DNA of 64,000 nt from an uncultured Anaerolineaceae bacterium (GCA_964579825.1 CAZOHT010000011.1:9220-73219); one strand, 5' to 3'. Shown: positions 1 through 64,000, counted from the stretch's first letter. The notes: a model not told the origin generated them from the letters alone. Made by a program: numbers and translations.

Positions 1-1
1 G

Positions 2-1018
<1,017 letters not shown>

Positions 1019-1023
1019 CCGAC

Positions 1024-1120
1024 TCATCCACAGGGTTATCCACACGGTGGAGTGTTTGGTGGACAGCCCCGGGCAGATCCCGGACAGATTGGTGGATAAC
1101 CGCGTTGACCGTCGTCCACA
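1024..1120. promoter_or_regulatory. Cluster of five DnaA-box-like 9-mers in both orientations
   Basis: TCATCCACA (1024..1032), perfect TTATCCACA (1036..1044), CTGTCCACC on the minus strand (1058..1066), TTATCCACC on the minus strand (1091..1099) and TCGTCCACA (1112..1120). Compare the E. coli consensus TTATCCACA and the actinobacterial consensus TTGTCCACA. Confidence 0.45.
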
Positions 1121-1134
1121 CTGTTTCGTATCGT
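1105..1134 (+). promoter_or_regulatory. Candidate sigma70-type promoter overlapping a DnaA box
   Basis: TTGACC (1105..1110), 18-nt spacer, TATCGT (1129..1134). The spacer contains the TCGTCCACA box. It points toward punA through a structured leader of about 240 nt. Confidence 0.3.
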
Positions 1135-1378
1135 AGGTCTTGCCCGAAGGGGCCGACAGGAACGAAGGACCCGAGATCACATCAAGGACTCTTCGTTCCA
1201 CCGCCGGTCGCTTCGGGCGCTTCGTTGCTCGCGATGTGCCGCCGTCTCACCACGGCGCGCCGTTCGGGTCCGCGCCCGACGGGACGTGATCGGCATCCCG
1301 GTGTCGATACTTCCGTCGGGCCGACGAAGCCGCGGGCCTCGGCCGTCTATCCCCTGGACGCGTTTCCTGGAGGCCCGC

Positions 1379-2254
1379 ATGTCCCCATCGGCTGACCCCA
1401 TCGACCCCGCCCGCCGGATCGTGCCGGCCGATCAGCCGGCGCTGATCGCGGCCCTCGCCGCGGCGGTCCGGGCTCGCACCGACCTCGTCCCCGAGGTGGG
1501 GATCGTGCTCGGTTCCGGCCTCGGCGGCCTGGCCGACGACCTCGAGGACGGCGTCGCCATCCCGTTCGCCGACCTGCCCGGCTGGCCGGCGGCGACGGCG
1601 CCCGGGCACGCCGGCCGGCTCCTGCTGGGGCGACTCGGCGGACGGCCCGTGGTCATGCTCCAGGGACGCTTCCATCTCTACGAGGGCAACCATCCGGGCC
1701 TGGTCATCCAGCCGGTCCTGCTGTTCAAGAGGCTGGGAGCGTCCGTCGTGATCCTCACCAACGCCGCGGGTGGGCTGGACCCGAGCTTCGGGCCGGGAAC
1801 GTTGATGGTCATGTCCGACCACATCAACCTGACCGGCATGAACCCGCTGATCGGACCGAACGCCGAGGGCCTGGGCGAGCGCTTCCCCGACCTGACAGAT
1901 GCCTGGAGTCCGCGCTTGCGGCGGGCCCTGCACGCCGCCGGGCTGGCCGAGGATGTCGCGCTGGCCGAGGGCGTCTACGTCGGCCTGACGGGACCCAACT
2001 ACGAAACGCCGTCCGAGGTTCGGATGCTGGCTGCGCTCGGTGGCCACGCCGTCGGGATGTCGACCGTGCTCGAGTGCATCGCCGCGCGCTGGGTCGGGCT
2101 GGAGGTCTGCGGCGTGTCGCTCGTGACGAATGCCGGGGCCGGCTACAGCGGCGAGCCGCTGACCCACGAGGAGGTGATGGAGGCAGGAGCCATCGCCGGC
2201 CCGCGCCTCGCGAAGGTCATCCGGCGCTTCCTGGCGGACCTGGCGCCCCGCTGA
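1379..2254 (+). CDS. punA: Purine nucleoside phosphorylase (trimeric PNP/MTAP family)
   Basis: ATG at 1379 is preceded by GGAGG (1369..1373). Motifs GIVLGSGLGG, GRFHLYEG and GMSTVLE are present. The longer GTG start at 1286 in the track is judged less likely. Confidence 0.85.
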   Translation: MSPSADPIDPARRIVPADQPALIAALAAAVRARTDLVPEVGIVLGSGLGGLADDLEDGVAIPFADLPGWPAATAPGHAGRLLLGRLGGRPVVMLQGRFHLYEGNHPGLVIQPVLLFKRLGASVVILTNAAGGLDPSFGPGTLMVMSDHINLTGMNPLIGPNAEGLGERFPDLTDAWSPRLRRALHAAGLAEDVALAEGVYVGLTGPNYETPSEVRMLAALGGHAVGMSTVLECIAARWVGLEVCGVSLVTNAGAGYSGEPLTHEEVMEAGAIAGPRLAKVIRRFLADLAPR

Positions 2255-3149
2255 CCGGGGTCGACGGCGACCACCGCGCAGACGTCTGGATGAGCCACAG
2301 GCCCGCGAGGACGAGGACGGCGCCGGCGATGCCGAGGGGCGTGATCGGATCGGCGAGCAACCAGGCCGACAGTCCGACGCCGATGACCGGGACCAGGACG
2401 ATGAAGGCCGCGGCTCGGGCCGACCCGATCCGGCGGATGCCCTCGGAGAAGGTCGCGAAGGCGACCGCCGTCCCGATCACGCCGAGGTAGGCGATACTCA
2501 ACAGGCTCCTCGACGAGGCGCCCAGGAGCGGTTCCCAGCCACGTTCGACGAACGCCAGCGGCGCCAGCATCAGCGTGCCCGTCAACGTGGCGAGCAAGGT
2601 CGCGTGGGCCGGGTGGATCCGGGTCGTGGCGCGCCGCGAGATGAGCGTGTACAGGCCCCACATGATCGCCCCGCCGATGAACATGAGGTCGCCCAGGAGT
2701 CGCTCCGGGCTGCCGCCGATCGCCGGTCCGACGACGAGCACGAGACCGACGAGACCGAGTCCGAGACCGACGGTGCCACGCCGGGCGAGCCGCTCGCCGT
2801 AGGCGATCCGCACGAGGACGGCGGTGACGATGGGCACGAGCCCGGGCGTGATGATGGCGCCGTCGGTCGACGGGGCGAGCGTCACGCCGTACAGGAACAG
2901 GATGTTGTACCCGACCACCGCGGTCGCGCCCATCGCGAACGCGATCGGCAGGTCCGCCCGGAGGATCGGCGTCGGGATGCGGCTGATCCGCGCGAAGGCC
3001 CACAGGCACACCGAGGCGAGCAGGAACCGGACGAACGCGACGGTGAGCGGCGTCACGTCGTCCGTGGCCCACGGTGCCGCGACCCAGGTCCCGGCGAACG
3101 CCACGGCCATCACCGTCAGCAGGGCGTAGGCCGTCCGGTCGCTCGTCAT
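2217..3149 (-). CDS. EamA/DMT-family transporter
   Basis: 310 aa, about 10 hydrophobic helices arranged as two EamA-like halves. Its 3' end overlaps the 3' end of punA by 38 nt (convergent). Confidence 0.8.
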   Translation of the reverse strand: MTSDRTAYALLTVMAVAFAGTWVAAPWATDDVTPLTVAFVRFLLASVCLWAFARISRIPTPILRADLPIAFAMGATAVVGYNILFLYGVTLAPSTDGAIITPGLVPIVTAVLVRIAYGERLARRGTVGLGLGLVGLVLVVGPAIGGSPERLLGDLMFIGGAIMWGLYTLISRRATTRIHPAHATLLATLTGTLMLAPLAFVERGWEPLLGASSRSLLSIAYLGVIGTAVAFATFSEGIRRIGSARAAAFIVLVPVIGVGLSAWLLADPITPLGIAGAVLVLAGLWLIQTSARWSPSTPVSGAPGPPGSAG

Positions 3150-3195
3150 CCGCCCGATGATGCGGCTTCGGTGCGCGACCGCGCTGGGCGCAGCC

Positions 3196-4062
3196 TCAGG
3201 CGACCGGCAGCTCTCGCCCGGCCGCCTTGGCCGCCGCGGCCTTCTCCGACCAGGCCTCCAGGACGCGATCCTTGTGCGGCCGGATGGGGCAGTGGCCGTC
3301 GCGGTTGTTGAACTCGTCGCAGTAACCGAGCGGCACGCACTTCGGAGCGAGGAACGAACCGAGGAACGGCGACACCGTGAAGATCTCGTGCCGGATCAGT
3401 TGGAAGAGCCGACGGATCTCCCACTGGGCCATCGTGCACAGGCGCAATCCGGACATGTGGATCAGGGCGCGCAGATTCGTCGTCATGACCAGGTTCGTGC
3501 GAGTCGCGTTCGGGAAGACGAATCGGGCGTCCTCGCCCGGCACGCCGGCCCCCAGCAGATCGCCGTACAGCCCCAGCGCGCCGTCCACCTGCGTCTCGTA
3601 CCGCTCGCGCAGGTCCGGGTCGCCCTCGGCGATGGAGTGGGGGAGCATCGTCGCGGCGCCCTTGTAGGTCACGTAGCGCTGGCTCTGCTGGTCGAACGCC
3701 ACGCCGGCGCGGTGTCGCACCAGCTGGTGCGACAGGGTTCGGGACACGCCGCTGATGGCGAAGGTGAAGACGACGTGTTCGATCGTGGAACCGTGCCCGG
3801 ATTCGATGACCGAGCTGATCAGCTTCTGCATCTTCTGCGTGTCGAAGTCGCCGGCGACCGAGCGCGAGAAGATGGTCTGCGGGTCCTGCTCCGAATAGCA
3901 GGTCCGGCACGCCGTGTAGATGATCGGGACGTAGAACTTCTCGACGATGTCGCGGTCCGGGAACAGCAGGGTGGCCTGCAGGCCGAGGTCGCGACGACCG
4001 GGGTTCTTCGGGATCCCGGTCTTCTCGCGGGCAGGCTCGGGCGTCGTCGGCTGGGCGGTCAT
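3196..4062 (-). CDS. thyX: FAD-dependent thymidylate synthase ThyX
   Basis: ThyX signature SHQLVRHRAGVAFDQQSQRY (RHR...S.RY). A Cys-containing C-terminal tail, APKCVPLGYCDEFNNRDGHC, is also present. Confidence 0.9.
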   Translation of the reverse strand: MTAQPTTPEPAREKTGIPKNPGRRDLGLQATLLFPDRDIVEKFYVPIIYTACRTCYSEQDPQTIFSRSVAGDFDTQKMQKLISSVIESGHGSTIEHVVFTFAISGVSRTLSHQLVRHRAGVAFDQQSQRYVTYKGAATMLPHSIAEGDPDLRERYETQVDGALGLYGDLLGAGVPGEDARFVFPNATRTNLVMTTNLRALIHMSGLRLCTMAQWEIRRLFQLIRHEIFTVSPFLGSFLAPKCVPLGYCDEFNNRDGHCPIRPHKDRVLEAWSEKAAAAKAAGRELPVA

Positions 4063-4116
4063 CGGAGCGTCAGTCTAGCCCAGCGGCGTGGCCCCGGCGG
4101 CCCGGCCGTCGATCGG

Positions 4117-6861
4117 TCAGCCGTCGGCCTCGTGGCCGGCGCTCGGGGTCGGGCCGTCCTCGCCGAGAGCGTACGCCACGATCTCGTCAAGGCCCATGGC
4201 GGCTCCTTCGGCAGCCAGGCGTTCGAGTTCGCTCGGCTCGATCAGGTCGCGCGGCCGGGCGATCCCGAACAGGTCGAAGTTCTGGTCCACGTAGTCCGCG
4301 AGCATCGTCCCGGTGGTCAGCTGCAGATGGCGGGCGGCTCCCCAGAGTCGCCCGGCGCGGACCGGGTCGCCGGTCGAGAGCGCCACGATGGACAGATCAT
4401 CGAGGGTCAGGGTGACGCCGGACACGTCGCCTGCGTCGAAGAAGTGGCGCAGGGCGTGTCGGCCGTTGGCGAGGCCAGCATCGAACTGCCGCTGTCCGAT
4501 GGCCGACAGGCTCAGCATGTGCATCGACCAGGCCTCCATCGTCCGCTGTCCGGACGCTCGATGCAGCTCGAGCGACGCCGTGTACCAGGGCTCGGCGGCC
4601 GCGGCGTCTCCCATGAAGTAGTGGAAGCTGCCCAGGCCCCACAGGATGTTGCCCTCGCCGGCCGTATCGCCGAGCTCCCGGTACAGGCCGAGGGCTTCCT
4701 CGAGCATCGCCTGGCCCCCGGCGAGGAGATCCGGGTCCATGTGTCCGTTCATGATCTCGATGAGATCCGAATACGACCGGTTGAACAGGGCGTTCGCGAT
4801 CTCGCGCTTGTCGCCGATGGCGCGCCATGTGTCGAGGGCTGCCTGGTACCAATGGGCGGCCGTCGGTTGGTCGGACTGCCAGTAGGCGATGCCGCCGAAC
4901 GCCTCGGCGAATCGGGCGGCCGCGACCGGCTCGAGGTCCCAACCCTTGGCGGCCATGGCATCGAATCGGGCCCGCGCCTCGTGGAGGTAGCCGCGCTGCT
5001 GCCAGAACCGCCACAAGAGGTAGGCGAGATGGGCCGCCACCTGGGGGCGGGGCTCGGCGGTGGCCCAGTCGAGCGCGGCCCGGAGGTTGTCGTGGTCTCG
5101 TTCGAGGCGCTCCAGCCACACACGCTGGTCCGAGCCCGACAGCTGTGGTGCCGCAAGCTCGGCCAGCGCGATCATCGCATCCGCGTGGCGGTCTCGGGTC
5201 TGCGTCGCCTCGCCGCGGGCCTCGAGCATCTCGGCGGCGTATTCACGGATCGTCTCCAGCATGGAGAAACGTGGCTCCGCTGCGTCGTCCCCCATCCGCA
5301 CAAGGCTCTGGTCCAGGAGCTCGCCGATCCGGTCGACGACGTCGCCGCCGACGTCCGCGCCCGGGCCACACACGGCCTCCGCCGTCTCGAGCTGGAACCC
5401 GCCACGAAAGACGGACAGGCGGTCGACGAGGCGGCGAGCGCCATCGTCGAGCAGGTCGTAGCTCCAGGCGATCGCTCCGCGCAGCGTCTGCTGTCGCTCG
5501 GGCAGGTCCCGGGCACCGGTCGTCAGGACGTCCAGGTGGTGCTCGAGCCGGACCAGGATCTGGTCCGGGCTGAGCAGCTTGATGCGGGCCGCCGCCAGCT
5601 CGATGGCCAGCGGCATCCCATGGAGCGTGGAGCTGATCGCGGCCACGGCCGGGGCATTGGCGTTCGTCACCGCGAAGCCCGGCTTGACCGACGCCGCTCG
5701 GGCGATGAACAGGCGCACGGCTTCGTACGTCGTCAGCGTCGCCAGGTCGTGCTCGCGCAGGGCGCGTGGCAGGTTGAGCCGGTCCACCTCGGACAGGTGG
5801 CGGGTGTCCGGTGGTGTCGGGAGCCCGGGGACCGGGTACTCCTGTTCGCCCGAGATCCGAAGCGCCACCCGGCTCGTGACCAGGGCCGACAGGTTGGGGC
5901 ACCGGCGGAGCAGCTCCGCGATGGTCGGCCCGGCCTCGACCACCTGCTCGAAGTTGTCGAGCACCAGGAGGACGCGCTCCTCGCCGATCCGGTCGACGAC
6001 CGCGTCCACGGTCGCCCGGACGGCATCGTCGGCCAGGCCCAGGGTCCGGGCGATCGCCGGAGCGACCATGTCGGGGTCCCGGACGGCGTCCAGCGCGATG
6101 AACCAGATCCCGTCCGGATAGTCCTCGGCGGTCGCGGCTGCCACCTGCAGGGACAGGCGCGTCTTGCCCGTGCCGCCCGGGCCGGTCAGCGTCAACAGGC
6201 GGGTGGAGCCCAGCAGTCCGATGGCTTCGGCGAGCTCGCGATCGCGCCCGACGAAGGTCGTGAGCTGGGTCGGCAGGTTGTTCGGGTGGGCGTCGAGGGA
6301 CCGGAGCGGCGGGAAGTCGCGCGGCAGGCCCTCGGCGTCCACCTGGAAGAGGCGCTCGGGCTGGCCGAGATCGCGCAGTCGGTGGCTGCCCAGGTCGCGC
6401 AGGGTGACCCCATCGGGAAGCGAGGCGCCGGCCAGCACCCGGGTCGCATCGGACGCCACGATCTGGCCGCCGTTCGCGACGGACGCGATCCGCGCGGCCC
6501 GATTGATGTCGAGGCCCACGAGACTCTCGCCGGCCAGCTGGGCCTCGCCGGTATTGAGCCCCATGCGGACGCGGATCGGCGCGTCGACCGGCCAGGGTTC
6601 GGCGACGAGGCCGCGCTGCGCCGCGACCGCCGCCGCGAGCCCCTGGCGCGCGCTCGGGAAGACGACGAAGAAGGAGTCGCCTTCGGTGCCCTGTTCGACC
6701 CCGTCGTGGGCCGCGACCGCCGCACGGACGATCGCCCGCTGGCGCTGCCGGAGCTCGCCGTAGCGGGTCGTGCCGATCGCCTGTTCCAGGCGGGTCGATC
6801 CCTGGATATCGCTGAACAGGAAGGTGGCGGTCCGGGGCATCGCCGCCCTCTGGTCGGTCAT
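4117..6861 (-). CDS. Class III nucleotide cyclase fused to a P-loop (STAND-like) NTPase and TPR-like repeats
   Basis: The N-terminus carries FLFSDIQGST, GDSFFVVF, RMGLNTGEA and NRAARI (cyclase homology domain). This is followed by FVGRDRE...LTGPGGTGKTRL (Walker A) and about 450 aa of helical, TPR-like repeats. No C-terminal HTH is visible. Confidence 0.85.
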   Translation of the reverse strand: MTDQRAAMPRTATFLFSDIQGSTRLEQAIGTTRYGELRQRQRAIVRAAVAAHDGVEQGTEGDSFFVVFPSARQGLAAAVAAQRGLVAEPWPVDAPIRVRMGLNTGEAQLAGESLVGLDINRAARIASVANGGQIVASDATRVLAGASLPDGVTLRDLGSHRLRDLGQPERLFQVDAEGLPRDFPPLRSLDAHPNNLPTQLTTFVGRDRELAEAIGLLGSTRLLTLTGPGGTGKTRLSLQVAAATAEDYPDGIWFIALDAVRDPDMVAPAIARTLGLADDAVRATVDAVVDRIGEERVLLVLDNFEQVVEAGPTIAELLRRCPNLSALVTSRVALRISGEQEYPVPGLPTPPDTRHLSEVDRLNLPRALREHDLATLTTYEAVRLFIARAASVKPGFAVTNANAPAVAAISSTLHGMPLAIELAAARIKLLSPDQILVRLEHHLDVLTTGARDLPERQQTLRGAIAWSYDLLDDGARRLVDRLSVFRGGFQLETAEAVCGPGADVGGDVVDRIGELLDQSLVRMGDDAAEPRFSMLETIREYAAEMLEARGEATQTRDRHADAMIALAELAAPQLSGSDQRVWLERLERDHDNLRAALDWATAEPRPQVAAHLAYLLWRFWQQRGYLHEARARFDAMAAKGWDLEPVAAARFAEAFGGIAYWQSDQPTAAHWYQAALDTWRAIGDKREIANALFNRSYSDLIEIMNGHMDPDLLAGGQAMLEEALGLYRELGDTAGEGNILWGLGSFHYFMGDAAAAEPWYTASLELHRASGQRTMEAWSMHMLSLSAIGQRQFDAGLANGRHALRHFFDAGDVSGVTLTLDDLSIVALSTGDPVRAGRLWGAARHLQLTTGTMLADYVDQNFDLFGIARPRDLIEPSELERLAAEGAAMGLDEIVAYALGEDGPTPSAGHEADG

Positions 6862-6883
6862 CCGGCCGCTCCTCCGGCGCCGC

Positions 6884-7312
6884 TCAGTGCCGATCCGCCT
6901 CGGTCAGGTCGCGCAGCCGGCCGGCCAACCCGCGCAGGATGGCGAGGGCGACGCCGGGCTGTTCCCGGACGACCGCCTCGAAGTCCCAGGTGGAGAGTGC
7001 CAGGCAGGTCGTCGCCGCCGTGGCCACGACCTGCGCGGTCCTGGGCCGGCCGTCCAGCACGGACAGCTCACCGAAGAAGTCGCCGGGCCCCAGGGTCGCG
7101 AGCTGGCGTCCGTCGCGGGTCACCCGGGCCATCCCCTCGGTGATCACGAAGAATCCGCTGCCGATGTCGCCCTGGCGGGCGATGACATGGCCCGTCGGGA
7201 AGTCGACCTCGATCGCGATCTCGGCGATCCGCTCCATCCCGGCCGCGTCGACGCCGTCGAACAGGCGTGCGGACGCCAGCAGCTCGGTCCGCCGCTCGGG
7301 GGTCAATGCCAT
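6884..7312 (-). CDS. Stand-alone cyclic-nucleotide-binding (CAP/CNB) domain protein
   Basis: 142 aa. The phosphate-binding cassette FFGELSVLDGRPRTAQVVA is present. ATG at 7312 is preceded by GGAGGTGG; the track start at 7336 lies upstream of that SD. The protein ends right after the CNB domain with no HTH. The gene stops 22 nt upstream of the cyclase gene. Confidence 0.8.
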   Translation of the reverse strand: MALTPERRTELLASARLFDGVDAAGMERIAEIAIEVDFPTGHVIARQGDIGSGFFVITEGMARVTRDGRQLATLGPGDFFGELSVLDGRPRTAQVVATAATTCLALSTWDFEAVVREQPGVALAILRGLAGRLRDLTEADRH

Positions 7313-7392
7313 CTGGGGTCCACCTCCAACGGCCATGCTGCGCCGTGCGGGGGAGGGCCGTCAACCGAGCGCGAGAGGCGTACGATGCGACG

Positions 7393-7815
7393 ATGTCCGA
7401 CCGAGATGCCCTGGTGGATGCGATCGCCGGGTTCAGCCTGTTCGCGGACCTCACCGATCCCCAGCTCGAGCGAGTCGTCCACACCTTCGAGGAGACGGTC
7501 TACCCGGCCGGGGAGCGCGTCCTGCGCCAGGGGATGGGCGGATCGGGGTTCCACGTCATCCTCGAGGGCGAAGCCGCCGTGATCGTGGACGGGACCGAGC
7601 GGGCCCGGCTGGGTCGCGGGGAGTTCTTCGGCGAGGTCGCCATCCTCCTCGGCGAATCGCCCATCGCGGATATCACCGCGACCTCCACCCTCCGCTGCCT
7701 GCTCCTCTCCGGCCCGGCCGTCGAGGGATTCCTGGTCGAGCACCCCAGGGTCATGTACCGGATGCTCCAGGTCCAGGCCAGGCGCCTGCGCGCCGCGAAC
7801 CGATGGCGGAGCTGA
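7393..7815 (+). CDS. Stand-alone CNB-domain protein with a non-canonical phosphate-binding cassette
   Basis: 140 aa. The cassette reads FFGEVAILLGESPIADITA, so the usual Arg is replaced by Ile. ATG at 7393 is in the track frame. The stop overlaps the start of the next gene. Confidence 0.75.
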   Translation: MSDRDALVDAIAGFSLFADLTDPQLERVVHTFEETVYPAGERVLRQGMGGSGFHVILEGEAAVIVDGTERARLGRGEFFGEVAILLGESPIADITATSTLRCLLLSGPAVEGFLVEHPRVMYRMLQVQARRLRAANRWRS

Positions 7816-9311
7816 ACCGGCCGTTCCCGCCGGGCGAGTACCCGGTGATCGTCGTCGGCAGCGGGCCGGGGGCCCTGCAGACGTCCTACTCGCTGCGACG
7901 CTCCGGCGTGGCTCACGCCGTCCTGTCCGCGGACCCGACGCCCGGCGGCATGTTCCGGCGCTGGCCGCACTTCCAGCGACTCCTGTCCTGGACGAAGCCG
8001 CATGCGCCGGTCCCCCGGACCGACCGGACGTACGGGCGGTTCGATTGGAACAGCCTCCTGGCGGAGGAGCCCCAGGCCGCCAACCTCCAGCCGGATCTCA
8101 TGGACGGAACGTCGTACTTCCCGTCCCGGCCGGAGATGGAGGCGAACCTGGTCGCGTTCGCCGACCGGGCGCACATCGACGTCCGCTACGGCTGCACCTG
8201 GACCGGGACACGCCAGGAGGATGACGCGCACGGACGCACGTTCGCGGTCGAGACGACCGATGGGACCTATCGCTGTCGGGTCCTCGTCGTGGCGGTCGGG
8301 GTCGCCGAGCCGTTCACGCCGCCGGGCGCCGGCATGGAGCACAGCCATCACTACGCCGACGTCCGGCCGGTCGAGTCGTATGCCGGTCGGCGGGTGCTCA
8401 TCGTCGGCAAGCAGAACTCCGGGTTCGAGTTGGCCAACGGCCTCCTGCCGTGGGCCTGTCAGCTCGTCCTCGTGTCACCGTCGCACGCCAAGCTGTCGGT
8501 CGACACGAAGACGCTCGTCGGGGTCCGCGCACGCTACGTCCAGCCGTTCGAGGACCACGTGCTGGGTGGTGGCGTGGCCATCCTGGACGCGGCGCTGGCC
8601 GATGTCTCGCCCACGGCCGACGGCGCGTTGCGGGTCGCGCTCCGACGGACCGACGGCGGCGGCGACCTGGACCTCGAGGTCGACGACGTGATCTCGGCGA
8701 CCGGGTTCGTGACCCCGCTGGTGGACCTGCCCGCCCTTGGGGTCGCGACCTTCGGGGCGAGCCGCCTGCCGGTGCAGACCCCGTGGTGGGAGAGCGCCAC
8801 GGTCCCCGGCATCCGCTTCGCCGGGACGATCGGCCAGGGCGCGAAGGGCCTCCAGCGGCACGGCGTGCCGGCCAACTCCGGGGCCGTCCACGGAGCGCGG
8901 TACAACGCGCGCGTCCTCGCCGCGGACATCGCCGAGCGCGACTTCGGGATCGTCCGGGAGCGGCCGCGCGTCGCCCCGGACGCCGTCGTGGATGTCATCG
9001 TGGACGACCTGGTCGGATCGCCCGACCTGTTCCACCAGCGCGGGTACCTCGCCCGGGTCCTGAGCGTCCATCCGAGCGGTGGGTTCAGCGACGACGGCGT
9101 CCAGCCGCTCGCCCATGTCCTGGATGCCGGCGGACCCGACGCGATCGCGGTGACCCTCGAGGCCGATGGATCCGGGGCCATCTACCCGGTCCTGTACTCG
9201 CGTCGCCGGGGCGCCTCGGCGGACCACACCTTCGAGCCCGACGCCCTGATGCGCTACGACACGCCCGAGGTGCGGCGGGCCATCGGTGACGTGGTCGCCG
9301 GGCTCGGCTGA
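7803..9311 (+). CDS. FAD/NAD(P)-binding oxidoreductase (flavin-monooxygenase-like, two Rossmann motifs) with a C-terminal extension
   Basis: ATG at 7803 is in the frame of track ORF 6939..9311. Motifs VIVVGSGPGA (FAD) and VLIVGKQNSGFE (NAD(P)H) are present. No CxxC redox motif is seen. About 120 aa at the C-terminus are unassigned. The start overlaps the upstream CNB gene by 13 nt. Confidence 0.7.
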   Translation: MAELNRPFPPGEYPVIVVGSGPGALQTSYSLRRSGVAHAVLSADPTPGGMFRRWPHFQRLLSWTKPHAPVPRTDRTYGRFDWNSLLAEEPQAANLQPDLMDGTSYFPSRPEMEANLVAFADRAHIDVRYGCTWTGTRQEDDAHGRTFAVETTDGTYRCRVLVVAVGVAEPFTPPGAGMEHSHHYADVRPVESYAGRRVLIVGKQNSGFELANGLLPWACQLVLVSPSHAKLSVDTKTLVGVRARYVQPFEDHVLGGGVAILDAALADVSPTADGALRVALRRTDGGGDLDLEVDDVISATGFVTPLVDLPALGVATFGASRLPVQTPWWESATVPGIRFAGTIGQGAKGLQRHGVPANSGAVHGARYNARVLAADIAERDFGIVRERPRVAPDAVVDVIVDDLVGSPDLFHQRGYLARVLSVHPSGGFSDDGVQPLAHVLDAGGPDAIAVTLEADGSGAIYPVLYSRRRGASADHTFEPDALMRYDTPEVRRAIGDVVAGLG

Positions 9312-9321
9312 GTCGCGCGCG

Positions 9322-9355
9322 GGGTCGCACGGGGGCCGGACCCGGGGTGCGACCC
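9322..9355. terminator. Hairpin between convergent genes (candidate bidirectional terminator)
   Basis: GGGTCGCAC (9322..9330) pairs perfectly with GTGCGACCC (9347..9355). There is no clear U-tract. Confidence 0.3.
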
Positions 9356-9377
9356 GGGGCGCCGGTCGACGCTCGAG

Positions 9378-10538
9378 TCAGGCCAGGCGGCTGAGTCGTT
9401 CCGCCGCCGCGAGCAGGGTCTCGGTCCGCTTCGGGAAGGCGAACCGCAGCTTGGTCCGGCCGAGCTCCGCCCGCGAGAAGAAGGACGACCCCGGCACGCC
9501 GGCCACACCGGGATCGCGGATCAGGCGCATCGCGTAGGCGACATCGTCCTCGTCGGTGAGGTCGCGGATGTCGGTCATGACGTAGTAGGCGCCGGCGGGG
9601 TCCGAGGCCCGGAAGCCGGCCGACCTGAGGACGGGCAACAGGAGGTCGCGTCGCGCTCGGTAGTCCGCGACGAGCGTCTCGTAGTACGCCCGCGGAAAGC
9701 CGAGTGCGACCACCGCCGCGGCCTGGAGCGGTGCGGCCGCGCCGACCGTCAGGAAGTCATGGACCCGCCGGATGCCGACGCTCAGGTCGGTGGGGGCGAT
9801 CGTCCAGCCGATCCGCCAGCCGGTGACCGAGTACGACTTGGACATGGAGTGGATCTCGACCGTCCGCTCGGCCATCCCGGGCAGGGTCGCGAGTGGCACG
9901 TGCTCGCCCTCGTACACCAGGTGCTCGTAGATGTCGTCGGTGAAGGCGATGACGTCGTGCTCGACGCACAGGCTCGCGATCAGCGCCAGCTCGTCCTGGC
10001 CGAAGACCTTGCCCGTCGGGTTGTGCGGGGAGTTCAGGACGAGCCCGCGCGTCCTCGGACCGAAGGCGGCCCGGAGCTCGGTCTCGTCGATCGACCAGTC
10101 CGGCTCGTGCAACGTGACGTAGCGCGGGATCGCCCCGGCCAGGATCGCATCGGGACCGTAGTTCTCGTAGAAGGGCTCGAACACGATGACTTCGTCACCC
10201 GGGTCCAGCAGGCCCAGCATGGCCGCGACCATCGCCTCGGTGGCGCCGCAGGTGACCGTGACCTGCGTCTCGGGATCGATCGGTCCGTGGGCCGGGAAGT
10301 GGGCGACCGTGGACGACGCGATCGCGTCGCGCAGGGGCTTGGCACCCCAGGTGATGGCGTACTGGTTCAGGTCATCGTGGACGGCCGCCGCGGCCGCCGC
10401 CTTCAACTCCGGCGGGCACGGGAAGTCCGGGAAGCCCTGAGCCAGGCTGACCGCGCCTTCGGCGACGGCGAGCCGGTTCATCTCGCGGATGACCGATTCG
10501 GTGAAGCGGTCCGCCTTCGCGGAGATCCGTCGTGGCAT
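9378..10538 (-). CDS. PLP-dependent aminotransferase, class I/II
   Basis: 386 aa. It has the SMSKSYSVTGWRIGW pyridoxal-lysine motif and NSPHNPTG. Confidence 0.85.
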   Translation of the reverse strand: MPRRISAKADRFTESVIREMNRLAVAEGAVSLAQGFPDFPCPPELKAAAAAAVHDDLNQYAITWGAKPLRDAIASSTVAHFPAHGPIDPETQVTVTCGATEAMVAAMLGLLDPGDEVIVFEPFYENYGPDAILAGAIPRYVTLHEPDWSIDETELRAAFGPRTRGLVLNSPHNPTGKVFGQDELALIASLCVEHDVIAFTDDIYEHLVYEGEHVPLATLPGMAERTVEIHSMSKSYSVTGWRIGWTIAPTDLSVGIRRVHDFLTVGAAAPLQAAAVVALGFPRAYYETLVADYRARRDLLLPVLRSAGFRASDPAGAYYVMTDIRDLTDEDDVAYAMRLIRDPGVAGVPGSSFFSRAELGRTKLRFAFPKRTETLLAAAERLSRLA

Positions 10539-10558
10539 CCGCGGAGTCTAGCGGCGGT

Positions 10559-12664
10559 CTAGACGAGCCGGCGCGGGATGCGCTCCTGCCAGTGCCGCGC
10601 GAAGAACCGTTCGCCATCGAGGTCCACCTCGAGATCCACCGCCAGGTCGAAGTCGGCCGTCGTGCTGGTCTGGCGCGACCGCGCCCGGATCTCGATCCGG
10701 TTCGCGACCTCGTGCCAGCGGTAGAGGACGTTCGCGTCCATCGAGGCGACCGCCGGGTCGCGATCGGACGCGCTCAGGACCAGCGTCTCGGCGGCATACA
10801 GGTAGCGGCCGTCCTGGAGGTGCCAGCCGCCGCCGTCATGGATGGTGACCGTGGTCGTGTCGGTCAGGACGTCGCGTTCGATCCGCCAGACGGGCGTGTC
10901 CTCCTCGCCCGGACCGCCGATGGCCGGGACGTCGGCAGGCGTGGTCTTGAAGGCCGGGACCGGCAGGTCGCCAGGACCGCCGGCCGCCGGGACCACCGGC
11001 AGGGCGAGGCCGGACGGCGTCGCCGGGCCACGGTGCAGCTCGAACTCGGCCGGATAGGGCGACGGCCACAGGACGGGCCAGTATGCGGACGCGACCGACA
11101 CGCGGATCCGATGCCCCGGCGCGAACCGATAGCCGGCGGTCCGCAGTGGGATGGCGATCGCGTCCACGGTGCCGGGCACGAGCGGCTCCGGATCCACCGA
11201 CGAGCGGCGGTGGGTGAGATTCAGGACGCCGGCACTCACCTGGTACGAGGTGCCATCCGGTGCGACATCGGTGAGGCGGACGACCGCGGTCGCGACCGGC
11301 GCCGAGACGGCGAGGTGGAGCACGACCTCCGGGACCCCGAGGATGGACACCGCCTCGGCCAACGGGTCGGTCGTGAAGGTCGGGCCGTCGCTCTCGTCTG
11401 GTCGCAGGTCACGAGCGAGGCCGTTCGGCGGACCGCCGGAACCCCACGCGAGGGAAGCGCGCGTGCCGGTCGTCGGCCGGTGGAGGTAGCGATCGATGCC
11501 TGGCTCCGACCCGGTCTCGCCGGACGCTGCCGGGCGGGCTCCGGCCGGGACCAGCCGGCCCTGCAACGGGAGCGACCCGCCCGCGAACCGCCACTCGCGC
11601 ACCTCGACCGACGGATGCGGGTAGGCGGCCGCCGCTCGCCAGCGACCCGGCAACTCGGCCGGGAACGGTTCCGGGGGCGCGTAGTCTCGCTCGAACCAGA
11701 CCAGTGGCGGTTCGGCATCCGCCCCGTTGTCGATGCCGCGCAGGTGGTGATCGAGGAATCGGACCAGCTCGTGGAGGTCGTCGATGTTCGGTCCGGGTGG
11801 CGCGTCGCCCGGCCAGCCATGGACCCAGTTGCCGACGAGCGTGCGGGTCGGCGCGGTGCAGCGCGCCTGCATCCGGAAGGCCGGGTCCACGTAGCTGTCC
11901 ATCCAGCCGCCGATCGAGTAGGTGGGAACCTCGATCGCGTCGTAGTCCGGGGCCAGGGACCCCTGTCGCCAGTACGGCCCGTCCGCCTGGTGGCGCAGCC
12001 ACTCGAACAGCCAGGGCGGGGTCGCCTGCAGGCGGGCGCGCCACTCGTCCAGCCACGCCCCGCCACGGAAGGTCGCGTCCGGTGGCATCGCGTTCATCGC
12101 GACCTGGCTGACCGCGTACTGCGACAGCTCGCTGACCGTCACGCAGCCGCCCCGGTAGTGGACGTCGTCCACGTATCGGTCGTCCGTGCCCATGCATGGC
12201 ACGATCGCGCGCAGGTGGGGTGGCCGAAGCTTCGCGACCTGGATCGCCGTGAACGCGCCGTAGCTGATGCCCCACATCGCCACGGCACCGCTGGACCAGG
12301 GCTGGGCGGCGGCCCACTCCACGGCGTCGTACCCGTCGTGGGTCTCGGCGGCGGTGTACTCGTCGAGGGCCACGCCGCCGGATGACCCGGTGCCACGTAC
12401 GTCGACCCGGCAGTAGGCATAGCCGCGGACCGCGAGCCACTGGCCGCGACCCGAATCCGTGTCGCGCCGCCAGTTGTCCTTGCCGTAGGGGATCATCTCG
12501 ACGACGACCGGGAAACGCTCGTCGGGGTCGCCCGCGGACGGCTCCGGGCGCCACAGGTTGGCCGACAGCGCCACCCCGTCCCGTGCCGGGATCCGGACGT
12601 CCCAGTCCACGCGGACGCCATGGCGGGGCTCGCTGGCGGAACGGGCGAGGGACGCGTCGGTCAT
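10559..12664 (-). CDS. CocE/NonD-family (S15, X-Pro dipeptidyl-peptidase-like) hydrolase
   Basis: Nucleophile elbow WGISYGAF, N-terminal alpha/beta hydrolase region and a long C-terminal beta-sandwich region. Start set at the ATG at 12664 (MTDASL). The track start at 12751 would overlap the divergent NUDIX gene. Confidence 0.75.
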   Translation of the reverse strand: MTDASLARSASEPRHGVRVDWDVRIPARDGVALSANLWRPEPSAGDPDERFPVVVEMIPYGKDNWRRDTDSGRGQWLAVRGYAYCRVDVRGTGSSGGVALDEYTAAETHDGYDAVEWAAAQPWSSGAVAMWGISYGAFTAIQVAKLRPPHLRAIVPCMGTDDRYVDDVHYRGGCVTVSELSQYAVSQVAMNAMPPDATFRGGAWLDEWRARLQATPPWLFEWLRHQADGPYWRQGSLAPDYDAIEVPTYSIGGWMDSYVDPAFRMQARCTAPTRTLVGNWVHGWPGDAPPGPNIDDLHELVRFLDHHLRGIDNGADAEPPLVWFERDYAPPEPFPAELPGRWRAAAAYPHPSVEVREWRFAGGSLPLQGRLVPAGARPAASGETGSEPGIDRYLHRPTTGTRASLAWGSGGPPNGLARDLRPDESDGPTFTTDPLAEAVSILGVPEVVLHLAVSAPVATAVVRLTDVAPDGTSYQVSAGVLNLTHRRSSVDPEPLVPGTVDAIAIPLRTAGYRFAPGHRIRVSVASAYWPVLWPSPYPAEFELHRGPATPSGLALPVVPAAGGPGDLPVPAFKTTPADVPAIGGPGEEDTPVWRIERDVLTDTTTVTIHDGGGWHLQDGRYLYAAETLVLSASDRDPAVASMDANVLYRWHEVANRIEIRARSRQTSTTADFDLAVDLEVDLDGERFFARHWQERIPRRLV

Positions 12665-12731
12665 CGGCGCGAGTCTAGGGCGACGGCCGGGCGGTCGGAC
12701 GGCGGGGGTCGGTCCATGCGACGATCGCGCC

Positions 12732-13304
12732 ATGGACGACCCGCCCGTCACCAGCGGCCCCTGGACCCGCCGGTCCCGCCGGACCGCCTACGAGAACGCG
12801 TGGGTCACCGTCTTCCACGACGAGGTCACGCGGCCGGATGGTCAGCCCGGGATCTACGGCGTCGTCCACTTCGAGAACCTCGCCGTCGGGGTGGTCGTCC
12901 TCGACGACGACGATCGCGTGCTGCTCGTCGGGCAGCACCGCTACACGCTCGATGCGCTCTCCTGGGAGATCCCGGAGGGCGGCGTCCCCGCCGCTGAGAG
13001 CGCGCTGGACGGTGCCAAGCGGGAGCTGCGCGAGGAGACCGGCGTCGAGGCCGACGATTGGCGCGAACTCGCGCGCCTGCACCTGTCGAACTCGGTCTCC
13101 GATGAATCCGGCGTCCTGTTCACGGCGCGGGCGGTAGCCCACGGCGAACCGGATCCCGAGGGGACGGAGGAGCTCGAGATCCGTTGGGTCCCGTTCGCCG
13201 ACGCGGTCGAGATGGTCCTGGACGGCCGGATCACCGACGCGATGGCCGTCATCGGGATCGAGCGGGTCGCGCTGCTTCGAGCCCGGACCGCGACCGGTCA
13301 GTAA
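12732..13304 (+). CDS. NUDIX hydrolase (ADP-ribose pyrophosphatase-like)
   Basis: Nudix box GGVPAAESALDGAKRELREETGV. ATG at 12732 is in the track frame. Confidence 0.85.
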   Translation: MDDPPVTSGPWTRRSRRTAYENAWVTVFHDEVTRPDGQPGIYGVVHFENLAVGVVVLDDDDRVLLVGQHRYTLDALSWEIPEGGVPAAESALDGAKRELREETGVEADDWRELARLHLSNSVSDESGVLFTARAVAHGEPDPEGTEELEIRWVPFADAVEMVLDGRITDAMAVIGIERVALLRARTATGQ

Positions 13305-13681
13305 GTCTCGATCCGGACGGGTGTCAGCTCGAAGTCGCGGACGTTTCGGGTGAGGACTGCGGCGTGCAGATGGAACGCACTCGCCGCGATCAGCGCATCC
13401 GGGATATCCAGCGTCCTCCCCCGGGCTCGCGCCTCGGCTCGCCAGACCCCGGCGAGCCTGGAGGTCTCGGGCCCGGGCTGGACGAACTCGATGTAGCGCA
13501 GGAGCCGATCGATCCCAGGATGCTCCGATCGGTGGCCGGACCACACTTCGGCGGCCGACACGTCGCAAACGATGGCGATCTCACCCCCGTCGTTGATCGC
13601 GTGGAACCGCTCGGTCGCGGCGGCGACACCGCGGAGGTGGTCGATCAGGAAGGACGAGTCGAGGAGGTAGCTAGCCATCAT
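13298..13681 (-). CDS. vapC: PIN-domain toxin VapC
   Basis: 127 aa. The N-terminal LLDSSFLID acidic motif is typical of PIN domains. It overlaps the upstream antitoxin gene. Confidence 0.85.
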   Translation of the reverse strand: MMASYLLDSSFLIDHLRGVAAATERFHAINDGGEIAIVCDVSAAEVWSGHRSEHPGIDRLLRYIEFVQPGPETSRLAGVWRAEARARGRTLDIPDALIAASAFHLHAAVLTRNVRDFELTPVRIETY

Positions 13682-13934
13682 CCGACATCTCCCACGGATC
13701 CCTCGTGTCGCGTCGACCCTCGCGTACCCACTCGACGACGGACTCGTCCGTCGGGAAGAGCGGGTGGTCCTTCCAGGCGCCCGCCGTCGCGTCGATCGCC
13801 TCGCGCAGACGGTCCCGCTTCAGCCGGGCCTCCAGGGCCTCCGTGACGTATCGGCTGCGCCCACGTGGACCGGCAAAGTGGTCCACCTCCTTCACGAGGT
13901 CCTCGGAGAGGAGCAGATTCGTGCGCACGTTCAT
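13671..13934 (-). CDS. vapB: Type II antitoxin (VapB-like)
   Basis: 87-aa ORF (MNVRTNLLLSEDLVKEVDHF...) forming the 3' end of track ORF 13671..15428. It overlaps vapC by 11 nt. The N-terminus resembles VapB-type antitoxins. Confidence 0.7.
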   Translation of the reverse strand: MNVRTNLLLSEDLVKEVDHFAGPRGRSRYVTEALEARLKRDRLREAIDATAGAWKDHPLFPTDESVVEWVREGRRDTRDPWEMSDDG

Positions 13935-14045
13935 GCGCACACGATAGCACACGGTCATGCACGCGACCGGCCCATCGACCGGCGGCCCCGTCTCGCGGAC
14001 CGGGTCCGACCGTGCGGGGGCCTCCGTCGCCGCTAGCATCCGCCG

Positions 14046-15230
14046 ATGACCTCCGAGCGGCGCGACTGGGACGCCATCGTCATCGGCCTCGGGGGGATCG
14101 GATCCGGCGCGGCGTACTGGCTCAGCCGGACGCTGGGCGACCGGGTGCTGGGCCTCGAGCAGTTCGAGCTCGGGCACGACCGCGGGGCCTCCGCGGATCA
14201 CAGCCGGATCATCCGCCTGTCGTACCACCGCCCGGACTACGTGCGCCTCGCGCGGCGCGCGTACGAGTCGTGGGCGGTCGTCGAAGCCGAGGCGGACGAA
14301 CGGATCGTGACGGTCACCGGAGGCCTGGACCTGTGGCCGGCCGACGCCGCCATCCCACGGGTCGACTACACCGACAGCCTGGCCGCCGAGGGCGTCCCGT
14401 TCGAGCTGCTCGAGGCCGCCGAGATCCGGCGACGCTGGCCGCAGTGGCGGATCGATGACGACGTGACCGGGATGTTCCAGGTCCAGGGCGGGCTGGCCGA
14501 TCCGAATCGCGGCAATGCCGCCCATCGGGCGCTCGCCCGCGCCAACGGCGCCACGCTCCTGGACCGGACGCCGGTCCTCGGGTTGCGCGACGCCGGCGCC
14601 GGCGAGGTCGAGGTCCGAACCGCCGAAGCGACCTTCCGGACCGGACGGGTCGTCCTCACCGCCGACGCGTGGACGAACCACCTGCTGGCCTCGTTCGATC
14701 GGCAGCTGCCACTGACCGTCACGAAGGAGCAGGTGACGTACTTCGCGGCACCGGACCCCGCGGCGTTCTCGCCAGATCGCTTCCCGGTCTGGATCTGGAT
14801 GGACGAGCCCGCGTTCTACGGCTTCCCGACCTACGGTGAACGCGGTCCGAAGGTCGCCGAGGACTGCGGCGGCCAGCCCGTGGATCCCGACACTCGGACG
14901 TTCGACCGGGACGAGGACGCCTTCCGGCGCGTGACCGACTTCATGGCCGAGCGACTGCCCGGCGCCGTCGGCCCGCCGATCTACACCAAGACCTGCCTGT
15001 ACACCCTCACGCCGGATCGCGACTTCGTCGTGGACCGGCTCCCCGACCACCCCGCCATCGTCGTCGGTCTCGGGGCAGGACATGGGTTCAAGTACGCGTC
15101 CGTGCTCGGTCGCGTACTCGCCGAACTGTCGACCGACGGGGTCACGCCCTCGGCCGGCGAACTGGACGCCTTCAGGATCGACCGGCCGATCCTGCTCGAG
15201 AAGGACCCGCCGCACTCTTGGATGGTGTAG
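14046..15230 (+). CDS. FAD-dependent sarcosine / N-methyl-amino-acid oxidase (DAO family)
   Basis: DAIVIGLGGIGSGAAYWLS dinucleotide fold, CLYTLTPDRDF and GAGHGFKY motifs, as in monomeric sarcosine oxidase / N-methyltryptophan oxidase. Confidence 0.8.
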   Translation: MTSERRDWDAIVIGLGGIGSGAAYWLSRTLGDRVLGLEQFELGHDRGASADHSRIIRLSYHRPDYVRLARRAYESWAVVEAEADERIVTVTGGLDLWPADAAIPRVDYTDSLAAEGVPFELLEAAEIRRRWPQWRIDDDVTGMFQVQGGLADPNRGNAAHRALARANGATLLDRTPVLGLRDAGAGEVEVRTAEATFRTGRVVLTADAWTNHLLASFDRQLPLTVTKEQVTYFAAPDPAAFSPDRFPVWIWMDEPAFYGFPTYGERGPKVAEDCGGQPVDPDTRTFDRDEDAFRRVTDFMAERLPGAVGPPIYTKTCLYTLTPDRDFVVDRLPDHPAIVVGLGAGHGFKYASVLGRVLAELSTDGVTPSAGELDAFRIDRPILLEKDPPHSWMV

Positions 15231-15364
15231 ACAACCAAACCGAAGCATCCCTTGCACCACCACCCGCCGCTGTGTCACGCTCCGCGAGACTTGGGTCTGG
15301 GAGGACCCGGGGGAACCCCGCGCGGAGGCTCGACGAGGTTTCGAGCCCCACTGGAGGAGAATCG

Positions 15365-17266
15365 ATGCGATCGCCCTTGCGAGCACGTTCCACCCGGATC
15401 CTGGCGTCGGCCGGGCTGGTGGCCGCACTCTTGATCCCGGCCGCGGCGCCGACGGCCGCGGCGGACCCCGTGGTCCTGAAGGTCGGCGTCACGCAGCCGC
15501 TCGACTCGGTCAACCCGTACGGCACGGCGCTGGTCGTCGGCTACGAGGTCTTCGGCCTGACCTATGACGTGCTCGTGGGCTACGGTCCGGACAACGAGCC
15601 CGCGCCCGGCTTCGCCGATACGTGGGAGCGCGCCGCCGACGGCAACTCCTACACGTTCCACATCCGCGAGGGCATGACCTGGTCGGACGGCACGCCCGCG
15701 ACCGCGGCCGACGCCTGCTTCTCGTACCAGATCAACCTCGATGCGATCGCGGCCGAGTCCAACGTCGGCCTCGGCTACATCGATCCGTCCGTCGCCTCGG
15801 CCGGTGTCACCAAGGTCGAGTGCCCGGACGACGAGACGATGATCATGACCACGAGCGATCCATCGCTCCGTCCCCTCCAGCTGTACGTCCCGATCCTTCC
15901 AAAGCACATCTGGGGCGACAAGACCTACGCCGAGATCGGCGAGGACACGTTCGACGCTCCGCAGGTGGGCAGCGGCCCGTATCAGCTCGTCGAGTGGAAG
16001 ACCGGCGAGTACGTGAAGTTCGAGCGCAACGCCGGCTACTGGGGCAACCAGGGCGCCGCAGACCAGATCATCATCCAGTTCTTCGGCAGCGCCGACACGC
16101 TCGTCCAGGCCCTCAAGGCCGGCGAGATCGACTACGCCCGAGGGGCCAACGCCGAACAGTTCGATGCCCTCAAGACCGAGCCGAACGTCGTGACCGTCGC
16201 CGGCGAGGCCAACGGCTGGACCGAATTCGGCTTCAACACCTACGGCACCGGGACCGGCAACACGATCCCGAACGGCGGGCCATCCACCAAGGCGCTCCTG
16301 GACGCGGCGTTCCGCGACGCCCTCGGCTATGCGATCGACAAGCAGCTGCTCCTCGACCGGATCCACCTCGGCTATGGCGTCGTGGGCACCACACCGGTCC
16401 CGCCGGTGCTGAGTGATTGGCACACGCCGCCATCGCCGATCCGGGTCTTCGACCTCGCGGTCGCCGACCAGAAGCTGACCGAGGCGGGCTACGTCAAGGA
16501 CGGATCCGGGAACCGGCTCGACAAGGAAGGCAAGGCCATCAGCCTGACCCTCGTCTTCCCGAACGACGACGACACGTACGCCAAGGCCGCCCAGTTCATC
16601 CAGGGCTGGTACCAGGAGATCGGCATCAAGGTGACCCCGGTCCCGTACGAGCAGGGTGCGCTGATCGACGTGATGCTGCCGCCCGAGGCGGACGGCACGG
16701 CCGACTACGACCTGTTCATCTGGGGCTGGTCCGGTAGCCCGGACCCGAGCGTCCTGCTCGAGGTCTTCACCTGCGACGCCATCGGCGGGTCGTCCGACAG
16801 CCTGTGGTGCGACCAGAAGTACGACGACCTGTACGCGAAGCAGAACACCGAGGGCGGTTCGGAGCGTCAGGCGACGCTGGCCGAGCTGCAGCAGTACTGG
16901 TATGAGCAGGCGCCGTACCACATCCTGTACTACGACGCCAACCTGCACGCCTACCGGACGGACAAGTTCGGCGGCTGGCAGAACCAGCCCAAGACGGGGA
17001 CACCGCTCTTCGCCACGGGCACCCTGAACTACACGCTCCTGACCCTTGCGTCCGAAGCGAGTCCCAGCCCGGATGCCTCGGCGGCTCCGTCGGACGGGTC
17101 CAGCGCGGCACCGGCCACGCCGGCGCCGTCGGGCGACGGCGGCTCGGGTTCCACGAGCAGTGACAACACGATGCTCATCGTCGGCGTCCTGGCCGTCGTG
17201 GCCGTGGTGGTCGGCGGGCTGGTGCTCGCTCGGCGCCGTGGCTCGGCCAAGGACGAAGACGAGTAG
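15365..17266 (+). CDS. ABC transporter substrate-binding protein, family 5 (peptide/nickel type), with a C-terminal TM anchor
   Basis: ATG at 15365 lies after GGAGGAG. Signal peptide MRSPLRARSTRILASAGLVAALLIPAAAPTAAA. Typical family-5 SBP body. A Ser/Pro/Ala linker is followed by MLIVGVLAVVAVVVGGLVLARRRG. Confidence 0.85.
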   Translation: MRSPLRARSTRILASAGLVAALLIPAAAPTAAADPVVLKVGVTQPLDSVNPYGTALVVGYEVFGLTYDVLVGYGPDNEPAPGFADTWERAADGNSYTFHIREGMTWSDGTPATAADACFSYQINLDAIAAESNVGLGYIDPSVASAGVTKVECPDDETMIMTTSDPSLRPLQLYVPILPKHIWGDKTYAEIGEDTFDAPQVGSGPYQLVEWKTGEYVKFERNAGYWGNQGAADQIIIQFFGSADTLVQALKAGEIDYARGANAEQFDALKTEPNVVTVAGEANGWTEFGFNTYGTGTGNTIPNGGPSTKALLDAAFRDALGYAIDKQLLLDRIHLGYGVVGTTPVPPVLSDWHTPPSPIRVFDLAVADQKLTEAGYVKDGSGNRLDKEGKAISLTLVFPNDDDTYAKAAQFIQGWYQEIGIKVTPVPYEQGALIDVMLPPEADGTADYDLFIWGWSGSPDPSVLLEVFTCDAIGGSSDSLWCDQKYDDLYAKQNTEGGSERQATLAELQQYWYEQAPYHILYYDANLHAYRTDKFGGWQNQPKTGTPLFATGTLNYTLLTLASEASPSPDASAAPSDGSSAAPATPAPSGDGGSGSTSSDNTMLIVGVLAVVAVVVGGLVLARRRGSAKDEDE

Positions 17267-17348
17267 GCCGGCCAGATCGACGGCCGGATGACCGACGTGG
17301 GAGAGGGCCGCACCGCCGGCCCTCTCCGCACGACCTGAGGGCCGGACG

Positions 17349-18320
17349 ATGGGTGGGCACTACCTCCTTCGCCGCCTGATCCAGGCGTTCCTGACGATCG
17401 TGGCGATCGTCGTGCTCAATTTCTTCCTGTTCCGGATGATGCCGGGCTCGCCCGAGCGCATCCTCCTGCGCAACCCGCACCTGACCGAAGAGACGGTCCA
17501 GGCCGCGCGCGAACGCTGGGGTCTCGACCAACCGTGGCCCGTCCAGCTGGTCAAGTACCTGGGCGCGACCGCCCAGGGTGACCTCGGCTACTCGTTCCAG
17601 TACCGCGGCCAGCCGGTCTCCGAGGTCATCGGGCTCCGGTTCTGGCCGACGATCCTGCTCGTCGGGATCGCCGAGATCATCGCCATCGTCGTCGGGCTGA
17701 CGCTCGGCGCCTACTCGGGGTGGAAACGCGGCGGCCGGGTGGACAAGGTCGGCAACGGCATCAGCCTCATCCTGTATTCGATGCCGTACTTCGTCATCGG
17801 CATGCCGCTGATCATCATCTTCGCGGCAGAATTGGGCTGGTTCCCGACCTCGGGGATGCTCACCCCCGGCGCGACGTACGACTCACCGGTCGACCAGCTG
17901 GTCGATTTCCTGAGCCACCTGGCGCTGCCGCTCGCGACCGTCTCGCTGGGGCTCATCGGCGGGTACTCGATCCTCATGCGTTCGTCGATCATCGAGACGC
18001 GCACCGAGGACTACGTGACGACGGCGCGAGCCAAGGGCCTGAACGAGCGACGCGTCGTCCGCCAGCACGCCTTCCCGAATGCCCTCCTGCCGACGGTCAC
18101 GATCATCGCGATCAACCTCGGGTACGTGGTGGCCGGCGTCCTGACGGCCGAGATCATCTTCAACTGGCCCGGTCTCGGGACGCTGACCTACCAGGCCCTG
18201 TCGGTGCGTGACTTCCCCGTCCTGCAGGGCGTCTTCCTGATCCTGTCGATCGCCGTCGTCCTGGCCAACCTGGGAGCCGACCTCCTGTACGGCGTCCTCG
18301 ACCCGCGGGTCCGCGCGTGA
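17349..18320 (+). CDS. ABC transporter permease (DppB/OppB type)
   Basis: 323 aa, six-TM BPD-type permease. The conserved-loop region includes TARAKGL. Confidence 0.9.
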   Translation: MGGHYLLRRLIQAFLTIVAIVVLNFFLFRMMPGSPERILLRNPHLTEETVQAARERWGLDQPWPVQLVKYLGATAQGDLGYSFQYRGQPVSEVIGLRFWPTILLVGIAEIIAIVVGLTLGAYSGWKRGGRVDKVGNGISLILYSMPYFVIGMPLIIIFAAELGWFPTSGMLTPGATYDSPVDQLVDFLSHLALPLATVSLGLIGGYSILMRSSIIETRTEDYVTTARAKGLNERRVVRQHAFPNALLPTVTIIAINLGYVVAGVLTAEIIFNWPGLGTLTYQALSVRDFPVLQGVFLILSIAVVLANLGADLLYGVLDPRVRA

Positions 18321-19261
18321 GCGCCGCGACCACGGCCAAGGCGCCCACCGGGGCATGGGGCCTTCGCTGGCGCGGATTCCGCCAGTTCGCGTCCAAGTTC
18401 GCGCGTCGACGGGACGGCGTCGTCGGATTCGGGATCCTCGTGTTCTTCACGCTCATGGCCCTGGCGCCGTACTGGTTCGTCGGTCCGCTCGAGACCGCCA
18501 TCACCGCGTCGGGCACCGGGTTCGAACCACCCAGCCTGGACCACCTGCTCGGGACCGACGAGCTCGGCCGGGACGTCCTCAACCTCACGGTGCACGGCGC
18601 GCGGGTGTCCATGCTCATCGGCCTGCTGGCCACCGTCATCACGGTCCTGGTCGGCGCGGCCATCGGCATCGTGTCGGGGTTCGTCGGCGGCATGACGGAC
18701 TCGAGCCTGATGCGCGTCACGGACTTCTTCCTGGTCCTTCCCACGTTCGTCCTGGCCATCATCCTGGCGCCGATCATCCTCGACATCATCGGCGTCGACG
18801 CCGAGATCGCCGGGCTCCGAGCGACGCTGGTCGTCATCGTCATCGTCATCGGTATCACGAGTTGGGCGTCCACCGCCAGAGTCATCCGGTCGCAGACCCT
18901 GTCGGTCAAGGAGCGCATGTTCGTCGACCGCGCCCGGGTGATCGGCAGCGGCGGCGGCCACATCATGTCCAAGCACGTCCTGCCCAACGTGATGAACCTG
19001 ATCGTCGCGAACACGGTCCTCGTGTTCGCCGGCGCGGTCTTCACCGAGACGACCCTGTCGTTCATCGGCCTCGGCGACCCGTTCCTCCCATCCTGGGGCC
19101 AGTTGCTCTACTCGGCGGAAGCGTCCGGGGCGCCCGGCCTCGGAGCGTGGTGGTACATCGCCCCACCGGCGACGTGCGTCGTCCTGGTCATCCTGGGCTT
19201 CACGCTCGTCGGCAACGCCCTCGACGACATCCTCAATCCGAAGTCGGGGGTCCGGCGATGA
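18317..19261 (+). CDS. ABC transporter permease (DppC/OppC type)
   Basis: The GTG start overlaps the upstream stop (GTGA). 314-aa permease of the DppC/OppC type. Confidence 0.9.
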   Translation: MSAATTAKAPTGAWGLRWRGFRQFASKFARRRDGVVGFGILVFFTLMALAPYWFVGPLETAITASGTGFEPPSLDHLLGTDELGRDVLNLTVHGARVSMLIGLLATVITVLVGAAIGIVSGFVGGMTDSSLMRVTDFFLVLPTFVLAIILAPIILDIIGVDAEIAGLRATLVVIVIVIGITSWASTARVIRSQTLSVKERMFVDRARVIGSGGGHIMSKHVLPNVMNLIVANTVLVFAGAVFTETTLSFIGLGDPFLPSWGQLLYSAEASGAPGLGAWWYIAPPATCVVLVILGFTLVGNALDDILNPKSGVRR

Positions 19262-20487
19262 GTGGTCCGACGTTCTCGGCGCCGATGCATCCCGAGGATG
19301 CCGCGGCCGACCTGGACTCCGAAGGCACGCTCGTCGGAGACGAGGCGATCCGCGACGAGGCCGGTGCGGAGGACGCCGCGGCGATCTCGCGGGCCGCCCT
19401 GGAGGCCGAGGTCGCGGCGGGTGCGACCCTCGGGCGACGCCGCTGGCCGTTGCCCAAGCAGGCGGACCCGAACGCGCCGCTGCTGGTCGTCGAGAACCTG
19501 CGGACCCACTTCACGCTCGAGTCGGGCACCGTCAAGGCGGTCGACGGCGTGAGCTTCACGCTGAACCACGGTGAGGCGCTCGGGATCGCCGGTGAATCGG
19601 GCTGTGGCAAGACGACGACCGCCCTGTCGCTCGTCAGGATCCTGCCGTCCAACGCGAAGATCGTCGACGGCAGCGTCAAGCTGATGGGGATCGACCTGGT
19701 CACCAAGTCCGAGACGGGCCTCCGTCGGTACCGGTGGCGCGAGATCAGCATCGTCTTCCAGGGCGCGATGAACGCGCTCAACCCGGTCCAGCGGGTGCGG
19801 GACCAGATCGCCGAGCCGATCGTCGAGCGCCTGGGTCAATCGCCCGAGGCCGCCCGCAAGCGGGCCGGCGAGCTGCTGGAGCTCGTCGGGATCCCGAAGA
19901 AGCGCGGCAAGGCGTACCCGCACGAACTGTCCGGCGGCATGCGCCAGCGCGCGATGATCGCGATGGCCCTGGCGTGCGACCCGGCCGTGGTCATCGGCGA
20001 CGAACCGACCACCGCGCTCGACGTCATGGTCCAGGCGCAGATCCTGCAACTGCTGGAGGATCTCCGGCACAAGCTGGGCCTGTCCCTGGTGCTCATCACC
20101 CACGACCTGTCGGTCATCGCCGAGACCTGCGACCGGACGATGATCATGTACGCGGGTCGGGTCGCCGAGGAGGGTCCGGTCTCGGAGATCTTCCGTCGAC
20201 CGCGTCACCCATACACGCAGAAGCTGCTGGCCGCATTCCCGAACATCCACGCCGACCGGCGGACGCTCGACGTCATCCCCGGCTCGCCACCGGATCTGCG
20301 CGACCCGCCGCCGGGCTGCCGCTTCGCGCCGCGCTGCGCGTTCGCGATGGATGTGTGCACGGAGGTCGTGCCGCCCGAGGTGACGTTCGACGGCGTCCGG
20401 GTCGCCTGCCACCTGTACCCCGAAGGCAGCGACGGGGTCCCGATCACCGTGCCACCCGAGCCGGTCGGGGCTGGAGCGCCGGCGTGA
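19258..20487 (+). CDS. ABC transporter ATP-binding protein (OppD/DppD type)
   Basis: ATG at 19258 is in the frame of track ORF 18355..20487. Walker A GESGCGKTT, signature LSGGMRQR and an oligopeptide-type C-terminal domain are present. Confidence 0.9.
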   Translation: MSGPTFSAPMHPEDAAADLDSEGTLVGDEAIRDEAGAEDAAAISRAALEAEVAAGATLGRRRWPLPKQADPNAPLLVVENLRTHFTLESGTVKAVDGVSFTLNHGEALGIAGESGCGKTTTALSLVRILPSNAKIVDGSVKLMGIDLVTKSETGLRRYRWREISIVFQGAMNALNPVQRVRDQIAEPIVERLGQSPEAARKRAGELLELVGIPKKRGKAYPHELSGGMRQRAMIAMALACDPAVVIGDEPTTALDVMVQAQILQLLEDLRHKLGLSLVLITHDLSVIAETCDRTMIMYAGRVAEEGPVSEIFRRPRHPYTQKLLAAFPNIHADRRTLDVIPGSPPDLRDPPPGCRFAPRCAFAMDVCTEVVPPEVTFDGVRVACHLYPEGSDGVPITVPPEPVGAGAPA

Positions 20488-21662
20488 GCGAGGAGCCCGT
20501 GTCCGCCGCCGCCGATCCAGGGATCCCGGACCCGCCTGACGCGCCGGCCGTGCCTGACGCGCCGGCCGTGCCCGACGCGCCGGCCGTGCCGCTGGTCGAG
20601 GTCAAGGGCCTCGAGGTCCACTTCCCGATCCGCGGCGGCATCATGGACTCCCTCCGCCGACGCGCTCGGGGCTATGTCCGGGCGGTCGACGGGGTCGACC
20701 TGACCCTCAACCGGGGTGAGGTCCTCGCGCTCGTCGGCGAGTCCGGCAGTGGCAAGACCACGACCGGGCGGGTCATCGTGAAGCTCACGAAGCAGACCGG
20801 CGGCAGCCTGACATTCGAAGGTCGCGACGTGAGTGCGCTGTGGGGCGCCTCGAAGCTGCGTCCCTACCGTCGTCGCGTGCAGCTCATCTTCCAGGACCCC
20901 TACGAGACCCTGAACCCGAAGCAGTCCATCTACGACTTCGTGGCCGAACCGCTGGCGGTCAACGGCCTCGCGACGGGCGAAGCGCGTCGTCCTCGGGTCT
21001 TCGCGGCCCTGGAATCGGCCGGGCTGCGGCCGGCGTCGGACTTCGCGTTCCGCTTCCCGCATGAGCTGTCCGGTGGGCAGCGACAGCGCGTCGTCATCGC
21101 CGGAGCCCTGGTGATGGACCCCGACATCATCGTGGCCGACGAGCCGGTCTCGATGCTCGACGTGTCCATCCGCACGGAGCTGCTGCGGCTCATGCTGGAT
21201 CTCCGCCGTGAGCGTGGCCTGACCTACCTGTTCATCACCCACGACCTGTCGCTGGCCTGGGTCATCGCGGACCGGATCGCCGTCATGTACCTGGGCAAGA
21301 TCATGGAGATCGGGCCGGCCGAGCGGGTCATCCGCTCGCCGCGCAACCCGTACACGCAGGCGCTGGTGTCGGTCTCGCCGTCACCGGATCCACCCTCCAT
21401 CGGCGGGCGAGCGCGTCGCACGATCCTCGAGGGCGAGACGCCGGATGCGGCGCACATCCCGCCCGGGTGCCGCTTCCATCCGCGCTGTCCGGTGGCCTTC
21501 GATCGATGCAAGGTGGAGGAGCCCCCGCTGTTCGACGTCGGCGGCGGCCAGTCGGCAGCCTGCTGGCTGGCGAAGGACGGTCAGTTGCCGGTCGTGGAGC
21601 CGGTCGTTGAGCCGGTCGGGGCCCCGGCCGGGCCAGTCGAGGCGGCATCCGACCCGACATGA
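20484..21662 (+). CDS. ABC transporter ATP-binding protein (OppF/DppF type)
   Basis: The GTG at 20484 overlaps the upstream TGA. Walker A GESGSGKTT and signature LSGGQRQR are present. Confidence 0.9.
   Translation: MSEEPVSAAADPGIPDPPDAPAVPDAPAVPDAPAVPLVEVKGLEVHFPIRGGIMDSLRRRARGYVRAVDGVDLTLNRGEVLALVGESGSGKTTTGRVIVKLTKQTGGSLTFEGRDVSALWGASKLRPYRRRVQLIFQDPYETLNPKQSIYDFVAEPLAVNGLATGEARRPRVFAALESAGLRPASDFAFRFPHELSGGQRQRVVIAGALVMDPDIIVADEPVSMLDVSIRTELLRLMLDLRRERGLTYLFITHDLSLAWVIADRIAVMYLGKIMEIGPAERVIRSPRNPYTQALVSVSPSPDPPSIGGRARRTILEGETPDAAHIPPGCRFHPRCPVAFDRCKVEEPPLFDVGGGQSAACWLAKDGQLPVVEPVVEPVGAPAGPVEAASDPT
20535..20588 (+). repeat. 3 x 18-bp in-frame tandem repeat (PDAPAV)3 in the N-terminus of the OppF-type ATPase
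   Basis: cctgacgcgccggccgtg occurs twice, followed by cccgacgcgccggccgtg. Confidence 0.9.
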
Positions 21663-22198
21663 CCGACGTGGCGCCACTGTCGATCGCCAGGATCGCCGAC
21701 CTGCTCGAGGCCGGTGCCCGGATCGTCGAGGCGGAGATCGGGGCGCTCGGCGACGAGTCCGGCTGGCGGCCCGCTCCGGGCGAATGGAGCGCGAACGAGT
21801 GCGTCGGGCACCTCATCGAGGCCGAGCGGCGCGGCTTCGCCGGTCGCGTCCAGGCGATCCTCGCGACCGAACGACCGGACATCTCGGCCGATCTCGAGTC
21901 GTGGGACCCACCGCTGGTCGCCGAGGCCAGGCGCGATCACGAGCGCGACGGTGGGGAACTCGTCGCGGAGTTCATGGCGATGCGGACCGCCGGCGTCGCC
22001 ATCGTGCGCGGGCTGACGCCGGACGACCTGCCGCGGATCGGCGTGCATCCGGCCGTGGGCCCGCTCCGCGTCGACGAGGTCATCGGCGAGTGGGTGCACC
22101 ACGACCGGAATCACATCCGGCAGTTGCTCGAGGTGACCCAGTCGCGCGTGTGGGGCCAGATGGGCACCGCGCGCCGGTTCAGCCTCGAGGATCTCTAG
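21659..22198 (+). CDS. DinB-family (DinB_2-like) metal-dependent protein
   Basis: 179 aa. His-containing motifs HLIEAERRGF and WVHHDRNHIRQL are present. The start ATG overlaps the oppF-type stop (ATGA). Confidence 0.7.
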   Translation: MTDVAPLSIARIADLLEAGARIVEAEIGALGDESGWRPAPGEWSANECVGHLIEAERRGFAGRVQAILATERPDISADLESWDPPLVAEARRDHERDGGELVAEFMAMRTAGVAIVRGLTPDDLPRIGVHPAVGPLRVDEVIGEWVHHDRNHIRQLLEVTQSRVWGQMGTARRFSLEDL

Positions 22199-22863
22199 GC
22201 GGCCGGCGGCTCCGACCGCTCCATCAGGCGGAAGACCCCGAAGCCGATGATCCCACCGATGGTCGGGCCGACCAGGTAGATCCACAGCGAGGACAGATCG
22301 CCGCCGACGACGGCCGAGCCGATCGACCGGGCCGGGTTGACCGACGAGCCGCTCAGCGTGGCGATCGCGAAGTGGATGGCGACGAGGGTCAGCGGGATGA
22401 AGATCGCAGCGAGGCTGCCGGCCCGCTTCGAGGTCGTCAGGATCACCACGAGGAAGATCGCGGTGAAGACCGTTTCGAGGACGAGCGCTCCGATGTCGGT
22501 GATGCCGGTGCCGGGCTGGGTGATGCCGGCGGCGACCGCGGCCTGGCTGACCGTGACGAGGACGACCGCCGCGGCCGCGATCGCGCCGATGATCTGCGCC
22601 ACGATGTAGCCGACGGCCTCGACCGGGGTGGTGCGCTTGTCGAGGACCATGGCGACCGTCACGGCCGGATTGTAGTGACCCCCGGAGATGTGTCCGAAGG
22701 CGGCGATGGCGGCGAGCAGGCCGAGGCCGAACGAGAACGGCACGACCAGGAGCCCGGCGGTCGGCGGTGCCGCCGCGTTGAACGCCGCGACGGACGCATA
22801 GCCGATCATCATGAACAGGAACGTGCCGATCAGTTCCGCGAGGTACTTGGGTGCGCTGGACAA
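22195..22863 (-). CDS. aqpZ: Aquaporin / MIP-family channel
   Basis: Two NPA boxes are present (HYNPAVT and SVNPARS). TTG start at 22863 lies 7 nt after GGAGGG. The track ORF 22195..23961 is over-extended. Confidence 0.85.
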   Translation of the reverse strand: MSSAPKYLAELIGTFLFMMIGYASVAAFNAAAPPTAGLLVVPFSFGLGLLAAIAAFGHISGGHYNPAVTVAMVLDKRTTPVEAVGYIVAQIIGAIAAAAVVLVTVSQAAVAAGITQPGTGITDIGALVLETVFTAIFLVVILTTSKRAGSLAAIFIPLTLVAIHFAIATLSGSSVNPARSIGSAVVGGDLSSLWIYLVGPTIGGIIGFGVFRLMERSEPPAA

Positions 22864-22907
22864 GGTAGATCCCTCCGATCCCTGGTAACTGGCTGGTTGT
22901 CGGGCGC

Positions 22908-23534
22908 TCACACGATACCCAGTGTGACCCGCGCAGCGCGAATCAGGAGCGCGTCGCGCCAGGTCCGACAGAGCACCTCGACCAGCTCGAGCCGATCGGT
23001 CGCGCTGGCCAGGTCGTCGCCGACGGCGACCGCTCCATGGCGCTCCAGCAGGACCGCCCCAGGGAGCGGCTCGGGTGGCTCGACGAGAGCGACGGCGATC
23101 CGATCGGCCAGTTCCTGGCTGCCCATCTCGCCGAACGTGAGGTACGGGAGTCGGGGCAGGAACAGCGCGGTCTCGGGGAGGGCGGTCGGGTCCGGGACCT
23201 CGCCGGCGAGGGTCAGCGCCATCGACGCCGGCAAGTGGGCGTGGGCGACCGCCCCGATGTCCGGCCGGCTCGTGTAGGCCGCCAGGTGGATGGCCAGGTC
23301 CGACGACGGCCGGAGGCCGGACCGCGACCGCGGCTCCGCGTCCGGATGGTCCAGCCGGACGATGACGAGGTCGGTGGGCTCGAGTTCGTCCTTTCGACGC
23401 CCGGACGGGGTGATGACCAGCCGCGCTCCATCGAGCCGGACCGACAGGTTGCCCTCGCCCGCGCTGATGAGCCCCCGCGCGCCGAGCCGCCGGCCGGATC
23501 GCAGGATCGTGTCGGTGGCGGTCGCGAGGTCCAT
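22908..23534 (-). CDS. Class II aldolase / adducin-domain protein
   Basis: 208 aa. Motifs GEGNLSVR, ITPSG and the AHAH metal-binding histidines are present. Confidence 0.8.
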   Translation of the reverse strand: MDLATATDTILRSGRRLGARGLISAGEGNLSVRLDGARLVITPSGRRKDELEPTDLVIVRLDHPDAEPRSRSGLRPSSDLAIHLAAYTSRPDIGAVAHAHLPASMALTLAGEVPDPTALPETALFLPRLPYLTFGEMGSQELADRIAVALVEPPEPLPGAVLLERHGAVAVGDDLASATDRLELVEVLCRTWRDALLIRAARVTLGIV

Positions 23535-23578
23535 CCCGGCATCCTACGAGGCGCGGGGCCGCCCCGTACCATCCAGCG

Positions 23579-24838
23579 GTGACCGAACCGACGCCGCCCG
23601 AGGCCGAGCCCGCGCACCAGGTGGCCGAACCACTCGGTCGGAACCGCGACTTCAAGGTCGTCCTCGGAACGCAGGCCGTGTCGGCCTTCGGTGACGCGAT
23701 CAGTTTCACGGCGCTGCCGCTCCTGGTCCTGGCGCTCACCGGCTCGGGCCTGGCCATGGGCGTCGTCGGGGCGCTGCAGACGATCCCGGACCTGTTCCTC
23801 GCGATGCTGGCCGGCGCGCTCGCGGATCGCAGCGACCGCAAGCGGATGATGCTGCTGGCCGATCTCGGTCGCGCCGGCCTGACGGCCCTCATCCCCCTGT
23901 CGGTCATGCTGGACGGGCCGACGATGGGCGTCATCCTGCTCGTCGCCGCGCCGATGAGCATCCTGCGGGCCTTCTTCCTGGCCGGCTACACGGCGTCCGT
24001 ACCGGCACTCGTCGGGCGGTCGCACGTGGGCCGGGCGAACTCGTACTTCGAGGCGATCTACTCGGTCGGATTCATCCTGGGCCCGGCCATCGCGGGCATC
24101 CTCGCGACCACGATCGGTCCGGGCCCGACGCTCGCCATCGATGCCGTGTCGTTCGCCCTGTCCGGCTTGGGGCTGCTGCTCGTGCGGCGTGACCTGCGGG
24201 CCCCGATCGATCGCCCGCGCGAACCGCTGCTGACTGAGATCCGACAGGGGATCGACTTCATCCTCGGCCATCGGACCCTTCGCGTCGTCATCCTGTTCTG
24301 GGGTCTCGTCTCGATCACCATCGCGTCGATCGTGTCCGCACTGGCCGTCCACATCACGATCGATCTGGGGCTGCCCGCCTCGGTCCTCGGGATCATCCTC
24401 ACCGCGTTCGGCGGCGGGACGATCACCGGCGCCCTGCTCATGTCGCGGGTGAACCAGCAGCGCCCGGCGCCGCTCATGCTCGGCGGGACGGTGGCCACCG
24501 GGAGCATGCTGCTCGTCATCGCGACGGCGGCCCCCGTCCCGATCCTGATGGCCGCGGCCTTCGGCTTCGGGATCGCCCAGTCGGTGGTCATGCTGACCTA
24601 TATCACCTACCGGACGACCATCTCGCCGGACGAGCTCCTGGGCCGGATCGGCAGCACAGCACGCACGATCTCGCTGGGCCTCCAGCCGATCGGTCTGATC
24701 GTCGGCGGGCTCGTCATCGATGCGACGAGCGGCTCGACCGCCCTCATCGTCATGGGCCTCGGTGAGATCCTCATCTGCGCGGTCTTCGCGAGCGTCCCGT
24801 CCATGCGCCGCGCGAGCGCGACGCTGGGACGTGCCTGA
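23579..24838 (+). CDS. MFS transporter
   Basis: 419 aa, about 12 TM helices. The DRSDRKRMM loop motif lies between TM2 and TM3. Confidence 0.8.
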   Translation: MTEPTPPEAEPAHQVAEPLGRNRDFKVVLGTQAVSAFGDAISFTALPLLVLALTGSGLAMGVVGALQTIPDLFLAMLAGALADRSDRKRMMLLADLGRAGLTALIPLSVMLDGPTMGVILLVAAPMSILRAFFLAGYTASVPALVGRSHVGRANSYFEAIYSVGFILGPAIAGILATTIGPGPTLAIDAVSFALSGLGLLLVRRDLRAPIDRPREPLLTEIRQGIDFILGHRTLRVVILFWGLVSITIASIVSALAVHITIDLGLPASVLGIILTAFGGGTITGALLMSRVNQQRPAPLMLGGTVATGSMLLVIATAAPVPILMAAAFGFGIAQSVVMLTYITYRTTISPDELLGRIGSTARTISLGLQPIGLIVGGLVIDATSGSTALIVMGLGEILICAVFASVPSMRRASATLGRA

Positions 24839-24841
24839 GCG

Positions 24842-24982
24842 TCAGGCGGCCGCGGCCAGGACCGCGGGCTCATCGGCGGCCAGATGGGCCACGACGCCAC
24901 ACGCGTCGCAGGTGACGAGGTCCGCCTCGTCGTCCAGCGCGACGTGGCCGTCGCACCAGGGGCATTCGAGCGAGATCGTCAT
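24842..24982 (-). CDS. Small zinc-ribbon-like protein (46 aa)
   Basis: MTISLECPWCDGHVALDDEADLVTCDACGV carries two CxxC pairs. ATG at 24982 lies 7 nt after GGAGGA. The longer track ORF runs to 25042. Confidence 0.45.
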   Translation of the reverse strand: MTISLECPWCDGHVALDDEADLVTCDACGVVAHLAADEPAVLAAAA

Positions 24983-25050
24983 GGTCCGGTCCTCCATCGT
25001 CAGGGCGTCGACTGACTCGAGACTGGACCCGGTCTGTGACACCTACCCTG

Positions 25051-25647
25051 TCACACCGCTCCCACGTAGCGGAAACACGAGGGCAGGTGGTCGTCCACGA
25101 GGCCGATGCTCTGCATGTGGGCGTACATGATCGTCGAGCCCACGAAGCGGAAGCCACGCCGGTAGAGGTCGGCCGACAGGGCATCGGACTCGGGCGTCGT
25201 GACCGGGATGTCGCCCGGGCCGGCGGTCACCGGGAGACGACGCGGCGGTGGCGGCACGATCGTCGCGAGGTACGCCTCGAACGACCCGAACTCGGCGACG
25301 ACGTCGAGGAAGCGCCGTGCGTTCACGATCGTGCAGCCGATCTTCGACCGGTTCCGCACGATCCCTGGATCGGCCATGAGTCGGGCCCGGTCCGTCTCGT
25401 CGAACGCGGCGACCACGACCGGATCGAACCCTCGGAACGCGGTCCGGAACGCGCGCCGCTTGTGCAGGATGGTCGACCACGACAGGCCGGCCTGGAAGGA
25501 CTCCAGGGCGAGTCGCTCGAAGTGGTCGACCGCACCGACGATGGGGCGACCCCACTCGTCGTCGTGATACGCGATCATCTCGGGGTCCGGCCGGGTGGAC
25601 TCGGCGCTCGACCACGGGCAGCGAGGCGGCTCCGGCCGCGACTCCAC
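25051..25647 (-). CDS. tag: DNA-3-methyladenine glycosylase I
   Basis: RCPWSS...YHDDEWG, FQAGLSW and IVRNRSKI motifs are present. The GTG at 25647 is in the track frame, immediately after the stop of the upstream SpoIID-like gene. Confidence 0.9.
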   Translation of the reverse strand: MESRPEPPRCPWSSAESTRPDPEMIAYHDDEWGRPIVGAVDHFERLALESFQAGLSWSTILHKRRAFRTAFRGFDPVVVAAFDETDRARLMADPGIVRNRSKIGCTIVNARRFLDVVAEFGSFEAYLATIVPPPPRRLPVTAGPGDIPVTTPESDALSADLYRRGFRFVGSTIMYAHMQSIGLVDDHLPSCFRYVGAV

Positions 25648-25652
25648 GGCCG

Positions 25653-27194
25653 TCAGGGGATCGCCGCGAGCGCGAACAGGGTGCTGCGCAGCATCGGATC
25701 CGCGCTCCCCTTGCCGGCGTTGAACACGGACCGGAAGACATCGCCCGAGACCCGCTTCGTACCGGCCGTCCCGATGAGCGTGACGCTGCGATACCGCCCC
25801 GACACGCCCCGGTCGCGCAGGTCGAGCGCGGTCAGCGTGCCGACGTTCGTCCGGGCGTCCGTGGCGAAGATCGCCGAGAGTGCGACGCGCGTATACGTCT
25901 TCGTCTGCCAGGTGGCGTACGGGGCGGCCGCGTCGAACGCCCGGCCGTCCGGCGCGCGATCGGACGACCCGCGCAGGTAGCTGACCGGGCCGGCCACGAC
26001 GGCCCCGGTCGCCGACACGTAGACGTTCTCGTTGTGCTCCGTCGCGCCACCGCCGGTCGAGTGGAACAGCGTGTTGGCGATGCTGGAGCCGCTCTTGAGG
26101 ATGACGCCCGACGTCGCGCGGATGAGGGCATTCGTCGTGGCGGTCTCGCCCTTGACGCCTCGATAGACCTGCGAACTCGTCGTGTCGGTCACGTCGTAGT
26201 ACGACACCCCAGGGCGGAGGCGGCGTGCCGCGTACGAGCGGGCGGCGATCGTCTGGGCCTTGAGCGCCTCGGCCGGCCACGACGCGGGCATCTCGGCCGG
26301 CACCACGCCCGGCAGGTACAGCTCCATCCGGACCTCGTTGACGACCGACACGGTCGGGGCGATCGAGGACGTGTAGAGGCGCAGGAACCCGCGATACGTG
26401 TCGTAGGTCGACGGCTTCGAGTAGACCTGCAGGCGGCCGCTGCCGGTCGCCCCGCGGACGACGAGCGTCGTCGGCTTCGGTCCGTCATGGAGGATCGTGC
26501 CGCTCGGGGCGTTGACCCGGATCCGCCAGGTGGTGCGCGGGCCCGAGGCGGTCGTCGTCGTGGTCGGGATCACCCGCAGCATCGAATCGACCGGGAACGT
26601 CTTGGCGATCCCGTCGATGGTCCAGGGCGTCGTGCGCCCGTAGATGCGGAGCGGCTTCGCGGCCGTCGCTCCCCAGTGCGACAGGACCAGCACGCGAACG
26701 GGGGCGTACGGATCCATCGAACCGAGTGTCGTGCCCTGGTAGTAGTGGGCCAGGATCGCCGGCGCGTCCTGGCCGGCGAGGGCTCGTCCGCGCGCACCGT
26801 ACTGCGACAGCCCTACGCCGTGGCCATAGCCGCGGCCGAACAACGTGACCGTCGAGCCTAGCGTCGTCGGGCCGGTCGGGACGGGCGTGGGTGTGGGGGT
26901 CGGGACGGGCGTAGGTGAGGGGGTCGGGCTGGGACTCGGCGTCGGTTCCGGTGTCGGCGTCGGACTGGGACTCGGCGTCGGATCCGGCGTCGGTGTCGGT
27001 GTCGGCGTCGGCTCGGCGGTCGGCGTCGGGGTCGGTGTCGGCGTCGGATCGGGCTCGGCGGCGCGGACGCCAAGCGGGATCCCGACCAGGCTGAACGCGA
27101 GGATCAGGATGCCCACGGCGCGAGCCTGGGTTCGAAGCTGGGACCTGGACGCCAACGACAACGCGTGCCTCGTTCGTGCGGTGACCCAGAGCAT
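25653..27194 (-). CDS. SpoIID/LytB-domain protein (cell-wall amidase enhancer-like), secreted
   Basis: [17 protein letters not shown] SpoIID motif, an N-terminal TM/signal segment and a Pro/Thr linker. Start set at the ATG at 27194 because codons 27195..27260 have visibly lower third-position GC. The ATG at 27260, which has GGGAGGG upstream, remains possible. Confidence 0.8.
26868..27056 (-). repeat. Low-complexity Pro/Thr/Ser linker coding region
   Basis: It encodes [60 protein letters not shown]. At the DNA level it is a degenerate short-period repeat. Confidence 0.85.
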
Positions 27195-27280
27195 GCGTGG
27201 TGCGTCCGGTCCACGGCCATGGCCCGTCAGGACCACGTGGCCGCCATCCGAACGAGCCATGCACAGGCTACCCTCCCGTC

Positions 27281-27796
27281 ATGGGGTTGCGTCTGTACCT
27301 GGGACACGGGGCGAGCGGAACGGCCGCCAGCATGGCGCCGTTCGTGGGTGGCCTGGCCGCCCGCGGGATCGATGCGACCGCCATCGACCTGCCGAAGCGC
27401 AAGGCCGAGGACGCCGTGCCGGCGTTCCACCTGGTCGTCCCGGACGGCCCGGACGTGGCGGTCGGCGGGCACTCGTACGGCGGCCGCGTCGCCAGTCTCG
27501 CGGCTGCGGAGCCCGAGGCGGCCTACCGCGCGCTCGTCCTGTTCAGCTACCCGCTCCACCCGCCCGGCGCCCCGGAACGGACCGACGCCCGGATCGCCCA
27601 CTGGCCGGCCATCCGGTGCCCGGTCCTCCTCCTGTCGGGGGAGTCCGACCCGTTCGCCCGGATCGAGCTGCTGCGGGCGGCGGTCCCGCGGCTGGCCGAC
27701 GCGGAACTGGTCACCTACCCGCGGCTCGGGCACACGCTGAAGCCGGTGATGACGGACGTCCTGGATCGCGTGGCGGCCTTCCTGGCCGCTCTCTGA
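27281..27796 (+). CDS. Small alpha/beta hydrolase (KANL3/Tex30-like family)
   Basis: 171 aa. Nucleophile elbow GGHSYGG is present, with a late Asp/His region (SGESDPF ... RLGHTL). ATG at 27281 is in the track frame. Confidence 0.75.
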   Translation: MGLRLYLGHGASGTAASMAPFVGGLAARGIDATAIDLPKRKAEDAVPAFHLVVPDGPDVAVGGHSYGGRVASLAAAEPEAAYRALVLFSYPLHPPGAPERTDARIAHWPAIRCPVLLLSGESDPFARIELLRAAVPRLADAELVTYPRLGHTLKPVMTDVLDRVAAFLAAL

Positions 27797-27926
27797 TGGC
27801 TCGGGGTTGACCGCCGACGTATCCTGAAGACTCCCCCGGGAGTCCGCGGCCGTCGTCGCGGGACACCCCACAACGCCCGGCATCCGACGTGCTCACCGCG
27901 TCGTCCGGGTACGGAAGGAGCTCCGA

Positions 27927-28772
27927 TTGCCGGTCCTGACCGGCCGCCGTCGCGCGGTCGCCATCGCCTTGCTGGCGATGACCCTCATCCCCGTGGTGGC
28001 GGTCCCCACCGCCACGGCCACGACACCCCCGCCCGGCCTCGCTCGATTCATGGCGGCTGTCGCCAAGGTCGAGTCCGGTGGTCGCTACACGGCCCGCAAC
28101 CCGGTCTCGGGTGCCTATGGGAAGTACCAGATCATGCCGTCGAGCTGGCGGGCGTGGGCCCGCCAGTACCTCGGGAACGCGAACGCCCCGGCGACCGCGG
28201 CCAACCAGGAGAAGGTGGCCAAGGCCAAGATGACCAGCCTGTACCGCTGGCTCGGGAAGTGGTCGCGCGTCGCCTACTGGTGGCTGACCGGTTCGGACCG
28301 GACGAGCGGCTGGTCCTCGGCCTCGAGGTCGTACGTCACCAAGGTGATGACCCACTACTACGGCAGCGCCGGGACGCCGGGCGGTGGATCCACCGCCGGC
28401 AAGCTCAAACACGTCTCGGAGGCGAGCGCGACCATCGACTACGCCGGGCGCTGGCGGACGGCCGGCCACCACGGCTACGTCGGCGGGCACGTCAGGTACT
28501 CGCAGCAGGCGGGCGCCACCGCCACGCTCCGGTTCACCGGCACACGGATCCAGTGGTACGGCCCGGTCGGGCCCACGCGGGGTCAGGCGCGCGTGTCGAT
28601 CGATGGGGCCGTGGTCCGCGTCGTGAACCTGCATCGGCCCGGCTTCAAGGCCCATGCCCTGGTGTTCACCCAGGCGTGGTCCACGGCCGGCACCCACACG
28701 CTGACCATCGAGGTCATCGGGACGAAGGGCCACCCGCTGGTGGCCGTGGACGAGTTCGTCGTCCGGCGCTGA
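27927..28772 (+). CDS. Secreted lytic-transglycosylase-like protein with a C-terminal beta-rich module
   Basis: TTG start lies after GGAAGGAG. A signal peptide is present. AKVESGGRYTARNPVSGAYGKYQIM resembles the catalytic Glu-Ser region of SLT-type transglycosylases. Confidence 0.6.
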   Translation: MPVLTGRRRAVAIALLAMTLIPVVAVPTATATTPPPGLARFMAAVAKVESGGRYTARNPVSGAYGKYQIMPSSWRAWARQYLGNANAPATAANQEKVAKAKMTSLYRWLGKWSRVAYWWLTGSDRTSGWSSASRSYVTKVMTHYYGSAGTPGGGSTAGKLKHVSEASATIDYAGRWRTAGHHGYVGGHVRYSQQAGATATLRFTGTRIQWYGPVGPTRGQARVSIDGAVVRVVNLHRPGFKAHALVFTQAWSTAGTHTLTIEVIGTKGHPLVAVDEFVVRR

Positions 28773-28779
28773 CCGAACG

Positions 28780-29166
28780 TCAGCGCGTCGCGATCACCTC
28801 GATCTCGATCCGGTAGTCCGCGGCCAGGGCGGTGACCCCCACCGTCGCCCTGGTCGGGGGCTCCGTCGGGAAGTACTCGCGGTAGACCGCGTTCATCGCG
28901 GCGAAGTCGCCGAAGTCGACCAGGTAGACCGTGGACTTCACGACGTCCGCGAAGTCGAGACCGGCTGCCCGCAGGACCCGGCCGACGTTGTCGAGCATCG
29001 CGCGGGTCTCGGCCTCGATGCCGCCCGGGACCGCGCCATGCGACCCCGGCGCACCGCCGACCTGGCCCGCGACGAACACGAGCCCGCCGGCCTCGACGAC
29101 CTGGCTGAACGGGAGGTCACCGGGGTCGATCCCGGGCAGGTGCGGCACGGTCTTCGGCATCGTCAT
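28780..29166 (-). CDS. ridA: RidA/YjgF-family reactive-intermediate deaminase
   Basis: 128 aa. Family-typical segments VKSTVYL and PTRATVGV...L are present. Confidence 0.85.
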   Translation of the reverse strand: MTMPKTVPHLPGIDPGDLPFSQVVEAGGLVFVAGQVGGAPGSHGAVPGGIEAETRAMLDNVGRVLRAAGLDFADVVKSTVYLVDFGDFAAMNAVYREYFPTEPPTRATVGVTALAADYRIEIEVIATR

Positions 29167-29201
29167 GACTCCTGTCTCCGGGCGACTGGGGTAGCCTTGC
29201 C

Positions 29202-30191
29202 ATGATGAACGCCATCGAGACCCGCGACTTGACCAAGCACTACGGTCACGCCCGGCCCATCCATCCGCCGGGCCGGCCCGCGCCGACCGTCGTCCGAGCC
29301 CTGGACGACCTCACGATCGAGGTTCGCGAAGGCGAGATCTTCGGGTTCCTCGGCCCGAATGGAGCCGGCAAGAGCACCGCGATCCGGCTGCTGCTCGGCT
29401 TCCTGCACCCGACCCGAGGCGCCGCGACCGTCCTCGGTCTCGACGCGGTCCGGGAGTCCGTCGAGATCCGACGGCGCGTCGGCTACCTGCCGGGCGGCGT
29501 GTCGTTCTGGGACGGCCTGACCGGGGTCCGACTCCTCGACGAGCTGGCGGCCATGTCCGGGCGGCCGCCCGTGCGCCGCGCCGAGCTCGTCGACCGCCTG
29601 GAACTGACCGAGCGGACGCTGCGCCGGCCGGTGCGCGACTATTCGCGTGGGATGCGCCAGAAGATCGGCATCATCCAGGCCCTGCAGCACGATCCGGAGC
29701 TGGCGGTCCTCGACGAACCGTCCGAGGGCCTCGACCCGCTCATGCAGCGCGCGTTCTACGACATCCTCGACGACCTGCGGGCCGCCGGTCGGACGATCTT
29801 CTTCTCGTCCCACGTCCTGTCCGAGGTGGAGCGCGTGTGCGATCGCGTCGCGATCATCCGCCAGGGCCGGCTCGTCGCGCTCGAGGACGTGACGTCCCTG
29901 CTTGCCAGGCGCAAGCGCAACGTCGAGATCCGGCTGGCCGGACCGGCACCCGTCCTGGACGGCGTCGCGGGCGTCACCGATGTCCGCCGCTCGGACGGGC
30001 TCGTCACGTGTCGCCTGGAGGGAGATGTCGGGCCGTTCCTGGCGGCGATCGCCGGCACGGCCATCTCCGACCTGACCATCGAACCGGCGCGTCTCGAGGA
30101 GGCGTTCCTCGAGTTCTACGAGGACGCCGAGCCGCGGACCGACGATCCGGGGACGCCGCTCGATCCGAACGCCACGGTCGTGCCCGCATGA
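29202..30191 (+). CDS. ABC transporter ATP-binding protein (ABC-2 exporter type)
   Basis: Walker A GPNGAGKST, an SRGMRQK signature variant and Walker B LAVLDEP. Confidence 0.9.
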   Translation: MMNAIETRDLTKHYGHARPIHPPGRPAPTVVRALDDLTIEVREGEIFGFLGPNGAGKSTAIRLLLGFLHPTRGAATVLGLDAVRESVEIRRRVGYLPGGVSFWDGLTGVRLLDELAAMSGRPPVRRAELVDRLELTERTLRRPVRDYSRGMRQKIGIIQALQHDPELAVLDEPSEGLDPLMQRAFYDILDDLRAAGRTIFFSSHVLSEVERVCDRVAIIRQGRLVALEDVTSLLARRKRNVEIRLAGPAPVLDGVAGVTDVRRSDGLVTCRLEGDVGPFLAAIAGTAISDLTIEPARLEEAFLEFYEDAEPRTDDPGTPLDPNATVVPA

Positions 30192-30991
30192 ACGGGGCGC
30201 TGTTCGGCCACACCTGGCGCGCCTACCGGGGCCGCCTCCTCGTCGTCACGCTCGGCCTGGTGCTGTGGGGCGTGGTCCTGCCGGTCATCTTCGACTCGTT
30301 CGGGGCGCAGTTCCAGAGCATGCTCGACAGTGGCCTCATCCCGCCCCAGTTCGCCCAGTTCGGCGGCGGCGACATCTTCAGCCTGACCGGTTCGGTCGCC
30401 CTCGGGATGGCCCATCCGATCGCCGTCGGCCTGAACCTCGTCTTCGCGGTCGGGTTCTGCGCCGCGGCCGTCGCGGGTGAGCGCCAGCGCGGGACGCTCG
30501 AGATCCTGCTGTCGCGGCCGCTGTCCCGGCGGACGACCTACACCACGCTCGGTATCGCCGCCGTGCTGTTCATCGGCGTGACGGTGGTCGGCTTCCTCGT
30601 GGGTGCCGTGATCGGGTCGGCGGCGACCGGGCGGCTCGATGATCTCGGCCTGGCGTACATCCCGCTGCTGTGGTTCAACGGCCTGTTGCTCTACGGTGCG
30701 TTCGGGGCGATCGCGCTGGCGATGTCCGTGTCCTTCGACCGGCTGTCCCCGGCGCTCGGCATCAGCCTGGCCATCGTGCTGATCTCGTACTTCCTCGAGG
30801 TCCTGGGATCGCTCTGGCCGGACGCCAAGGGCCTCCAGCCGTACTCGCTGTTCCACTACCTGGACCCGAAGGCCATCCTGGCGGGTGACGCGGACCCGGC
30901 GGACTTCGCCGTCCTGGCGACGGTCCTGGCCCTGGCCGTGGCCGCCGCGCTGGTGATCTTCCCGCGCCGGGACCTCGCCGCCCCGAGTTGA
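30188..30991 (+). CDS. ABC-2-type transporter permease
   Basis: ATG at 30188 overlaps the upstream stop (ATGA). 267 aa with about 6 TM helices. Confidence 0.75.
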   Translation: MNGALFGHTWRAYRGRLLVVTLGLVLWGVVLPVIFDSFGAQFQSMLDSGLIPPQFAQFGGGDIFSLTGSVALGMAHPIAVGLNLVFAVGFCAAAVAGERQRGTLEILLSRPLSRRTTYTTLGIAAVLFIGVTVVGFLVGAVIGSAATGRLDDLGLAYIPLLWFNGLLLYGAFGAIALAMSVSFDRLSPALGISLAIVLISYFLEVLGSLWPDAKGLQPYSLFHYLDPKAILAGDADPADFAVLATVLALAVAAALVIFPRRDLAAPS

Positions 30992-31022
30992 CACCGGCGC
31001 CGCCGGGCCGCCAGGTGGTCGG

Positions 31023-32294
31023 TCAGTCGATCGCGACGATGCGGTAGGCGATCGGTCCGGAGGGCGACTGGACGGTCACCTCGTCACCCACGGCGGCGCT
31101 CAGCAGCGCCCGACCCACCGGCGAGGATCCGGAGATGCGCCCGTCCCTGGGCGACGACTCCTGGGTGCCGACGATCTCGAGCCGCATCTCGTCGCCATCC
31201 GTCTCGACGGTCACGACGGAGCCGAGTCCGACGCGCGATCCGGCCGCCGGCGCCTGGATGACGACGGCGTCGCGGAGCTGCGCCTCGATGGCCTGGATGC
31301 GGCCCTCCAGGAACGACTGTTCCTCGCGGGCGGCCGTGTAGTCGGCGTTCTCCTTGAGGTCCCCCAGTTCCTTGGCGGCGCGGATGCGACCGATGACCTC
31401 GGGCCGCTTCTGTGTCGTCAGCACGGTCCATTCGGCCTGGAGCCGGGCGATGCCGTCCGCGGTCAGGTGGACCTGCTTCGTCCGCGGGTCCGTACTGGGG
31501 ATCGCGGCCGGTGCCGGCGGCATGACCGGTCTCGCGGCCGCGGGACGTGGGGCCGGTGCCGTCCTCGGGGCGGCCTTCGGGGCGGCCTTCGGCGTGGCCG
31601 CGCGCGCCGATGGCCGAGGAGCGGGCGGCTCGCCGCGCGCACCGTCCGCGTCACCGTCGGGGAGCGTCACCACGTACGTCGGCGGCAGCGGGGCGTCGGC
31701 CGTGTCGGGCAGGAGCGCTCCGGTGATCCCGGTCTGGCGGCGGTCGCCGGTCACGGTCCGCAGGTTCGCGAACGGCAGGATCACGCCCGCGGCGGCGAGT
31801 CGCTCCGCCTCGCTGGCCGGCAGGCCCTCGGCGAACGCGGTCAGCAGCGCGTCCTCGTACTCCTCGGTCGCTGCCGTGGTCGCCCACCAGACCCGTGCGG
31901 TCTCGAGACCGCGGATGGCGTGCAGCCAGTAGCCGGATGCGCTCGGTCGCCGATCGCCGAGGGTGGTCTTCGCCATCGCCGCCAGCCGGGACGAGATGGA
32001 CGACGAGGTGGCGCCGATGTAGACGACCCGCTGCGACGGGGCCCAGAACGAGCCGAGTCGCGCGGCGAGTTCCTTCGAGGTCGGTCGTGCCCCATCCAAC
32101 CGGAGGGTCTCGACGCGCTCCAGCCACTTGCCGATACGCGTCAGTTCCAGCGGAGCGGACGGCAGCGGGGCGGGCAGTTCGACCACGAACACGCCGGGCC
32201 CGCGGACGGGGATCGGGCGGCCCCACACGATCGGACCGTCGGCCATGAGGCCCACGGTCCGGAGCAGGTTCGCGGCGCCGGGGTCGTCGGGCAC
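31023..32294 (-). CDS. GreA-type transcript-cleavage factor fused to an N-terminal extension of about 250 aa (unknown domain plus Ala/Pro linker)
   Basis: The C-terminal ~155 aa are a complete GreA, with the coiled-coil tip ELGDLKENADYTAAREEQ and a C-terminal globular domain containing SSPVGRALL. The N-terminal ~200 aa have no obvious family; a YIGATSSSISSRL motif is noted. The linker is rich in AP/KAAP. Confidence 0.8.
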   Translation of the reverse strand: MPDDPGAANLLRTVGLMADGPIVWGRPIPVRGPGVFVVELPAPLPSAPLELTRIGKWLERVETLRLDGARPTSKELAARLGSFWAPSQRVVYIGATSSSISSRLAAMAKTTLGDRRPSASGYWLHAIRGLETARVWWATTAATEEYEDALLTAFAEGLPASEAERLAAAGVILPFANLRTVTGDRRQTGITGALLPDTADAPLPPTYVVTLPDGDADGARGEPPAPRPSARAATPKAAPKAAPRTAPAPRPAAARPVMPPAPAAIPSTDPRTKQVHLTADGIARLQAEWTVLTTQKRPEVIGRIRAAKELGDLKENADYTAAREEQSFLEGRIQAIEAQLRDAVVIQAPAAGSRVGLGSVVTVETDGDEMRLEIVGTQESSPRDGRISGSSPVGRALLSAAVGDEVTVQSPSGPIAYRIVAID

Positions 32295-32313
32295 CCGGGG
32301 ATGGTACCCGGGA

Positions 32314-33510
32314 TCACTCGCCGGCGGATCGCCAGGCGTCGCGCAGCTTCATCCGGGCACTCACCGACAGGGCGGCGCCCGAGTAGACCCGGCCACCCAC
32401 GACGAAGAGCGCCCAGATGGCCGCGATCGTGATGACCGCCGACAGGCCGACCTGCCACGGTGGGATCGCATCGAACGCGGCGCGCAGCGGGACGACGAAC
32501 GGCGCCGACGGCGGCAGGAAGGTGGCGATCGTGGCCACCGTCCCGGACGGATCGTCGATGACCGCGAAGAGGGCCACGAAGTAGCTGGCCATGGCGATCA
32601 GCGTGATCGGCGTGGTGGCGTTCGAGGCCTCCTCCATCCGCGACGCCAGGGATCCGAGGAACCCGAGCGCGGTGGCGTACAGCGCGTACCCCAGGGTGAA
32701 CCACATGATGAGCATCACGACGGCCGTGGGCGTGGACGGTGGCAGCGTGAACGTGCCGGTGACCGCGGCGGCGATCACGGCGGCCAGGACGAAGAACAGC
32801 AACTGGACGATGCCCAGGATGCCGATGCCGAGGACCTTGCCCATCAACAGGTCCCTCGGCCGGACGGTGGACAGGACGACCTCCACGACCCGGCTCTGCT
32901 TCTCCTCCACGACCCCGGTCAGCACGCTGAAGCCGAACGAGAAGATGCCGACCAGGATCAGCACCGTCCCGATGTTGGCGAACACGAAGGTCGCCGTCTC
33001 CTCGTCGGTCTGGGGATCGAGTGCGGACGGGGCCGGTGGGACCTGCGCCTCGGCCAGCGCCGCCTGGTCCACGTCGCTGTCGGCGAGGACCGCATCCACC
33101 CGCAGGCCGACGACCGCCGCACCGATGACCGACCCGAGGAATGGGTCCGTCTCCTCGTGGAACAGCACGTCACCGGCGGACGAGAGGTCGGCCGGGACGT
33201 CGACGAGGACGTCGATGTCACCGGCGGTCAATGCGGCCTCGCCGGCGGCCCGATCCGGGTACGACGTGAACGTGACCTCGCGGTCCGCGCCCTGGGCCGT
33301 CGCTTCGATCGATGGTTCCAGCCCGTCCGGTGCCGGCTGGACGATGCCGATCGGGGTGACCTCGTCGCCGCCGAAGAGGATGGACGGGAGGACGAACGAG
33401 CCGATCACGAAGACCGTGGTGAACAGGACCGACAGGACGAACCCACGGCTCCGGGCGCGCTCCAGGATCTCCCGCTTGGCGACGAGGCGGATGCTGCGCC
33501 AGCGGTTCAC
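32314..33510 (-). CDS. ABC-2-type transporter permease (NatB-like, large extracytoplasmic loop)
   Basis: 398 aa. An N-terminal TM is followed by a ~150-aa loop and then 5 TM helices. The start overlaps the upstream ATPase stop. Confidence 0.8.
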   Translation of the reverse strand: MNRWRSIRLVAKREILERARSRGFVLSVLFTTVFVIGSFVLPSILFGGDEVTPIGIVQPAPDGLEPSIEATAQGADREVTFTSYPDRAAGEAALTAGDIDVLVDVPADLSSAGDVLFHEETDPFLGSVIGAAVVGLRVDAVLADSDVDQAALAEAQVPPAPSALDPQTDEETATFVFANIGTVLILVGIFSFGFSVLTGVVEEKQSRVVEVVLSTVRPRDLLMGKVLGIGILGIVQLLFFVLAAVIAAAVTGTFTLPPSTPTAVVMLIMWFTLGYALYATALGFLGSLASRMEEASNATTPITLIAMASYFVALFAVIDDPSGTVATIATFLPPSAPFVVPLRAAFDAIPPWQVGLSAVITIAAIWALFVVGGRVYSGAALSVSARMKLRDAWRSAGE

Positions 33511-34421
33511 GCGGCGGTCTCGGTGGTCGGCGCGGGGTTGACGTACTCCATGAACAGCTCGGACAGCCGTGGCGGGCCATACGCGAACCGGCGCACCTCG
33601 CCGGCGGTCCGGGCCAGGGCCAACAGGGCGTCCAGGTCCACGCGCTCGTCCACGAGCAGCTTGAGCCGTCCGCCGTCGCGCTCCAGGATGGTGACGTCCG
33701 TGCGGCCGTCCACCCAGGCGCCATCCGAGTCGGCCACCTCCACCTCCAGGTGCTTGCGGCCATCGGCCGTCTTGAGGGCCTCGATCGGCCCGGCCGCGAC
33801 AACGCGGCCCCGGGCGATGATCACGACGTCTTCGCAGACGTCCTCGACCAGGTCGAGCTGGTGGCTGGAGAACACGACGCCGACCCCCGCCGCGGCCCGC
33901 TCGCGGACGACGTTCGCCATGGTCGCGATGCCGATGGGGTCCAGGCCGGAGAACGGCTCATCCATGACCAGCAGCTCCGGATCGTGGACCAGCGCCGTCG
34001 CGAGCTGGATGCGTTGCTGATTGCCGTGCGACAGCTCTTCCAGCTTGGACTTGGCGCGATCGGCGAGGTCCATGCGCTCCAGCCAGCGCATGGCCGCGGC
34101 GTTCGCGTCCCGTCCGGTCATGCCGTGCTGCTGACCGAAGTAGCTCAACTGCTCGGCCACCCGCATCCGCGGATACAGGCCGCGCTGCTCGGGCATGTAG
34201 CCGAACGTCATCCGAGCGTCGCGGTCGACGACCTTGCCGGCCCAGCGGACCGCGCCGCTGTCCTGCCTGGCCAGCCCGAAGATGCACCGCATCGTCGTCG
34301 TCTTGCCGGCACCGTTCGGGCCAAGGAACCCGACGATCCGACCCGGGGCCGCGCTGAAGGTCGTGCCATCGAGGGCCACCACGGGCCCATAGCGTTTGGT
34401 GAGGCCGTCGATCTCGAGCAT
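33507..34421 (-). CDS. ABC transporter ATP-binding protein (NatA-like, with an extra C-terminal domain)
   Basis: ATG at 34421 (MLEIDGLTKRYG) is in the track frame. Walker A GPNGAGKTT and an LSHGNQQR signature are present. Confidence 0.9.
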   Translation of the reverse strand: MLEIDGLTKRYGPVVALDGTTFSAAPGRIVGFLGPNGAGKTTTMRCIFGLARQDSGAVRWAGKVVDRDARMTFGYMPEQRGLYPRMRVAEQLSYFGQQHGMTGRDANAAAMRWLERMDLADRAKSKLEELSHGNQQRIQLATALVHDPELLVMDEPFSGLDPIGIATMANVVRERAAAGVGVVFSSHQLDLVEDVCEDVVIIARGRVVAAGPIEALKTADGRKHLEVEVADSDGAWVDGRTDVTILERDGGRLKLLVDERVDLDALLALARTAGEVRRFAYGPPRLSELFMEYVNPAPTTETAA

Positions 34422-34570
34422 CGCCCTAGTCTGGCGGAGCCTGTCGAGACGTGCAGCCGGCGAGGCTCGGCAGGTGGCGGGGTACGTCTGGCGGGCACGA
34501 TGGGTACGTCCGTCGGGGTGGTCGCGTTCGCCCGGGCCGGGCAGACTCGGGCCACGCCCGAGGTGACCGG

Positions 34571-35170
34571 ATGACCATCCGAGTCGACGCCTACATCGCA
34601 GGGGGGATCGCCCGGGGCGGGGTCGCCGCCGAGGGGCATCTGCGCGATGCGCTCGATGCCGTGTCGCAGCTCGCCCTCGAACGCGCGACCTGGCAAGGGC
34701 CCGACGATCCCGGGCCACGGCCGATCGGTCCCGTCGCCATCCCCGTGGATGACATCATCGTGGCGGTCACCCAGGCGGATCCATCGCTGCCGGTCCATGC
34801 CGTGTGGCACCCGATCCACCTCGAGGCCGGCCCGTACGTCATCGACGGCGAGATCCCCACGATGCCCGGGTTCGACCCCGGCCGTGCCCTGACCCGCCCG
34901 GCCGGCTCGTTCGTGCTGCTTCGCGATGTCCGCCTGACGCGGGCCGGGAGGACGTTCGCGGGTGCGGCTGCCATCCCGGAGGCGCTCGTCAACCGCTACA
35001 TGGTCGACCGCGTCACGGCCGAACTGATGCTCGGCTTCTTCTTCCCGGGCGCTGAGATGGTCGACGGGGAACCCGCCGCGGGCTCGAAGGGGGAGGCGGG
35101 TCCGGCGGGACCGTCGAGCCCCGGCTCGGCACCGGCTCCGGCGTCCGAACCGACGCGGGTGGGTTCCTAG
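34571..35170 (+). CDS. Hypothetical protein (199 aa) with a low-complexity C-terminus
   Basis: ATG at 34571 lies 6 nt after GAGGTG. The codon pattern is high in third-position GC. No recognisable motif. Confidence 0.5.
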   Translation: MTIRVDAYIAGGIARGGVAAEGHLRDALDAVSQLALERATWQGPDDPGPRPIGPVAIPVDDIIVAVTQADPSLPVHAVWHPIHLEAGPYVIDGEIPTMPGFDPGRALTRPAGSFVLLRDVRLTRAGRTFAGAAAIPEALVNRYMVDRVTAELMLGFFFPGAEMVDGEPAAGSKGEAGPAGPSSPGSAPAPASEPTRVGS

Positions 35171-35185
35171 ACTCCGGGCTGGACC

Positions 35186-36436
35186 TCAGGCCCCGGCACG
35201 CCGGCGAACCGGCTTGCGCGCGGCGTGATGGTCGGACCCGGTCCGCGCGTGGCCGCCCGCCCGGGTCGACAGCGGACGGGCCTCGACGTTGCGATCCGGG
35301 ACGAAGCCCTCCTCGACCGTCCAGGGGATGGCCTTCTTGAGCATCCGCTGGATGCCGCGGAGCAGGTCCACTTCGTCCATGCAGACGAGCGAGATCGCCT
35401 CCCCGGACTGGCCGGCACGTCCGGTCCGGCCGATGCGGTGGACGTAGTCCTGCGGGTTCCACGGGAGTTCGAAGTTGACGACGACCGGCAGGTCCTCGAT
35501 GTCGAGGCCTCGAGCGGCGACGTCGGTGGCGACGAGGACCCGGATCTCTCCGGACTTGAAGCCCTCGAGCGCCCGGGTCCGTTCCGGCTGGGACCGGTCC
35601 GAGTGGATCGCGACGGCGTTGATCCCTTCGCGGTCCAGGCGTGAGGCCAGTCGCGAGGCGGACAGCTTGGTCCGGGTGAAGACGAGGACCTGGCGCAGGT
35701 CGCGTGAGCGCACGAGATGGGCCAGCAGCGCTTCCTTGCGATCGCGGTCGACCGGGTAGACCAGCTGCTCGACGGTCTCGGCGGCCGTGTTCCGGGCCGC
35801 CACTTCGACGGTGGCGGGATCGCGCAGCAGCGATCCCGAGAGGTTCCGGATGTCGTCCGAGAAGGTCGCCGAGAACAGCAGGTTCTGGCGCTTGCCGGGG
35901 AGCAGCGCGAGGATCCGGCGGATGTCCGGCAGGAAGCCCATGTCGAGCATCCGATCCGCCTCGTCCAGGACGAGGATCTCCACCTGCGACAGGTTGACGT
36001 TGTTCTGCCCGACGTGGTCGAGCAGCCGCCCGGGCGTCGCCACCAGGATCTCGACCCCACCGCGCAGGGCCTTCGTCTGAGGCTCGATGGGCACGCCGCC
36101 GTAGACGACGGTCGAGCGAAGCGGGACCGTCCGGCCATACGTCCGGAAGCTCTCGTCCACCTGCATCGCCAGCTCGCGGGTGGGCACGAGGATCAGCGAT
36201 CGCACCGGATGGCGTGCCGGCGAGAAGCTCGTGTTGGCGTGCTTGCGCAGGCGGTCCAGGATCGGCAGGGCGAAGGCCGCGGTCTTGCCGGTCCCGGTCT
36301 GCGCGGCGGCGAGCAGGTCGCGTCCCTGGAGCACGAGTGGGATGGCTTCGGATTGGACGGGCGTCGGGGCCGTGTAGCCCTCCTCGGCGACGGTCCGGAC
36401 GAGATCGGCCGAGAGGCCAAGGGTATCGAAGGTCAA
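35186..36436 (-). CDS. rhlE: DEAD-box ATP-dependent RNA helicase
   Basis: Q-motif region, [15 protein letters not shown] (VLDEADRM), SAT and [10 protein letters not shown] motifs are all present. Confidence 0.9.
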
Positions 36437-36531
36437 GTCGGCTCCTGCAGGTCCGGCGCGGTCACGCGAGTCTGGGCGCGACGCGGTCCAGGACCGCCCG
36501 GAGCATAGCCGAAATCGGTAGCATCCGACCC

Positions 36532-37032
36532 ATGCCGGCCCACGGGACCCCCGCGATCGACGCGCTGCGCCGCGCCGGGGTCGCCTTCGAGGTGGTCGAG
36601 TACGAGTCGCCCGAGCCCCACGGCCGCGACCGGGGGTCCAGGCCGAGCTACGGACTCGAGGCGGCCGCGGCGCTCGGCGTGGATCCGGGCCGGATGTTCA
36701 AGACGCTCATCGCGAGTGCGGACGCGCGACTCGTCGCGGGCCTCGTGCCGGTCGACCTGGACCTGGACCTGAAGCGCCTGGCGGCCGCCGTCGGTGCCCA
36801 CCGGGCCGTCCTCGCCGAGCCGGCCGCCGCGGAGCGCGCGACCGGCTACGTCGTCGGCGGGATCAGCCCCCTTGGCGGTCGGAAGCGGCTGCCGACGGTC
36901 ATCGATCGATCGGTCGAGGGTCACGAGACGGTCTATGTCTCGGCCGGTCGGCGGGGCCTCCAGCTGGTCCTGCGGCCCGCGGATCTGGTGCATCTGACCA
37001 CCGCCACCGTCGCCGCCATCGCCCGTTCGTGA
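36532..37032 (+). CDS. ybaK: Cys-tRNA(Pro)/Cys-tRNA(Cys) deacylase YbaK
   Basis: 166 aa. [17 protein letters not shown] and the family length match YbaK. ATG at 36532 is in the track frame. Confidence 0.85.
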
Positions 37033-37334
37033 GGGGCGGACCCCGATGGTCCACCCATCCGACCGCCGAAGGTCGCCCGGGACAGGATCGCCCGAGGGCT
37101 GGCATACTGCCCGCAACGCTCCCCAAGCGTCAGCCCGATAGACAGGCCACAACAGAAGAACGCCGCCCCCAACGGCAGACCCCTGTCACACCTTCGTCGG
37201 GTGATCGCTCGACGGCACCGATCCGGCTCACCCGGATCGAGCACGTCCCCTGCGACTCCGTTCCTGCCGCCGGCGGCCACACCCACCGTCATCGCGTCTT
37301 CGCGCGGTGTTCCGGAGGAGAGGAGGCACGAACG

Positions 37335-38189
37335 TTGCCGGTCCCCGAACGAGGCGCCCAGCGGGCGTCCAGCCATCGAACACGGGCAGTCAAGCTGGCC
37401 ATCCTGAGCCTGGCCGCGGCCTTCGCGCTCGGCTCCCTGGCGATCGCACCGGCCCCCGCGGCAGCGGCAGGCACCGGGATGAAGGTCGTCATCGTCGTGG
37501 GCCCGGTCGAGGGCAGCACGAGCCGCTACATCTCGACCGCCAAGAGCTACGCCAGCCAGGCTCGCTCGTACGGCGCGTCCGTCACCGAGATCTACAGCCC
37601 CAACGCCACCTGGCCCAAGGTGCGCGACGCGGCTCGCGGGGCGAACCTCCTGATCTACCTCGGCCACGGCAACGGCTATCCGAGCCCGTACGGGGCCTTC
37701 TCGGCCTACACCAAGGACGGGTTGGGCCTGAACTCGTCGGCCGGGAACGGCAACTCGAACACCAAGTATTGGGGCGAGTACTACATCCGCAACTACATCC
37801 ACCTCGCCCCGAACGCGGTGGTCATCCTCAATCACCTGTGCTACGCGTCGGGCAACTCCGAGCCGGGCCGGGCGAACCCCACCAAGAGCGTCGCCATGCG
37901 ACGAGCCGACAACTTCGCGGCGGGCTTCCTGCGCACCGGCGCGAAGGCCGTCTTCGCGATCGGCAACGGCAGCGCCACGCACACGATCAAGTCCCTGTTC
38001 AACTCGAACCTGTCGATGTGGGGCATCTTCGCGACCGATCCCGGCCGCAACCTGCACTACGACTTCTCGTTCGACTCGACACGGACGAAGGGGATGAAGG
38101 TCTGGATGGACCCGAGTTCGCCCGGCCGCTACTACCGGGCCGTGACCGGGGTCCTCGGCAGCTCGACGGCGTCCTTCCGGGGCGACTGA
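37335..38189 (+). CDS. Secreted hypothetical protein with an ordered His...Cys motif pair (possible caspase-fold peptidase)
   Basis: TTG at 37335 lies after GGAGGAGAGGAGG. Signal peptide ...LAILSLAAAFALGSLAIAPAPAAA. Motifs LLIYLGHGNG and VVILNHLCYASGNSE follow beta-strand-like segments. Confidence 0.6.
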   Translation: MPVPERGAQRASSHRTRAVKLAILSLAAAFALGSLAIAPAPAAAAGTGMKVVIVVGPVEGSTSRYISTAKSYASQARSYGASVTEIYSPNATWPKVRDAARGANLLIYLGHGNGYPSPYGAFSAYTKDGLGLNSSAGNGNSNTKYWGEYYIRNYIHLAPNAVVILNHLCYASGNSEPGRANPTKSVAMRRADNFAAGFLRTGAKAVFAIGNGSATHTIKSLFNSNLSMWGIFATDPGRNLHYDFSFDSTRTKGMKVWMDPSSPGRYYRAVTGVLGSSTASFRGD

Positions 38190-38212
38190 CCGAGCTTCGG
38201 CTCACCCGGCGT

Positions 38213-39523
38213 TCAGCCAGTGGCTCCCGTGGCGGTCAGCGGATCGTCCGGGAGCCGCTCCGTGTCCGGGGCCGGATCCGTGGCCGCGGTGATGGCGATC
38301 CCGCGGTACAGCACGAGCGACAAGGCGCCCCCGGCCAGGACGACCGCGCCCGACAGCAGGAACACGGTCCGGACGCCCACCAGGTCCCCGAACACGCCGG
38401 CGAACACCATGGAGGCGATGCCGGCGCCGGACATGGCCGCCTGCAATGTCGCCATGACCCGGCCACGAGCCGCATCGTCCACGCCGGTCTGCATCAGGGT
38501 GACCACGCTGGCCTGGACGGGCGTGACGAGCCAGCCCATGAGGAAGAGCAGGATCAGCACGTGCGCGAGGCTCGTCGACTGGCCGACGAGCGCGACGATG
38601 GCGCCCAGCCCGATCAGGCAGACCGTCACGATCGTCGTGGCGCGCAACCGGGCGGCCAGGATGCCGACCACGCCGGCCGACAGGATCATCGACACGCTCT
38701 GAGCGAGATCCACGGCGCCGAGCCAGGCCGGACTCACCACGAGCACCCGGATGAGGAGCGGCAGGAACAGCACATTCACGGCGCCCAGTCCGAACATGGT
38801 CACGGCCAGCGCGAGCAGGGTCACCCACAGGACCCGTGTCCCGGTCACGATCCGCAGGCCCTCCACGACGGACGCCCCGACCCCGGTCCCGGCGACGTGC
38901 TCGGCGTCGCTCGGCCGTCCGGCCTCGCGGCTCACGCCGTAGACCAGGAGCATCGAGAGCGCGAAGGTGGTGGCGTCGAGGATGAATGCCGGCCAGGTCG
39001 TGCCGGCGATCCCGACGATGAGGCCGGCCAGTCCCGCCCCGATCACGCCTGCGATCACCCGGGTCGCCTGGGTGACGGCATTCGCGGCCAGGAGGCCGTC
39101 GGCCGGGACGACCCGCGGGACGAGCGCGCCGCGGGCGGGCGTGAAGAACGTGCCGATCGATGCCTGGATGAAGGCCAGCGCCAGCAGCGCCGGCAGCATC
39201 GCCGCGGAGTCGATGGCGACGAAGCCCAGCACGGTCACGGCCCGCAGGCCGTCGGACACGAGCATGATCCGGCGCCGGTCCCAGCGATCCGCGTAGGAGC
39301 CCGCGACCATGCCGATCGTCAGTGGCGGGATGGCGAGGACGATCGCGACGGCCGCCAGGGCCAGCGTCGAACCGGTCAGCTGATTGACCATGAGCATCAG
39401 GGTCAGGAGGGTCAGGCCATCGCCGACGTCCGAGATCCCCTGGGCGATCCACAACCGACGGAAGTCCGGGATGCGCAGGACGTCGCGAGCGCCGAGGGCG
39501 GGGGAGGGGACGCGCTCAGTCAT
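38213..39523 (-). CDS. MFS transporter
   Basis: 436 aa, about 12 TM helices, with a YADRWDRRRIM loop motif. It overlaps the upstream ArsR-like gene by 8 nt. Confidence 0.8.
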   Translation of the reverse strand: MTERVPSPALGARDVLRIPDFRRLWIAQGISDVGDGLTLLTLMLMVNQLTGSTLALAAVAIVLAIPPLTIGMVAGSYADRWDRRRIMLVSDGLRAVTVLGFVAIDSAAMLPALLALAFIQASIGTFFTPARGALVPRVVPADGLLAANAVTQATRVIAGVIGAGLAGLIVGIAGTTWPAFILDATTFALSMLLVYGVSREAGRPSDAEHVAGTGVGASVVEGLRIVTGTRVLWVTLLALAVTMFGLGAVNVLFLPLLIRVLVVSPAWLGAVDLAQSVSMILSAGVVGILAARLRATTIVTVCLIGLGAIVALVGQSTSLAHVLILLFLMGWLVTPVQASVVTLMQTGVDDAARGRVMATLQAAMSGAGIASMVFAGVFGDLVGVRTVFLLSGAVVLAGGALSLVLYRGIAITAATDPAPDTERLPDDPLTATGATG

Positions 39524-40145
39524 CGGTCGTGGTCTCCTCTGCCGTGCCGGCCATCGGGTAGAAGCCGAGCACGATCCCGTACGGCGTGCCGGCGGTGTCG
39601 GGCAGCTCGTCGTCGTACGACTCGAGCAACGCCTGGAGACGCGCCCGGAACTCCGTCGCGCGCTCCGGCGTGAGGCGGGCCAGGCCCTTGGCGAGGATGA
39701 CCTTCCGAAGGGGGTCGGCGTCGTCGGTCAGGTCGATGGCGCCAAGGCGGATCCCTCGCTCGATATCGTCGCGGGCGCCGTCGAAGATGGTCGTGAGCAT
39801 GTCATGGAGGACGGGCTCGTCTCCGGTCAGCAGGCCACGGTCCAGCTTGACGCTCCGTTGGGCGACCCGATAGCTCGTCTCGATGATGCCGGAGACGACA
39901 CGGGTCCCGACCGGTCGGATGAGCTCGCGCTCGACGAGCAGATTGACGTGGTGATACAGCTTGGTCTGGGACACGTCGAGCGCGGCCGCGAGCCGCTTGA
40001 CCGTGAAGACCTCGTCATGGCCCGCCGTCATCAGCTCCAGGATGCGCAGGCGGAGCGGGTCGGACAACGCCTTGAGCGTTTCCACGTCCGAGATGCTCCG
40101 CTCCGCCAGCGGCTCCGGGCCCAGGTCCACGATATCGTCCGGCAT
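39516..40145 (-). CDS. Winged-helix (ArsR-family-like) transcriptional regulator
   Basis: The N-terminal wHTH reads LSDPLRLRILELM...FTVKRLAAALDVSQTKLYHHVNLLVERELI. The C-terminal ~110 aa are unassigned. Confidence 0.75.
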   Translation of the reverse strand: MPDDIVDLGPEPLAERSISDVETLKALSDPLRLRILELMTAGHDEVFTVKRLAAALDVSQTKLYHHVNLLVERELIRPVGTRVVSGIIETSYRVAQRSVKLDRGLLTGDEPVLHDMLTTIFDGARDDIERGIRLGAIDLTDDADPLRKVILAKGLARLTPERATEFRARLQALLESYDDELPDTAGTPYGIVLGFYPMAGTAEETTTDD

Positions 40146-40152
40146 CGTCGGG

Positions 40153-40380
40153 TCAGTCGGTCAGCGACGGCTGCTGGGCTCCCGTCGGGGCGACCAGCGC
40201 CTGCCCGAGGCCGATCAGCGCGTTGCCCACGCGAACGCGGACCGGGACCGACCCGGTCACAGCCGACAGCGCGGCCAGACGCTCCGAGTGCGCCTCGTGG
40301 TGTCGAGCCTGCATGCGGTCGTTCGCGAGGGACAGGGTCAGGTCGAAGGTCGATCGCCCCTGTGCCTGGTGCTGTGCCAT
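40153..40380 (-). CDS. Hypothetical small protein (75 aa), first gene of the ArsR-MFS operon
   Basis: The ATG is preceded by GGGAGGTGA. The gene ends 7 nt before the ArsR-like start. No family recognised. Confidence 0.5.
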   Translation of the reverse strand: MAQHQAQGRSTFDLTLSLANDRMQARHHEAHSERLAALSAVTGSVPVRVRVGNALIGLGQALVAPTGAQQPSLTD

Positions 40381-40458
40381 GTCCTGTCACCTCCCTGGAC
40401 TCGGCTGCTGGAGCCGGTCCTCCCATGTCGTAGTGAACATTCAGCAGAAGTTGAACGT

Positions 40459-40486
40459 AATGTACCGCTGAAATGTCACCTGTCAA
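40459..40486 (-). promoter_or_regulatory. Candidate sigma70-type promoter for the 75-aa/ArsR/MFS operon
   Basis: On the minus strand: TTGACA (reverse complement of 40481..40486), 16-nt spacer, TACATT (reverse complement of 40459..40464). It lies in an unusually AT-rich intergenic island. Confidence 0.45.
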
Positions 40487-40567
40487 GCCCCCGGTGGGAT
40501 CCATCCGGATCCGCGCGGGTCCAGGCCCGCACAGTAGCGCCATGATTCACAAAATGCAAGTCCGATA

Positions 40568-40597
40568 TTGACAAAAAGAAAGGTGATGTTCTATAAC
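40568..40597 (+). promoter_or_regulatory. Near-consensus sigma70-type promoter for the DUF2089 operon
   Basis: TTGACA (40568..40573), 18-nt spacer, TATAAC (40592..40597), about 40 nt upstream of the ATG at 40638. Confidence 0.5.
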
Positions 40598-40637
40598 GTC
40601 ATCAACAACCCGACGAACAGAGGTCAGCGATACCCAG

Positions 40638-41054
40638 ATGCCACACGATGTCATCGCCACCTGTCCGGTCTGCTCGAGCGAACTGGCGGTCACGCGACTC
40701 CATTGCGGCAGTTGCGGGACGACGCTCGAAGGCGACTTCAGCGTCGGACGGTTCGGGCGGCTCAGCCGCGAACAGCTCACGATCCTGGAGAGCTTCCTGC
40801 GCTCCCGCGGCAACCTGCGCGACATGGAACGGGAGCTCGGGATCAGCTACCCGACCGTCCGCTCGCGCGTCGAGGCGCTCGTGCGAGCCCTCGGCTTCGG
40901 ACCGCGTGACGGCGATGACGCGGATACGGTCGTGACCGAGGTCGCGTCCCCGGCGGCCTCGCGCCAGGACATCCTGGAGGCGCTCGCCCGTCACGAGATC
41001 AGCGCAGAGGATGCGGCTGTCGCGATCCGTGCCCTCGGGACGAACCCGTCATGA
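40638..41054 (+). CDS. DUF2089-type protein (N-terminal zinc ribbon plus HTH)
   Basis: CPVCSSEL...LHCGSCGTTLEG zinc ribbon, followed by LSREQLTILESFLRSRGNLRDMERELGISYPTVRSRV. Confidence 0.8.
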   Translation: MPHDVIATCPVCSSELAVTRLHCGSCGTTLEGDFSVGRFGRLSREQLTILESFLRSRGNLRDMERELGISYPTVRSRVEALVRALGFGPRDGDDADTVVTEVASPAASRQDILEALARHEISAEDAAVAIRALGTNPS

Positions 41055-42109
41055 GCGCGTCGGTCTCGACGGTCATCGAGCACGAGGTCGGGGCGACCGG
41101 GCTGATCGCCATCCGGGTCCACTCGAGTGCGGTCCGCCTGCGCGCCGTCGACGGATCGACCGCGCGGATCACCGATCCGACCGGCACCCTGGAGCGCTCG
41201 GCCCGGATCGAGCGGGGGCCCGGCAGCCTGTCCGTCCGGGCCGGCCATGCCGACCGGACGTTCAGCCTCGGCGTCGCGTCGGTGGAGTTCGTGGCCGGTC
41301 GGCGGACACCGGACCTCGACGTCGAGGTCCCGTCCGGGGCCACCGTGGTCATCGAGTCGGCCAGCGGTGACCTGACCGCGGTCGGGCTGACCGGCGATCA
41401 GCGGTACCGCACCGCATCAGGTGACGTGGACCTGCGGGAGGTGTCCGGTCGACTCGCCCTGGACGGGGTGTCCGGCGACGTGACCGTGGTGACGAGCGGC
41501 TCGAGTGCCATCGCGGCGCGGACCGTGTCCGGCGACCTCCGCATCCGCGGCGGTCATGACCTGACCGCCTGCCGGATCGCCACGACCAGTGGTGACATCC
41601 AACTGGAAGGTCGGTTCACCGGATCGGGTCCGTTCTCGATCGAGACCGTGAGCGGTGACACGCTCCTGGCCCCGTCGGGCGGCGTCCGGATCGAGGCCAA
41701 GACGGTCACGGGCGACCTTCGATCGACCGTGCCGTCCAGTCAAGATGGTGGGCGAGGCGCGCGGACGATGACCATCCGGGACGGCGGCGCGACCCTCACC
41801 GTCCGGTCGCTGTCCGGCGACATCCGGGTCGAGGAGCCGGCCCGGGCCGTCCGCCCGTCCGGGGACACGCCGACCATCGCGCTCGCGGCCCCGACGGCGC
41901 CCGTCGCACCGGAGGCGCCTCGCCCGCCGGAGCCGCCCCTGGCCCCGCCGTCACCGGTCGGCGTGGCGGCGGCCGACGCCGTCCGGTCCACCACGGCGGG
42001 CGACCCGATGACCATCCTCCAGGCGCTGGAGCGTGGCGAGATCGACGTCGACGAGGCGTCCCGGCGCCTCGCGGCCCTCGATGCCGGGCAGCCGGGGCCG
42101 CTCGCGTGA
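41051..42109 (+). CDS. DUF4097-type beta-helical repeat protein with a C-terminal SHOCT-like helix pair
   Basis: Eight or more SGD/TGD-containing repeats are present (ASGDLTAV, ASGDVDLR, VSGDVTVV, VSGDLRIR, TSGDIQLE, VSGDTLLA, VTGDLRST, LSGDIRVE). The tail reads ILQALERGEIDVDEASRRLAAL. The ATGA overlaps the upstream gene. Confidence 0.75.
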   Translation: MSASVSTVIEHEVGATGLIAIRVHSSAVRLRAVDGSTARITDPTGTLERSARIERGPGSLSVRAGHADRTFSLGVASVEFVAGRRTPDLDVEVPSGATVVIESASGDLTAVGLTGDQRYRTASGDVDLREVSGRLALDGVSGDVTVVTSGSSAIAARTVSGDLRIRGGHDLTACRIATTSGDIQLEGRFTGSGPFSIETVSGDTLLAPSGGVRIEAKTVTGDLRSTVPSSQDGGRGARTMTIRDGGATLTVRSLSGDIRVEEPARAVRPSGDTPTIALAAPTAPVAPEAPRPPEPPLAPPSPVGVAAADAVRSTTAGDPMTILQALERGEIDVDEASRRLAALDAGQPGPLA

Positions 42110-42504
42110 GCGGCGACGACGCCATGGATCGCATCCTTCGGCTCGTTGCCGACGGTCGGATCACCGCCGAGGAGGCGGGTCCGATCCTCGATGCCCTGGC
42201 GGGCGCCGGCCGGGATGAGGCCGATCGGTCGAACCCAGCCATGGGATCCGCGTCCGCCGGGGGGTCGAAGGCGTCCTCCGACGGTTCGCCGGCGCGCGCG
42301 ATCCGGATCGAGGTCAGCGAGTCGGGGCGCCAGGTGGTGAACCTGCGCGTCCCGCTCGCCCTCGGTCGAGAAGCGCTCAACCGGATCCCGGGGCTGTCGG
42401 AGTCGCTCACGGATCGCGTGCGCGAGGCGATGGCCTCCGGGTTCAAGGGCTCCATCGTCGACGTCGACGACGAGGGCGGCGGCGTTCGGATCTACCTCGA
42501 GTAG
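42106..42504 (+). CDS. SHOCT-like N-terminal domain protein (132 aa)
   Basis: The N-terminus reads MDRILRLVADGRITAEEAGPILDAL. This is followed by a Ser/Gly linker and a ~70-aa C-terminal domain. The GTGA overlaps the upstream gene. Confidence 0.6.
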   Translation: MSGDDAMDRILRLVADGRITAEEAGPILDALAGAGRDEADRSNPAMGSASAGGSKASSDGSPARAIRIEVSESGRQVVNLRVPLALGREALNRIPGLSESLTDRVREAMASGFKGSIVDVDDEGGGVRIYLE

Positions 42505-42563
42505 GGGACGGATCCGGCCTCGGCGCGCCGGCCTCGCGCGGCTCGTCGCCCCGAGGCGTCCCC
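42504..42563. terminator. Long GC-rich hairpin between convergent genes
   Basis: GGGGACG (42504..42510) pairs with CGTCCCC (42557..42563), and CCTCGG (42518..42523) pairs with CCGAGG (42551..42556). Confidence 0.3.
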
Positions 42564-42565
42564 GG

Positions 42566-43786
42566 TCAGGCGACCGGCACGCCGCCCTTGACCACGGCGA
42601 GCGGCTCGCGCAGCGTCGCGACATCGGCGAGCGGGTCCGACCCGAACGTCACGAGGTCGGCGAAGCGTCCCGGCTCGAGCGTGCCGACCCGATCCTCCCA
42701 GCCCATCAGCTCGGCCGCGGTCGCCGTCGCGGATCGGATCGCCTCCGCCGGGGTCTGCCCATGGCGGACCTGGTAGCCGAACTGGATCGCGTTCATCCCG
42801 TGCGGGTAGACGCCACTGTCGGTCCCGAAGGCGATCTTGACCCCGGCCCGGACCGCCTTCGCGAATCCGTCGCGCTGCGCCTGCGTCGTCTCGACGTTCT
42901 TCACCATCGTCTCGGCCGGCCAGCCCGCGCGCTCGCCCTCCTCGGCGATCCAGTCCCCGTCGTAGATGTCGGCGACCAGGTACGTCCCGTGGCGGACCAT
43001 CAGCTCGATGCCCTCGTCGTCGATGAGCGAGCCGTGCTCGATGGAGCGAACGCCGGCCCGGATGGCCACCTTGATCCCCTCGGTCCCGTGCGCGTGGGCG
43101 GCGACATGGACGCCCTGGCGCCAGGCCTCGTCCACGGCCGCCTCCACCATCGGGGCGTCGAGCTCGACGAACCCGGTCTTCGTCCCGCGGGTCAGGACCG
43201 CACCGGTGACGATGAGCTTGATGACGCCCGCGCCTCCGCCGATCAGGGCTCGGACCTTCTCGCGCATCTCGTGAGGCGTGCTCACGACACCGAACCGCAG
43301 GTCGCCCGGGATCCCGATGTCGCGCGCAAGACCCGTGACGTCGCCGCCACCACCCGGGCTCGTGATCATCGCGCCGCAGGACTGCATCCGGGGACCGGGC
43401 GTCCAGCCCGCGTCGATCGCCCGGGCGAGTTCGACGTCCACGAACGACCGGAAGGAGCCGACGTCGCGGACCGTGGTGAAGCCGGCTCGCAGGGTCGTCT
43501 GCGCGTTCCGGACGCCGATGAGGGCCTCCTCCGACCTGGACGTCATCGTGCCCGGGACGCCCGCGTACTCCATCTCGCCGACCTGGTGGCTGTGGCAGTC
43601 GATGAGCCCGGGGAGGACCCACGAGCCGGGGAGCGTCAGCGCCGCCGCCCCCTCCGGTGCGTCGGCGCCGGGCCTCAGGATCGCGGCGACCCGACCGTCC
43701 TCGACGAGGACCCGTGCGCCGTCCGACCAGGTACCGGTCGCGACGTCCAGGAGATGGTCGGCGTGGATGAGGGTGCGCGTCGTCAT
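42566..43786 (-). CDS. Amidohydrolase-superfamily metal-dependent hydrolase
   Basis: 406 aa. The HxH motif lies in GLIDCHSH. Later His/Asp ligands are present (AHAHG, GTDSG). Confidence 0.85.
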   Translation of the reverse strand: MTTRTLIHADHLLDVATGTWSDGARVLVEDGRVAAILRPGADAPEGAAALTLPGSWVLPGLIDCHSHQVGEMEYAGVPGTMTSRSEEALIGVRNAQTTLRAGFTTVRDVGSFRSFVDVELARAIDAGWTPGPRMQSCGAMITSPGGGGDVTGLARDIGIPGDLRFGVVSTPHEMREKVRALIGGGAGVIKLIVTGAVLTRGTKTGFVELDAPMVEAAVDEAWRQGVHVAAHAHGTEGIKVAIRAGVRSIEHGSLIDDEGIELMVRHGTYLVADIYDGDWIAEEGERAGWPAETMVKNVETTQAQRDGFAKAVRAGVKIAFGTDSGVYPHGMNAIQFGYQVRHGQTPAEAIRSATATAAELMGWEDRVGTLEPGRFADLVTFGSDPLADVATLREPLAVVKGGVPVA

Positions 43787-43814
43787 CCGCCGAGACTAGC
43801 AGTCCCGCACTACC

Positions 43815-44399
43815 ATGGCGCGCATGACGATCCCCACGTCGCTCCCGTTCACCGGCGACCCCGAGTCCGACGCGCTCCTCGTGAGCGAGCCCCTCGCGCT
43901 GCTCATCGGCTTCGAACTGGACCAGCAGGTCACCGTCCAGAAGGCGTTCAGCGGCCCCGCCGAGCTCCGGCGCCGGATCGGGCACCTCGACGCGGCCCGG
44001 ATCGCCGCGATGGATCCCGAGACCCTCGCCACGGTCTTCAAGACACCGCCCGCCCTGCATCGCTTCCCCGGCAGCATGGCCGAGCGCGTCCAGGCGCTCT
44101 GCCAGGCCATCGCCGACGAGTACGGCAACCGGGCCGAACGGGTCTGGACCGAGGCGGCCACCGGCAAGGACCTTGAGTCTCGCCTGCTGGGCCTGCCCGG
44201 GATCGGGGCCATGAAGGCGAAGGCGATCATCGTCATCGTCGGCCGGCGCTATGGGATCAAGCCGCCCGGCTGGGACGACGTCGCGCCGACCTTCCCGACG
44301 CTCGGCGATGTCGACTCGGCCGAAGCGCTGGCCGCGTACCAGGCCGGCAAGCGCGCCAAGAAGGCCGAGGCGAAAGCCGCCAAGGCCGCCAAGGCCTGA
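43815..44399 (+). CDS. HhH-GPD-type base-excision-repair-family protein with a Lys/Ala-rich tail
   Basis: LLGLPGIGAMKAKAII helix-hairpin-helix. The C-terminus is KRAKKAEAKAAKAAKA. Confidence 0.7.
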   Translation: MARMTIPTSLPFTGDPESDALLVSEPLALLIGFELDQQVTVQKAFSGPAELRRRIGHLDAARIAAMDPETLATVFKTPPALHRFPGSMAERVQALCQAIADEYGNRAERVWTEAATGKDLESRLLGLPGIGAMKAKAIIVIVGRRYGIKPPGWDDVAPTFPTLGDVDSAEALAAYQAGKRAKKAEAKAAKAAKA

Positions 44400-44472
44400 C
44401 CGCCATCCGGCCCGTGCCCGCACCCGGGCCCGGGGCGTCGGCACGGCACCCGGGGTAGACTGGCCCCACCCC

Positions 44473-45069
44473 GTGACCGACCCCGTCGACGATCCCACGC
44501 CGCCCTCCGCCGCCCCCAGACCCAAGCGGGCCCGCAAGTTCGTGATGCCGGACGCGCATCACGATGAGCGCACGACGAAACGGATCGAGGCGTTCATCGA
44601 GGGACCGCCTGAGCTCCGGCAACGCCGCCAGGGGCCCTACATCGAGCGCGAGCGTCGTCCGGTCGAACTCGACACTCGCGCGGACTGGCTCGGAGCCCTT
44701 CGCTACGAGGCGGCCCGCCACGCCCGCTACGGCCGACCCGCGTCGGTCCTGCTGGTCGAACTGCCCGGCGGGCAGGGCGACGTGGCCTATGACCGGATGG
44801 CCCGCCAGTTCACCGACGTCGTCCGCGCCGAGGCGCGCGATCCCGACCGGGTCGTCCGGATGGGTCGGTCGCGGTTCCAGCTGCTGCTGCCCGAGACCTC
44901 GTCGCGAGCGGCGCATGCGGCGGCCGATCGGCTGCAGCGCGCGTTCACGGCCACCCAGGGCGGCTCCTCCGCGTTCCGGCCCGGTCTGCGGATCGAGATC
45001 GCGACCCCCCATCGGACCGAGTCGCTGGAGGAATCCCTCGAACTGGCGGAGCGTCGCCTCAGGTCGTAG
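44473..45069 (+). CDS. Degenerate GGDEF-like domain protein (start uncertain: GTG 44473 or ATG 44545)
   Basis: The layout resembles GGDEF domains (RYGRPASVLLVEL..., DRVVRMGRSRFQLLLPET), but the GG[DE]EF motif reads GRSRF and the usual DxD metal site reads VEL. Confidence 0.5.
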   Translation: MTDPVDDPTPPSAAPRPKRARKFVMPDAHHDERTTKRIEAFIEGPPELRQRRQGPYIERERRPVELDTRADWLGALRYEAARHARYGRPASVLLVELPGGQGDVAYDRMARQFTDVVRAEARDPDRVVRMGRSRFQLLLPETSSRAAHAAADRLQRAFTATQGGSSAFRPGLRIEIATPHRTESLEESLELAERRLRS

Positions 45070-45469
45070 GCGATCGGGGCACGGCCACCAGGGTCGCGAC
45101 CAGGTGGTCGAGCTCGGTCTCCGGGTCGTCGCACAGCCCGGTGTGGACGTCCGACGGCTGGATGATCGTGCTGGCCGGCGCCACGAGCCAGTGGAACCGC
45201 TCGGCGAGCTCCAGGCCGGCGATCGGCCCCGCCGTCCGGTCACCCGCGGCGATCCGCTCGATGGCGTCGAGGTGCGGCCGGATGGTGCCCGGATCCAGGT
45301 CCGGGGCCAGCGCGGCCAGGCGCGCCTCGTCGAGGTGCACACGCGCTCCCAGGAACCGACGCGGCCGGCACAACAGGACGATGCCGACGTTGAGGCTCTC
45401 GCCCCGCTCCACCCGCGGGACGACCCGGATGATCGCGTACTGGAAGGCGCTACGCGGCGCGGTGGACAC
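45059..45469 (-). CDS. DUF3037-family protein
   Basis: GTG at 45469 is in the track frame. FQYAIIRVVPRVERGESLNVGIVLLC is the typical DUF3037 N-terminus. Confidence 0.75.
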   Translation of the reverse strand: MSTAPRSAFQYAIIRVVPRVERGESLNVGIVLLCRPRRFLGARVHLDEARLAALAPDLDPGTIRPHLDAIERIAAGDRTAGPIAGLELAERFHWLVAPASTIIQPSDVHTGLCDDPETELDHLVATLVAVPRSPTT

Positions 45470-46241
45470 GGTCCGCCTCCTGCGCGAACGGGCGCGGGGC
45501 CTCGAGCCGGCGCACCAGGTACCGCACGTACGCCTGCCGCTGCGCGTCCGCGTCGCCGATGACCGGGTCGTCCGGGAGCCACAGCTCCGGGATCGCCGCC
45601 ACGAGTCCCTCCAGCCAGGCCGGATCGATGCGCGATGCGAGACGGGCATCCGCGTCGGCGATGGATCCGGCGAACGGCAGCAGCACGTGGTCCCGGATGC
45701 GCTCGAACGCACCACGCGCGTGGGTCTCGGGATCGCGCCAGGTGTGGTGGATGTACAGGGCGGCGCCATGGTCGATGAGCCACGGTCGCTCATGCCACAG
45801 CAGCAGGTTCGGGTTGTTCGCCGTGCGATCCGGGTTGGTGATCAGTCCGTCCAGCCAGACGATGTCCGCCGCCACGGCCGGGTCGATGACCTCGCGGGCG
45901 GTGCTGGCCGCCGGATTGAACGTCAAGGCGCCCGGCAGGAAGTCCATGCCGAAGTTCAGGCCGTTGCTGGCGCCGAGCAGGTCGTGGACCTCCTCGTCGG
46001 GCTCGGCGTCACCGAGGGTCGGGTCGACATCCACCGCGACCAGGTCCGGCACGGCCAGGCCGATCGCCCGGGCCAGCTCGCCGCCCAGCCACTCCGCCAC
46101 CAACGCCCGCGGACCTTGGCCGGCGCCCCGGAACTTCACCACATACAGGCCGTCGTCGTCGGCTTCCACGAGACCGGGCAGCGACCCGCCCTCGCGCAGG
46201 GGCGTCACGTAGCGCGTGGCCGTCACGGTCCGCATCGTCAT
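45450..46241 (-). CDS. HipA-like kinase-family protein
   Basis: 263 aa. RYVTPLREGGSLPGLVEADDDGLYVVKFRGAGQG resembles a nucleotide-binding region. LITNPDRTANNPNLLLW...LIDHGAAL resembles a catalytic / Mg-binding kinase core. The 3' end overlaps the DUF3037 gene by 20 nt. Confidence 0.7.
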   Translation of the reverse strand: MTMRTVTATRYVTPLREGGSLPGLVEADDDGLYVVKFRGAGQGPRALVAEWLGGELARAIGLAVPDLVAVDVDPTLGDAEPDEEVHDLLGASNGLNFGMDFLPGALTFNPAASTAREVIDPAVAADIVWLDGLITNPDRTANNPNLLLWHERPWLIDHGAALYIHHTWRDPETHARGAFERIRDHVLLPFAGSIADADARLASRIDPAWLEGLVAAIPELWLPDDPVIGDADAQRQAYVRYLVRRLEAPRPFAQEADRVHRAA

Positions 46242-46337
46242 CGCGAGAGCCTAGCGCACGCGTGCGCGCCCGTCGGCCCGTGCACATCCGCACGGACCGG
46301 CAAGCAGCATCCGAGCGGATGCGATTACGCTTCGCGC

Positions 46338-47276
46338 ATGACCGACTTCGACCCTGGTTACGATGAGCGCTCGCTCCTGCACGAGCTGGAGCCCGAGGCC
46401 GGGCGGTTGTACGACCGGCACGCCAGGGTCGCGGTGGAATGGTTCCCCCACGACTTCATCCCGTATCGGCTCGGCCGCGACTTCGACAAGGAGCCGTGGA
46501 CCCCGGATCAGCCCCGGCTGACGGGCGTCGCCCAGACCGCGTTCGAGATCGGGCTGCTGACCGAGGACAACCTGCCGAGCTACCACCGGCTCATCCACGG
46601 GATGTTCGGCCGCGGCGATGGCGCGTGGATCAACTGGGTCGGGCGCTGGACCGCGGAGGAGGGTCGTCACGCGATCGTGCTCCGCGACTACCTGACGGTC
46701 ACCCGCAACATCGACCCGATCCTGCTCGAACGGGGCCGCATGACCCAGCTCCAGCAGGGCTACGACCACGACGCGCCGGACACCCTGCACGGGCTGGCAT
46801 ACGTCGCGTTCCAGGAGCTCGCGACCCGTATCGCGCACCGGAACACGGGGCGCTACTCGGACGACCCGGTCGCGGACAAGATCATGGTCCGCATCGCCGC
46901 CGACGAGAACCTGCACATGGTGTTCTACCGCGACATCCTCGCGGCCGCCATCAAGATCGAACCGTCGGCCGCGGTGTGCGCGATCGTCGACGAGGTCCTG
47001 GCATTCCAGATGCCGGGGGCCGGGATCCCCAACTTCATCCGCAAGGCCGCCCAGATCGCGAAGGCCGGGATCTACGACATCCGGGTCCACCGCGAGGACG
47101 TCCTGATGCCGATCATCAAGTACTGGGGCATCTTCGAGCTTGAGGGCCTCAACGCGGCCGCCGAGGCCGCCCGCAAGCGCCTGGCCGAGCATCTCGAGCA
47201 GCTCGATGTCGCCGCGAAGAAGTTCGAAGAGCGCCTCGCGACCTCGACCATCCCGCGGATCGTCTCCGCCGGCTAG
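46338..47276 (+). CDS. desA: Acyl-ACP desaturase (soluble di-iron, DesA-type)
   Basis: The di-iron motifs are present in TAEEGRHAIVLRDYL and AADENLHMVFY. ATG at 46338 is in the track frame. Confidence 0.85.
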   Translation: MTDFDPGYDERSLLHELEPEAGRLYDRHARVAVEWFPHDFIPYRLGRDFDKEPWTPDQPRLTGVAQTAFEIGLLTEDNLPSYHRLIHGMFGRGDGAWINWVGRWTAEEGRHAIVLRDYLTVTRNIDPILLERGRMTQLQQGYDHDAPDTLHGLAYVAFQELATRIAHRNTGRYSDDPVADKIMVRIAADENLHMVFYRDILAAAIKIEPSAAVCAIVDEVLAFQMPGAGIPNFIRKAAQIAKAGIYDIRVHREDVLMPIIKYWGIFELEGLNAAAEAARKRLAEHLEQLDVAAKKFEERLATSTIPRIVSAG

Positions 47277-47295
47277 GTCCGGGTTCCGCGCTCCC

Positions 47296-48141
47296 TCAGC
47301 TCGTGGTGGTCGTGCCGCCGTCGCGCAGGAAGCGCTCGATCTCCTCGATGAGGTCGTCGCCGGCGGGCAGGCGTTCCTCGTCCACCATCGACTCGAGGCG
47401 CTCGACATAGGCGCGTGTCGTCGCGTCGCCGGCGGCCAGCGAATCCAGGTGCGAGCGCAGCTGGCGGGTCTCGTCGGGCAGGTCGCCCTCGGGCAGATCC
47501 AGGCCCAGGTGGCGGCCGAGCGCCCGGAGTAGCTCCAGCGCCGCGCCGGGATACGGCCCGGACACGTAGTGCGGGACCTGGGCGAAGTAGCCGAGTGCGG
47601 GGACGCCTGCCCGCGAGACCTCGAGCTCCAGCACGGACACGAGCGCGGATGGCACCCGCAGACGCCCGAGTGGCCCGGGCCGGATCCCGCCGCGGAGCAG
47701 GCCGGGCTCGCTGGCCGTGCCCAGGATCGGCACGGAACGGGTATGGGGCACGGCCGCGGGGATGGCGCCCAGGCTGATCCACTCGACGACGCCCAGCTGG
47801 CGGACCAGGTCCACGATGGCGTCCGCGAACTCGCGCCAGCGGTAGTCGGGTTCGGCGCCGGTCAGGATGAGCAGGTCGCGCTCGCCGACCCGAGTCCCGC
47901 GCAGGACCAGCTCCGGCCAGACGATCTCGGTCAGGCGGCCGTCGAGGATGTCGAGCGTCGGCCGTCGGGCCCGATAGTCGAACAGGCGATCCGCCTCGAA
48001 GCGCGCGACGATGCGCGCATCCGTCACCAGGGTCCCGAGCGCGGTCGTCGCCGCCGACCCTGAATCGACCCAACCATCGAATGCCGCCACGAGGCTGGGG
48101 GCGATGAGGTCGTGGGGTTCGTCGAGGCGGTAGAGACTCAC
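47296..48141 (-). CDS. PAC2-family (proteasome-assembly-chaperone-like) protein
   Basis: GTG at 48141 is in the track frame. APSLVAAFDGWVDSGSAA and LLILTGAEPDYRW are typical of actinobacterial PAC2 proteins. Confidence 0.8.
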   Translation of the reverse strand: MSLYRLDEPHDLIAPSLVAAFDGWVDSGSAATTALGTLVTDARIVARFEADRLFDYRARRPTLDILDGRLTEIVWPELVLRGTRVGERDLLILTGAEPDYRWREFADAIVDLVRQLGVVEWISLGAIPAAVPHTRSVPILGTASEPGLLRGGIRPGPLGRLRVPSALVSVLELEVSRAGVPALGYFAQVPHYVSGPYPGAALELLRALGRHLGLDLPEGDLPDETRQLRSHLDSLAAGDATTRAYVERLESMVDEERLPAGDDLIEEIERFLRDGGTTTTS

Positions 48142-48216
48142 GTCCCAAGGATAGGCGACGGCGGCTACACTCCCCGGACACGCGCGCCACACATCGGCGC
48201 GACGAAAGGACGGAAC

Positions 48217-48480
48217 GTGGCGAAGCACTCCAAGTACGAGAAGGCTCGGCGGACCGCCGAGACCGAGCGCGTCAAGCAGATCGAAGCCGCCTGGATCGGC
48301 AGCCTCACGCCGGCTGCGGCCAAGGCCTTCAACGAATCCGTCGCGGCCGCCCGCGCTCGCGGGCCCGAGGAGAAGCGACCGGACATGGCTCCGGGGACCG
48401 CCCCGCGACCGCCGCGCCCCGGCCACGAGCCGAAGGCCCCCAAGGAAGAGCGCCCGCGCCGGTCCTCCAACCGCGACTGA
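48217..48480 (+). CDS. Small basic hypothetical protein (87 aa)
   Basis: GTG at 48217 lies after AAGGA. The protein is Lys/Arg/Pro-rich (VAKHSKYEKARRTAETERVK...). Confidence 0.45.
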   Translation: MAKHSKYEKARRTAETERVKQIEAAWIGSLTPAAAKAFNESVAAARARGPEEKRPDMAPGTAPRPPRPGHEPKAPKEERPRRSSNRD

Positions 48481-48495
48481 TCCCGCGGGGACAGC

Positions 48496-49098
48496 GTGGC
48501 CTCCAACGAGTACCACTACATCACGACGTGGCGGATCGCCGCCACGCCCGAGGAGATCACGGACGTCCTGTCCGACGCGCCCGACCTCGCCCGCTGGTGG
48601 CCATCCGTCTATCTGGCCGTTACGGTCGCTGAGCCGGGCGATGCCACGGGCGTCGGGCGGGTGGTGTCGCTGTGGACGAAGGGGTTCCTGCCGTACACGC
48701 TGCGGTGGCGGTTCAGGATCACCCGCTCCGACCCGCCGCGCGGGTTCGAGCTCGAGGCGATCGGCGACTTCGACGGTCGCGGGATCTGGCGGCTGACGCC
48801 GCTTGCCGGTCCCGACGCGCCGAGCGGTGCCCTCACCGAGGTCACGTACGACTGGCTGGTCATCGCCCAGAAGGGGATCCTCAAGCGCTTGTCGTTCGCG
48901 ATGAAGCCGATGTTCGGGGCGAACCACCACTGGGCGATGCGTCGTGGCGAGGAGAGCCTGAAGCTCGAACTGGCGCGCCGCCATGCGGCCGCCGACCCGA
49001 CCATCCGGGACGTGCTGCCACAGCCACCCGGTCCGACATTCCCGCACAGCATCGGGTGGATCCGCCGGCGCGGTGCGGGTCCGACGGGACCGGGATGA
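48496..49098 (+). CDS. SRPBCC (START/polyketide-cyclase-like) family protein
   Basis: 200 aa. The N-terminus HYITTWRIAATPEEITDVLSDAPDLARWWP is typical of the family. Confidence 0.7.
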   Translation: MASNEYHYITTWRIAATPEEITDVLSDAPDLARWWPSVYLAVTVAEPGDATGVGRVVSLWTKGFLPYTLRWRFRITRSDPPRGFELEAIGDFDGRGIWRLTPLAGPDAPSGALTEVTYDWLVIAQKGILKRLSFAMKPMFGANHHWAMRRGEESLKLELARRHAAADPTIRDVLPQPPGPTFPHSIGWIRRRGAGPTGPG

Positions 49099-49520
49099 GC
49101 CGGATCACCGGTATGACCGAGCCGATCCGTCGGTTCATCGCGACGGGTCCGATCGCGCACGTCGTCACGCTTGACGCGGATGGCGGACCGCAGGTCTCGC
49201 TGGCGTGGGTCGGCATCGAGGGCGACGAGATCGTCATCGGGACGCTCAACGACCAGGCCAAGCTGCGCAACCTGCGTCGGGATCCGCGGATCGCCGTGTC
49301 GTTCCAGGCGCCCGGGCGGAACGCGTACGACCTCGACAACTACCTCGTCCTGCGCGGGACCGCGCGTGTGACGGAGGGTGGGGCCGCGCAGCTCCTGCAC
49401 GACCTGGCCCAGATCTACATCGGGCCCGGGACACGCTTCCCGCCGATGCCCGATCCGCCACCCGGCTTCGTCATCCGGGTCACGGTCGCGAAGGTGGCCG
49501 GCAACGGCGACTGGGGCTAG
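49095..49520 (+). CDS. PPOX-class F420-dependent / pyridoxamine-phosphate-oxidase-like protein
   Basis: ATG at 49095 overlaps the upstream stop (ATGA). HVVTLDADGGPQVSLAWV and KLRNLRRDPRIAV motifs are present. Confidence 0.8.
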   Translation: MSRITGMTEPIRRFIATGPIAHVVTLDADGGPQVSLAWVGIEGDEIVIGTLNDQAKLRNLRRDPRIAVSFQAPGRNAYDLDNYLVLRGTARVTEGGAAQLLHDLAQIYIGPGTRFPPMPDPPPGFVIRVTVAKVAGNGDWG

Positions 49521-49686
49521 CCGGGCCGCGCTGACCCGGAGCGGACGGCGAAGATCGAACGTCGCACGACCCGGTGGCAGTCATACAGGTCGACACCGGT
49601 CGACCGACCGGCGCACAGGTCGGCCGGCGCATCGAGGGTCACGACGATCACGCCGAGCCCGTCAAGCTCACGTCAGGAGGGGAGCC

Positions 49687-50466
49687 GTGCACAGGCGAGC
49701 GTCAAGCGTGGTTCGGATCGCAGCGCCCATCGTCGGTCTGGCCATCGTCACCGCAGGGTGCGCCGCGACGCCACCGGGATCCGGGTCGAGCGCCGGGACG
49801 ACTCCAGCGAGCGTCACCCCGAGTGCCGCGATCGCGACACCGGTCCCGAGTGGGGTGCCCGACCCGTTGCCCATCTCACAGGCCGCATTGACGCCAGGCT
49901 CATACCTCATCGACATGGACAACGTCACGGCGGGATCAGGCGTCCCGGACGCCATGATCACCGTGCCCGACGGCTGGTCGAGCATCGACGGCTGGGGCGT
50001 CAACCTGGGCGGCGAGGATGAGGCTGAGTGGGCCGGGATCACCTTCTGGTCGGTCGATGAGGTCTACGCGCACCCGTGCCAGTGGGACGTTCCGTTGCTG
50101 GATCCCGCTCCCACGGTCGACGGTCTGGCTTCGGCCCTCGCCGCGGTGCCCCTGCGCGAGGCGACGACTCCGGTCGACGTCACCCTGGACGGCTACCGCG
50201 GCAAGCGGCTCGACTGGTCGGTCCCGGCCGACATGGACTTCTCCACGTGCGATGCGGACAGCGAAGGCACGGGCTTCTTCAGCTGGACCGGATCAGGCGC
50301 GGCCAGCCTCCGGTATCAGCAGGGCCCGGGTCAGGTGGATCGGCTCTGGATCCTGGATGTCGGCGGCACCCGTCTGGTCATCGATGCCATGTCCATGCCG
50401 GGCACCAGCGATGCCACCATCGCCGAGATGGTCGGGATCGTGGAATCCATCGACTTCCAGCCGTAG
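49687..50466 (+). CDS. Hypothetical lipoprotein
   Basis: GTG at 49687 lies after AGGAGGGGA. The signal peptide carries the lipobox IVTAGC. Confidence 0.6.
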   Translation: MHRRASSVVRIAAPIVGLAIVTAGCAATPPGSGSSAGTTPASVTPSAAIATPVPSGVPDPLPISQAALTPGSYLIDMDNVTAGSGVPDAMITVPDGWSSIDGWGVNLGGEDEAEWAGITFWSVDEVYAHPCQWDVPLLDPAPTVDGLASALAAVPLREATTPVDVTLDGYRGKRLDWSVPADMDFSTCDADSEGTGFFSWTGSGAASLRYQQGPGQVDRLWILDVGGTRLVIDAMSMPGTSDATIAEMVGIVESIDFQP

Positions 50467-50534
50467 GCCTACCAGCCCCGAGAATCGATCGACCCGGGTC
50501 GACTGACGACCCGGGTCGGGATCACGCTGGTTCG

Positions 50535-50555
50535 GTGGGCTGACGGTCAGCCCAC
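50535..50555. terminator. Perfect 9-bp hairpin between convergent genes
   Basis: GTGGGCTGA, loop cgg, TCAGCCCAC. Confidence 0.4.
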
Positions 50556-50571
50556 GCCGAGAGGATGAAGG

Positions 50572-50937
50572 TCAGCCGCGCTGGCTGCGGAAGCAGTCGG
50601 AGCAGTAGACCGGCTTGCCGCTGGTCGGGCGGAACGGGACCTGGGCTTCTTTGCCGCAGGACGAGCAGGTCGCGGAGAACATCTCGCGCGGGGCGCGCTC
50701 GCCGCCGTAGCTGCTGCCGCCGTAGCTGCCGGCACCGCTGGAATATCCACCGGAGCTGTAGCCACCCGAGCTATAGCCGCCGCCGTCCGCATTGCGGGCG
50801 GCCTTGCGGCTGGCCCGGCAGGACGCGCATCGGCGAGGCTCCGTGAAGCCACGCTGAGCGTAGAAGTCCTGCTCGGAAGCGGTGAAGACGAACTCCTGCC
50901 CACAGTCCGAACAGGTCAGATTCTTGTCGTTGTACAC
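50572..50937 (-). CDS. Two-zinc-ribbon protein with a Gly/Ser/Tyr-rich linker
   Basis: The N-terminal ribbon is LTCSDCGQEFVFTASEQDFYAQRGFTEPRRCASCR. The linker is GGGYSSGGYSSGGYSSGAGSYGGSSYGG. The C-terminal ribbon is CSSCGKEAQVPFRPTSGKPVYCSDCF. The gene has a GTG start. Confidence 0.75.
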   Translation of the reverse strand: MYNDKNLTCSDCGQEFVFTASEQDFYAQRGFTEPRRCASCRASRKAARNADGGGYSSGGYSSGGYSSGAGSYGGSSYGGERAPREMFSATCSSCGKEAQVPFRPTSGKPVYCSDCFRSQRG

Positions 50938-50948
50938 GAAAACGAAAA

Positions 50949-51004
50949 CTCCTCTCGATAGCCGGCGCGATCCCTTCGGGTTCTCGCGTCAGTCGTGAGA
51001 GGAG
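50949..51004 (-). promoter_or_regulatory. Hairpin whose 3' arm is the Shine-Dalgarno of the zinc-ribbon gene, followed by a U-rich tract
   Basis: mRNA sense: CUCCUCUC, 40 nt containing an inner CGCGA/UCGCG and CCC/GGG helix, GAGAGGAG, UUUUCGUUUUC, GUG. The outer stem is 8 bp and perfect. Confidence 0.5.
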
Positions 51005-51172
51005 TCCGAGTTGCGTCGAGCTACGTTGTTCATGTCCACGGACTCGTTTCCGTGGATCGGTGCGAAGGATACGCCCTCGCTCGCGATCTGCATAGCCCCT
51101 CGTTGCGATGAGGTTGCGGAGCGGCCGGACCCATCGCCCGCCCGCTCCGCGGGATCGTGTCGTTCGGTGCCG

Positions 51173-51730
51173 CTAGCGGCGCCACACCGCGAACGGGTTC
51201 TGCAGCGGGTGCTTGCCATCGTGGCCGATCCAGATGCGGCCGACCGGCAGCTTGACCCCGTTCATCGCGCCGCTGAACACGAGCTTCTTGGCGCAGGCGG
51301 TCTTGAAGTCGAAGCCGTCGAGGTAGCCGTAGTTCGCGAACCGGTAGGTCAGCACGAGCTTGTCGGCGCTGAGCGTCAGCGAGTCGCTGGCCTCGAGCCG
51401 GTATGGCGTCACCGTGATCGGCGTGGTCGAGTAGATCCGGCCCGTGAAGATCACCTTGGCGGCACCCCCATGGGTGGCGCGCAGGTGCCAGCCGGTCGAG
51501 TTGTGCCAGATGTAGTTCCCGGCGCGGCCGCCCGCCTTGAGCATGGTCGGCATGCCCTGGACGGTCGCGGGCCAGCGCGTCTCGTTGCACGCCGTGGACG
51601 TCGTCGTGGTGGCCGCGGTGGTGGTCGCGGGGCCCGCCGCGAACATGGCGGCTGGGACGACCAGGCTGGCGCTCATGGCGCTGATCGTGAGCAGGCCCGT
51701 GAGGCCCAGGCGTCGGATGCGGTACCGCAA
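51173..51730 (-). CDS. Secreted hypothetical protein (185 aa)
   Basis: TTG start lies 7 nt after GGAAGGAG. A signal peptide is followed by a Thr-rich segment. Two Cys residues are present. No family recognised. Confidence 0.6.
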   Translation of the reverse strand: MRYRIRRLGLTGLLTISAMSASLVVPAAMFAAGPATTTAATTTTSTACNETRWPATVQGMPTMLKAGGRAGNYIWHNSTGWHLRATHGGAAKVIFTGRIYSTTPITVTPYRLEASDSLTLSADKLVLTYRFANYGYLDGFDFKTACAKKLVFSGAMNGVKLPVGRIWIGHDGKHPLQNPFAVWRR

Positions 51731-51856
51731 ATCGAGCTCCTTCCTGCCGGAACCCCGCGGTGAGCACGGGGACGGTCTAGGGGTTGACTCGCGCAGCGTG
51801 CCGCAGCGGCCGTGAAGAAGGGATGAAGGCGACCCGAACGGCGTTCGTGGCGCGGG

Positions 51857-52660
51857 TCACGTCACGGGTCGCTGCAGCTCCGTCACGAAGTCGGCGTCGT
51901 GCTCGACGAGATACTCCGGCGCCAGGCGCAGGTCGGCCTCGGCGCCGAACTGCAGGTACAGGATCCGGAGCGGGCCGGCCACCGTCAGGCCGGCGGCGGC
52001 GATCCAGTCGTCGAGGGCGAGGCGGGCGGGCTCGAGCGCCTCATACGACCCGCGCACCAGGATCGTCGCGGCGCGCACGCGCGGGAGGCGTCGGCTCGCG
52101 ATCGACGCCGTGGGCTCCAGTCGACCATGGATCGGGACGAACACCTCCGTCCGCGACCGGCCGCTCGCCGACGCATCGGCGATGGCGCCCGGTGGCCTGG
52201 CCCGTCGGCGGCCGGCGTCCCGGACGTACGCCTCGAGCTCGTAGAACGCGCGCCCGACGTCGCCATCGCGGACGTCCATCGCTGCGACCAGCTCGCTCTC
52301 GATGGCCCGTACGACCACATCCGGGTGCCCGGCCGCGCCGGCCATCGCCACGTCGATGTCCAAGGCGGCGAGACGACGGTCGACCTCGCGCCGCTCCGCT
52401 TCGAGCGCCACGCGGCGCGCCTCCAGGATGACCGCCAGGTCCGCCCCGCCCGACATGATGCGTCGGATCTCGGCCAGCCCGACGCCAAGGTCGCGCAACG
52501 CCACGATCCGGCGGATCTCCGGCAGCTGGGCAGGGGAGTAGCTGCGGTACCCGGTCAGCTCGTCCACCCACACGGGACGGAAGATCCCGAGGCGGTCGTA
52601 GTCGCGCAGCATCTTGGGCGACACGCCACTCAGGCTGGCGAATCGGGCGATCCGGAACAC
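51857..52660 (-). CDS. MerR-family transcriptional regulator with a C-terminal GyrI-like effector-binding domain
   Basis: GTG at 52660 is in the track frame. FRIARFASLSGVSPKMLRDYDRLGIFRP is a MerR HTH. A coiled-coil follows, then a ~150-aa C-terminal domain. Confidence 0.85.
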   Translation of the reverse strand: MFRIARFASLSGVSPKMLRDYDRLGIFRPVWVDELTGYRSYSPAQLPEIRRIVALRDLGVGLAEIRRIMSGGADLAVILEARRVALEAERREVDRRLAALDIDVAMAGAAGHPDVVVRAIESELVAAMDVRDGDVGRAFYELEAYVRDAGRRRARPPGAIADASASGRSRTEVFVPIHGRLEPTASIASRRLPRVRAATILVRGSYEALEPARLALDDWIAAAGLTVAGPLRILYLQFGAEADLRLAPEYLVEHDADFVTELQRPVT

Positions 52661-52673
52661 GGCGCGATGATAC

Positions 52674-52707
52674 CCCTTGACCTTGACCAAGGGTGAAGGT
52701 CGAGGAT
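52674..52707 (+). promoter_or_regulatory. MerR-type promoter/operator (19-bp spacer) upstream of the LLM oxidoreductase gene
   Basis: TTGACC (52677..52682), 19-nt spacer, GAGGAT (52702..52707). Two overlapping inverted repeats are present: CCCTTG/CAAGGG and ACCTT/AAGGT. Confidence 0.45.
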
Positions 52708-52737
52708 GGCACGGACCGTCCACACCAGGAGGAACCC

Positions 52738-53556
52738 GTGCGCCCGATCCGCATCGCCGCCCAGCTCCACCCCCAGCACGGGGACTACCCGGCGATGCGC
52801 CGCGCCGTCCTCCAGGCGGAGGCGATGGGGTACGACATCGCGTACGTCTGGGACCACTTCTATCCGCTCTACGGCGATCCGGACGGGGCCCACCTCGAGT
52901 GCTGGACGATCCTCGCCGCGTGGGCCGAGGCGACGACGACCATCGAACTCGGCCCACTCGTCAGCTGCACGTCCTACCGCAACCCGCACCTGCTGGCCGA
53001 CATGGCCCGGACGGTCGATCGCATCGGGGGCGGCCGGACGATCCTGGGCCTCGGGGCCGGCTGGAAGGAGCGCGACTACACGGAGTACGGCTTCGACTTC
53101 GGGACCCGCGGCAGCCGCATCGACCACCTCGAACGATCCATCGAGGCGATCAGGACCAGGCTCGCCGCCTTGAACCCTGGCCCGGTCCGCCAGTTGCCGA
53201 TCCTCATCGGGGGGACCGGCAAGCGACGCACGCTGCGGCTCGTGGCCGAACAGGCGGACGGCTGGCACGCGATGTTCCCGGATCGGCCCGACGAGGTGCG
53301 TCCGAGCGTCGACGCCCTGCTGGGGTGGTGCGAGGCCGTGGGTCGCGACCCGGCCGCCATCGAGTGGGGTGTCGGCGTGGAACCCGACGATCTCGACCGG
53401 TTCGTCGACGAGGATGCGGAGGCCTACATCGCGATGGGGTTCAGCCAGTTCACGCTGGGGTTCGACGGGCCGGCCTGGAACGTGGAGGCCGGCGCCCGAT
53501 TCCTCGAGTGGCGCAACGAGCGAAACCGCCAGGCGACTGCGCTGGCGACCGGCTGA
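52738..53556 (+). CDS. LLM-class (luciferase-like) F420-dependent oxidoreductase
   Basis: GTG at 52738 lies after AGGAGGA. ECWTILAAWAEAT, SYRNPHLLA and LGLGAGW motifs are present. Confidence 0.85.
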   Translation: MRPIRIAAQLHPQHGDYPAMRRAVLQAEAMGYDIAYVWDHFYPLYGDPDGAHLECWTILAAWAEATTTIELGPLVSCTSYRNPHLLADMARTVDRIGGGRTILGLGAGWKERDYTEYGFDFGTRGSRIDHLERSIEAIRTRLAALNPGPVRQLPILIGGTGKRRTLRLVAEQADGWHAMFPDRPDEVRPSVDALLGWCEAVGRDPAAIEWGVGVEPDDLDRFVDEDAEAYIAMGFSQFTLGFDGPAWNVEAGARFLEWRNERNRQATALATG

Positions 53557-53599
53557 CGATCAGGGCCAGGCCGGCGTGCGCCACGTCCAGCGCTTGTCG

Positions 53600-54085
53600 T
53601 CAGTCACGGTCCGCTTCGTACGCCGCGAAGCGGGCCACGTCCGCCGGATCCGGCGGCCCGGCATACCACTCGTGGAACTCGGAGCAGCGCCCGTCCGCGC
53701 CGAAGCGAAGCACCCAGACGTTGTCGTAGACGACCTGCGTCGTGCCTGTCGCCGGGTCGAAGAAGCGCGTCCGCCCGTGGGTCACCACGATGTCGCCATC
53801 GATGGCGATCGGCTCGTAGTGGGCGTCGTAGCCGCCCGGCTCGTCCAGGTGCTGCTCGGCAAGCCATTCCGCGGTGATCGCGTCGCGGCCGCGGGCTCGC
53901 ACGCCGAACGGGTAGACCCAGACGCAGTCCTCGGTCCACAGGTCCCCGATGGCCGCCGCATCGAACGACTGCCAGGCCCGGACGTAGGCATCCAGCCACG
54001 TCTGGACGGCCTCGCGCGTCGGCGTGATCGCGTCCGGATCCGGCGCGTGCCAGGCGGGGAGGGGAGGTCGGGTCGACATCGCCAC
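53600..54085 (-). CDS. SnoaL/NTF2-like fold protein
   Basis: 161 aa. The REAVQTWLDAYVRAWQSFDAAAIGDLWTEDCVW pattern is typical of SnoaL-like domains. Confidence 0.65.
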   Translation of the reverse strand: MAMSTRPPLPAWHAPDPDAITPTREAVQTWLDAYVRAWQSFDAAAIGDLWTEDCVWVYPFGVRARGRDAITAEWLAEQHLDEPGGYDAHYEPIAIDGDIVVTHGRTRFFDPATGTTQVVYDNVWVLRFGADGRCSEFHEWYAGPPDPADVARFAAYEADRD

Positions 54086-54169
54086 AGCCTACGCGGCCGG
54101 ATGTCGTCGGCGTCGCCCGAACGGACGCGAAACGGCCGCCGGACGGGGGAGTCCGACGGCCGCGGCGTC

Positions 54170-54277
54170 TCAGATGTGGAGGCTGGCTGCCGCTCCGATG
54201 AACACGGCCAGCACCGCACCGAGGTTGAGGGCCCCGAGCGCGACGTTCCGCGCTCGAGTGGAGACCCGGACCGACAT
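54170..54277 (-). CDS. Unannotated small hydrophobic peptide (35 aa)
   Basis: MSVRVSTRARNVALGALNLGAVLAVFIGAAASLHI. The ATG lies 3 nt after AGGAGGTGGA. 30 of 35 codons end in G or C. It is below the ORF-track length cutoff. Confidence 0.4.
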   Translation of the reverse strand: MSVRVSTRARNVALGALNLGAVLAVFIGAAASLHI

Positions 54278-54538
54278 CGGTCCACCTCCTGTTCGGCAAC
54301 CCGGCTACCTGCGAGAGGCCCGTGGCTTTGCGTCCCCGCCTCGCGACGGGTTTGCCATTGTCGGTCGGTCCGCGCCGGGGGACGACGTTGACCGACGTCA
54401 CCAGCGTACGGCCCCGACGACCGAACGCGCGAGAGGCAAAGACGGACTACGGCGACCCCGTACATTCGGGCGCCGCGACCGCTCGACGGCGGTCGTCGGG
54501 ACCGTCGGGCCCGTGGCCTCGCCGTGTATGGTCGGTCC

Positions 54539-55423
54539 ATGACGACGGCTCCGAGCCCGCCGAGCGGCATCCTCTTCTTCGTTCACGGCGCCAACGAGAC
54601 GTCCGGCGGGCTGGCCGGTCACGTCGCCCGGATCGAGGACCAGGTCCGGGCTCGTGGCTGGGACGTGACCGTCGTCGCGCCCGAATGGCGCCGTCACTCC
54701 GGCCTGCGACTCGGCAACTGGAAGGCCGCGATCCACCGCCGCGGCCGACCGTCACCCATGCCGATGCCGATCCTGAAGGCCGGCATCCGCAGGGACGCCG
54801 TCATGAAGATCGTGACGAACTATTTCGAGGACCGGCGGGAAGCGCTGTTCGATGTCATCGGGCCCCAGATGCTGGCCGACGTCATCGGCTATCACAGCCA
54901 CCGAGCCTCGATCCACGCCTACCTGCGGGACCAGCTGCTCGAGGCGAAGGTCGCCGCGGGGGATCGGCCGGTCCTGCCGGTCGCCCTGAGCCTCGGCGGG
55001 ATCGCGCTCGTGGACCTGCTCGGGTCGTGGCCGGAGGCACCGGTCGAGGCGTGCGTGACGGTCGGGTCGCAGGCACCCCTGCTCTACGCGTTCGATGCCA
55101 TCCCGTCCATGCCGTACGACGAGGCCGACCCGCCCCACCTCGCCGTTCCGTGGCTGAACGTCTATGACAGCCGCGACTTCCTGTCGTTCCTCGCCGAGCC
55201 GCTGTTCCGGCGGCGCGACGGCCTGGCGAGCGTCGTCGACCTGCGGGTCCGCGGCGGCAAGGACTTCCCGCGGTCGCACAGCGCGTATTGGGAGATCCCG
55301 GCCGTGTGGGACGCGATCGCGACGGCCTTCACTTGGACCCGGACCGAGCCACTCACCGTGCGCGAGGCACGGAAGCTCGGGTTCGAGGCACGCAAGGCGC
55401 CGGTCGCTCCCGCGTCCGACTAG
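54539..55423 (+). CDS. Alpha/beta-hydrolase-like protein of unknown function
   Basis: ILFFVHGANETSGG and PVALSLGGIALVDLL (GxSxG-like LSLGG). ATG at 54539 is in the track frame. Confidence 0.55.
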   Translation: MTTAPSPPSGILFFVHGANETSGGLAGHVARIEDQVRARGWDVTVVAPEWRRHSGLRLGNWKAAIHRRGRPSPMPMPILKAGIRRDAVMKIVTNYFEDRREALFDVIGPQMLADVIGYHSHRASIHAYLRDQLLEAKVAAGDRPVLPVALSLGGIALVDLLGSWPEAPVEACVTVGSQAPLLYAFDAIPSMPYDEADPPHLAVPWLNVYDSRDFLSFLAEPLFRRRDGLASVVDLRVRGGKDFPRSHSAYWEIPAVWDAIATAFTWTRTEPLTVREARKLGFEARKAPVAPASD

Positions 55424-55531
55424 GGAGGCGACAGCTTCCCTGCCTCGGTATGCTTGGCGGACGGCTCGGTGCTCGTGGATGGGCCGCCCTGGGTCATCGC
55501 TCCCTTCGTTCCAACCTGGAGGATCATCATC

Positions 55532-55795
55532 GTGGACGTGCAGCGCGACGCCGCCCGGCTGGCTTCCATCGCGACCGTGTTCGTCTGGGTCGGATGGATC
55601 TCGATCATCTACGCCCTGATCGCGGGCCTGTTCTGGTGGATCGACCTGGCCAGTCGGCCGGCGTTCGACTTCCTCGAGTCGTTGGCCATCTCGGCCGCCG
55701 CGATCGGCGTCCCGCTGTTCCTGGCGCTCATCGTCGCGGCCCTGGGTCATGCGCTTCGGCTGTTCGCCCTGTACGTCGCGAGCAAGTCGCAGTAG
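55532..55795 (+). CDS. Small membrane protein (2-3 TM helices)
   Basis: GTG at 55532 lies 8 nt after GGAGGA. Hydrophobic segments include IATVFVWVGWISIIYALIAGLFWWI and AAIGVPLFLALIVAALG. The track start at 55454 remains possible. Confidence 0.5.
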   Translation: MDVQRDAARLASIATVFVWVGWISIIYALIAGLFWWIDLASRPAFDFLESLAISAAAIGVPLFLALIVAALGHALRLFALYVASKSQ

Positions 55796-55815
55796 CCGCG
55801 CGCAGGCGTTCGCCG

Positions 55816-57291
55816 ATGAAGACTCGATGGCTCGCGGCGTGTGCCGCGATCGCCCTGGTCGTGGCCGGCTGCTCGTCGGGTGGATCGGCCGAGGATGGCA
55901 CGGAAGGCAACGGCGGTGAGCTGCAGTCCGCCCACTGGGTCCTCGAAAGCTACGCCGTCGACGGCGCGCTGACCGTCGTCCCGGAAGGCCTGTACGCCGA
56001 TGCGGAGTTCACGGCCAACCGAGTGAAGGGCTTCGCCGGCTGCAACGACTACGACGCCGTCTATCGCGCCGCCGGTCGGATGCTCCTGGTGGGCATGCCG
56101 AAGATGACCCTGGCGTTCTGTTCCGAGACCATCAACGCCTTCGAGTCGTCGTTCGTCAGCCTGCTCCAGCAGAGTCGCTTCTACAGCGTTCGCGCCGGCT
56201 CCCTGGTCGTGCGCGGCCCGGATCGCGCCGTCCTGCTCGTGTTCGAGGCGGCGCCGGCCAACCCGCTGCTGGGTTCGTGGGTCGTGGATTCCTACGGCGA
56301 CGGCGCCGGGACGGTCACCGCACCCCTTCCCGACACGGAGCTGACCGTCGTCTTCCGCCTCGCCCGGGTCTCCGGCTCGGCCGGCTGCAACACGTTCCAG
56401 GGCTCGTACACGACGAACGGGAACGTCGCGGCCATCGGACCCCTCGCGACGACCCGGCTGATCTGTGCCGAGGATCTCATGGTGCAGGAAGCGGCGTTCC
56501 TGACGGCGCTCCAGGGCGTCGCCTCGGTCGAGTCCCGGGGCCAGACCCTCCAGCTCCAGGACCGGAGCGGCACGACCCTCGTGGGCCTCGTGCGACCGTC
56601 GGCACTGGAGCCGTCCGCCAGCCCGAGCCTGGCGCCGACCCCTAGCGCGAGTCCGGCCCCGAGCGACGCGCCATCCGCGGCTCCGAGCGCCGAGCCGAGC
56701 GCGACGCCAACGCCCACGCCCAAGCCCACGGCTGCACCGACGGCCGCGCCAAGCCCGTCAGCGGCACCCACGATCGAACCGCCCCCGTCGTTGCCGCCCG
56801 TCGCCACGTGCGACCTGACCGTCAGCGATCCGCCGATCACGGTGGCGACGCTCGTCTACCCGGCCGACTGGTTCACGCTCACGGAGCCACCTGTCCAGGC
56901 GTGCCGCTACTACGACCCGGTGCCCATCGAGGTCCCCGCCGATCCGGCCACCCTGTCGACGGCGGTCATGGTCAAGGCGGACCCAGCCGGGACCTATGAC
57001 GCGGCCCTCGCCGCGGCCACGGACCCGGCGAACTGGACGGTCACGACCAACGAGCCGGTCACGATCTCCGGTCTGCCCGCGACCCGGATCCAGGCGACGT
57101 CCTTGACCGACGCTGCAGGCCTTCCGATCGGGACGACCCGCTACCAATACCTCATCGATGTCGGCGGATACCCGGTCTGGATCGAGACGACCGGGACCCT
57201 GGGCGATCCCACGTTCGCCACGAACTCGTCCGTCGTGGACCTGATGGCCTCGCAGTCGACGTTCCCGATCCCGGTGGCCGTGCCCCTGTGA
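55816..57291 (+). CDS. Lipoprotein with two META (HslJ-like) domains, a Pro/Ser/Ala linker and an unassigned C-terminal domain
   Basis: ATG at 55816 is in the track frame. Lipobox VVAGC. The two META-like units are WVLESY...RVKGFAGCNDY and WVVDSY...RVSGSAGCNTF. Confidence 0.75.
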   Translation: MKTRWLAACAAIALVVAGCSSGGSAEDGTEGNGGELQSAHWVLESYAVDGALTVVPEGLYADAEFTANRVKGFAGCNDYDAVYRAAGRMLLVGMPKMTLAFCSETINAFESSFVSLLQQSRFYSVRAGSLVVRGPDRAVLLVFEAAPANPLLGSWVVDSYGDGAGTVTAPLPDTELTVVFRLARVSGSAGCNTFQGSYTTNGNVAAIGPLATTRLICAEDLMVQEAAFLTALQGVASVESRGQTLQLQDRSGTTLVGLVRPSALEPSASPSLAPTPSASPAPSDAPSAAPSAEPSATPTPTPKPTAAPTAAPSPSAAPTIEPPPSLPPVATCDLTVSDPPITVATLVYPADWFTLTEPPVQACRYYDPVPIEVPADPATLSTAVMVKADPAGTYDAALAAATDPANWTVTTNEPVTISGLPATRIQATSLTDAAGLPIGTTRYQYLIDVGGYPVWIETTGTLGDPTFATNSSVVDLMASQSTFPIPVAVPL

Positions 57292-57368
57292 CGGTCGGGC
57301 CGCCCACGCCCTGACCTGCTGGGGCGACACGGAGCCGAGCCGGGTCGGCGGGGTAGAAGGAGGGTTCG

Positions 57369-57842
57369 ATGACGGACGCGACCGCGACACCGGCACTTCC
57401 GGCAGGCGCAGACCAGTTCGACTTCTGGGTCGGCGACTGGGATGTCCGCTGGGGCGATGGCCTGAGCGGCACGAACCACGTTCGGAAGGTCCTCGGCGGC
57501 CGGGTCGTCCAGGAGGATTTCGATGGCGAGCGGGACGCGCAGCTCCGCGGCCTGAGCGTCTCCGTCTGCGGGATGGATGGCCGCTGGCGCCAGACCTGGG
57601 TCGACGACAACGGCGCGTATCTGCATTTCGTCGGCGGCTGGGAGGCGGAGTCGAGCGATCCGGCGGAGCCGGGCCCCCGGATGGTGCTCGTCCACTCGCG
57701 CGAGATCGAAGGCAAGCCGGTCCAGCTTCGGATGGTCTGGAGCGACATCGAACCGGACTCGCTCACCTGGCGCTGGCAGCGCTCCGATGACGATGGAGCG
57801 ACCTGGGCGACGAACTGGGAGCTCGCCTACCGACGGCGCTGA
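57369..57842 (+). CDS. Conserved-looking hypothetical protein (157 aa)
   Basis: The start lies after GAAGGAGGG. The N-terminal FDFWVGDWDV motif and the beta-rich sequence suggest a barrel fold. The family is not confidently recognised. Confidence 0.5.
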   Translation: MTDATATPALPAGADQFDFWVGDWDVRWGDGLSGTNHVRKVLGGRVVQEDFDGERDAQLRGLSVSVCGMDGRWRQTWVDDNGAYLHFVGGWEAESSDPAEPGPRMVLVHSREIEGKPVQLRMVWSDIEPDSLTWRWQRSDDDGATWATNWELAYRRR

Positions 57843-57875
57843 GGCTGCCATCGTTCGGTCATCGCCGGTCGGCCC

Positions 57876-58541
57876 TCAGCGGTCGGGCTGGGACGGGTCG
57901 GCTAGCAGCAGGCGCTCCAGCGTCTCGGCATACCAGCGGGCGAATCGTTCCGTTGTCCAGCCCCGATCGATGACCAGCAGTCGATAGGTCTCGGGGCTGC
58001 CGATCGCGTACAGCGTGTCCGCGGCCATGTCGAGATCCAGGCCGTCACGCAGCCGTGAGGAGCCGATCACCATGCCCAGCAGGGCTCGCTGACCGGCGAG
58101 CCGCTGCGCCTTTCCGACGTCGCGAAGGGCGGCGATCTCCGGGTCCGACGCGGCCGCCGCGGAGACGACGCCGTCGATGGCGGCGCGGCGGGCGAGCAGC
58201 GCGGCCCCGTTCGAGGCCAGGATCGCGAGTCGTCGCCGGATGTCCGGCTCGGTCCGCAGCTCCGTGACCCAGGCCTGGTCCATGACCGGCGGAGCATCGG
58301 GGTCACCCGCGATCGCCACGTCCACGACTTCGCCCAGGAGGGCCCGCTTCGTCCCGAATGTCGAGTAGATGGTCTCGGGGGCGACGTCCGCGCGCTCCGC
58401 GATCGCGTTGACGCTCGTGGCGACGTAGCCGCGCTCGAGGAACAGCTCCCGGGCCGCTTCGAGCATGCGAGTCCGGGTCACGCGCGCCCGGGCCCGGCGG
58501 CGTGCGTAGTCGACCGTGCCCGGCTTGACAGGTTCGCTCAC
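57876..58541 (-). CDS. TetR-family transcriptional regulator
   Basis: The N-terminal HTH is MLEAARELFLERGYVATSVNAIAERADVAPETIYSTFGTK. Confidence 0.9.
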   Translation of the reverse strand: MSEPVKPGTVDYARRRARARVTRTRMLEAARELFLERGYVATSVNAIAERADVAPETIYSTFGTKRALLGEVVDVAIAGDPDAPPVMDQAWVTELRTEPDIRRRLAILASNGAALLARRAAIDGVVSAAAASDPEIAALRDVGKAQRLAGQRALLGMVIGSSRLRDGLDLDMAADTLYAIGSPETYRLLVIDRGWTTERFARWYAETLERLLLADPSQPDR

Positions 58542-58565
58542 GTCAGTACAGTACCACTAGGTCGA

Positions 58566-58580
58566 TACAGTGACACTGTA
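58566..58580. promoter_or_regulatory. Perfect 15-bp palindrome, candidate TetR operator
   Basis: TACAGTGACACTGTA lies in the 72-nt gap between the tetR-like gene and the divergent 96-aa gene. Confidence 0.5.
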
Positions 58581-58613
58581 GTCACTGGTCGGCACCATCC
58601 GGAGGCGGACGCC

Positions 58614-58904
58614 ATGACCATCATCCACATCGAGCATCCCGTCCGTGACTTCGATGCGTGGAAGGCCGCCTTCGACAGCGACCCGATCGGTCGCGAGGCC
58701 GGTGGCGTTCGCCGGTATCGCGTCTACCGCTCGATCGTCGACCCGAACGACGTGGCCATCGACCTCGAGTTCGACGACCGTGCGACCGCCGAGTCGTTCC
58801 GGGTGGCCCTGGACCGAATGTGGACGCTGCCGATGGCCGTCGCCGCCTTGGGCGGCTCGCCAAACGCGCGGCTGGTGGACGTGGTCGACGAGCGCGCCTA
58901 CTGA
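58614..58904 (+). CDS. Small hypothetical protein (96 aa), possibly a ferredoxin-like (Dabb) fold
   Basis: The start lies after GGAGG. No catalytic motif recognised. Confidence 0.5.
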   Translation: MTIIHIEHPVRDFDAWKAAFDSDPIGREAGGVRRYRVYRSIVDPNDVAIDLEFDDRATAESFRVALDRMWTLPMAVAALGGSPNARLVDVVDERAY

Positions 58905-58958
58905 CGGGCGAAGGCCCCGCCCCGTCCGGGCGGCTAGGATGCCGGCAGGAGGTATCGA

Positions 58959-59342
58959 ATGGCATCTTGGCCGGCCGGCATCAGCGCCATCACGTTGTTC
59001 GTCGAGGACCTGGCGACGACGAGGCAGTTCTACCTGGACGTCTTCGCGTTGCCCGTCCACTACCAGGACGACGTGTCGTGCGTCTTCGACTTCGACGGGA
59101 CCCTCGTCAACCTCCTGCAGGCGACCGAAGCACCCGAGTTGATCGAGCCGGCGCGCGTCGCATCACCCGATGCCGGCGCCCGACTGCAGTTCACGATCAC
59201 CGTGGACGACGTGGACGCGGTGTGCGATCGCCTGGTCTCTCGCGGCGTCACCCTCCTGAACGGCCCGATCGACCGGCCGTGGGGCGTCCGGACGGCCTGT
59301 TTCGCCGATCCGGCCGGTCACCTCTGGGAGATCGCCAAGTAG
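58959..59342 (+). CDS. VOC-family (glyoxalase/bleomycin-resistance) protein
   Basis: 127 aa. The C-terminus CFADPAGHLWEIA is typical of VOC proteins. Confidence 0.85.
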   Translation: MASWPAGISAITLFVEDLATTRQFYLDVFALPVHYQDDVSCVFDFDGTLVNLLQATEAPELIEPARVASPDAGARLQFTITVDDVDAVCDRLVSRGVTLLNGPIDRPWGVRTACFADPAGHLWEIAK

Positions 59343-59349
59343 CGCTTCG

Positions 59350-59709
59350 CTACATCTCCATCGGGGTCATGAGCTGGAAGTAGTTGCCGTCGGGGTCCTC
59401 GAACGTGGCGATCCACGCGTCCGGGTAGCCGTCGAAGCTGTAGGGCTCCGTCACGACGATCGCGCCGGCGGCCTTCATGCGATCGAAGTCGCCCTGGACG
59501 TCCTTGGTCTCGATGTTCCAGATGAGCCGGCCGGGGCTCGCGCTGCGGCCATGGACCTCGGAGTGCGCGCCGATGTTGACCCAGCCCGAGCCTAGCTGCC
59601 AGCCGGCATAGCTGTCGTCGGTGTACGTCGGTTCGCCGAGCACCTTCGTGTAGTACTCGACCAGCGCGTCCTTGTTGTCGGTGCCGATCAGGATGCTGTT
59701 GAAGTCCAT
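59350..59709 (-). CDS. VOC-family protein
   Basis: ATG at 59709 lies after AAGGAGG and is in the track frame. The C-terminus is FEDPDGNYFQLM. Confidence 0.8.
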   Translation of the reverse strand: MDFNSILIGTDNKDALVEYYTKVLGEPTYTDDSYAGWQLGSGWVNIGAHSEVHGRSASPGRLIWNIETKDVQGDFDRMKAAGAIVVTEPYSFDGYPDAWIATFEDPDGNYFQLMTPMEM

Positions 59710-59779
59710 GGGCGTGCCTCCTTGCGGTCCAGTGTGCACCCGGGCGGTTGCGTCGGTATCGCAGGACCGCGCGGTGTCG

Positions 59780-60565
59780 TTACCCGGCAGCCCCAAGGGC
59801 GGCGACGGCCGCCGATGCGCCGGATTCGATGGGATCGCCGTGGCCGACCAGCAGGGTCTCGAACGACAGCTCGCCGAGCTTGACGATCGACTGCTTGGCG
59901 AGGTCCATGTCTTCGGTGAACTGGGCGCCGGGCAGGGTGGGCTTGCCACCGCTCGTGCCGAGGGCGTCGCCTGCGACCAGGAGGCCACTGGCCGGGTCGA
60001 GGACGGAGATGCTGCCCGCCGTGTGGCCCGGGGTGCCGACGATCGTCAGGCCGAAGACCTCGTCGCCGTCGGTCACCTCGGTCAGCGGGCGGGGATCCGG
60101 GATGAACGGGACGTCTTCGGCGCCGGCGTAGCCCAGAGCCCAGGGAGCGCGTTCGAGCACATCGGCGACGCTCCCGGCGTGGTCGCCGTGGCGGTGGGTG
60201 ACGATCAGGTGGCCGACGGCGGACCAGTCGAGGCCAACGGCGAAGAGCGACTCCTCGATGGCGTCCGCGCTCCCCTCGACGCCGGTATCGATGATGACGG
60301 CCCGATCGTCGCGGCTGAGGATGTAGGCCGAGACGAAGCCGAGGTTCACGCGCTCCCACGCGACGCCCGCCCTGGCAGAGGGTGGCCGGCTCGGTGGACT
60401 GCTCGCGCCGGCGGACGGATCCGGGGCCGCCGGGGCCGACGGCTTCGACGACGGCACGGTCGCCGGTAGGCAGCCGGCGATGCCGACCAATGCCAGGACG
60501 AAGGCGCCGCGACCCAGGTCCGTGAGCAAGGTGCGTCGGTGGATCGGGGTCGTGAAGGGATCCAT
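59780..60565 (-). CDS. MBL-fold metallo-hydrolase, exported lipoprotein
   Basis: THRHGDHAG metal motif. The N-terminus has an RRTLL Tat-like motif and the lipobox IAGC. Confidence 0.85.
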   Translation of the reverse strand: MDPFTTPIHRRTLLTDLGRGAFVLALVGIAGCLPATVPSSKPSAPAAPDPSAGASSPPSRPPSARAGVAWERVNLGFVSAYILSRDDRAVIIDTGVEGSADAIEESLFAVGLDWSAVGHLIVTHRHGDHAGSVADVLERAPWALGYAGAEDVPFIPDPRPLTEVTDGDEVFGLTIVGTPGHTAGSISVLDPASGLLVAGDALGTSGGKPTLPGAQFTEDMDLAKQSIVKLGELSFETLLVGHGDPIESGASAAVAALGAAG

Positions 60566-60735
60566 GGGCCCAGTATCGACGTTCCCGTCGAATCGTCGAC
60601 TGCGAGGCTCACGGGGTGTTCACCTGCCTAGCGAGACCAGGCATCGATGCCGTGGAGCCCGACGTCAGACGCGATCGAGGGGTAGCGACAGCCCGACGAA
60701 GATGGCACCATCGTCCGATCCTCGGAGGAGGTTCG

Positions 60736-61815
60736 ATGCGCCGCTCCGTCCTCGTTCCCCTCGCGTTGGTCGCGGTCCTCGCGGCATGCGGTGGTCCGGC
60801 CGCGGGATCGCCGAGCGTGCAGGCGACGCCATCGGCGCCGGCTTCGACTGCTCCGACCACCTCGGCCACCGCAAGCTCGTCACCGAGCCAGGCTGGGACA
60901 CCGCTCGCCGGCCGCATCGAGGCTGAGATCGCCGTCCCCGGTGCACCGGACTGGCCGCTCGCCGTGTTCGGTTCGATCTGGGTCCTTGCCCCGGACCTGC
61001 CGATCCAGACCGGAGAAGGCACGCCGAACCTGGTCCGGATCGACCCCGCCACGAACGAGGTGGTGGCGACGATCGCGCTTCCCGACCGCCTGTGCCAGGG
61101 TCATGTCGCGAGCGACGACGACATCTGGGTCTGCGCGGTCGATGCGCTCCACCGGATCGACCCCGCCACGAACAAGATCGCTTCAAGCGTGCCCGTCAAG
61201 GGCGCCCAGACGTTCTACCAGCCCGCGTTCGGTGGCGGGATGATCTGGGCGCTCGGCAGTACCTCGCTGGTGGGCGACACCGTGATCCGGCTCGATCCCG
61301 CGACGGAGGAGACGACGAGCTTCCCGGTGTCCGCGTCCGTCGGCGGGATGGCCTACGGCTTCGACGCCCTGTGGCTGGCGTTCCCGGGGGAGGGGACGGT
61401 GGTCCGGTTGGACCCGGCGACCGGGGCGACCGAGGTGGTCGCGTCCGGCCTGGTGTCGCCGAAGAGCATCGTCATCGGCTCGGACAGCCTGTGGGTCTCC
61501 CTCCACGGCGACCCCGAGGATCAGGCGCGACCCGGTGATCCCCAGGTCGCTCGCATCGACCCGGCGACCGGCGACATTCTCGCGGAGATCGAGATCGGCG
61601 GGTCACCGCAACTCGGCGTCGAGCTCTGGGCCGACGACGAGGAGGTGCTGGTTCGAAGCACGACCCCATGGCTGGCGCGGATCGACCCGGCCACCAACGA
61701 GGTCGTGGCGTCGTTCACGCACGAGCCCGCGGTCCACGGTCCCCTGGCGGTCGACTTCGGCTCGATCTGGACGATCGCCATCGAACGCGACGTGGTCTAC
61801 CGCATCAAGCCCTGA
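60736..61815 (+). CDS. Lipoprotein with about 7 beta-propeller-like repeats
   Basis: ATG at 60736 lies after GGAGGAGG. Lipobox LAAC. The repeated motif is [LV]xR[IL]DPAT (six copies) plus a terminal VYRIKP. Confidence 0.7.
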   Translation: MRRSVLVPLALVAVLAACGGPAAGSPSVQATPSAPASTAPTTSATASSSPSQAGTPLAGRIEAEIAVPGAPDWPLAVFGSIWVLAPDLPIQTGEGTPNLVRIDPATNEVVATIALPDRLCQGHVASDDDIWVCAVDALHRIDPATNKIASSVPVKGAQTFYQPAFGGGMIWALGSTSLVGDTVIRLDPATEETTSFPVSASVGGMAYGFDALWLAFPGEGTVVRLDPATGATEVVASGLVSPKSIVIGSDSLWVSLHGDPEDQARPGDPQVARIDPATGDILAEIEIGGSPQLGVELWADDEEVLVRSTTPWLARIDPATNEVVASFTHEPAVHGPLAVDFGSIWTIAIERDVVYRIKP

Positions 61816-61827
61816 GCGTGGGGAATC

Positions 61828-61861
61828 AGAAGGGCCCCAGAGGCGACTCCGAGGCCCTTCT
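61828..61861. terminator. Hairpin between convergent genes
   Basis: AGAAGGGCC (61828..61836) pairs with GGCCCTTCT (61853..61861), with a 16-nt loop. Confidence 0.35.
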
Positions 61862-61879
61862 CTCAGGTACGGACCGGGA

Positions 61880-64000
61880 TCAGCTGCAGCCGCTGGTGCT
61901 CCCGCAGTTGAGGCACTTGTAGCAGGAGCCGTTGCGGACCATGATCGAGCCGCAGTCGGAGCAGCCGGGGGCGTCCGCCTGGGTCTGGAACGACACCTTG
62001 GTGGCGCCGAGGTTCAGGGTGATCGTGGAGGTACCGCCTCCGCCGTTGCCGTTGGCCGGCTTGGCCGAGCCGCCGTTCGCCGCAGCCGCGAGGGCATGGC
62101 CGTTGGTCGCGATGACCGCCAGTTCCTCGTGGACGGGCGCCGGGGCCGGAGCGACGGCCGTGGCGACGGGCTTGTCGGGTTCGACGGCCGGTGCCGGTGC
62201 CGGCTCAGGAGCCACGACCGGAGCGGGCTCCGGAGCGACGGCCTGGGTCGACCCGCCCGCCAGGAACGCGGCCGCGCCGGCCCCGAAGCCACTCGCCGGG
62301 GGCTCGTCACCGGTCTCGGCCGCGGGCTGGAGGCCGAGCGTGACCTTCTCCTCGGGGGACAGGAAGCGCGAGCCGAGCCAGCGGAAGATGTAGTCCACGA
62401 GGGACTTCGCGATCGGGATCTCCTGGTTGCCGGTGAAGCCGCTCGGCTCGAACCGGACGTGGGCGAACTTGTTGACCAGGTCGCGCAGCGGCACCCCGTA
62501 CTGGAGCGAGACGCTGACGGTGGTCGCGAAGGCGTCCATCAGGCCCGAGACGGTCGAGCCTTCCTTGGCCATCTTGAGGAAGATCTCACCGGGCTGGCCG
62601 TCCGGGTAGAGGCCGACGGTGATGTAGCCCTCGTGGCCGGCGATGTCGAACTTGTGCGTGATCGCCGTCCGCTCGGCCGGCAGGCGGCGTCGATGCGGGA
62701 GGGCGGCTTCGGCCTGGGCTCGAGCGAGCTGCTTGCGCAGCCCGTCGATGACCTCGTTGGTCGCCTCGGTGGAGGCGACATCGCCATCGGCCTTCTTGCC
62801 GGTGGACAGCGGCTGGCTGCGCTTGCTGTTGTCGCGGTAGACCGCGATGGCCTTGAGGCCGAGCTTCCAGCCTTCGAGATAGACGGTCTCGATCTCCTCG
62901 GCCGTGGCGGCCTCGGGCATGTTGACGGTCTTGCTGATGGCACCGCTCAGGAACGGCTGGACGGCGCCCATCATCCGGACGTGGCCCATGTAGTGGATGG
63001 ATCGCTCGCCGTTGGCGGGCTTGAACGCGCAGTCGAAGACCGGCAGGTGCTGTGGCTTGAGGTGCGGCGCACCCTCGATGGTCTCGCGCTCGTTGACGTA
63101 GGCGAGGATCTCGTCCACCTGCTCCGCGCCGTAGCCGAGCTTGCGCAGGGCGGCCGGGACGGTCTGGTTGACGATCTTGATGAAGCCCTCGCCGACGAGC
63201 TTCTTGTACTTGATGAGCGCGATGTCGGGCTCGATGCCGGTCGTATCGCAATCCATCATGAACGCGATGGTGCCGGTGGGCGCGAGCACGGTGACCTGGG
63301 CGTTGCGATAGCCGTAGTCCGTGCCGAGCTCCAGGGCCTCGTCGTAGACGGCCTTGGCGTTGTCGAGCAGGTCCTGCGGGACACCCTTCGTCGGGATCTC
63401 GTACGCCGCGTCGCGGTGCTTGTTGATGACGCGGAGGAACGGCGCGCGGTTCTCCTGGTAGGCCCAGAACGGACCGCCGTGATCGCGCGCGATGATCGAG
63501 GACTGCTTGTACGCCTCGCCGTGCATGATCGCGGTGAGGGCGGCCGCGAAGTTGCGACCTTCGTCGCTGTCGTAGGCCAGGCCGCGGCTCATCAGCAGCG
63601 CGCCGAGGTTGGCGTAGCCGAGTCCGAGCGGTCGGAACTTGTGGCTGTTCTCCTCGATCTGCGGCGTCGGGTACGAGGCGTTGTCGACCAGGATCTCCTG
63701 GGCGGTCAGGGTCAGCTTGGCCGCGTACCGGTAGCTCTCGACGTCGAACTCGCCGTCCGCATCCACGAACTTCATGAGGTTCAGCGACGCGAGGTTGCAG
63801 GCGGTGTCGTTGAGGAACATGTACTCGGAGCACGGGTTGGACGCGTAGATCGGTGCCGTGTTCGAGCTGGTGTGCCAGTCGTTGATGGTGGTGTCGTACT
63901 GGATGCCCGGGTCGCCGCACAGGTGGGCCGCCTCGGCCATCTTGCGGAAGACGTCGCGGGCCTTGTACGTGTCCATCGGCGCGCCACCGACGACCGCGTG
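61880..64000 (-). CDS. nrdJ: Adenosylcobalamin-dependent ribonucleotide reductase, class II; the N-terminal part lies beyond the window
   Basis: SNPCSEY active-site Cys region. The C-terminal zinc finger is CSDCGSIMVRNGSCYKCLNCGSTSGCS. The frame stays open to nt 64000. Confidence 0.9.
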   Translation of the reverse strand, partial: HAVVGGAPMDTYKARDVFRKMAEAAHLCGDPGIQYDTTINDWHTSSNTAPIYASNPCSEYMFLNDTACNLASLNLMKFVDADGEFDVESYRYAAKLTLTAQEILVDNASYPTPQIEENSHKFRPLGLGYANLGALLMSRGLAYDSDEGRNFAAALTAIMHGEAYKQSSIIARDHGGPFWAYQENRAPFLRVINKHRDAAYEIPTKGVPQDLLDNAKAVYDEALELGTDYGYRNAQVTVLAPTGTIAFMMDCDTTGIEPDIALIKYKKLVGEGFIKIVNQTVPAALRKLGYGAEQVDEILAYVNERETIEGAPHLKPQHLPVFDCAFKPANGERSIHYMGHVRMMGAVQPFLSGAISKTVNMPEAATAEEIETVYLEGWKLGLKAIAVYRDNSKRSQPLSTGKKADGDVASTEATNEVIDGLRKQLARAQAEAALPHRRRLPAERTAITHKFDIAGHEGYITVGLYPDGQPGEIFLKMAKEGSTVSGLMDAFATTVSVSLQYGVPLRDLVNKFAHVRFEPSGFTGNQEIPIAKSLVDYIFRWLGSRFLSPEEKVTLGLQPAAETGDEPPASGFGAGAAAFLAGGSTQAVAPEPAPVVAPEPAPAPAVEPDKPVATAVAPAPAPVHEELAVIATNGHALAAAANGGSAKPANGNGGGGTSTITLNLGATKVSFQTQADAPGCSDCGSIMVRNGSCYKCLNCGSTSGCS

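Follow-up and report, generated by a model that had tools for sequence, protein, structure and literature searches.

A class III cyclase gene clustered with genes for two stand-alone cNMP-binding proteins and a flavoprotein: a probable cyclic-nucleotide signalling module of Ca. Limnocylindria

Class III nucleotide cyclases joined to a P-loop NTPase/helical module are represented by the mycobacterial Rv0386-type proteins (cyclase-ATPase-(TPR)-LuxR), and Rv0386 itself has adenylate cyclase activity and, to some extent, guanylate cyclase activity. Actinobacterial STAND regulators of the AfsR/MalT/PknK type carry a SARP DNA-binding domain or a Ser/Thr kinase as N-terminal output on an NTPase and TPR chassis. 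In Pat (Rv0998/MSMEG_5458) of mycobacteria, a GNAT acetyltransferase is joined to a cAMP-binding domain, which regulates an enzyme rather than a DNA-binding domain, and in Pycsar systems a PycC cyclase is combined with a CNB-TM or CNB-TIR effector.

The locus described here comprises a cyclase gene, two genes for CNB proteins and a flavoprotein gene, and is located in a window (the whole stretch of DNA analysed) of 64 kb. Its features are as follows.

4117..6861, minus strand: CYC, class III cyclase with STAND NTPase, winged helix and TPR (914 aa; GC3 0.90, domain matches)
6334..6828, minus strand: cyclase-homology domain of CYC (aa 12-176; Ma1120 cyclase match)
5827..6273, minus strand: STAND nucleotide-binding domain of CYC (aa 197-345; Walker A GPGGTGKT, Walker B LLVLDNFE)
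5182-5826, minus strand: winged-helix/helical arm of CYC (aa 346-560)
4282-5181, minus strand: predicted TPR sensor region of CYC (aa 561-860; TPR_12 matches)
6884..7312, minus strand: CNB1, stand-alone cNMP-binding protein with canonical cassette (142 aa; cNMP_binding match)
7313..7392, no strand: divergent intergenic region (conserved motifs)
7335-7344: ATGCTGCGCC, conserved intergenic motif
7359-7364: CGTCAA, equal to TTGACG on the CNB1 strand
7381-7386: TACGAT, 6 nt before the CNB2 ATG
7393..7815, plus strand: CNB2, stand-alone CNB protein with Arg-less cassette (140 aa; cNMP_binding match)
7803..9311, plus strand: FLAV, two-Rossmann flavoprotein (502 aa; Pyr_redox_3 match)

All four reading frames are singled out by a third-codon-position GC of 0.90-0.93, and the genes and spacings given in the initial annotation were recovered: CNB1 lies upstream of CYC with a gap of 22 nt, the divergent gap measures 80 nt, and the end of CNB2 and the start of FLAV share 13 nt; a GGAGG is located 9 nt 5' of the CNB1 ATG. 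The motifs quoted there (FFGELSVLDGRPRTA, GPGGTGKTRL, ESPIADITA and VEQGTEGDSFF) are all present. The cyclase-homology domain of CYC is the sole one in the window, and CNB1 and CNB2 are its only two CNB domains. The observation as a whole was confirmed, and the interpretation attached to it was partly supported.

For both CNB proteins, cNMP_binding was the only family matched (CNB1, E 2.9e-21; CNB2, E 5.4e-13), no effector domain was found by domain search, and the NCBIfam top match was the CNB part of the acetyltransferase Pat (E 4e-10 and 1.4e-8); they are conserved as stand-alone proteins and are not truncated Crp/Fnr regulators. The phosphate-binding cassette of CNB1 (F79-V95, with Arg91; FFGELSVLDGRPRTA in the window) is canonical, and the pattern FFGELS..D..PR.A is kept across 68 orthologs. 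The cassette of CNB2 (F78-I94) carries a signature x-P-x-A-D, which is kept, with the Arg absent, in all ~100 homologs; the initial annotation had recognised the loss of this Arg, and alignment of the two CNB proteins places Pro90, not Ile91, opposite R91 of CNB1. Because the phosphate-binding Arg is absent, CNB2 may bind no cyclic nucleotide whatever, to judge by the cassette. The pairing of a CNB domain with an enzyme recalls Pat; unlike there, the domain forms its own polypeptide, a flavoprotein takes the place of the acetyltransferase, and the copy linked to it, CNB2, is the one without the Arg.

FLAV matches Pyr_redox_3 over aa 16-341 (E 3.9e-21) and has the FAD motif GSGPGA. The top Foldseek matches to its AF2 model (pLDDT 90) were the bacillithiol disulfide reductase YpdA/Bdr, type II FMOs (SMFMO, 4usr) and TrxR-like ferredoxin-NADP reductases (FNRs), which share the two-Rossmann fold over the first ~385 columns (E 1e-18 to 1e-20; target-length-normalised TM-score 0.73-0.79); identity, however, is only 14-22%, and FLAV has neither a CxxC nor a YpdA-type Cys in the FAD motif. 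It differs from these proteins also by its second motif, GKQNSG (aa 202-207, nt 8406-8423), and by an extra, family-specific C-terminal domain of ~120 aa (aa 383-502, nt 8949-9308), for which, when modelled by itself (pLDDT 92), no fold neighbour was found in the PDB. In every CNB2-partnered FLAV, GK[Q/R]NSG replaces GxGxxG; distant homologs without a CNB neighbour retain GKGNSA.

The order FLAV<CNB2|CNB1>CYC is present in nearly all of the 80 fetched genome loci of Ca. Limnocylindria (Chloroflexota) with enough flank and holds down to 50% cyclase identity, so that the four-gene neighbourhood is co-conserved in relatives, as the initial reading presupposed; the cyclase is found in >590 species genomes. 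Ca. Limnocylindria is a class of uncultivated soil bacteria. CNB2 and FLAV overlap in 73 of 104 pairs and have a gap of <=30 nt in 95 of them, and the projected CNB1-CYC gap has a median of 20 nt and a maximum of <=82 nt (76 loci); the distance to the next syntenic gene, thyX, is up to 3.3 kb, and insertions pile up outside the four-gene module, not within. The neighbouring thyX and purine nucleoside phosphorylase (PNP) genes mark a fixed chromosomal place across the class, and S15 peptidase and aminotransferase genes are likewise syntenic; because these flanking genes are syntenic too, much of the conservation within Limnocylindria could be mere inherited synteny.

All 43 FLAV-anchored metagenomic loci that include upstream sequence have a CNB2-type gene directly upstream of FLAV, usually with stop/start overlap, and the pair occurs also in Gaiellaceae (Actinomycetota); in Gaiellaceae-type loci, E1alpha/E1beta/lipoyl-protein genes precede it, and an HxlR regulator faces it. 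The CNB2-FLAV pair is the fixed core of the cluster, and this genetic tie is much stronger than could be known when the link was first proposed. Within 3 kb of the pair, cyclase domains number 1.24 per 10 kb, versus 0.18 per 10 kb further off (19 versus 2, at loci that are not phylogenetically independent). The partner cyclases comprise a 466-aa Lys/Asp cyclase, Lys/Thr cyclases and an AAA_16-TPR cyclase, and alternative gene orders are CNB2>FLAV>CYC and CYC<|>CNB2>FLAV without CNB1. At one locus (L092), a 35%-identical CYC homolog with an N-terminal DUF4062 domain and a clearly degenerate cyclase domain (TTDVADAR, DADRD) overlaps the FLAV homolog by 4 nt, and no CNB gene is present.

From the co-conservation, the stand-alone CNB proteins and the CNB2-FLAV tie, the best-supported reading is therefore the private second-messenger circuit over a redox enzyme that the initial annotation had offered as one of two options; we put at roughly 55% the probability of a cyclic-nucleotide signalling module that is chromosomal, is inherited vertically and has a flavoenzyme as its output. 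The cluster would then suggest a redox enzyme under second-messenger control that has not been described before, and not a phage-defence system. Doubtful, though to be weighed seriously, is the explanation that two unrelated operons are neighbours by descent alone, with CNB1-CYC as a self-contained cAMP unit and CNB2-FLAV as a separate unit whose CNB-fold subunit binds a non-cyclic-nucleotide ligand or nothing. The recurrence of cyclases of different families beside the pair in rearranged orders, the translational coupling of CYC and FLAV homologs in L092, and the position of insertions outside the four genes rather than between them all argue against it, whereas it would account for the invariably Arg-less CNB2 cassette, for the generally conserved flanking synteny, and for the Gaiellaceae-type loci and four of nine long metagenomic loci (L100, L121, L142, L143), in which no cyclase was found within 7-8 kb of the pair.

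Domain searches agree with the proposed layout of CYC as cyclase, NTPase and TPR. Its homologs number >8000, of which the best 120 are of ~914 aa and 66-100% identical, and JGI labels the homologs 'predicted ATPase/class 3 adenylate cyclase'. The Guanylate_cyc score is just under the Pfam gathering threshold (21.6 versus 21.9 bits); the assignment as a cyclase-homology domain is nevertheless confirmed by the match of the solved Ma1120 cyclase (E 1e-13 as single sequence, 9e-25 as profile). The predicted metal ligands (D18, D62) and one of the two transition-state stabilisers (R124) are invariant in 76 orthologs, and the other (N120) is Asn in 65 and His in 11. At the substrate positions (G58, S113), the Lys/Asp pair of cyclases is replaced by a non-canonical Gly/Ser; both positions vary among the orthologs (G/S/N/Q/K/R/A/D at the Lys position), and the adjacent E56, T59 and E60 are invariant.

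The resemblance to Rv0386 noted initially was borne out with the Rv0386-type protein WP_015297828 (Mycobacterium sp. JS623, L090), to which CYC is 43% identical in the cyclase domain and 37-38% overall (aa 11-758), with the unusual VEQG(x)EGDSF motif in common (VEQGTEGDSF in CYC versus VEQGEGDSF in the mycobacterial protein) and the same P-loop NTPase/helical module after the cyclase domain. An additional residue ahead of the GD motif in CYC places Gly, not Gln, at the Lys position. In contrast to the Rv0386 type, CYC has dedicated CNB proteins alongside, and domain searches detected no C-terminal HTH, LuxR-type or otherwise, as had been stated; lacking a C-terminal LuxR HTH, CYC cannot have direct DNA binding as its output. 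The initial annotation had argued against assuming cAMP from the missing Lys. The Lys is indeed absent in CYC, but the argument is weakened, because the position varies among orthologs (Lys and Arg included) with the catalytic residues fixed, and because other cyclases beside the CNB2-FLAV pair have the canonical adenylate-cyclase Lys plus Asp/Thr. The nucleotide of the circuit is probably cAMP.

These data bear also on the quite improbable explanation that the domain makes no conventional cNMP, i.e. that it is a dimerisation or pseudo-enzyme module or forms another product, and that the CNB proteins answer a different ligand. The sub-threshold Pfam score, the variable Gly/Ser positions beside invariant residues, the His in place of Asn120 in 11 of 76 orthologs and the degenerate domain of the L092 relative are in its favour; they are outweighed by the invariance of both metal Asp residues and the transition-state Arg, by the complete, canonical cassette of CNB1, and by the 43% identity to the cyclase domain of the Rv0386-type protein, which, given the activity of Rv0386, counts against it.

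The NTPase region of CYC (aa 200-335) matches AAA_22, AAA_16, NACHT, nSTAND1 and NB-ARC models, with K233, T234 and D302 of Walker A and B invariant in orthologs, and the nearest solved module is that of AfsR (8k60, E 1.6e-8). With the partial NCBIfam match to AfsR and the 35% identity of Rhodococcus proteins annotated 'protein kinase' over the NTPase-TPR part, the chassis is the same as in AfsR/MalT/PknK-type regulators, but the N-terminal output is a cyclase. PF25872 (HTH_77), precomputed together with PF13424 for an identical database protein (P0001), is the internal winged helix of an AfsR/MalT-type STAND protein. The TPR part resembles the TPRs of LGN/Pins; with a mean column conservation of 0.63, versus 0.74 in the arm and 0.71-0.74 in the rest of the protein, it is only slightly less conserved than the remainder and is not hypervariable. 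The full architecture of CYC recurs in rhizobial cyclase-NTPase-TPR proteins (33% identity, aa 10-903), of which that on a Sinorhizobium meliloti plasmid (L089) differs in being plasmid-borne and beside an IS element, with no adjacent CNB or flavoprotein gene in a gene table that is incomplete.

A STAND/Pycsar-type anti-phage or conflict system, in which the TPR-NTPase senses infection, the cyclase signals, and the CNB proteins turn on a toxic flavoenzyme (e.g. by NAD(P)H drain or ROS), is very improbable and the initial suggestion of a defence-like module is disfavoured: the effector-NTPase-repeat layout is compatible with it, a cyclase gene adjoins CNB genes as in Pycsar, both CNB proteins gave matches to PycTIR models in the CNB portion (E 7.5e-16 and 4e-10), and the L092 relative carries DUF4062, according to 2026 preprints a TIR-like NADase of anti-phage systems, but the likeness to Avs holds at the level of architecture only, with no Avs or other full-length PADLOC match, CYC falls outside the PycC family (marginal match, E 4e-4 over 72 residues), the CNB proteins are effector-less, the TPR region is not hypervariable, and the spread is vertical and class-wide at a fixed site by thyX/PNP rather than patchy and mobile, with the FLAV family matched in two of 72,556 plasmid records (~30-35% identity).

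For the favoured signalling module, we propose that CYC acts as an AfsR/MalT-type STAND switch that would respond to an endogenous ligand or protein through its TPR and winged-helix part. The subsequent ATP-dependent oligomerisation would allow the N-terminal Rv0386-like cyclase domains to dimerise, as catalysis needs, and the product would most likely be cAMP, possibly with some cGMP. CNB1, presumably co-transcribed with CYC, would be a bona fide cNMP receptor by its canonical cassette, and might act through protein-protein contact, either in feedback on the cyclase or by C-helix pairing with CNB2; of all components, its role is the least constrained, because several cyclase+CNB2+FLAV arrangements are without CNB1. 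CNB2 would serve FLAV as a dedicated regulatory subunit, by analogy to the CNB domain that acts on the acetyltransferase domain in Pat, but in trans. The regulated enzyme would be an uncharacterised flavoprotein of the YpdA/FNR/type II FMO fold with a remodelled second dinucleotide site.

A scan of the divergent intergenic region for consensus sigma-70 sites gave no site. Of 83 orthologous intergenic regions, 47 contain the motif ATGCTGCG, and CGTCAA and GGCACGATG are also found repeatedly; these motifs are candidate promoter elements.

The GC content of the window is ~70%, and a third-position GC of 0.90-0.93 singles out one frame per gene. The genes of the cluster and its flank are as follows.

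Genes of the cluster and its flank (window coordinates; the frames of CYC, CNB1, CNB2 and FLAV were assigned by third-position GC)
1286-2254, plus strand: purine nucleoside phosphorylase gene, with a 38-nt convergent overlap (window 2217-2254) with the EamA transporter gene
2217-3149, minus strand: EamA transporter gene
3196-4062, minus strand: thyX, 54 nt past the cyclase gene on the same strand
4117-6861, minus strand: CYC, cyclase/STAND NTPase/TPR protein of 914 aa
6884-7312, minus strand: CNB1, stand-alone cNMP-binding protein of 142 aa
7393-7815, plus strand: CNB2, stand-alone cNMP-binding protein of 140 aa
7803-9311, plus strand: FLAV, two-Rossmann flavoprotein of 502 aa

The initial annotation of this locus was confirmed as a whole (frames, spacings, motifs and domains): the four genes with their 22-nt gap (CNB1-CYC), 80-nt divergent gap and 13-nt overlap (CNB2-FLAV) were all found, as was every peptide motif quoted, in the translated frames.

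The Guanylate_cyc match in CYC scores 21.6 bits, just below the Pfam cut-off of 21.9, yet the assignment of a predicted class III cyclase domain is secured by its match to the solved Ma1120 cyclase (E 1e-13 with the single sequence, 9e-25 with the ortholog profile); further solved-structure matches are Rv1900c/LipJ, CyaB and trypanosome cyclases. Among 76 CYC orthologs, the metal-binding D18 and D62 and the transition-state R124 are invariant, and the transition-state N120 is kept in 65 and replaced by His in 11. Gly58 and Ser113 align with the Lys and Asp by which Ma1120 specifies ATP, and no canonical purine-specifying pair (Lys with Asp or Thr for ATP; Glu with Cys or Ser for GTP) is present in CYC. 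The Lys reported missing before the GD motif is therefore indeed replaced, by Gly58; its use as an argument against cAMP is weakened, since the position is variable and holds Lys or Arg in some homologs. Across orthologs and close homologs, positions 58 and 113 vary freely (G, S, N, Q, K, R, A or D at position 58), and the flanking E56, T59 and E60 are invariant in the 76 orthologs. An Rv0386-type protein from a mycobacterial plasmid (JS623; WP_015297828, annotated as LuxR family), with a cyclase-ATPase-LuxR layout, reads VEQGEGDSF where CYC reads VEQGTEGDSF, and shares 43% identity across the cyclase domain. The substrate pair of Rv0386, as judged also from the JS623 homolog, is Gln/Asn.

The remainder of CYC matches P-loop/STAND models in Pfam (AAA_16, AAA_22, NACHT, NB-ARC, nSTAND1) and TPR_12; for a database protein identical to CYC, an internal winged helix (PF25872, HTH_77) is listed along with TPR_12. 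Walker A (GPGGTGKT) and Walker B (LLVLDN) are invariant in the 76 orthologs, and the nearest solved structure to the NTPase module is AfsR (8k60, E 1.6e-8). The predicted protein thus combines the features of an AfsR/MalT-like STAND protein, i.e. Walker A, Walker B, winged helix and a C-terminal repeat sensor. Rhodococcus proteins annotated as 'protein kinase' share ~35% identity with the NTPase module, and a Sinorhizobium protein shows the full CYC layout at 33% identity. As noted in the initial annotation, no C-terminal HTH was detected in CYC by Pfam or NCBIfam, whereas Rv0386-type regulators end in a LuxR-type HTH. CYC is a known AfsR/MalT/PknK/Rv0386-like STAND chassis with a cyclase as output and no DNA-binding end, and as a cyclase-STAND-TPR protein a new member of a known architecture.

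In Pfam, cNMP_binding is the sole domain of CNB1 (E 2.9e-21) and of CNB2 (E 5.4e-13). The CNB-only length is kept in 67-68 orthologs of each; HTH_Crp is absent from both proteins, which end past the C-helix and have orthologs of equal length, so that an origin as truncated Crp/Fnr regulators can be dismissed. The best NCBIfam match of both is the cAMP-binding part of the acetyltransferase Pat, an enzyme known to be controlled by its CNB domain. The cassette of CNB1, FFGELSVLDGRPRTA, is conserved and of the phosphate-binding type F-G-E ... P-R-[ST]-A. In CNB2 the cassette Arg is replaced by Pro within an x-P-x-A-D signature (~100 homologs); its loss had been recognized correctly but placed one residue off, as the Arg of CNB1 aligns with Pro90, not Ile91. 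Three CNB-flavoprotein fusions in the 50%-identity library (proteins P0263, P0338 and P0357) were rejected as Rosetta-stone evidence. All are probably frameshift artefacts, since the neighbouring genes are frameshifted on the long-read metagenome contig that encodes P0357 (L082, the only fusion locus examined), where the adjoining cyclase gene is also in pieces.

FLAV matches Pyr_redox_3 in Pfam. In Foldseek, the closest relatives of its AlphaFold model (pLDDT 90) share 14-22% identity with it and are YpdA/Bdr, type II flavin monooxygenases and TrxR-like ferredoxin-NADP reductases (YpdA 7a76, E 1.8e-20; 4usr, 3d1c and 4a9w match too). The fold is that of a flavoprotein with two dinucleotide-binding domains, with an N-terminal FAD motif (GSGPGA); in place of the second, NAD(P)H-binding GxGxxG/A motif, FLAV has GKQNSG. 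The protein has no CxxC, and among its Cys residues C131 alone is fairly conserved, though it too varies; a disulfide-reductase mechanism was rejected on these grounds, and the name 'thioredoxin reductase', given to FLAV orthologs by the JGI, is unsupported. The C-terminal 120 residues form an alpha/beta domain (modelled at pLDDT 92), for which a fold search of the PDB gave nothing significant (no match better than E 0.13); this domain is common to more distant homologs of ~520 aa. Homologs at 28-36% identity keep GKGNSA, have no adjoining CNB gene, and lie in contexts that look biosynthetic (radical SAM with a 38-aa peptide and a Rieske protein, NRPS, nitroreductase); at ~28-36% identity no function was transferred from them beyond 'tailoring-type flavoenzyme'. 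A Trans_reg_C-NB-ARC-TPR protein is encoded two genes upstream of one distant flavoprotein homolog in a Myxococcales locus (L081), which was given no weight, its NTPase similarity being generic (30% over 357 aa).

CYC was found in at least 590 genomes in a scan of species-representative genomes. Eighty loci were fetched, almost all from Chloroflexota of the class Ca. Limnocylindria (a few bins are labelled otherwise), and the four genes are co-conserved, as the initial annotation would have it: in nearly all loci with enough flank, FLAV, CNB2, CNB1 and CYC follow one another, with CNB2-FLAV and CNB1-CYC divergent, and this order persists down to 50% cyclase identity. Exceptions are two loci that lack CNB2 and FLAV together (L042 and L058) and one that lacks CNB1 (L066). 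By itself, this conservation could be plain inheritance, since the flanking thyX, purine nucleoside phosphorylase, S15 peptidase and aminotransferase genes are likewise syntenic. Insertions pile up outside the four genes, not among them: the CNB1-CYC gap has a median of 20 nt and a maximum of 82 nt, and CNB2 and FLAV overlap in 73 of 104 pairs, whereas the CYC-thyX gap reaches 3.3 kb and exceeds 500 nt in 20 of 63 loci.

Loci outside the canonical cluster were collected by a FLAV-anchored metagenome scan and by home-made HMM scans. A CNB2-type gene lies immediately upstream of FLAV in all 43 metagenomic loci with upstream sequence, in every case with the Arg-less x-P-x-A-D signature, and in every CNB2-partnered FLAV the second Gly of the second Rossmann motif is replaced by Gln or Arg (rarely Met or Glu), giving GK[Q/R]NSG. 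A class III cyclase usually adjoins the CNB2-FLAV pair despite shuffled surroundings, and the other cyclases beside the pair have canonical adenylate-cyclase determinants.

Gene contexts of the CNB2-FLAV pair outside the canonical cluster
L099, L101: CNB2, FLAV and CYC, in this order and on one strand
L103, L108, L134: CYC divergent from CNB2 and FLAV; no CNB1
L107, L115: 466-aa cyclase with canonical Lys/Asp, divergent, upstream of the pair
L105, L118: small cyclase-domain gene just downstream of the pair (Lys/Thr in L105, Arg/Thr in L118)
L094: Lys/Asp cyclase near the pair
L113, L115: AAA_16-TPR cyclases near the pair
L146:4090-10132, L147, L113, L119: grouped together; in L146 and L147, run of E1alpha, E1beta and hexapeptide-repeat protein genes before the pair, HxlR-family gene downstream

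The density of cyclase domains is 1.24 per 10 kb up to 3 kb from the pair and 0.18 per 10 kb farther away (19 versus 2 domains; binomial p ~0.001, for loci that are not independent and with no phylogeny correction). The association has exceptions: no cyclase lies near the pair in 4 of 9 long metagenomic loci, nor within 8 kb of it in three long Gaiellaceae-related contigs. Many Gaiellaceae (Actinomycetota) assemblies carry the pair at >70% identity. In two of the three long contigs, the run of genes that CNB2-FLAV ends encodes E1alpha, E1beta and a hexapeptide-repeat protein, which in L146 has ~520 aa and a lipoyl domain and in L147 has 457 aa (here two other genes come before the pair), and an HxlR-family regulator gene is convergent downstream; these surroundings hint at a thiol, lipoyl or redox-stress role of the flavoenzyme. 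In L105 and L118 the pair is preceded by three NuoL/M/N-like (Mrp antiporter-type) genes and by a gene for a class I pyridine-nucleotide disulfide oxidoreductase with a dimerisation domain.

Judged from these linkages, the evolutionary unit is CNB2-FLAV, joined to cyclic-nucleotide cyclases repeatedly but not obligatorily; its specific partner in Limnocylindria is the CNB1-CYC operon. Such a pattern is what one expects if CNB2 were a regulatory subunit of the flavoenzyme. CNB2 would receive the cyclic-nucleotide signal, directly or via CNB1, and would regulate FLAV; upstream, ligand and ATP would drive STAND oligomerisation and bring cyclase domains side by side, by analogy with established STAND proteins and with class III cyclases, which are active as dimers only. 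Throughout, we infer the activity, ligands and contacts of all four predicted proteins. The most economical guess for the messenger would be cAMP, because the neighbouring cyclases are canonical and the position of the 'missing' Lys is merely variable; the earlier doubts about cAMP are thereby weakened, but not removed for CNB2. We tentatively propose, with a probability of about 0.3, that the Arg-less CNB2 is an obligate regulatory subunit, acting in trans, of a hitherto uncharacterised flavoenzyme family whose NAD(P)H site took on its remodelled form (GK[Q/R]NSG) on acquiring this partner, that the pair forms a self-contained cNMP-redox loop with class III adenylate cyclases of the STAND type or of other types, and that the TPR-NTPase part senses a substrate or product of the flavoenzyme.

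The initial annotation offered a defence-like module as an alternative. The effector-NTPase-repeat layout of CYC fits an anti-phage role, and the sole point beyond layout is a relative of CYC with DUF4062, reported as a TIR-like NADase of anti-phage systems in 2026 preprints. This relative (L092:3885-8482; 1039 aa, 35% identity over 833 aa) carries an N-terminal DUF4062, a degenerate cyclase-like domain, NTPase, HTH_77 and TPRs, and its gene overlaps by 4 nt that of a FLAV homolog bearing GKQNSG; a CNB gene is absent. The case for DUF4062-STAND/flavoprotein coupling is carried by this single contig; a metagenome scan for more such loci, anchored on protein P0250, gave no match closer than ~45%. 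Upstream in L092 are genes for an AfsR-like SARP and for a BBE-type FAD oxidase.

Against an immune function, the locus occupies a fixed chromosomal site beside housekeeping genes class-wide (the cyclase in at least 590 species genomes, syntenic in the 80 Limnocylindria loci), the TPR region is barely less conserved than the other domains (0.63 versus 0.71-0.74), and the flavoprotein family matched just 2 of 72,556 plasmid records. PADLOC gave domain-level matches only (the CNB part of PycTIR models and a marginal PycC fragment); Avs models were not matched, and no domain-level match of the large protein had an E-value better than 4e-4. A member of Avs/AVAST or another STAND defence system would be expected to match a defence model and to show a patchy, mobile or island distribution, and the window locus does neither. 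The Pycsar PycC model matches CYC only at aa 11-82 (E 4e-4, 17.9 bits), and the cyclase domain is far closer to Ma1120 and Rv0386-type adenylate cyclases than to PycC; Pycsar effectors are CNB domains fused to TM helices or TIR, whereas CNB1 and CNB2 are CNB domains alone. An immune function of the window locus is accordingly rated as highly improbable.

The locus is classed as a probable cNMP signalling module, whose receptor and output would be new. Literature searches on this cluster, on cNMP signalling in Limnocylindria and on CNB-flavoprotein pairs brought up nothing, and no description was found of the stand-alone CNB pair, of the Arg-less CNB2 signature, of its strict coupling to flavoproteins of a clade in which the dinucleotide motif is remodelled, or of recurrent cyclase attachment. 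Bacterial cAMP receptors of known output are mostly Crp-type transcription factors, with a few enzyme fusions (Pat) or channels; control of a flavoenzyme in trans by a CNB protein that stands alone would, if true, be a new output class. The cNMP-redox loop would then extend bacterial cAMP signalling by a receptor class and a kind of output that are both new, present in Limnocylindria and Gaiellaceae, two soil lineages of high abundance, and would provide a natural case of a STAND switch with a diffusible-messenger output that is not an immune system. The Arg-less cassette, kept across two phyla, raises the biochemical question of its ligand. Ca. Limnocylindria is an abundant, uncultivated class of soil and freshwater, and we know of no regulatory biology described for it; because the module is near-universal in this class, it probably controls a central physiological decision there, likely one related to redox state.

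Conserved motifs are present between the divergent CNB genes (7313-7392 and the orthologous regions of L001-L080), which we read as putative promoter elements. ATGCTGCGCC is found in 47 of 83 intergenic regions. CGTCAA, which is TTGACG on the CNB1 strand, lies 17 nt from CAGCAT. The CNB2 start is preceded, at 6-8 nt, by GGCACGATG or TACGAT, which would suggest a leaderless CNB2 mRNA. A scan for sigma-70-type consensus promoters gave no site in window 3000-9600, the divergent gap included. In L020 the divergent gap is 462 nt (usually ~80-250 nt) and holds a run of GGCGGTGAC repeats.

Elsewhere in the window, a c-di-GMP-I-GGC riboswitch aptamer is predicted at 54291-54365 (minus strand; 75.3 bits versus a gathering score of 59), and c-di-GMP-dependent regulation is therefore represented on the same contig too. 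A match at 46659-46726 (minus strand; 54.6 bits) to Rfam ASdes, which in mycobacteria is an sRNA lying antisense to a desaturase gene, probably reflects a conserved desaturase coding region, not an sRNA. ARAGORN predicts a tRNA-Gly(GCC) at 29455-29546 (plus strand), which at 92 nt is unusually long for a tRNA-Gly.
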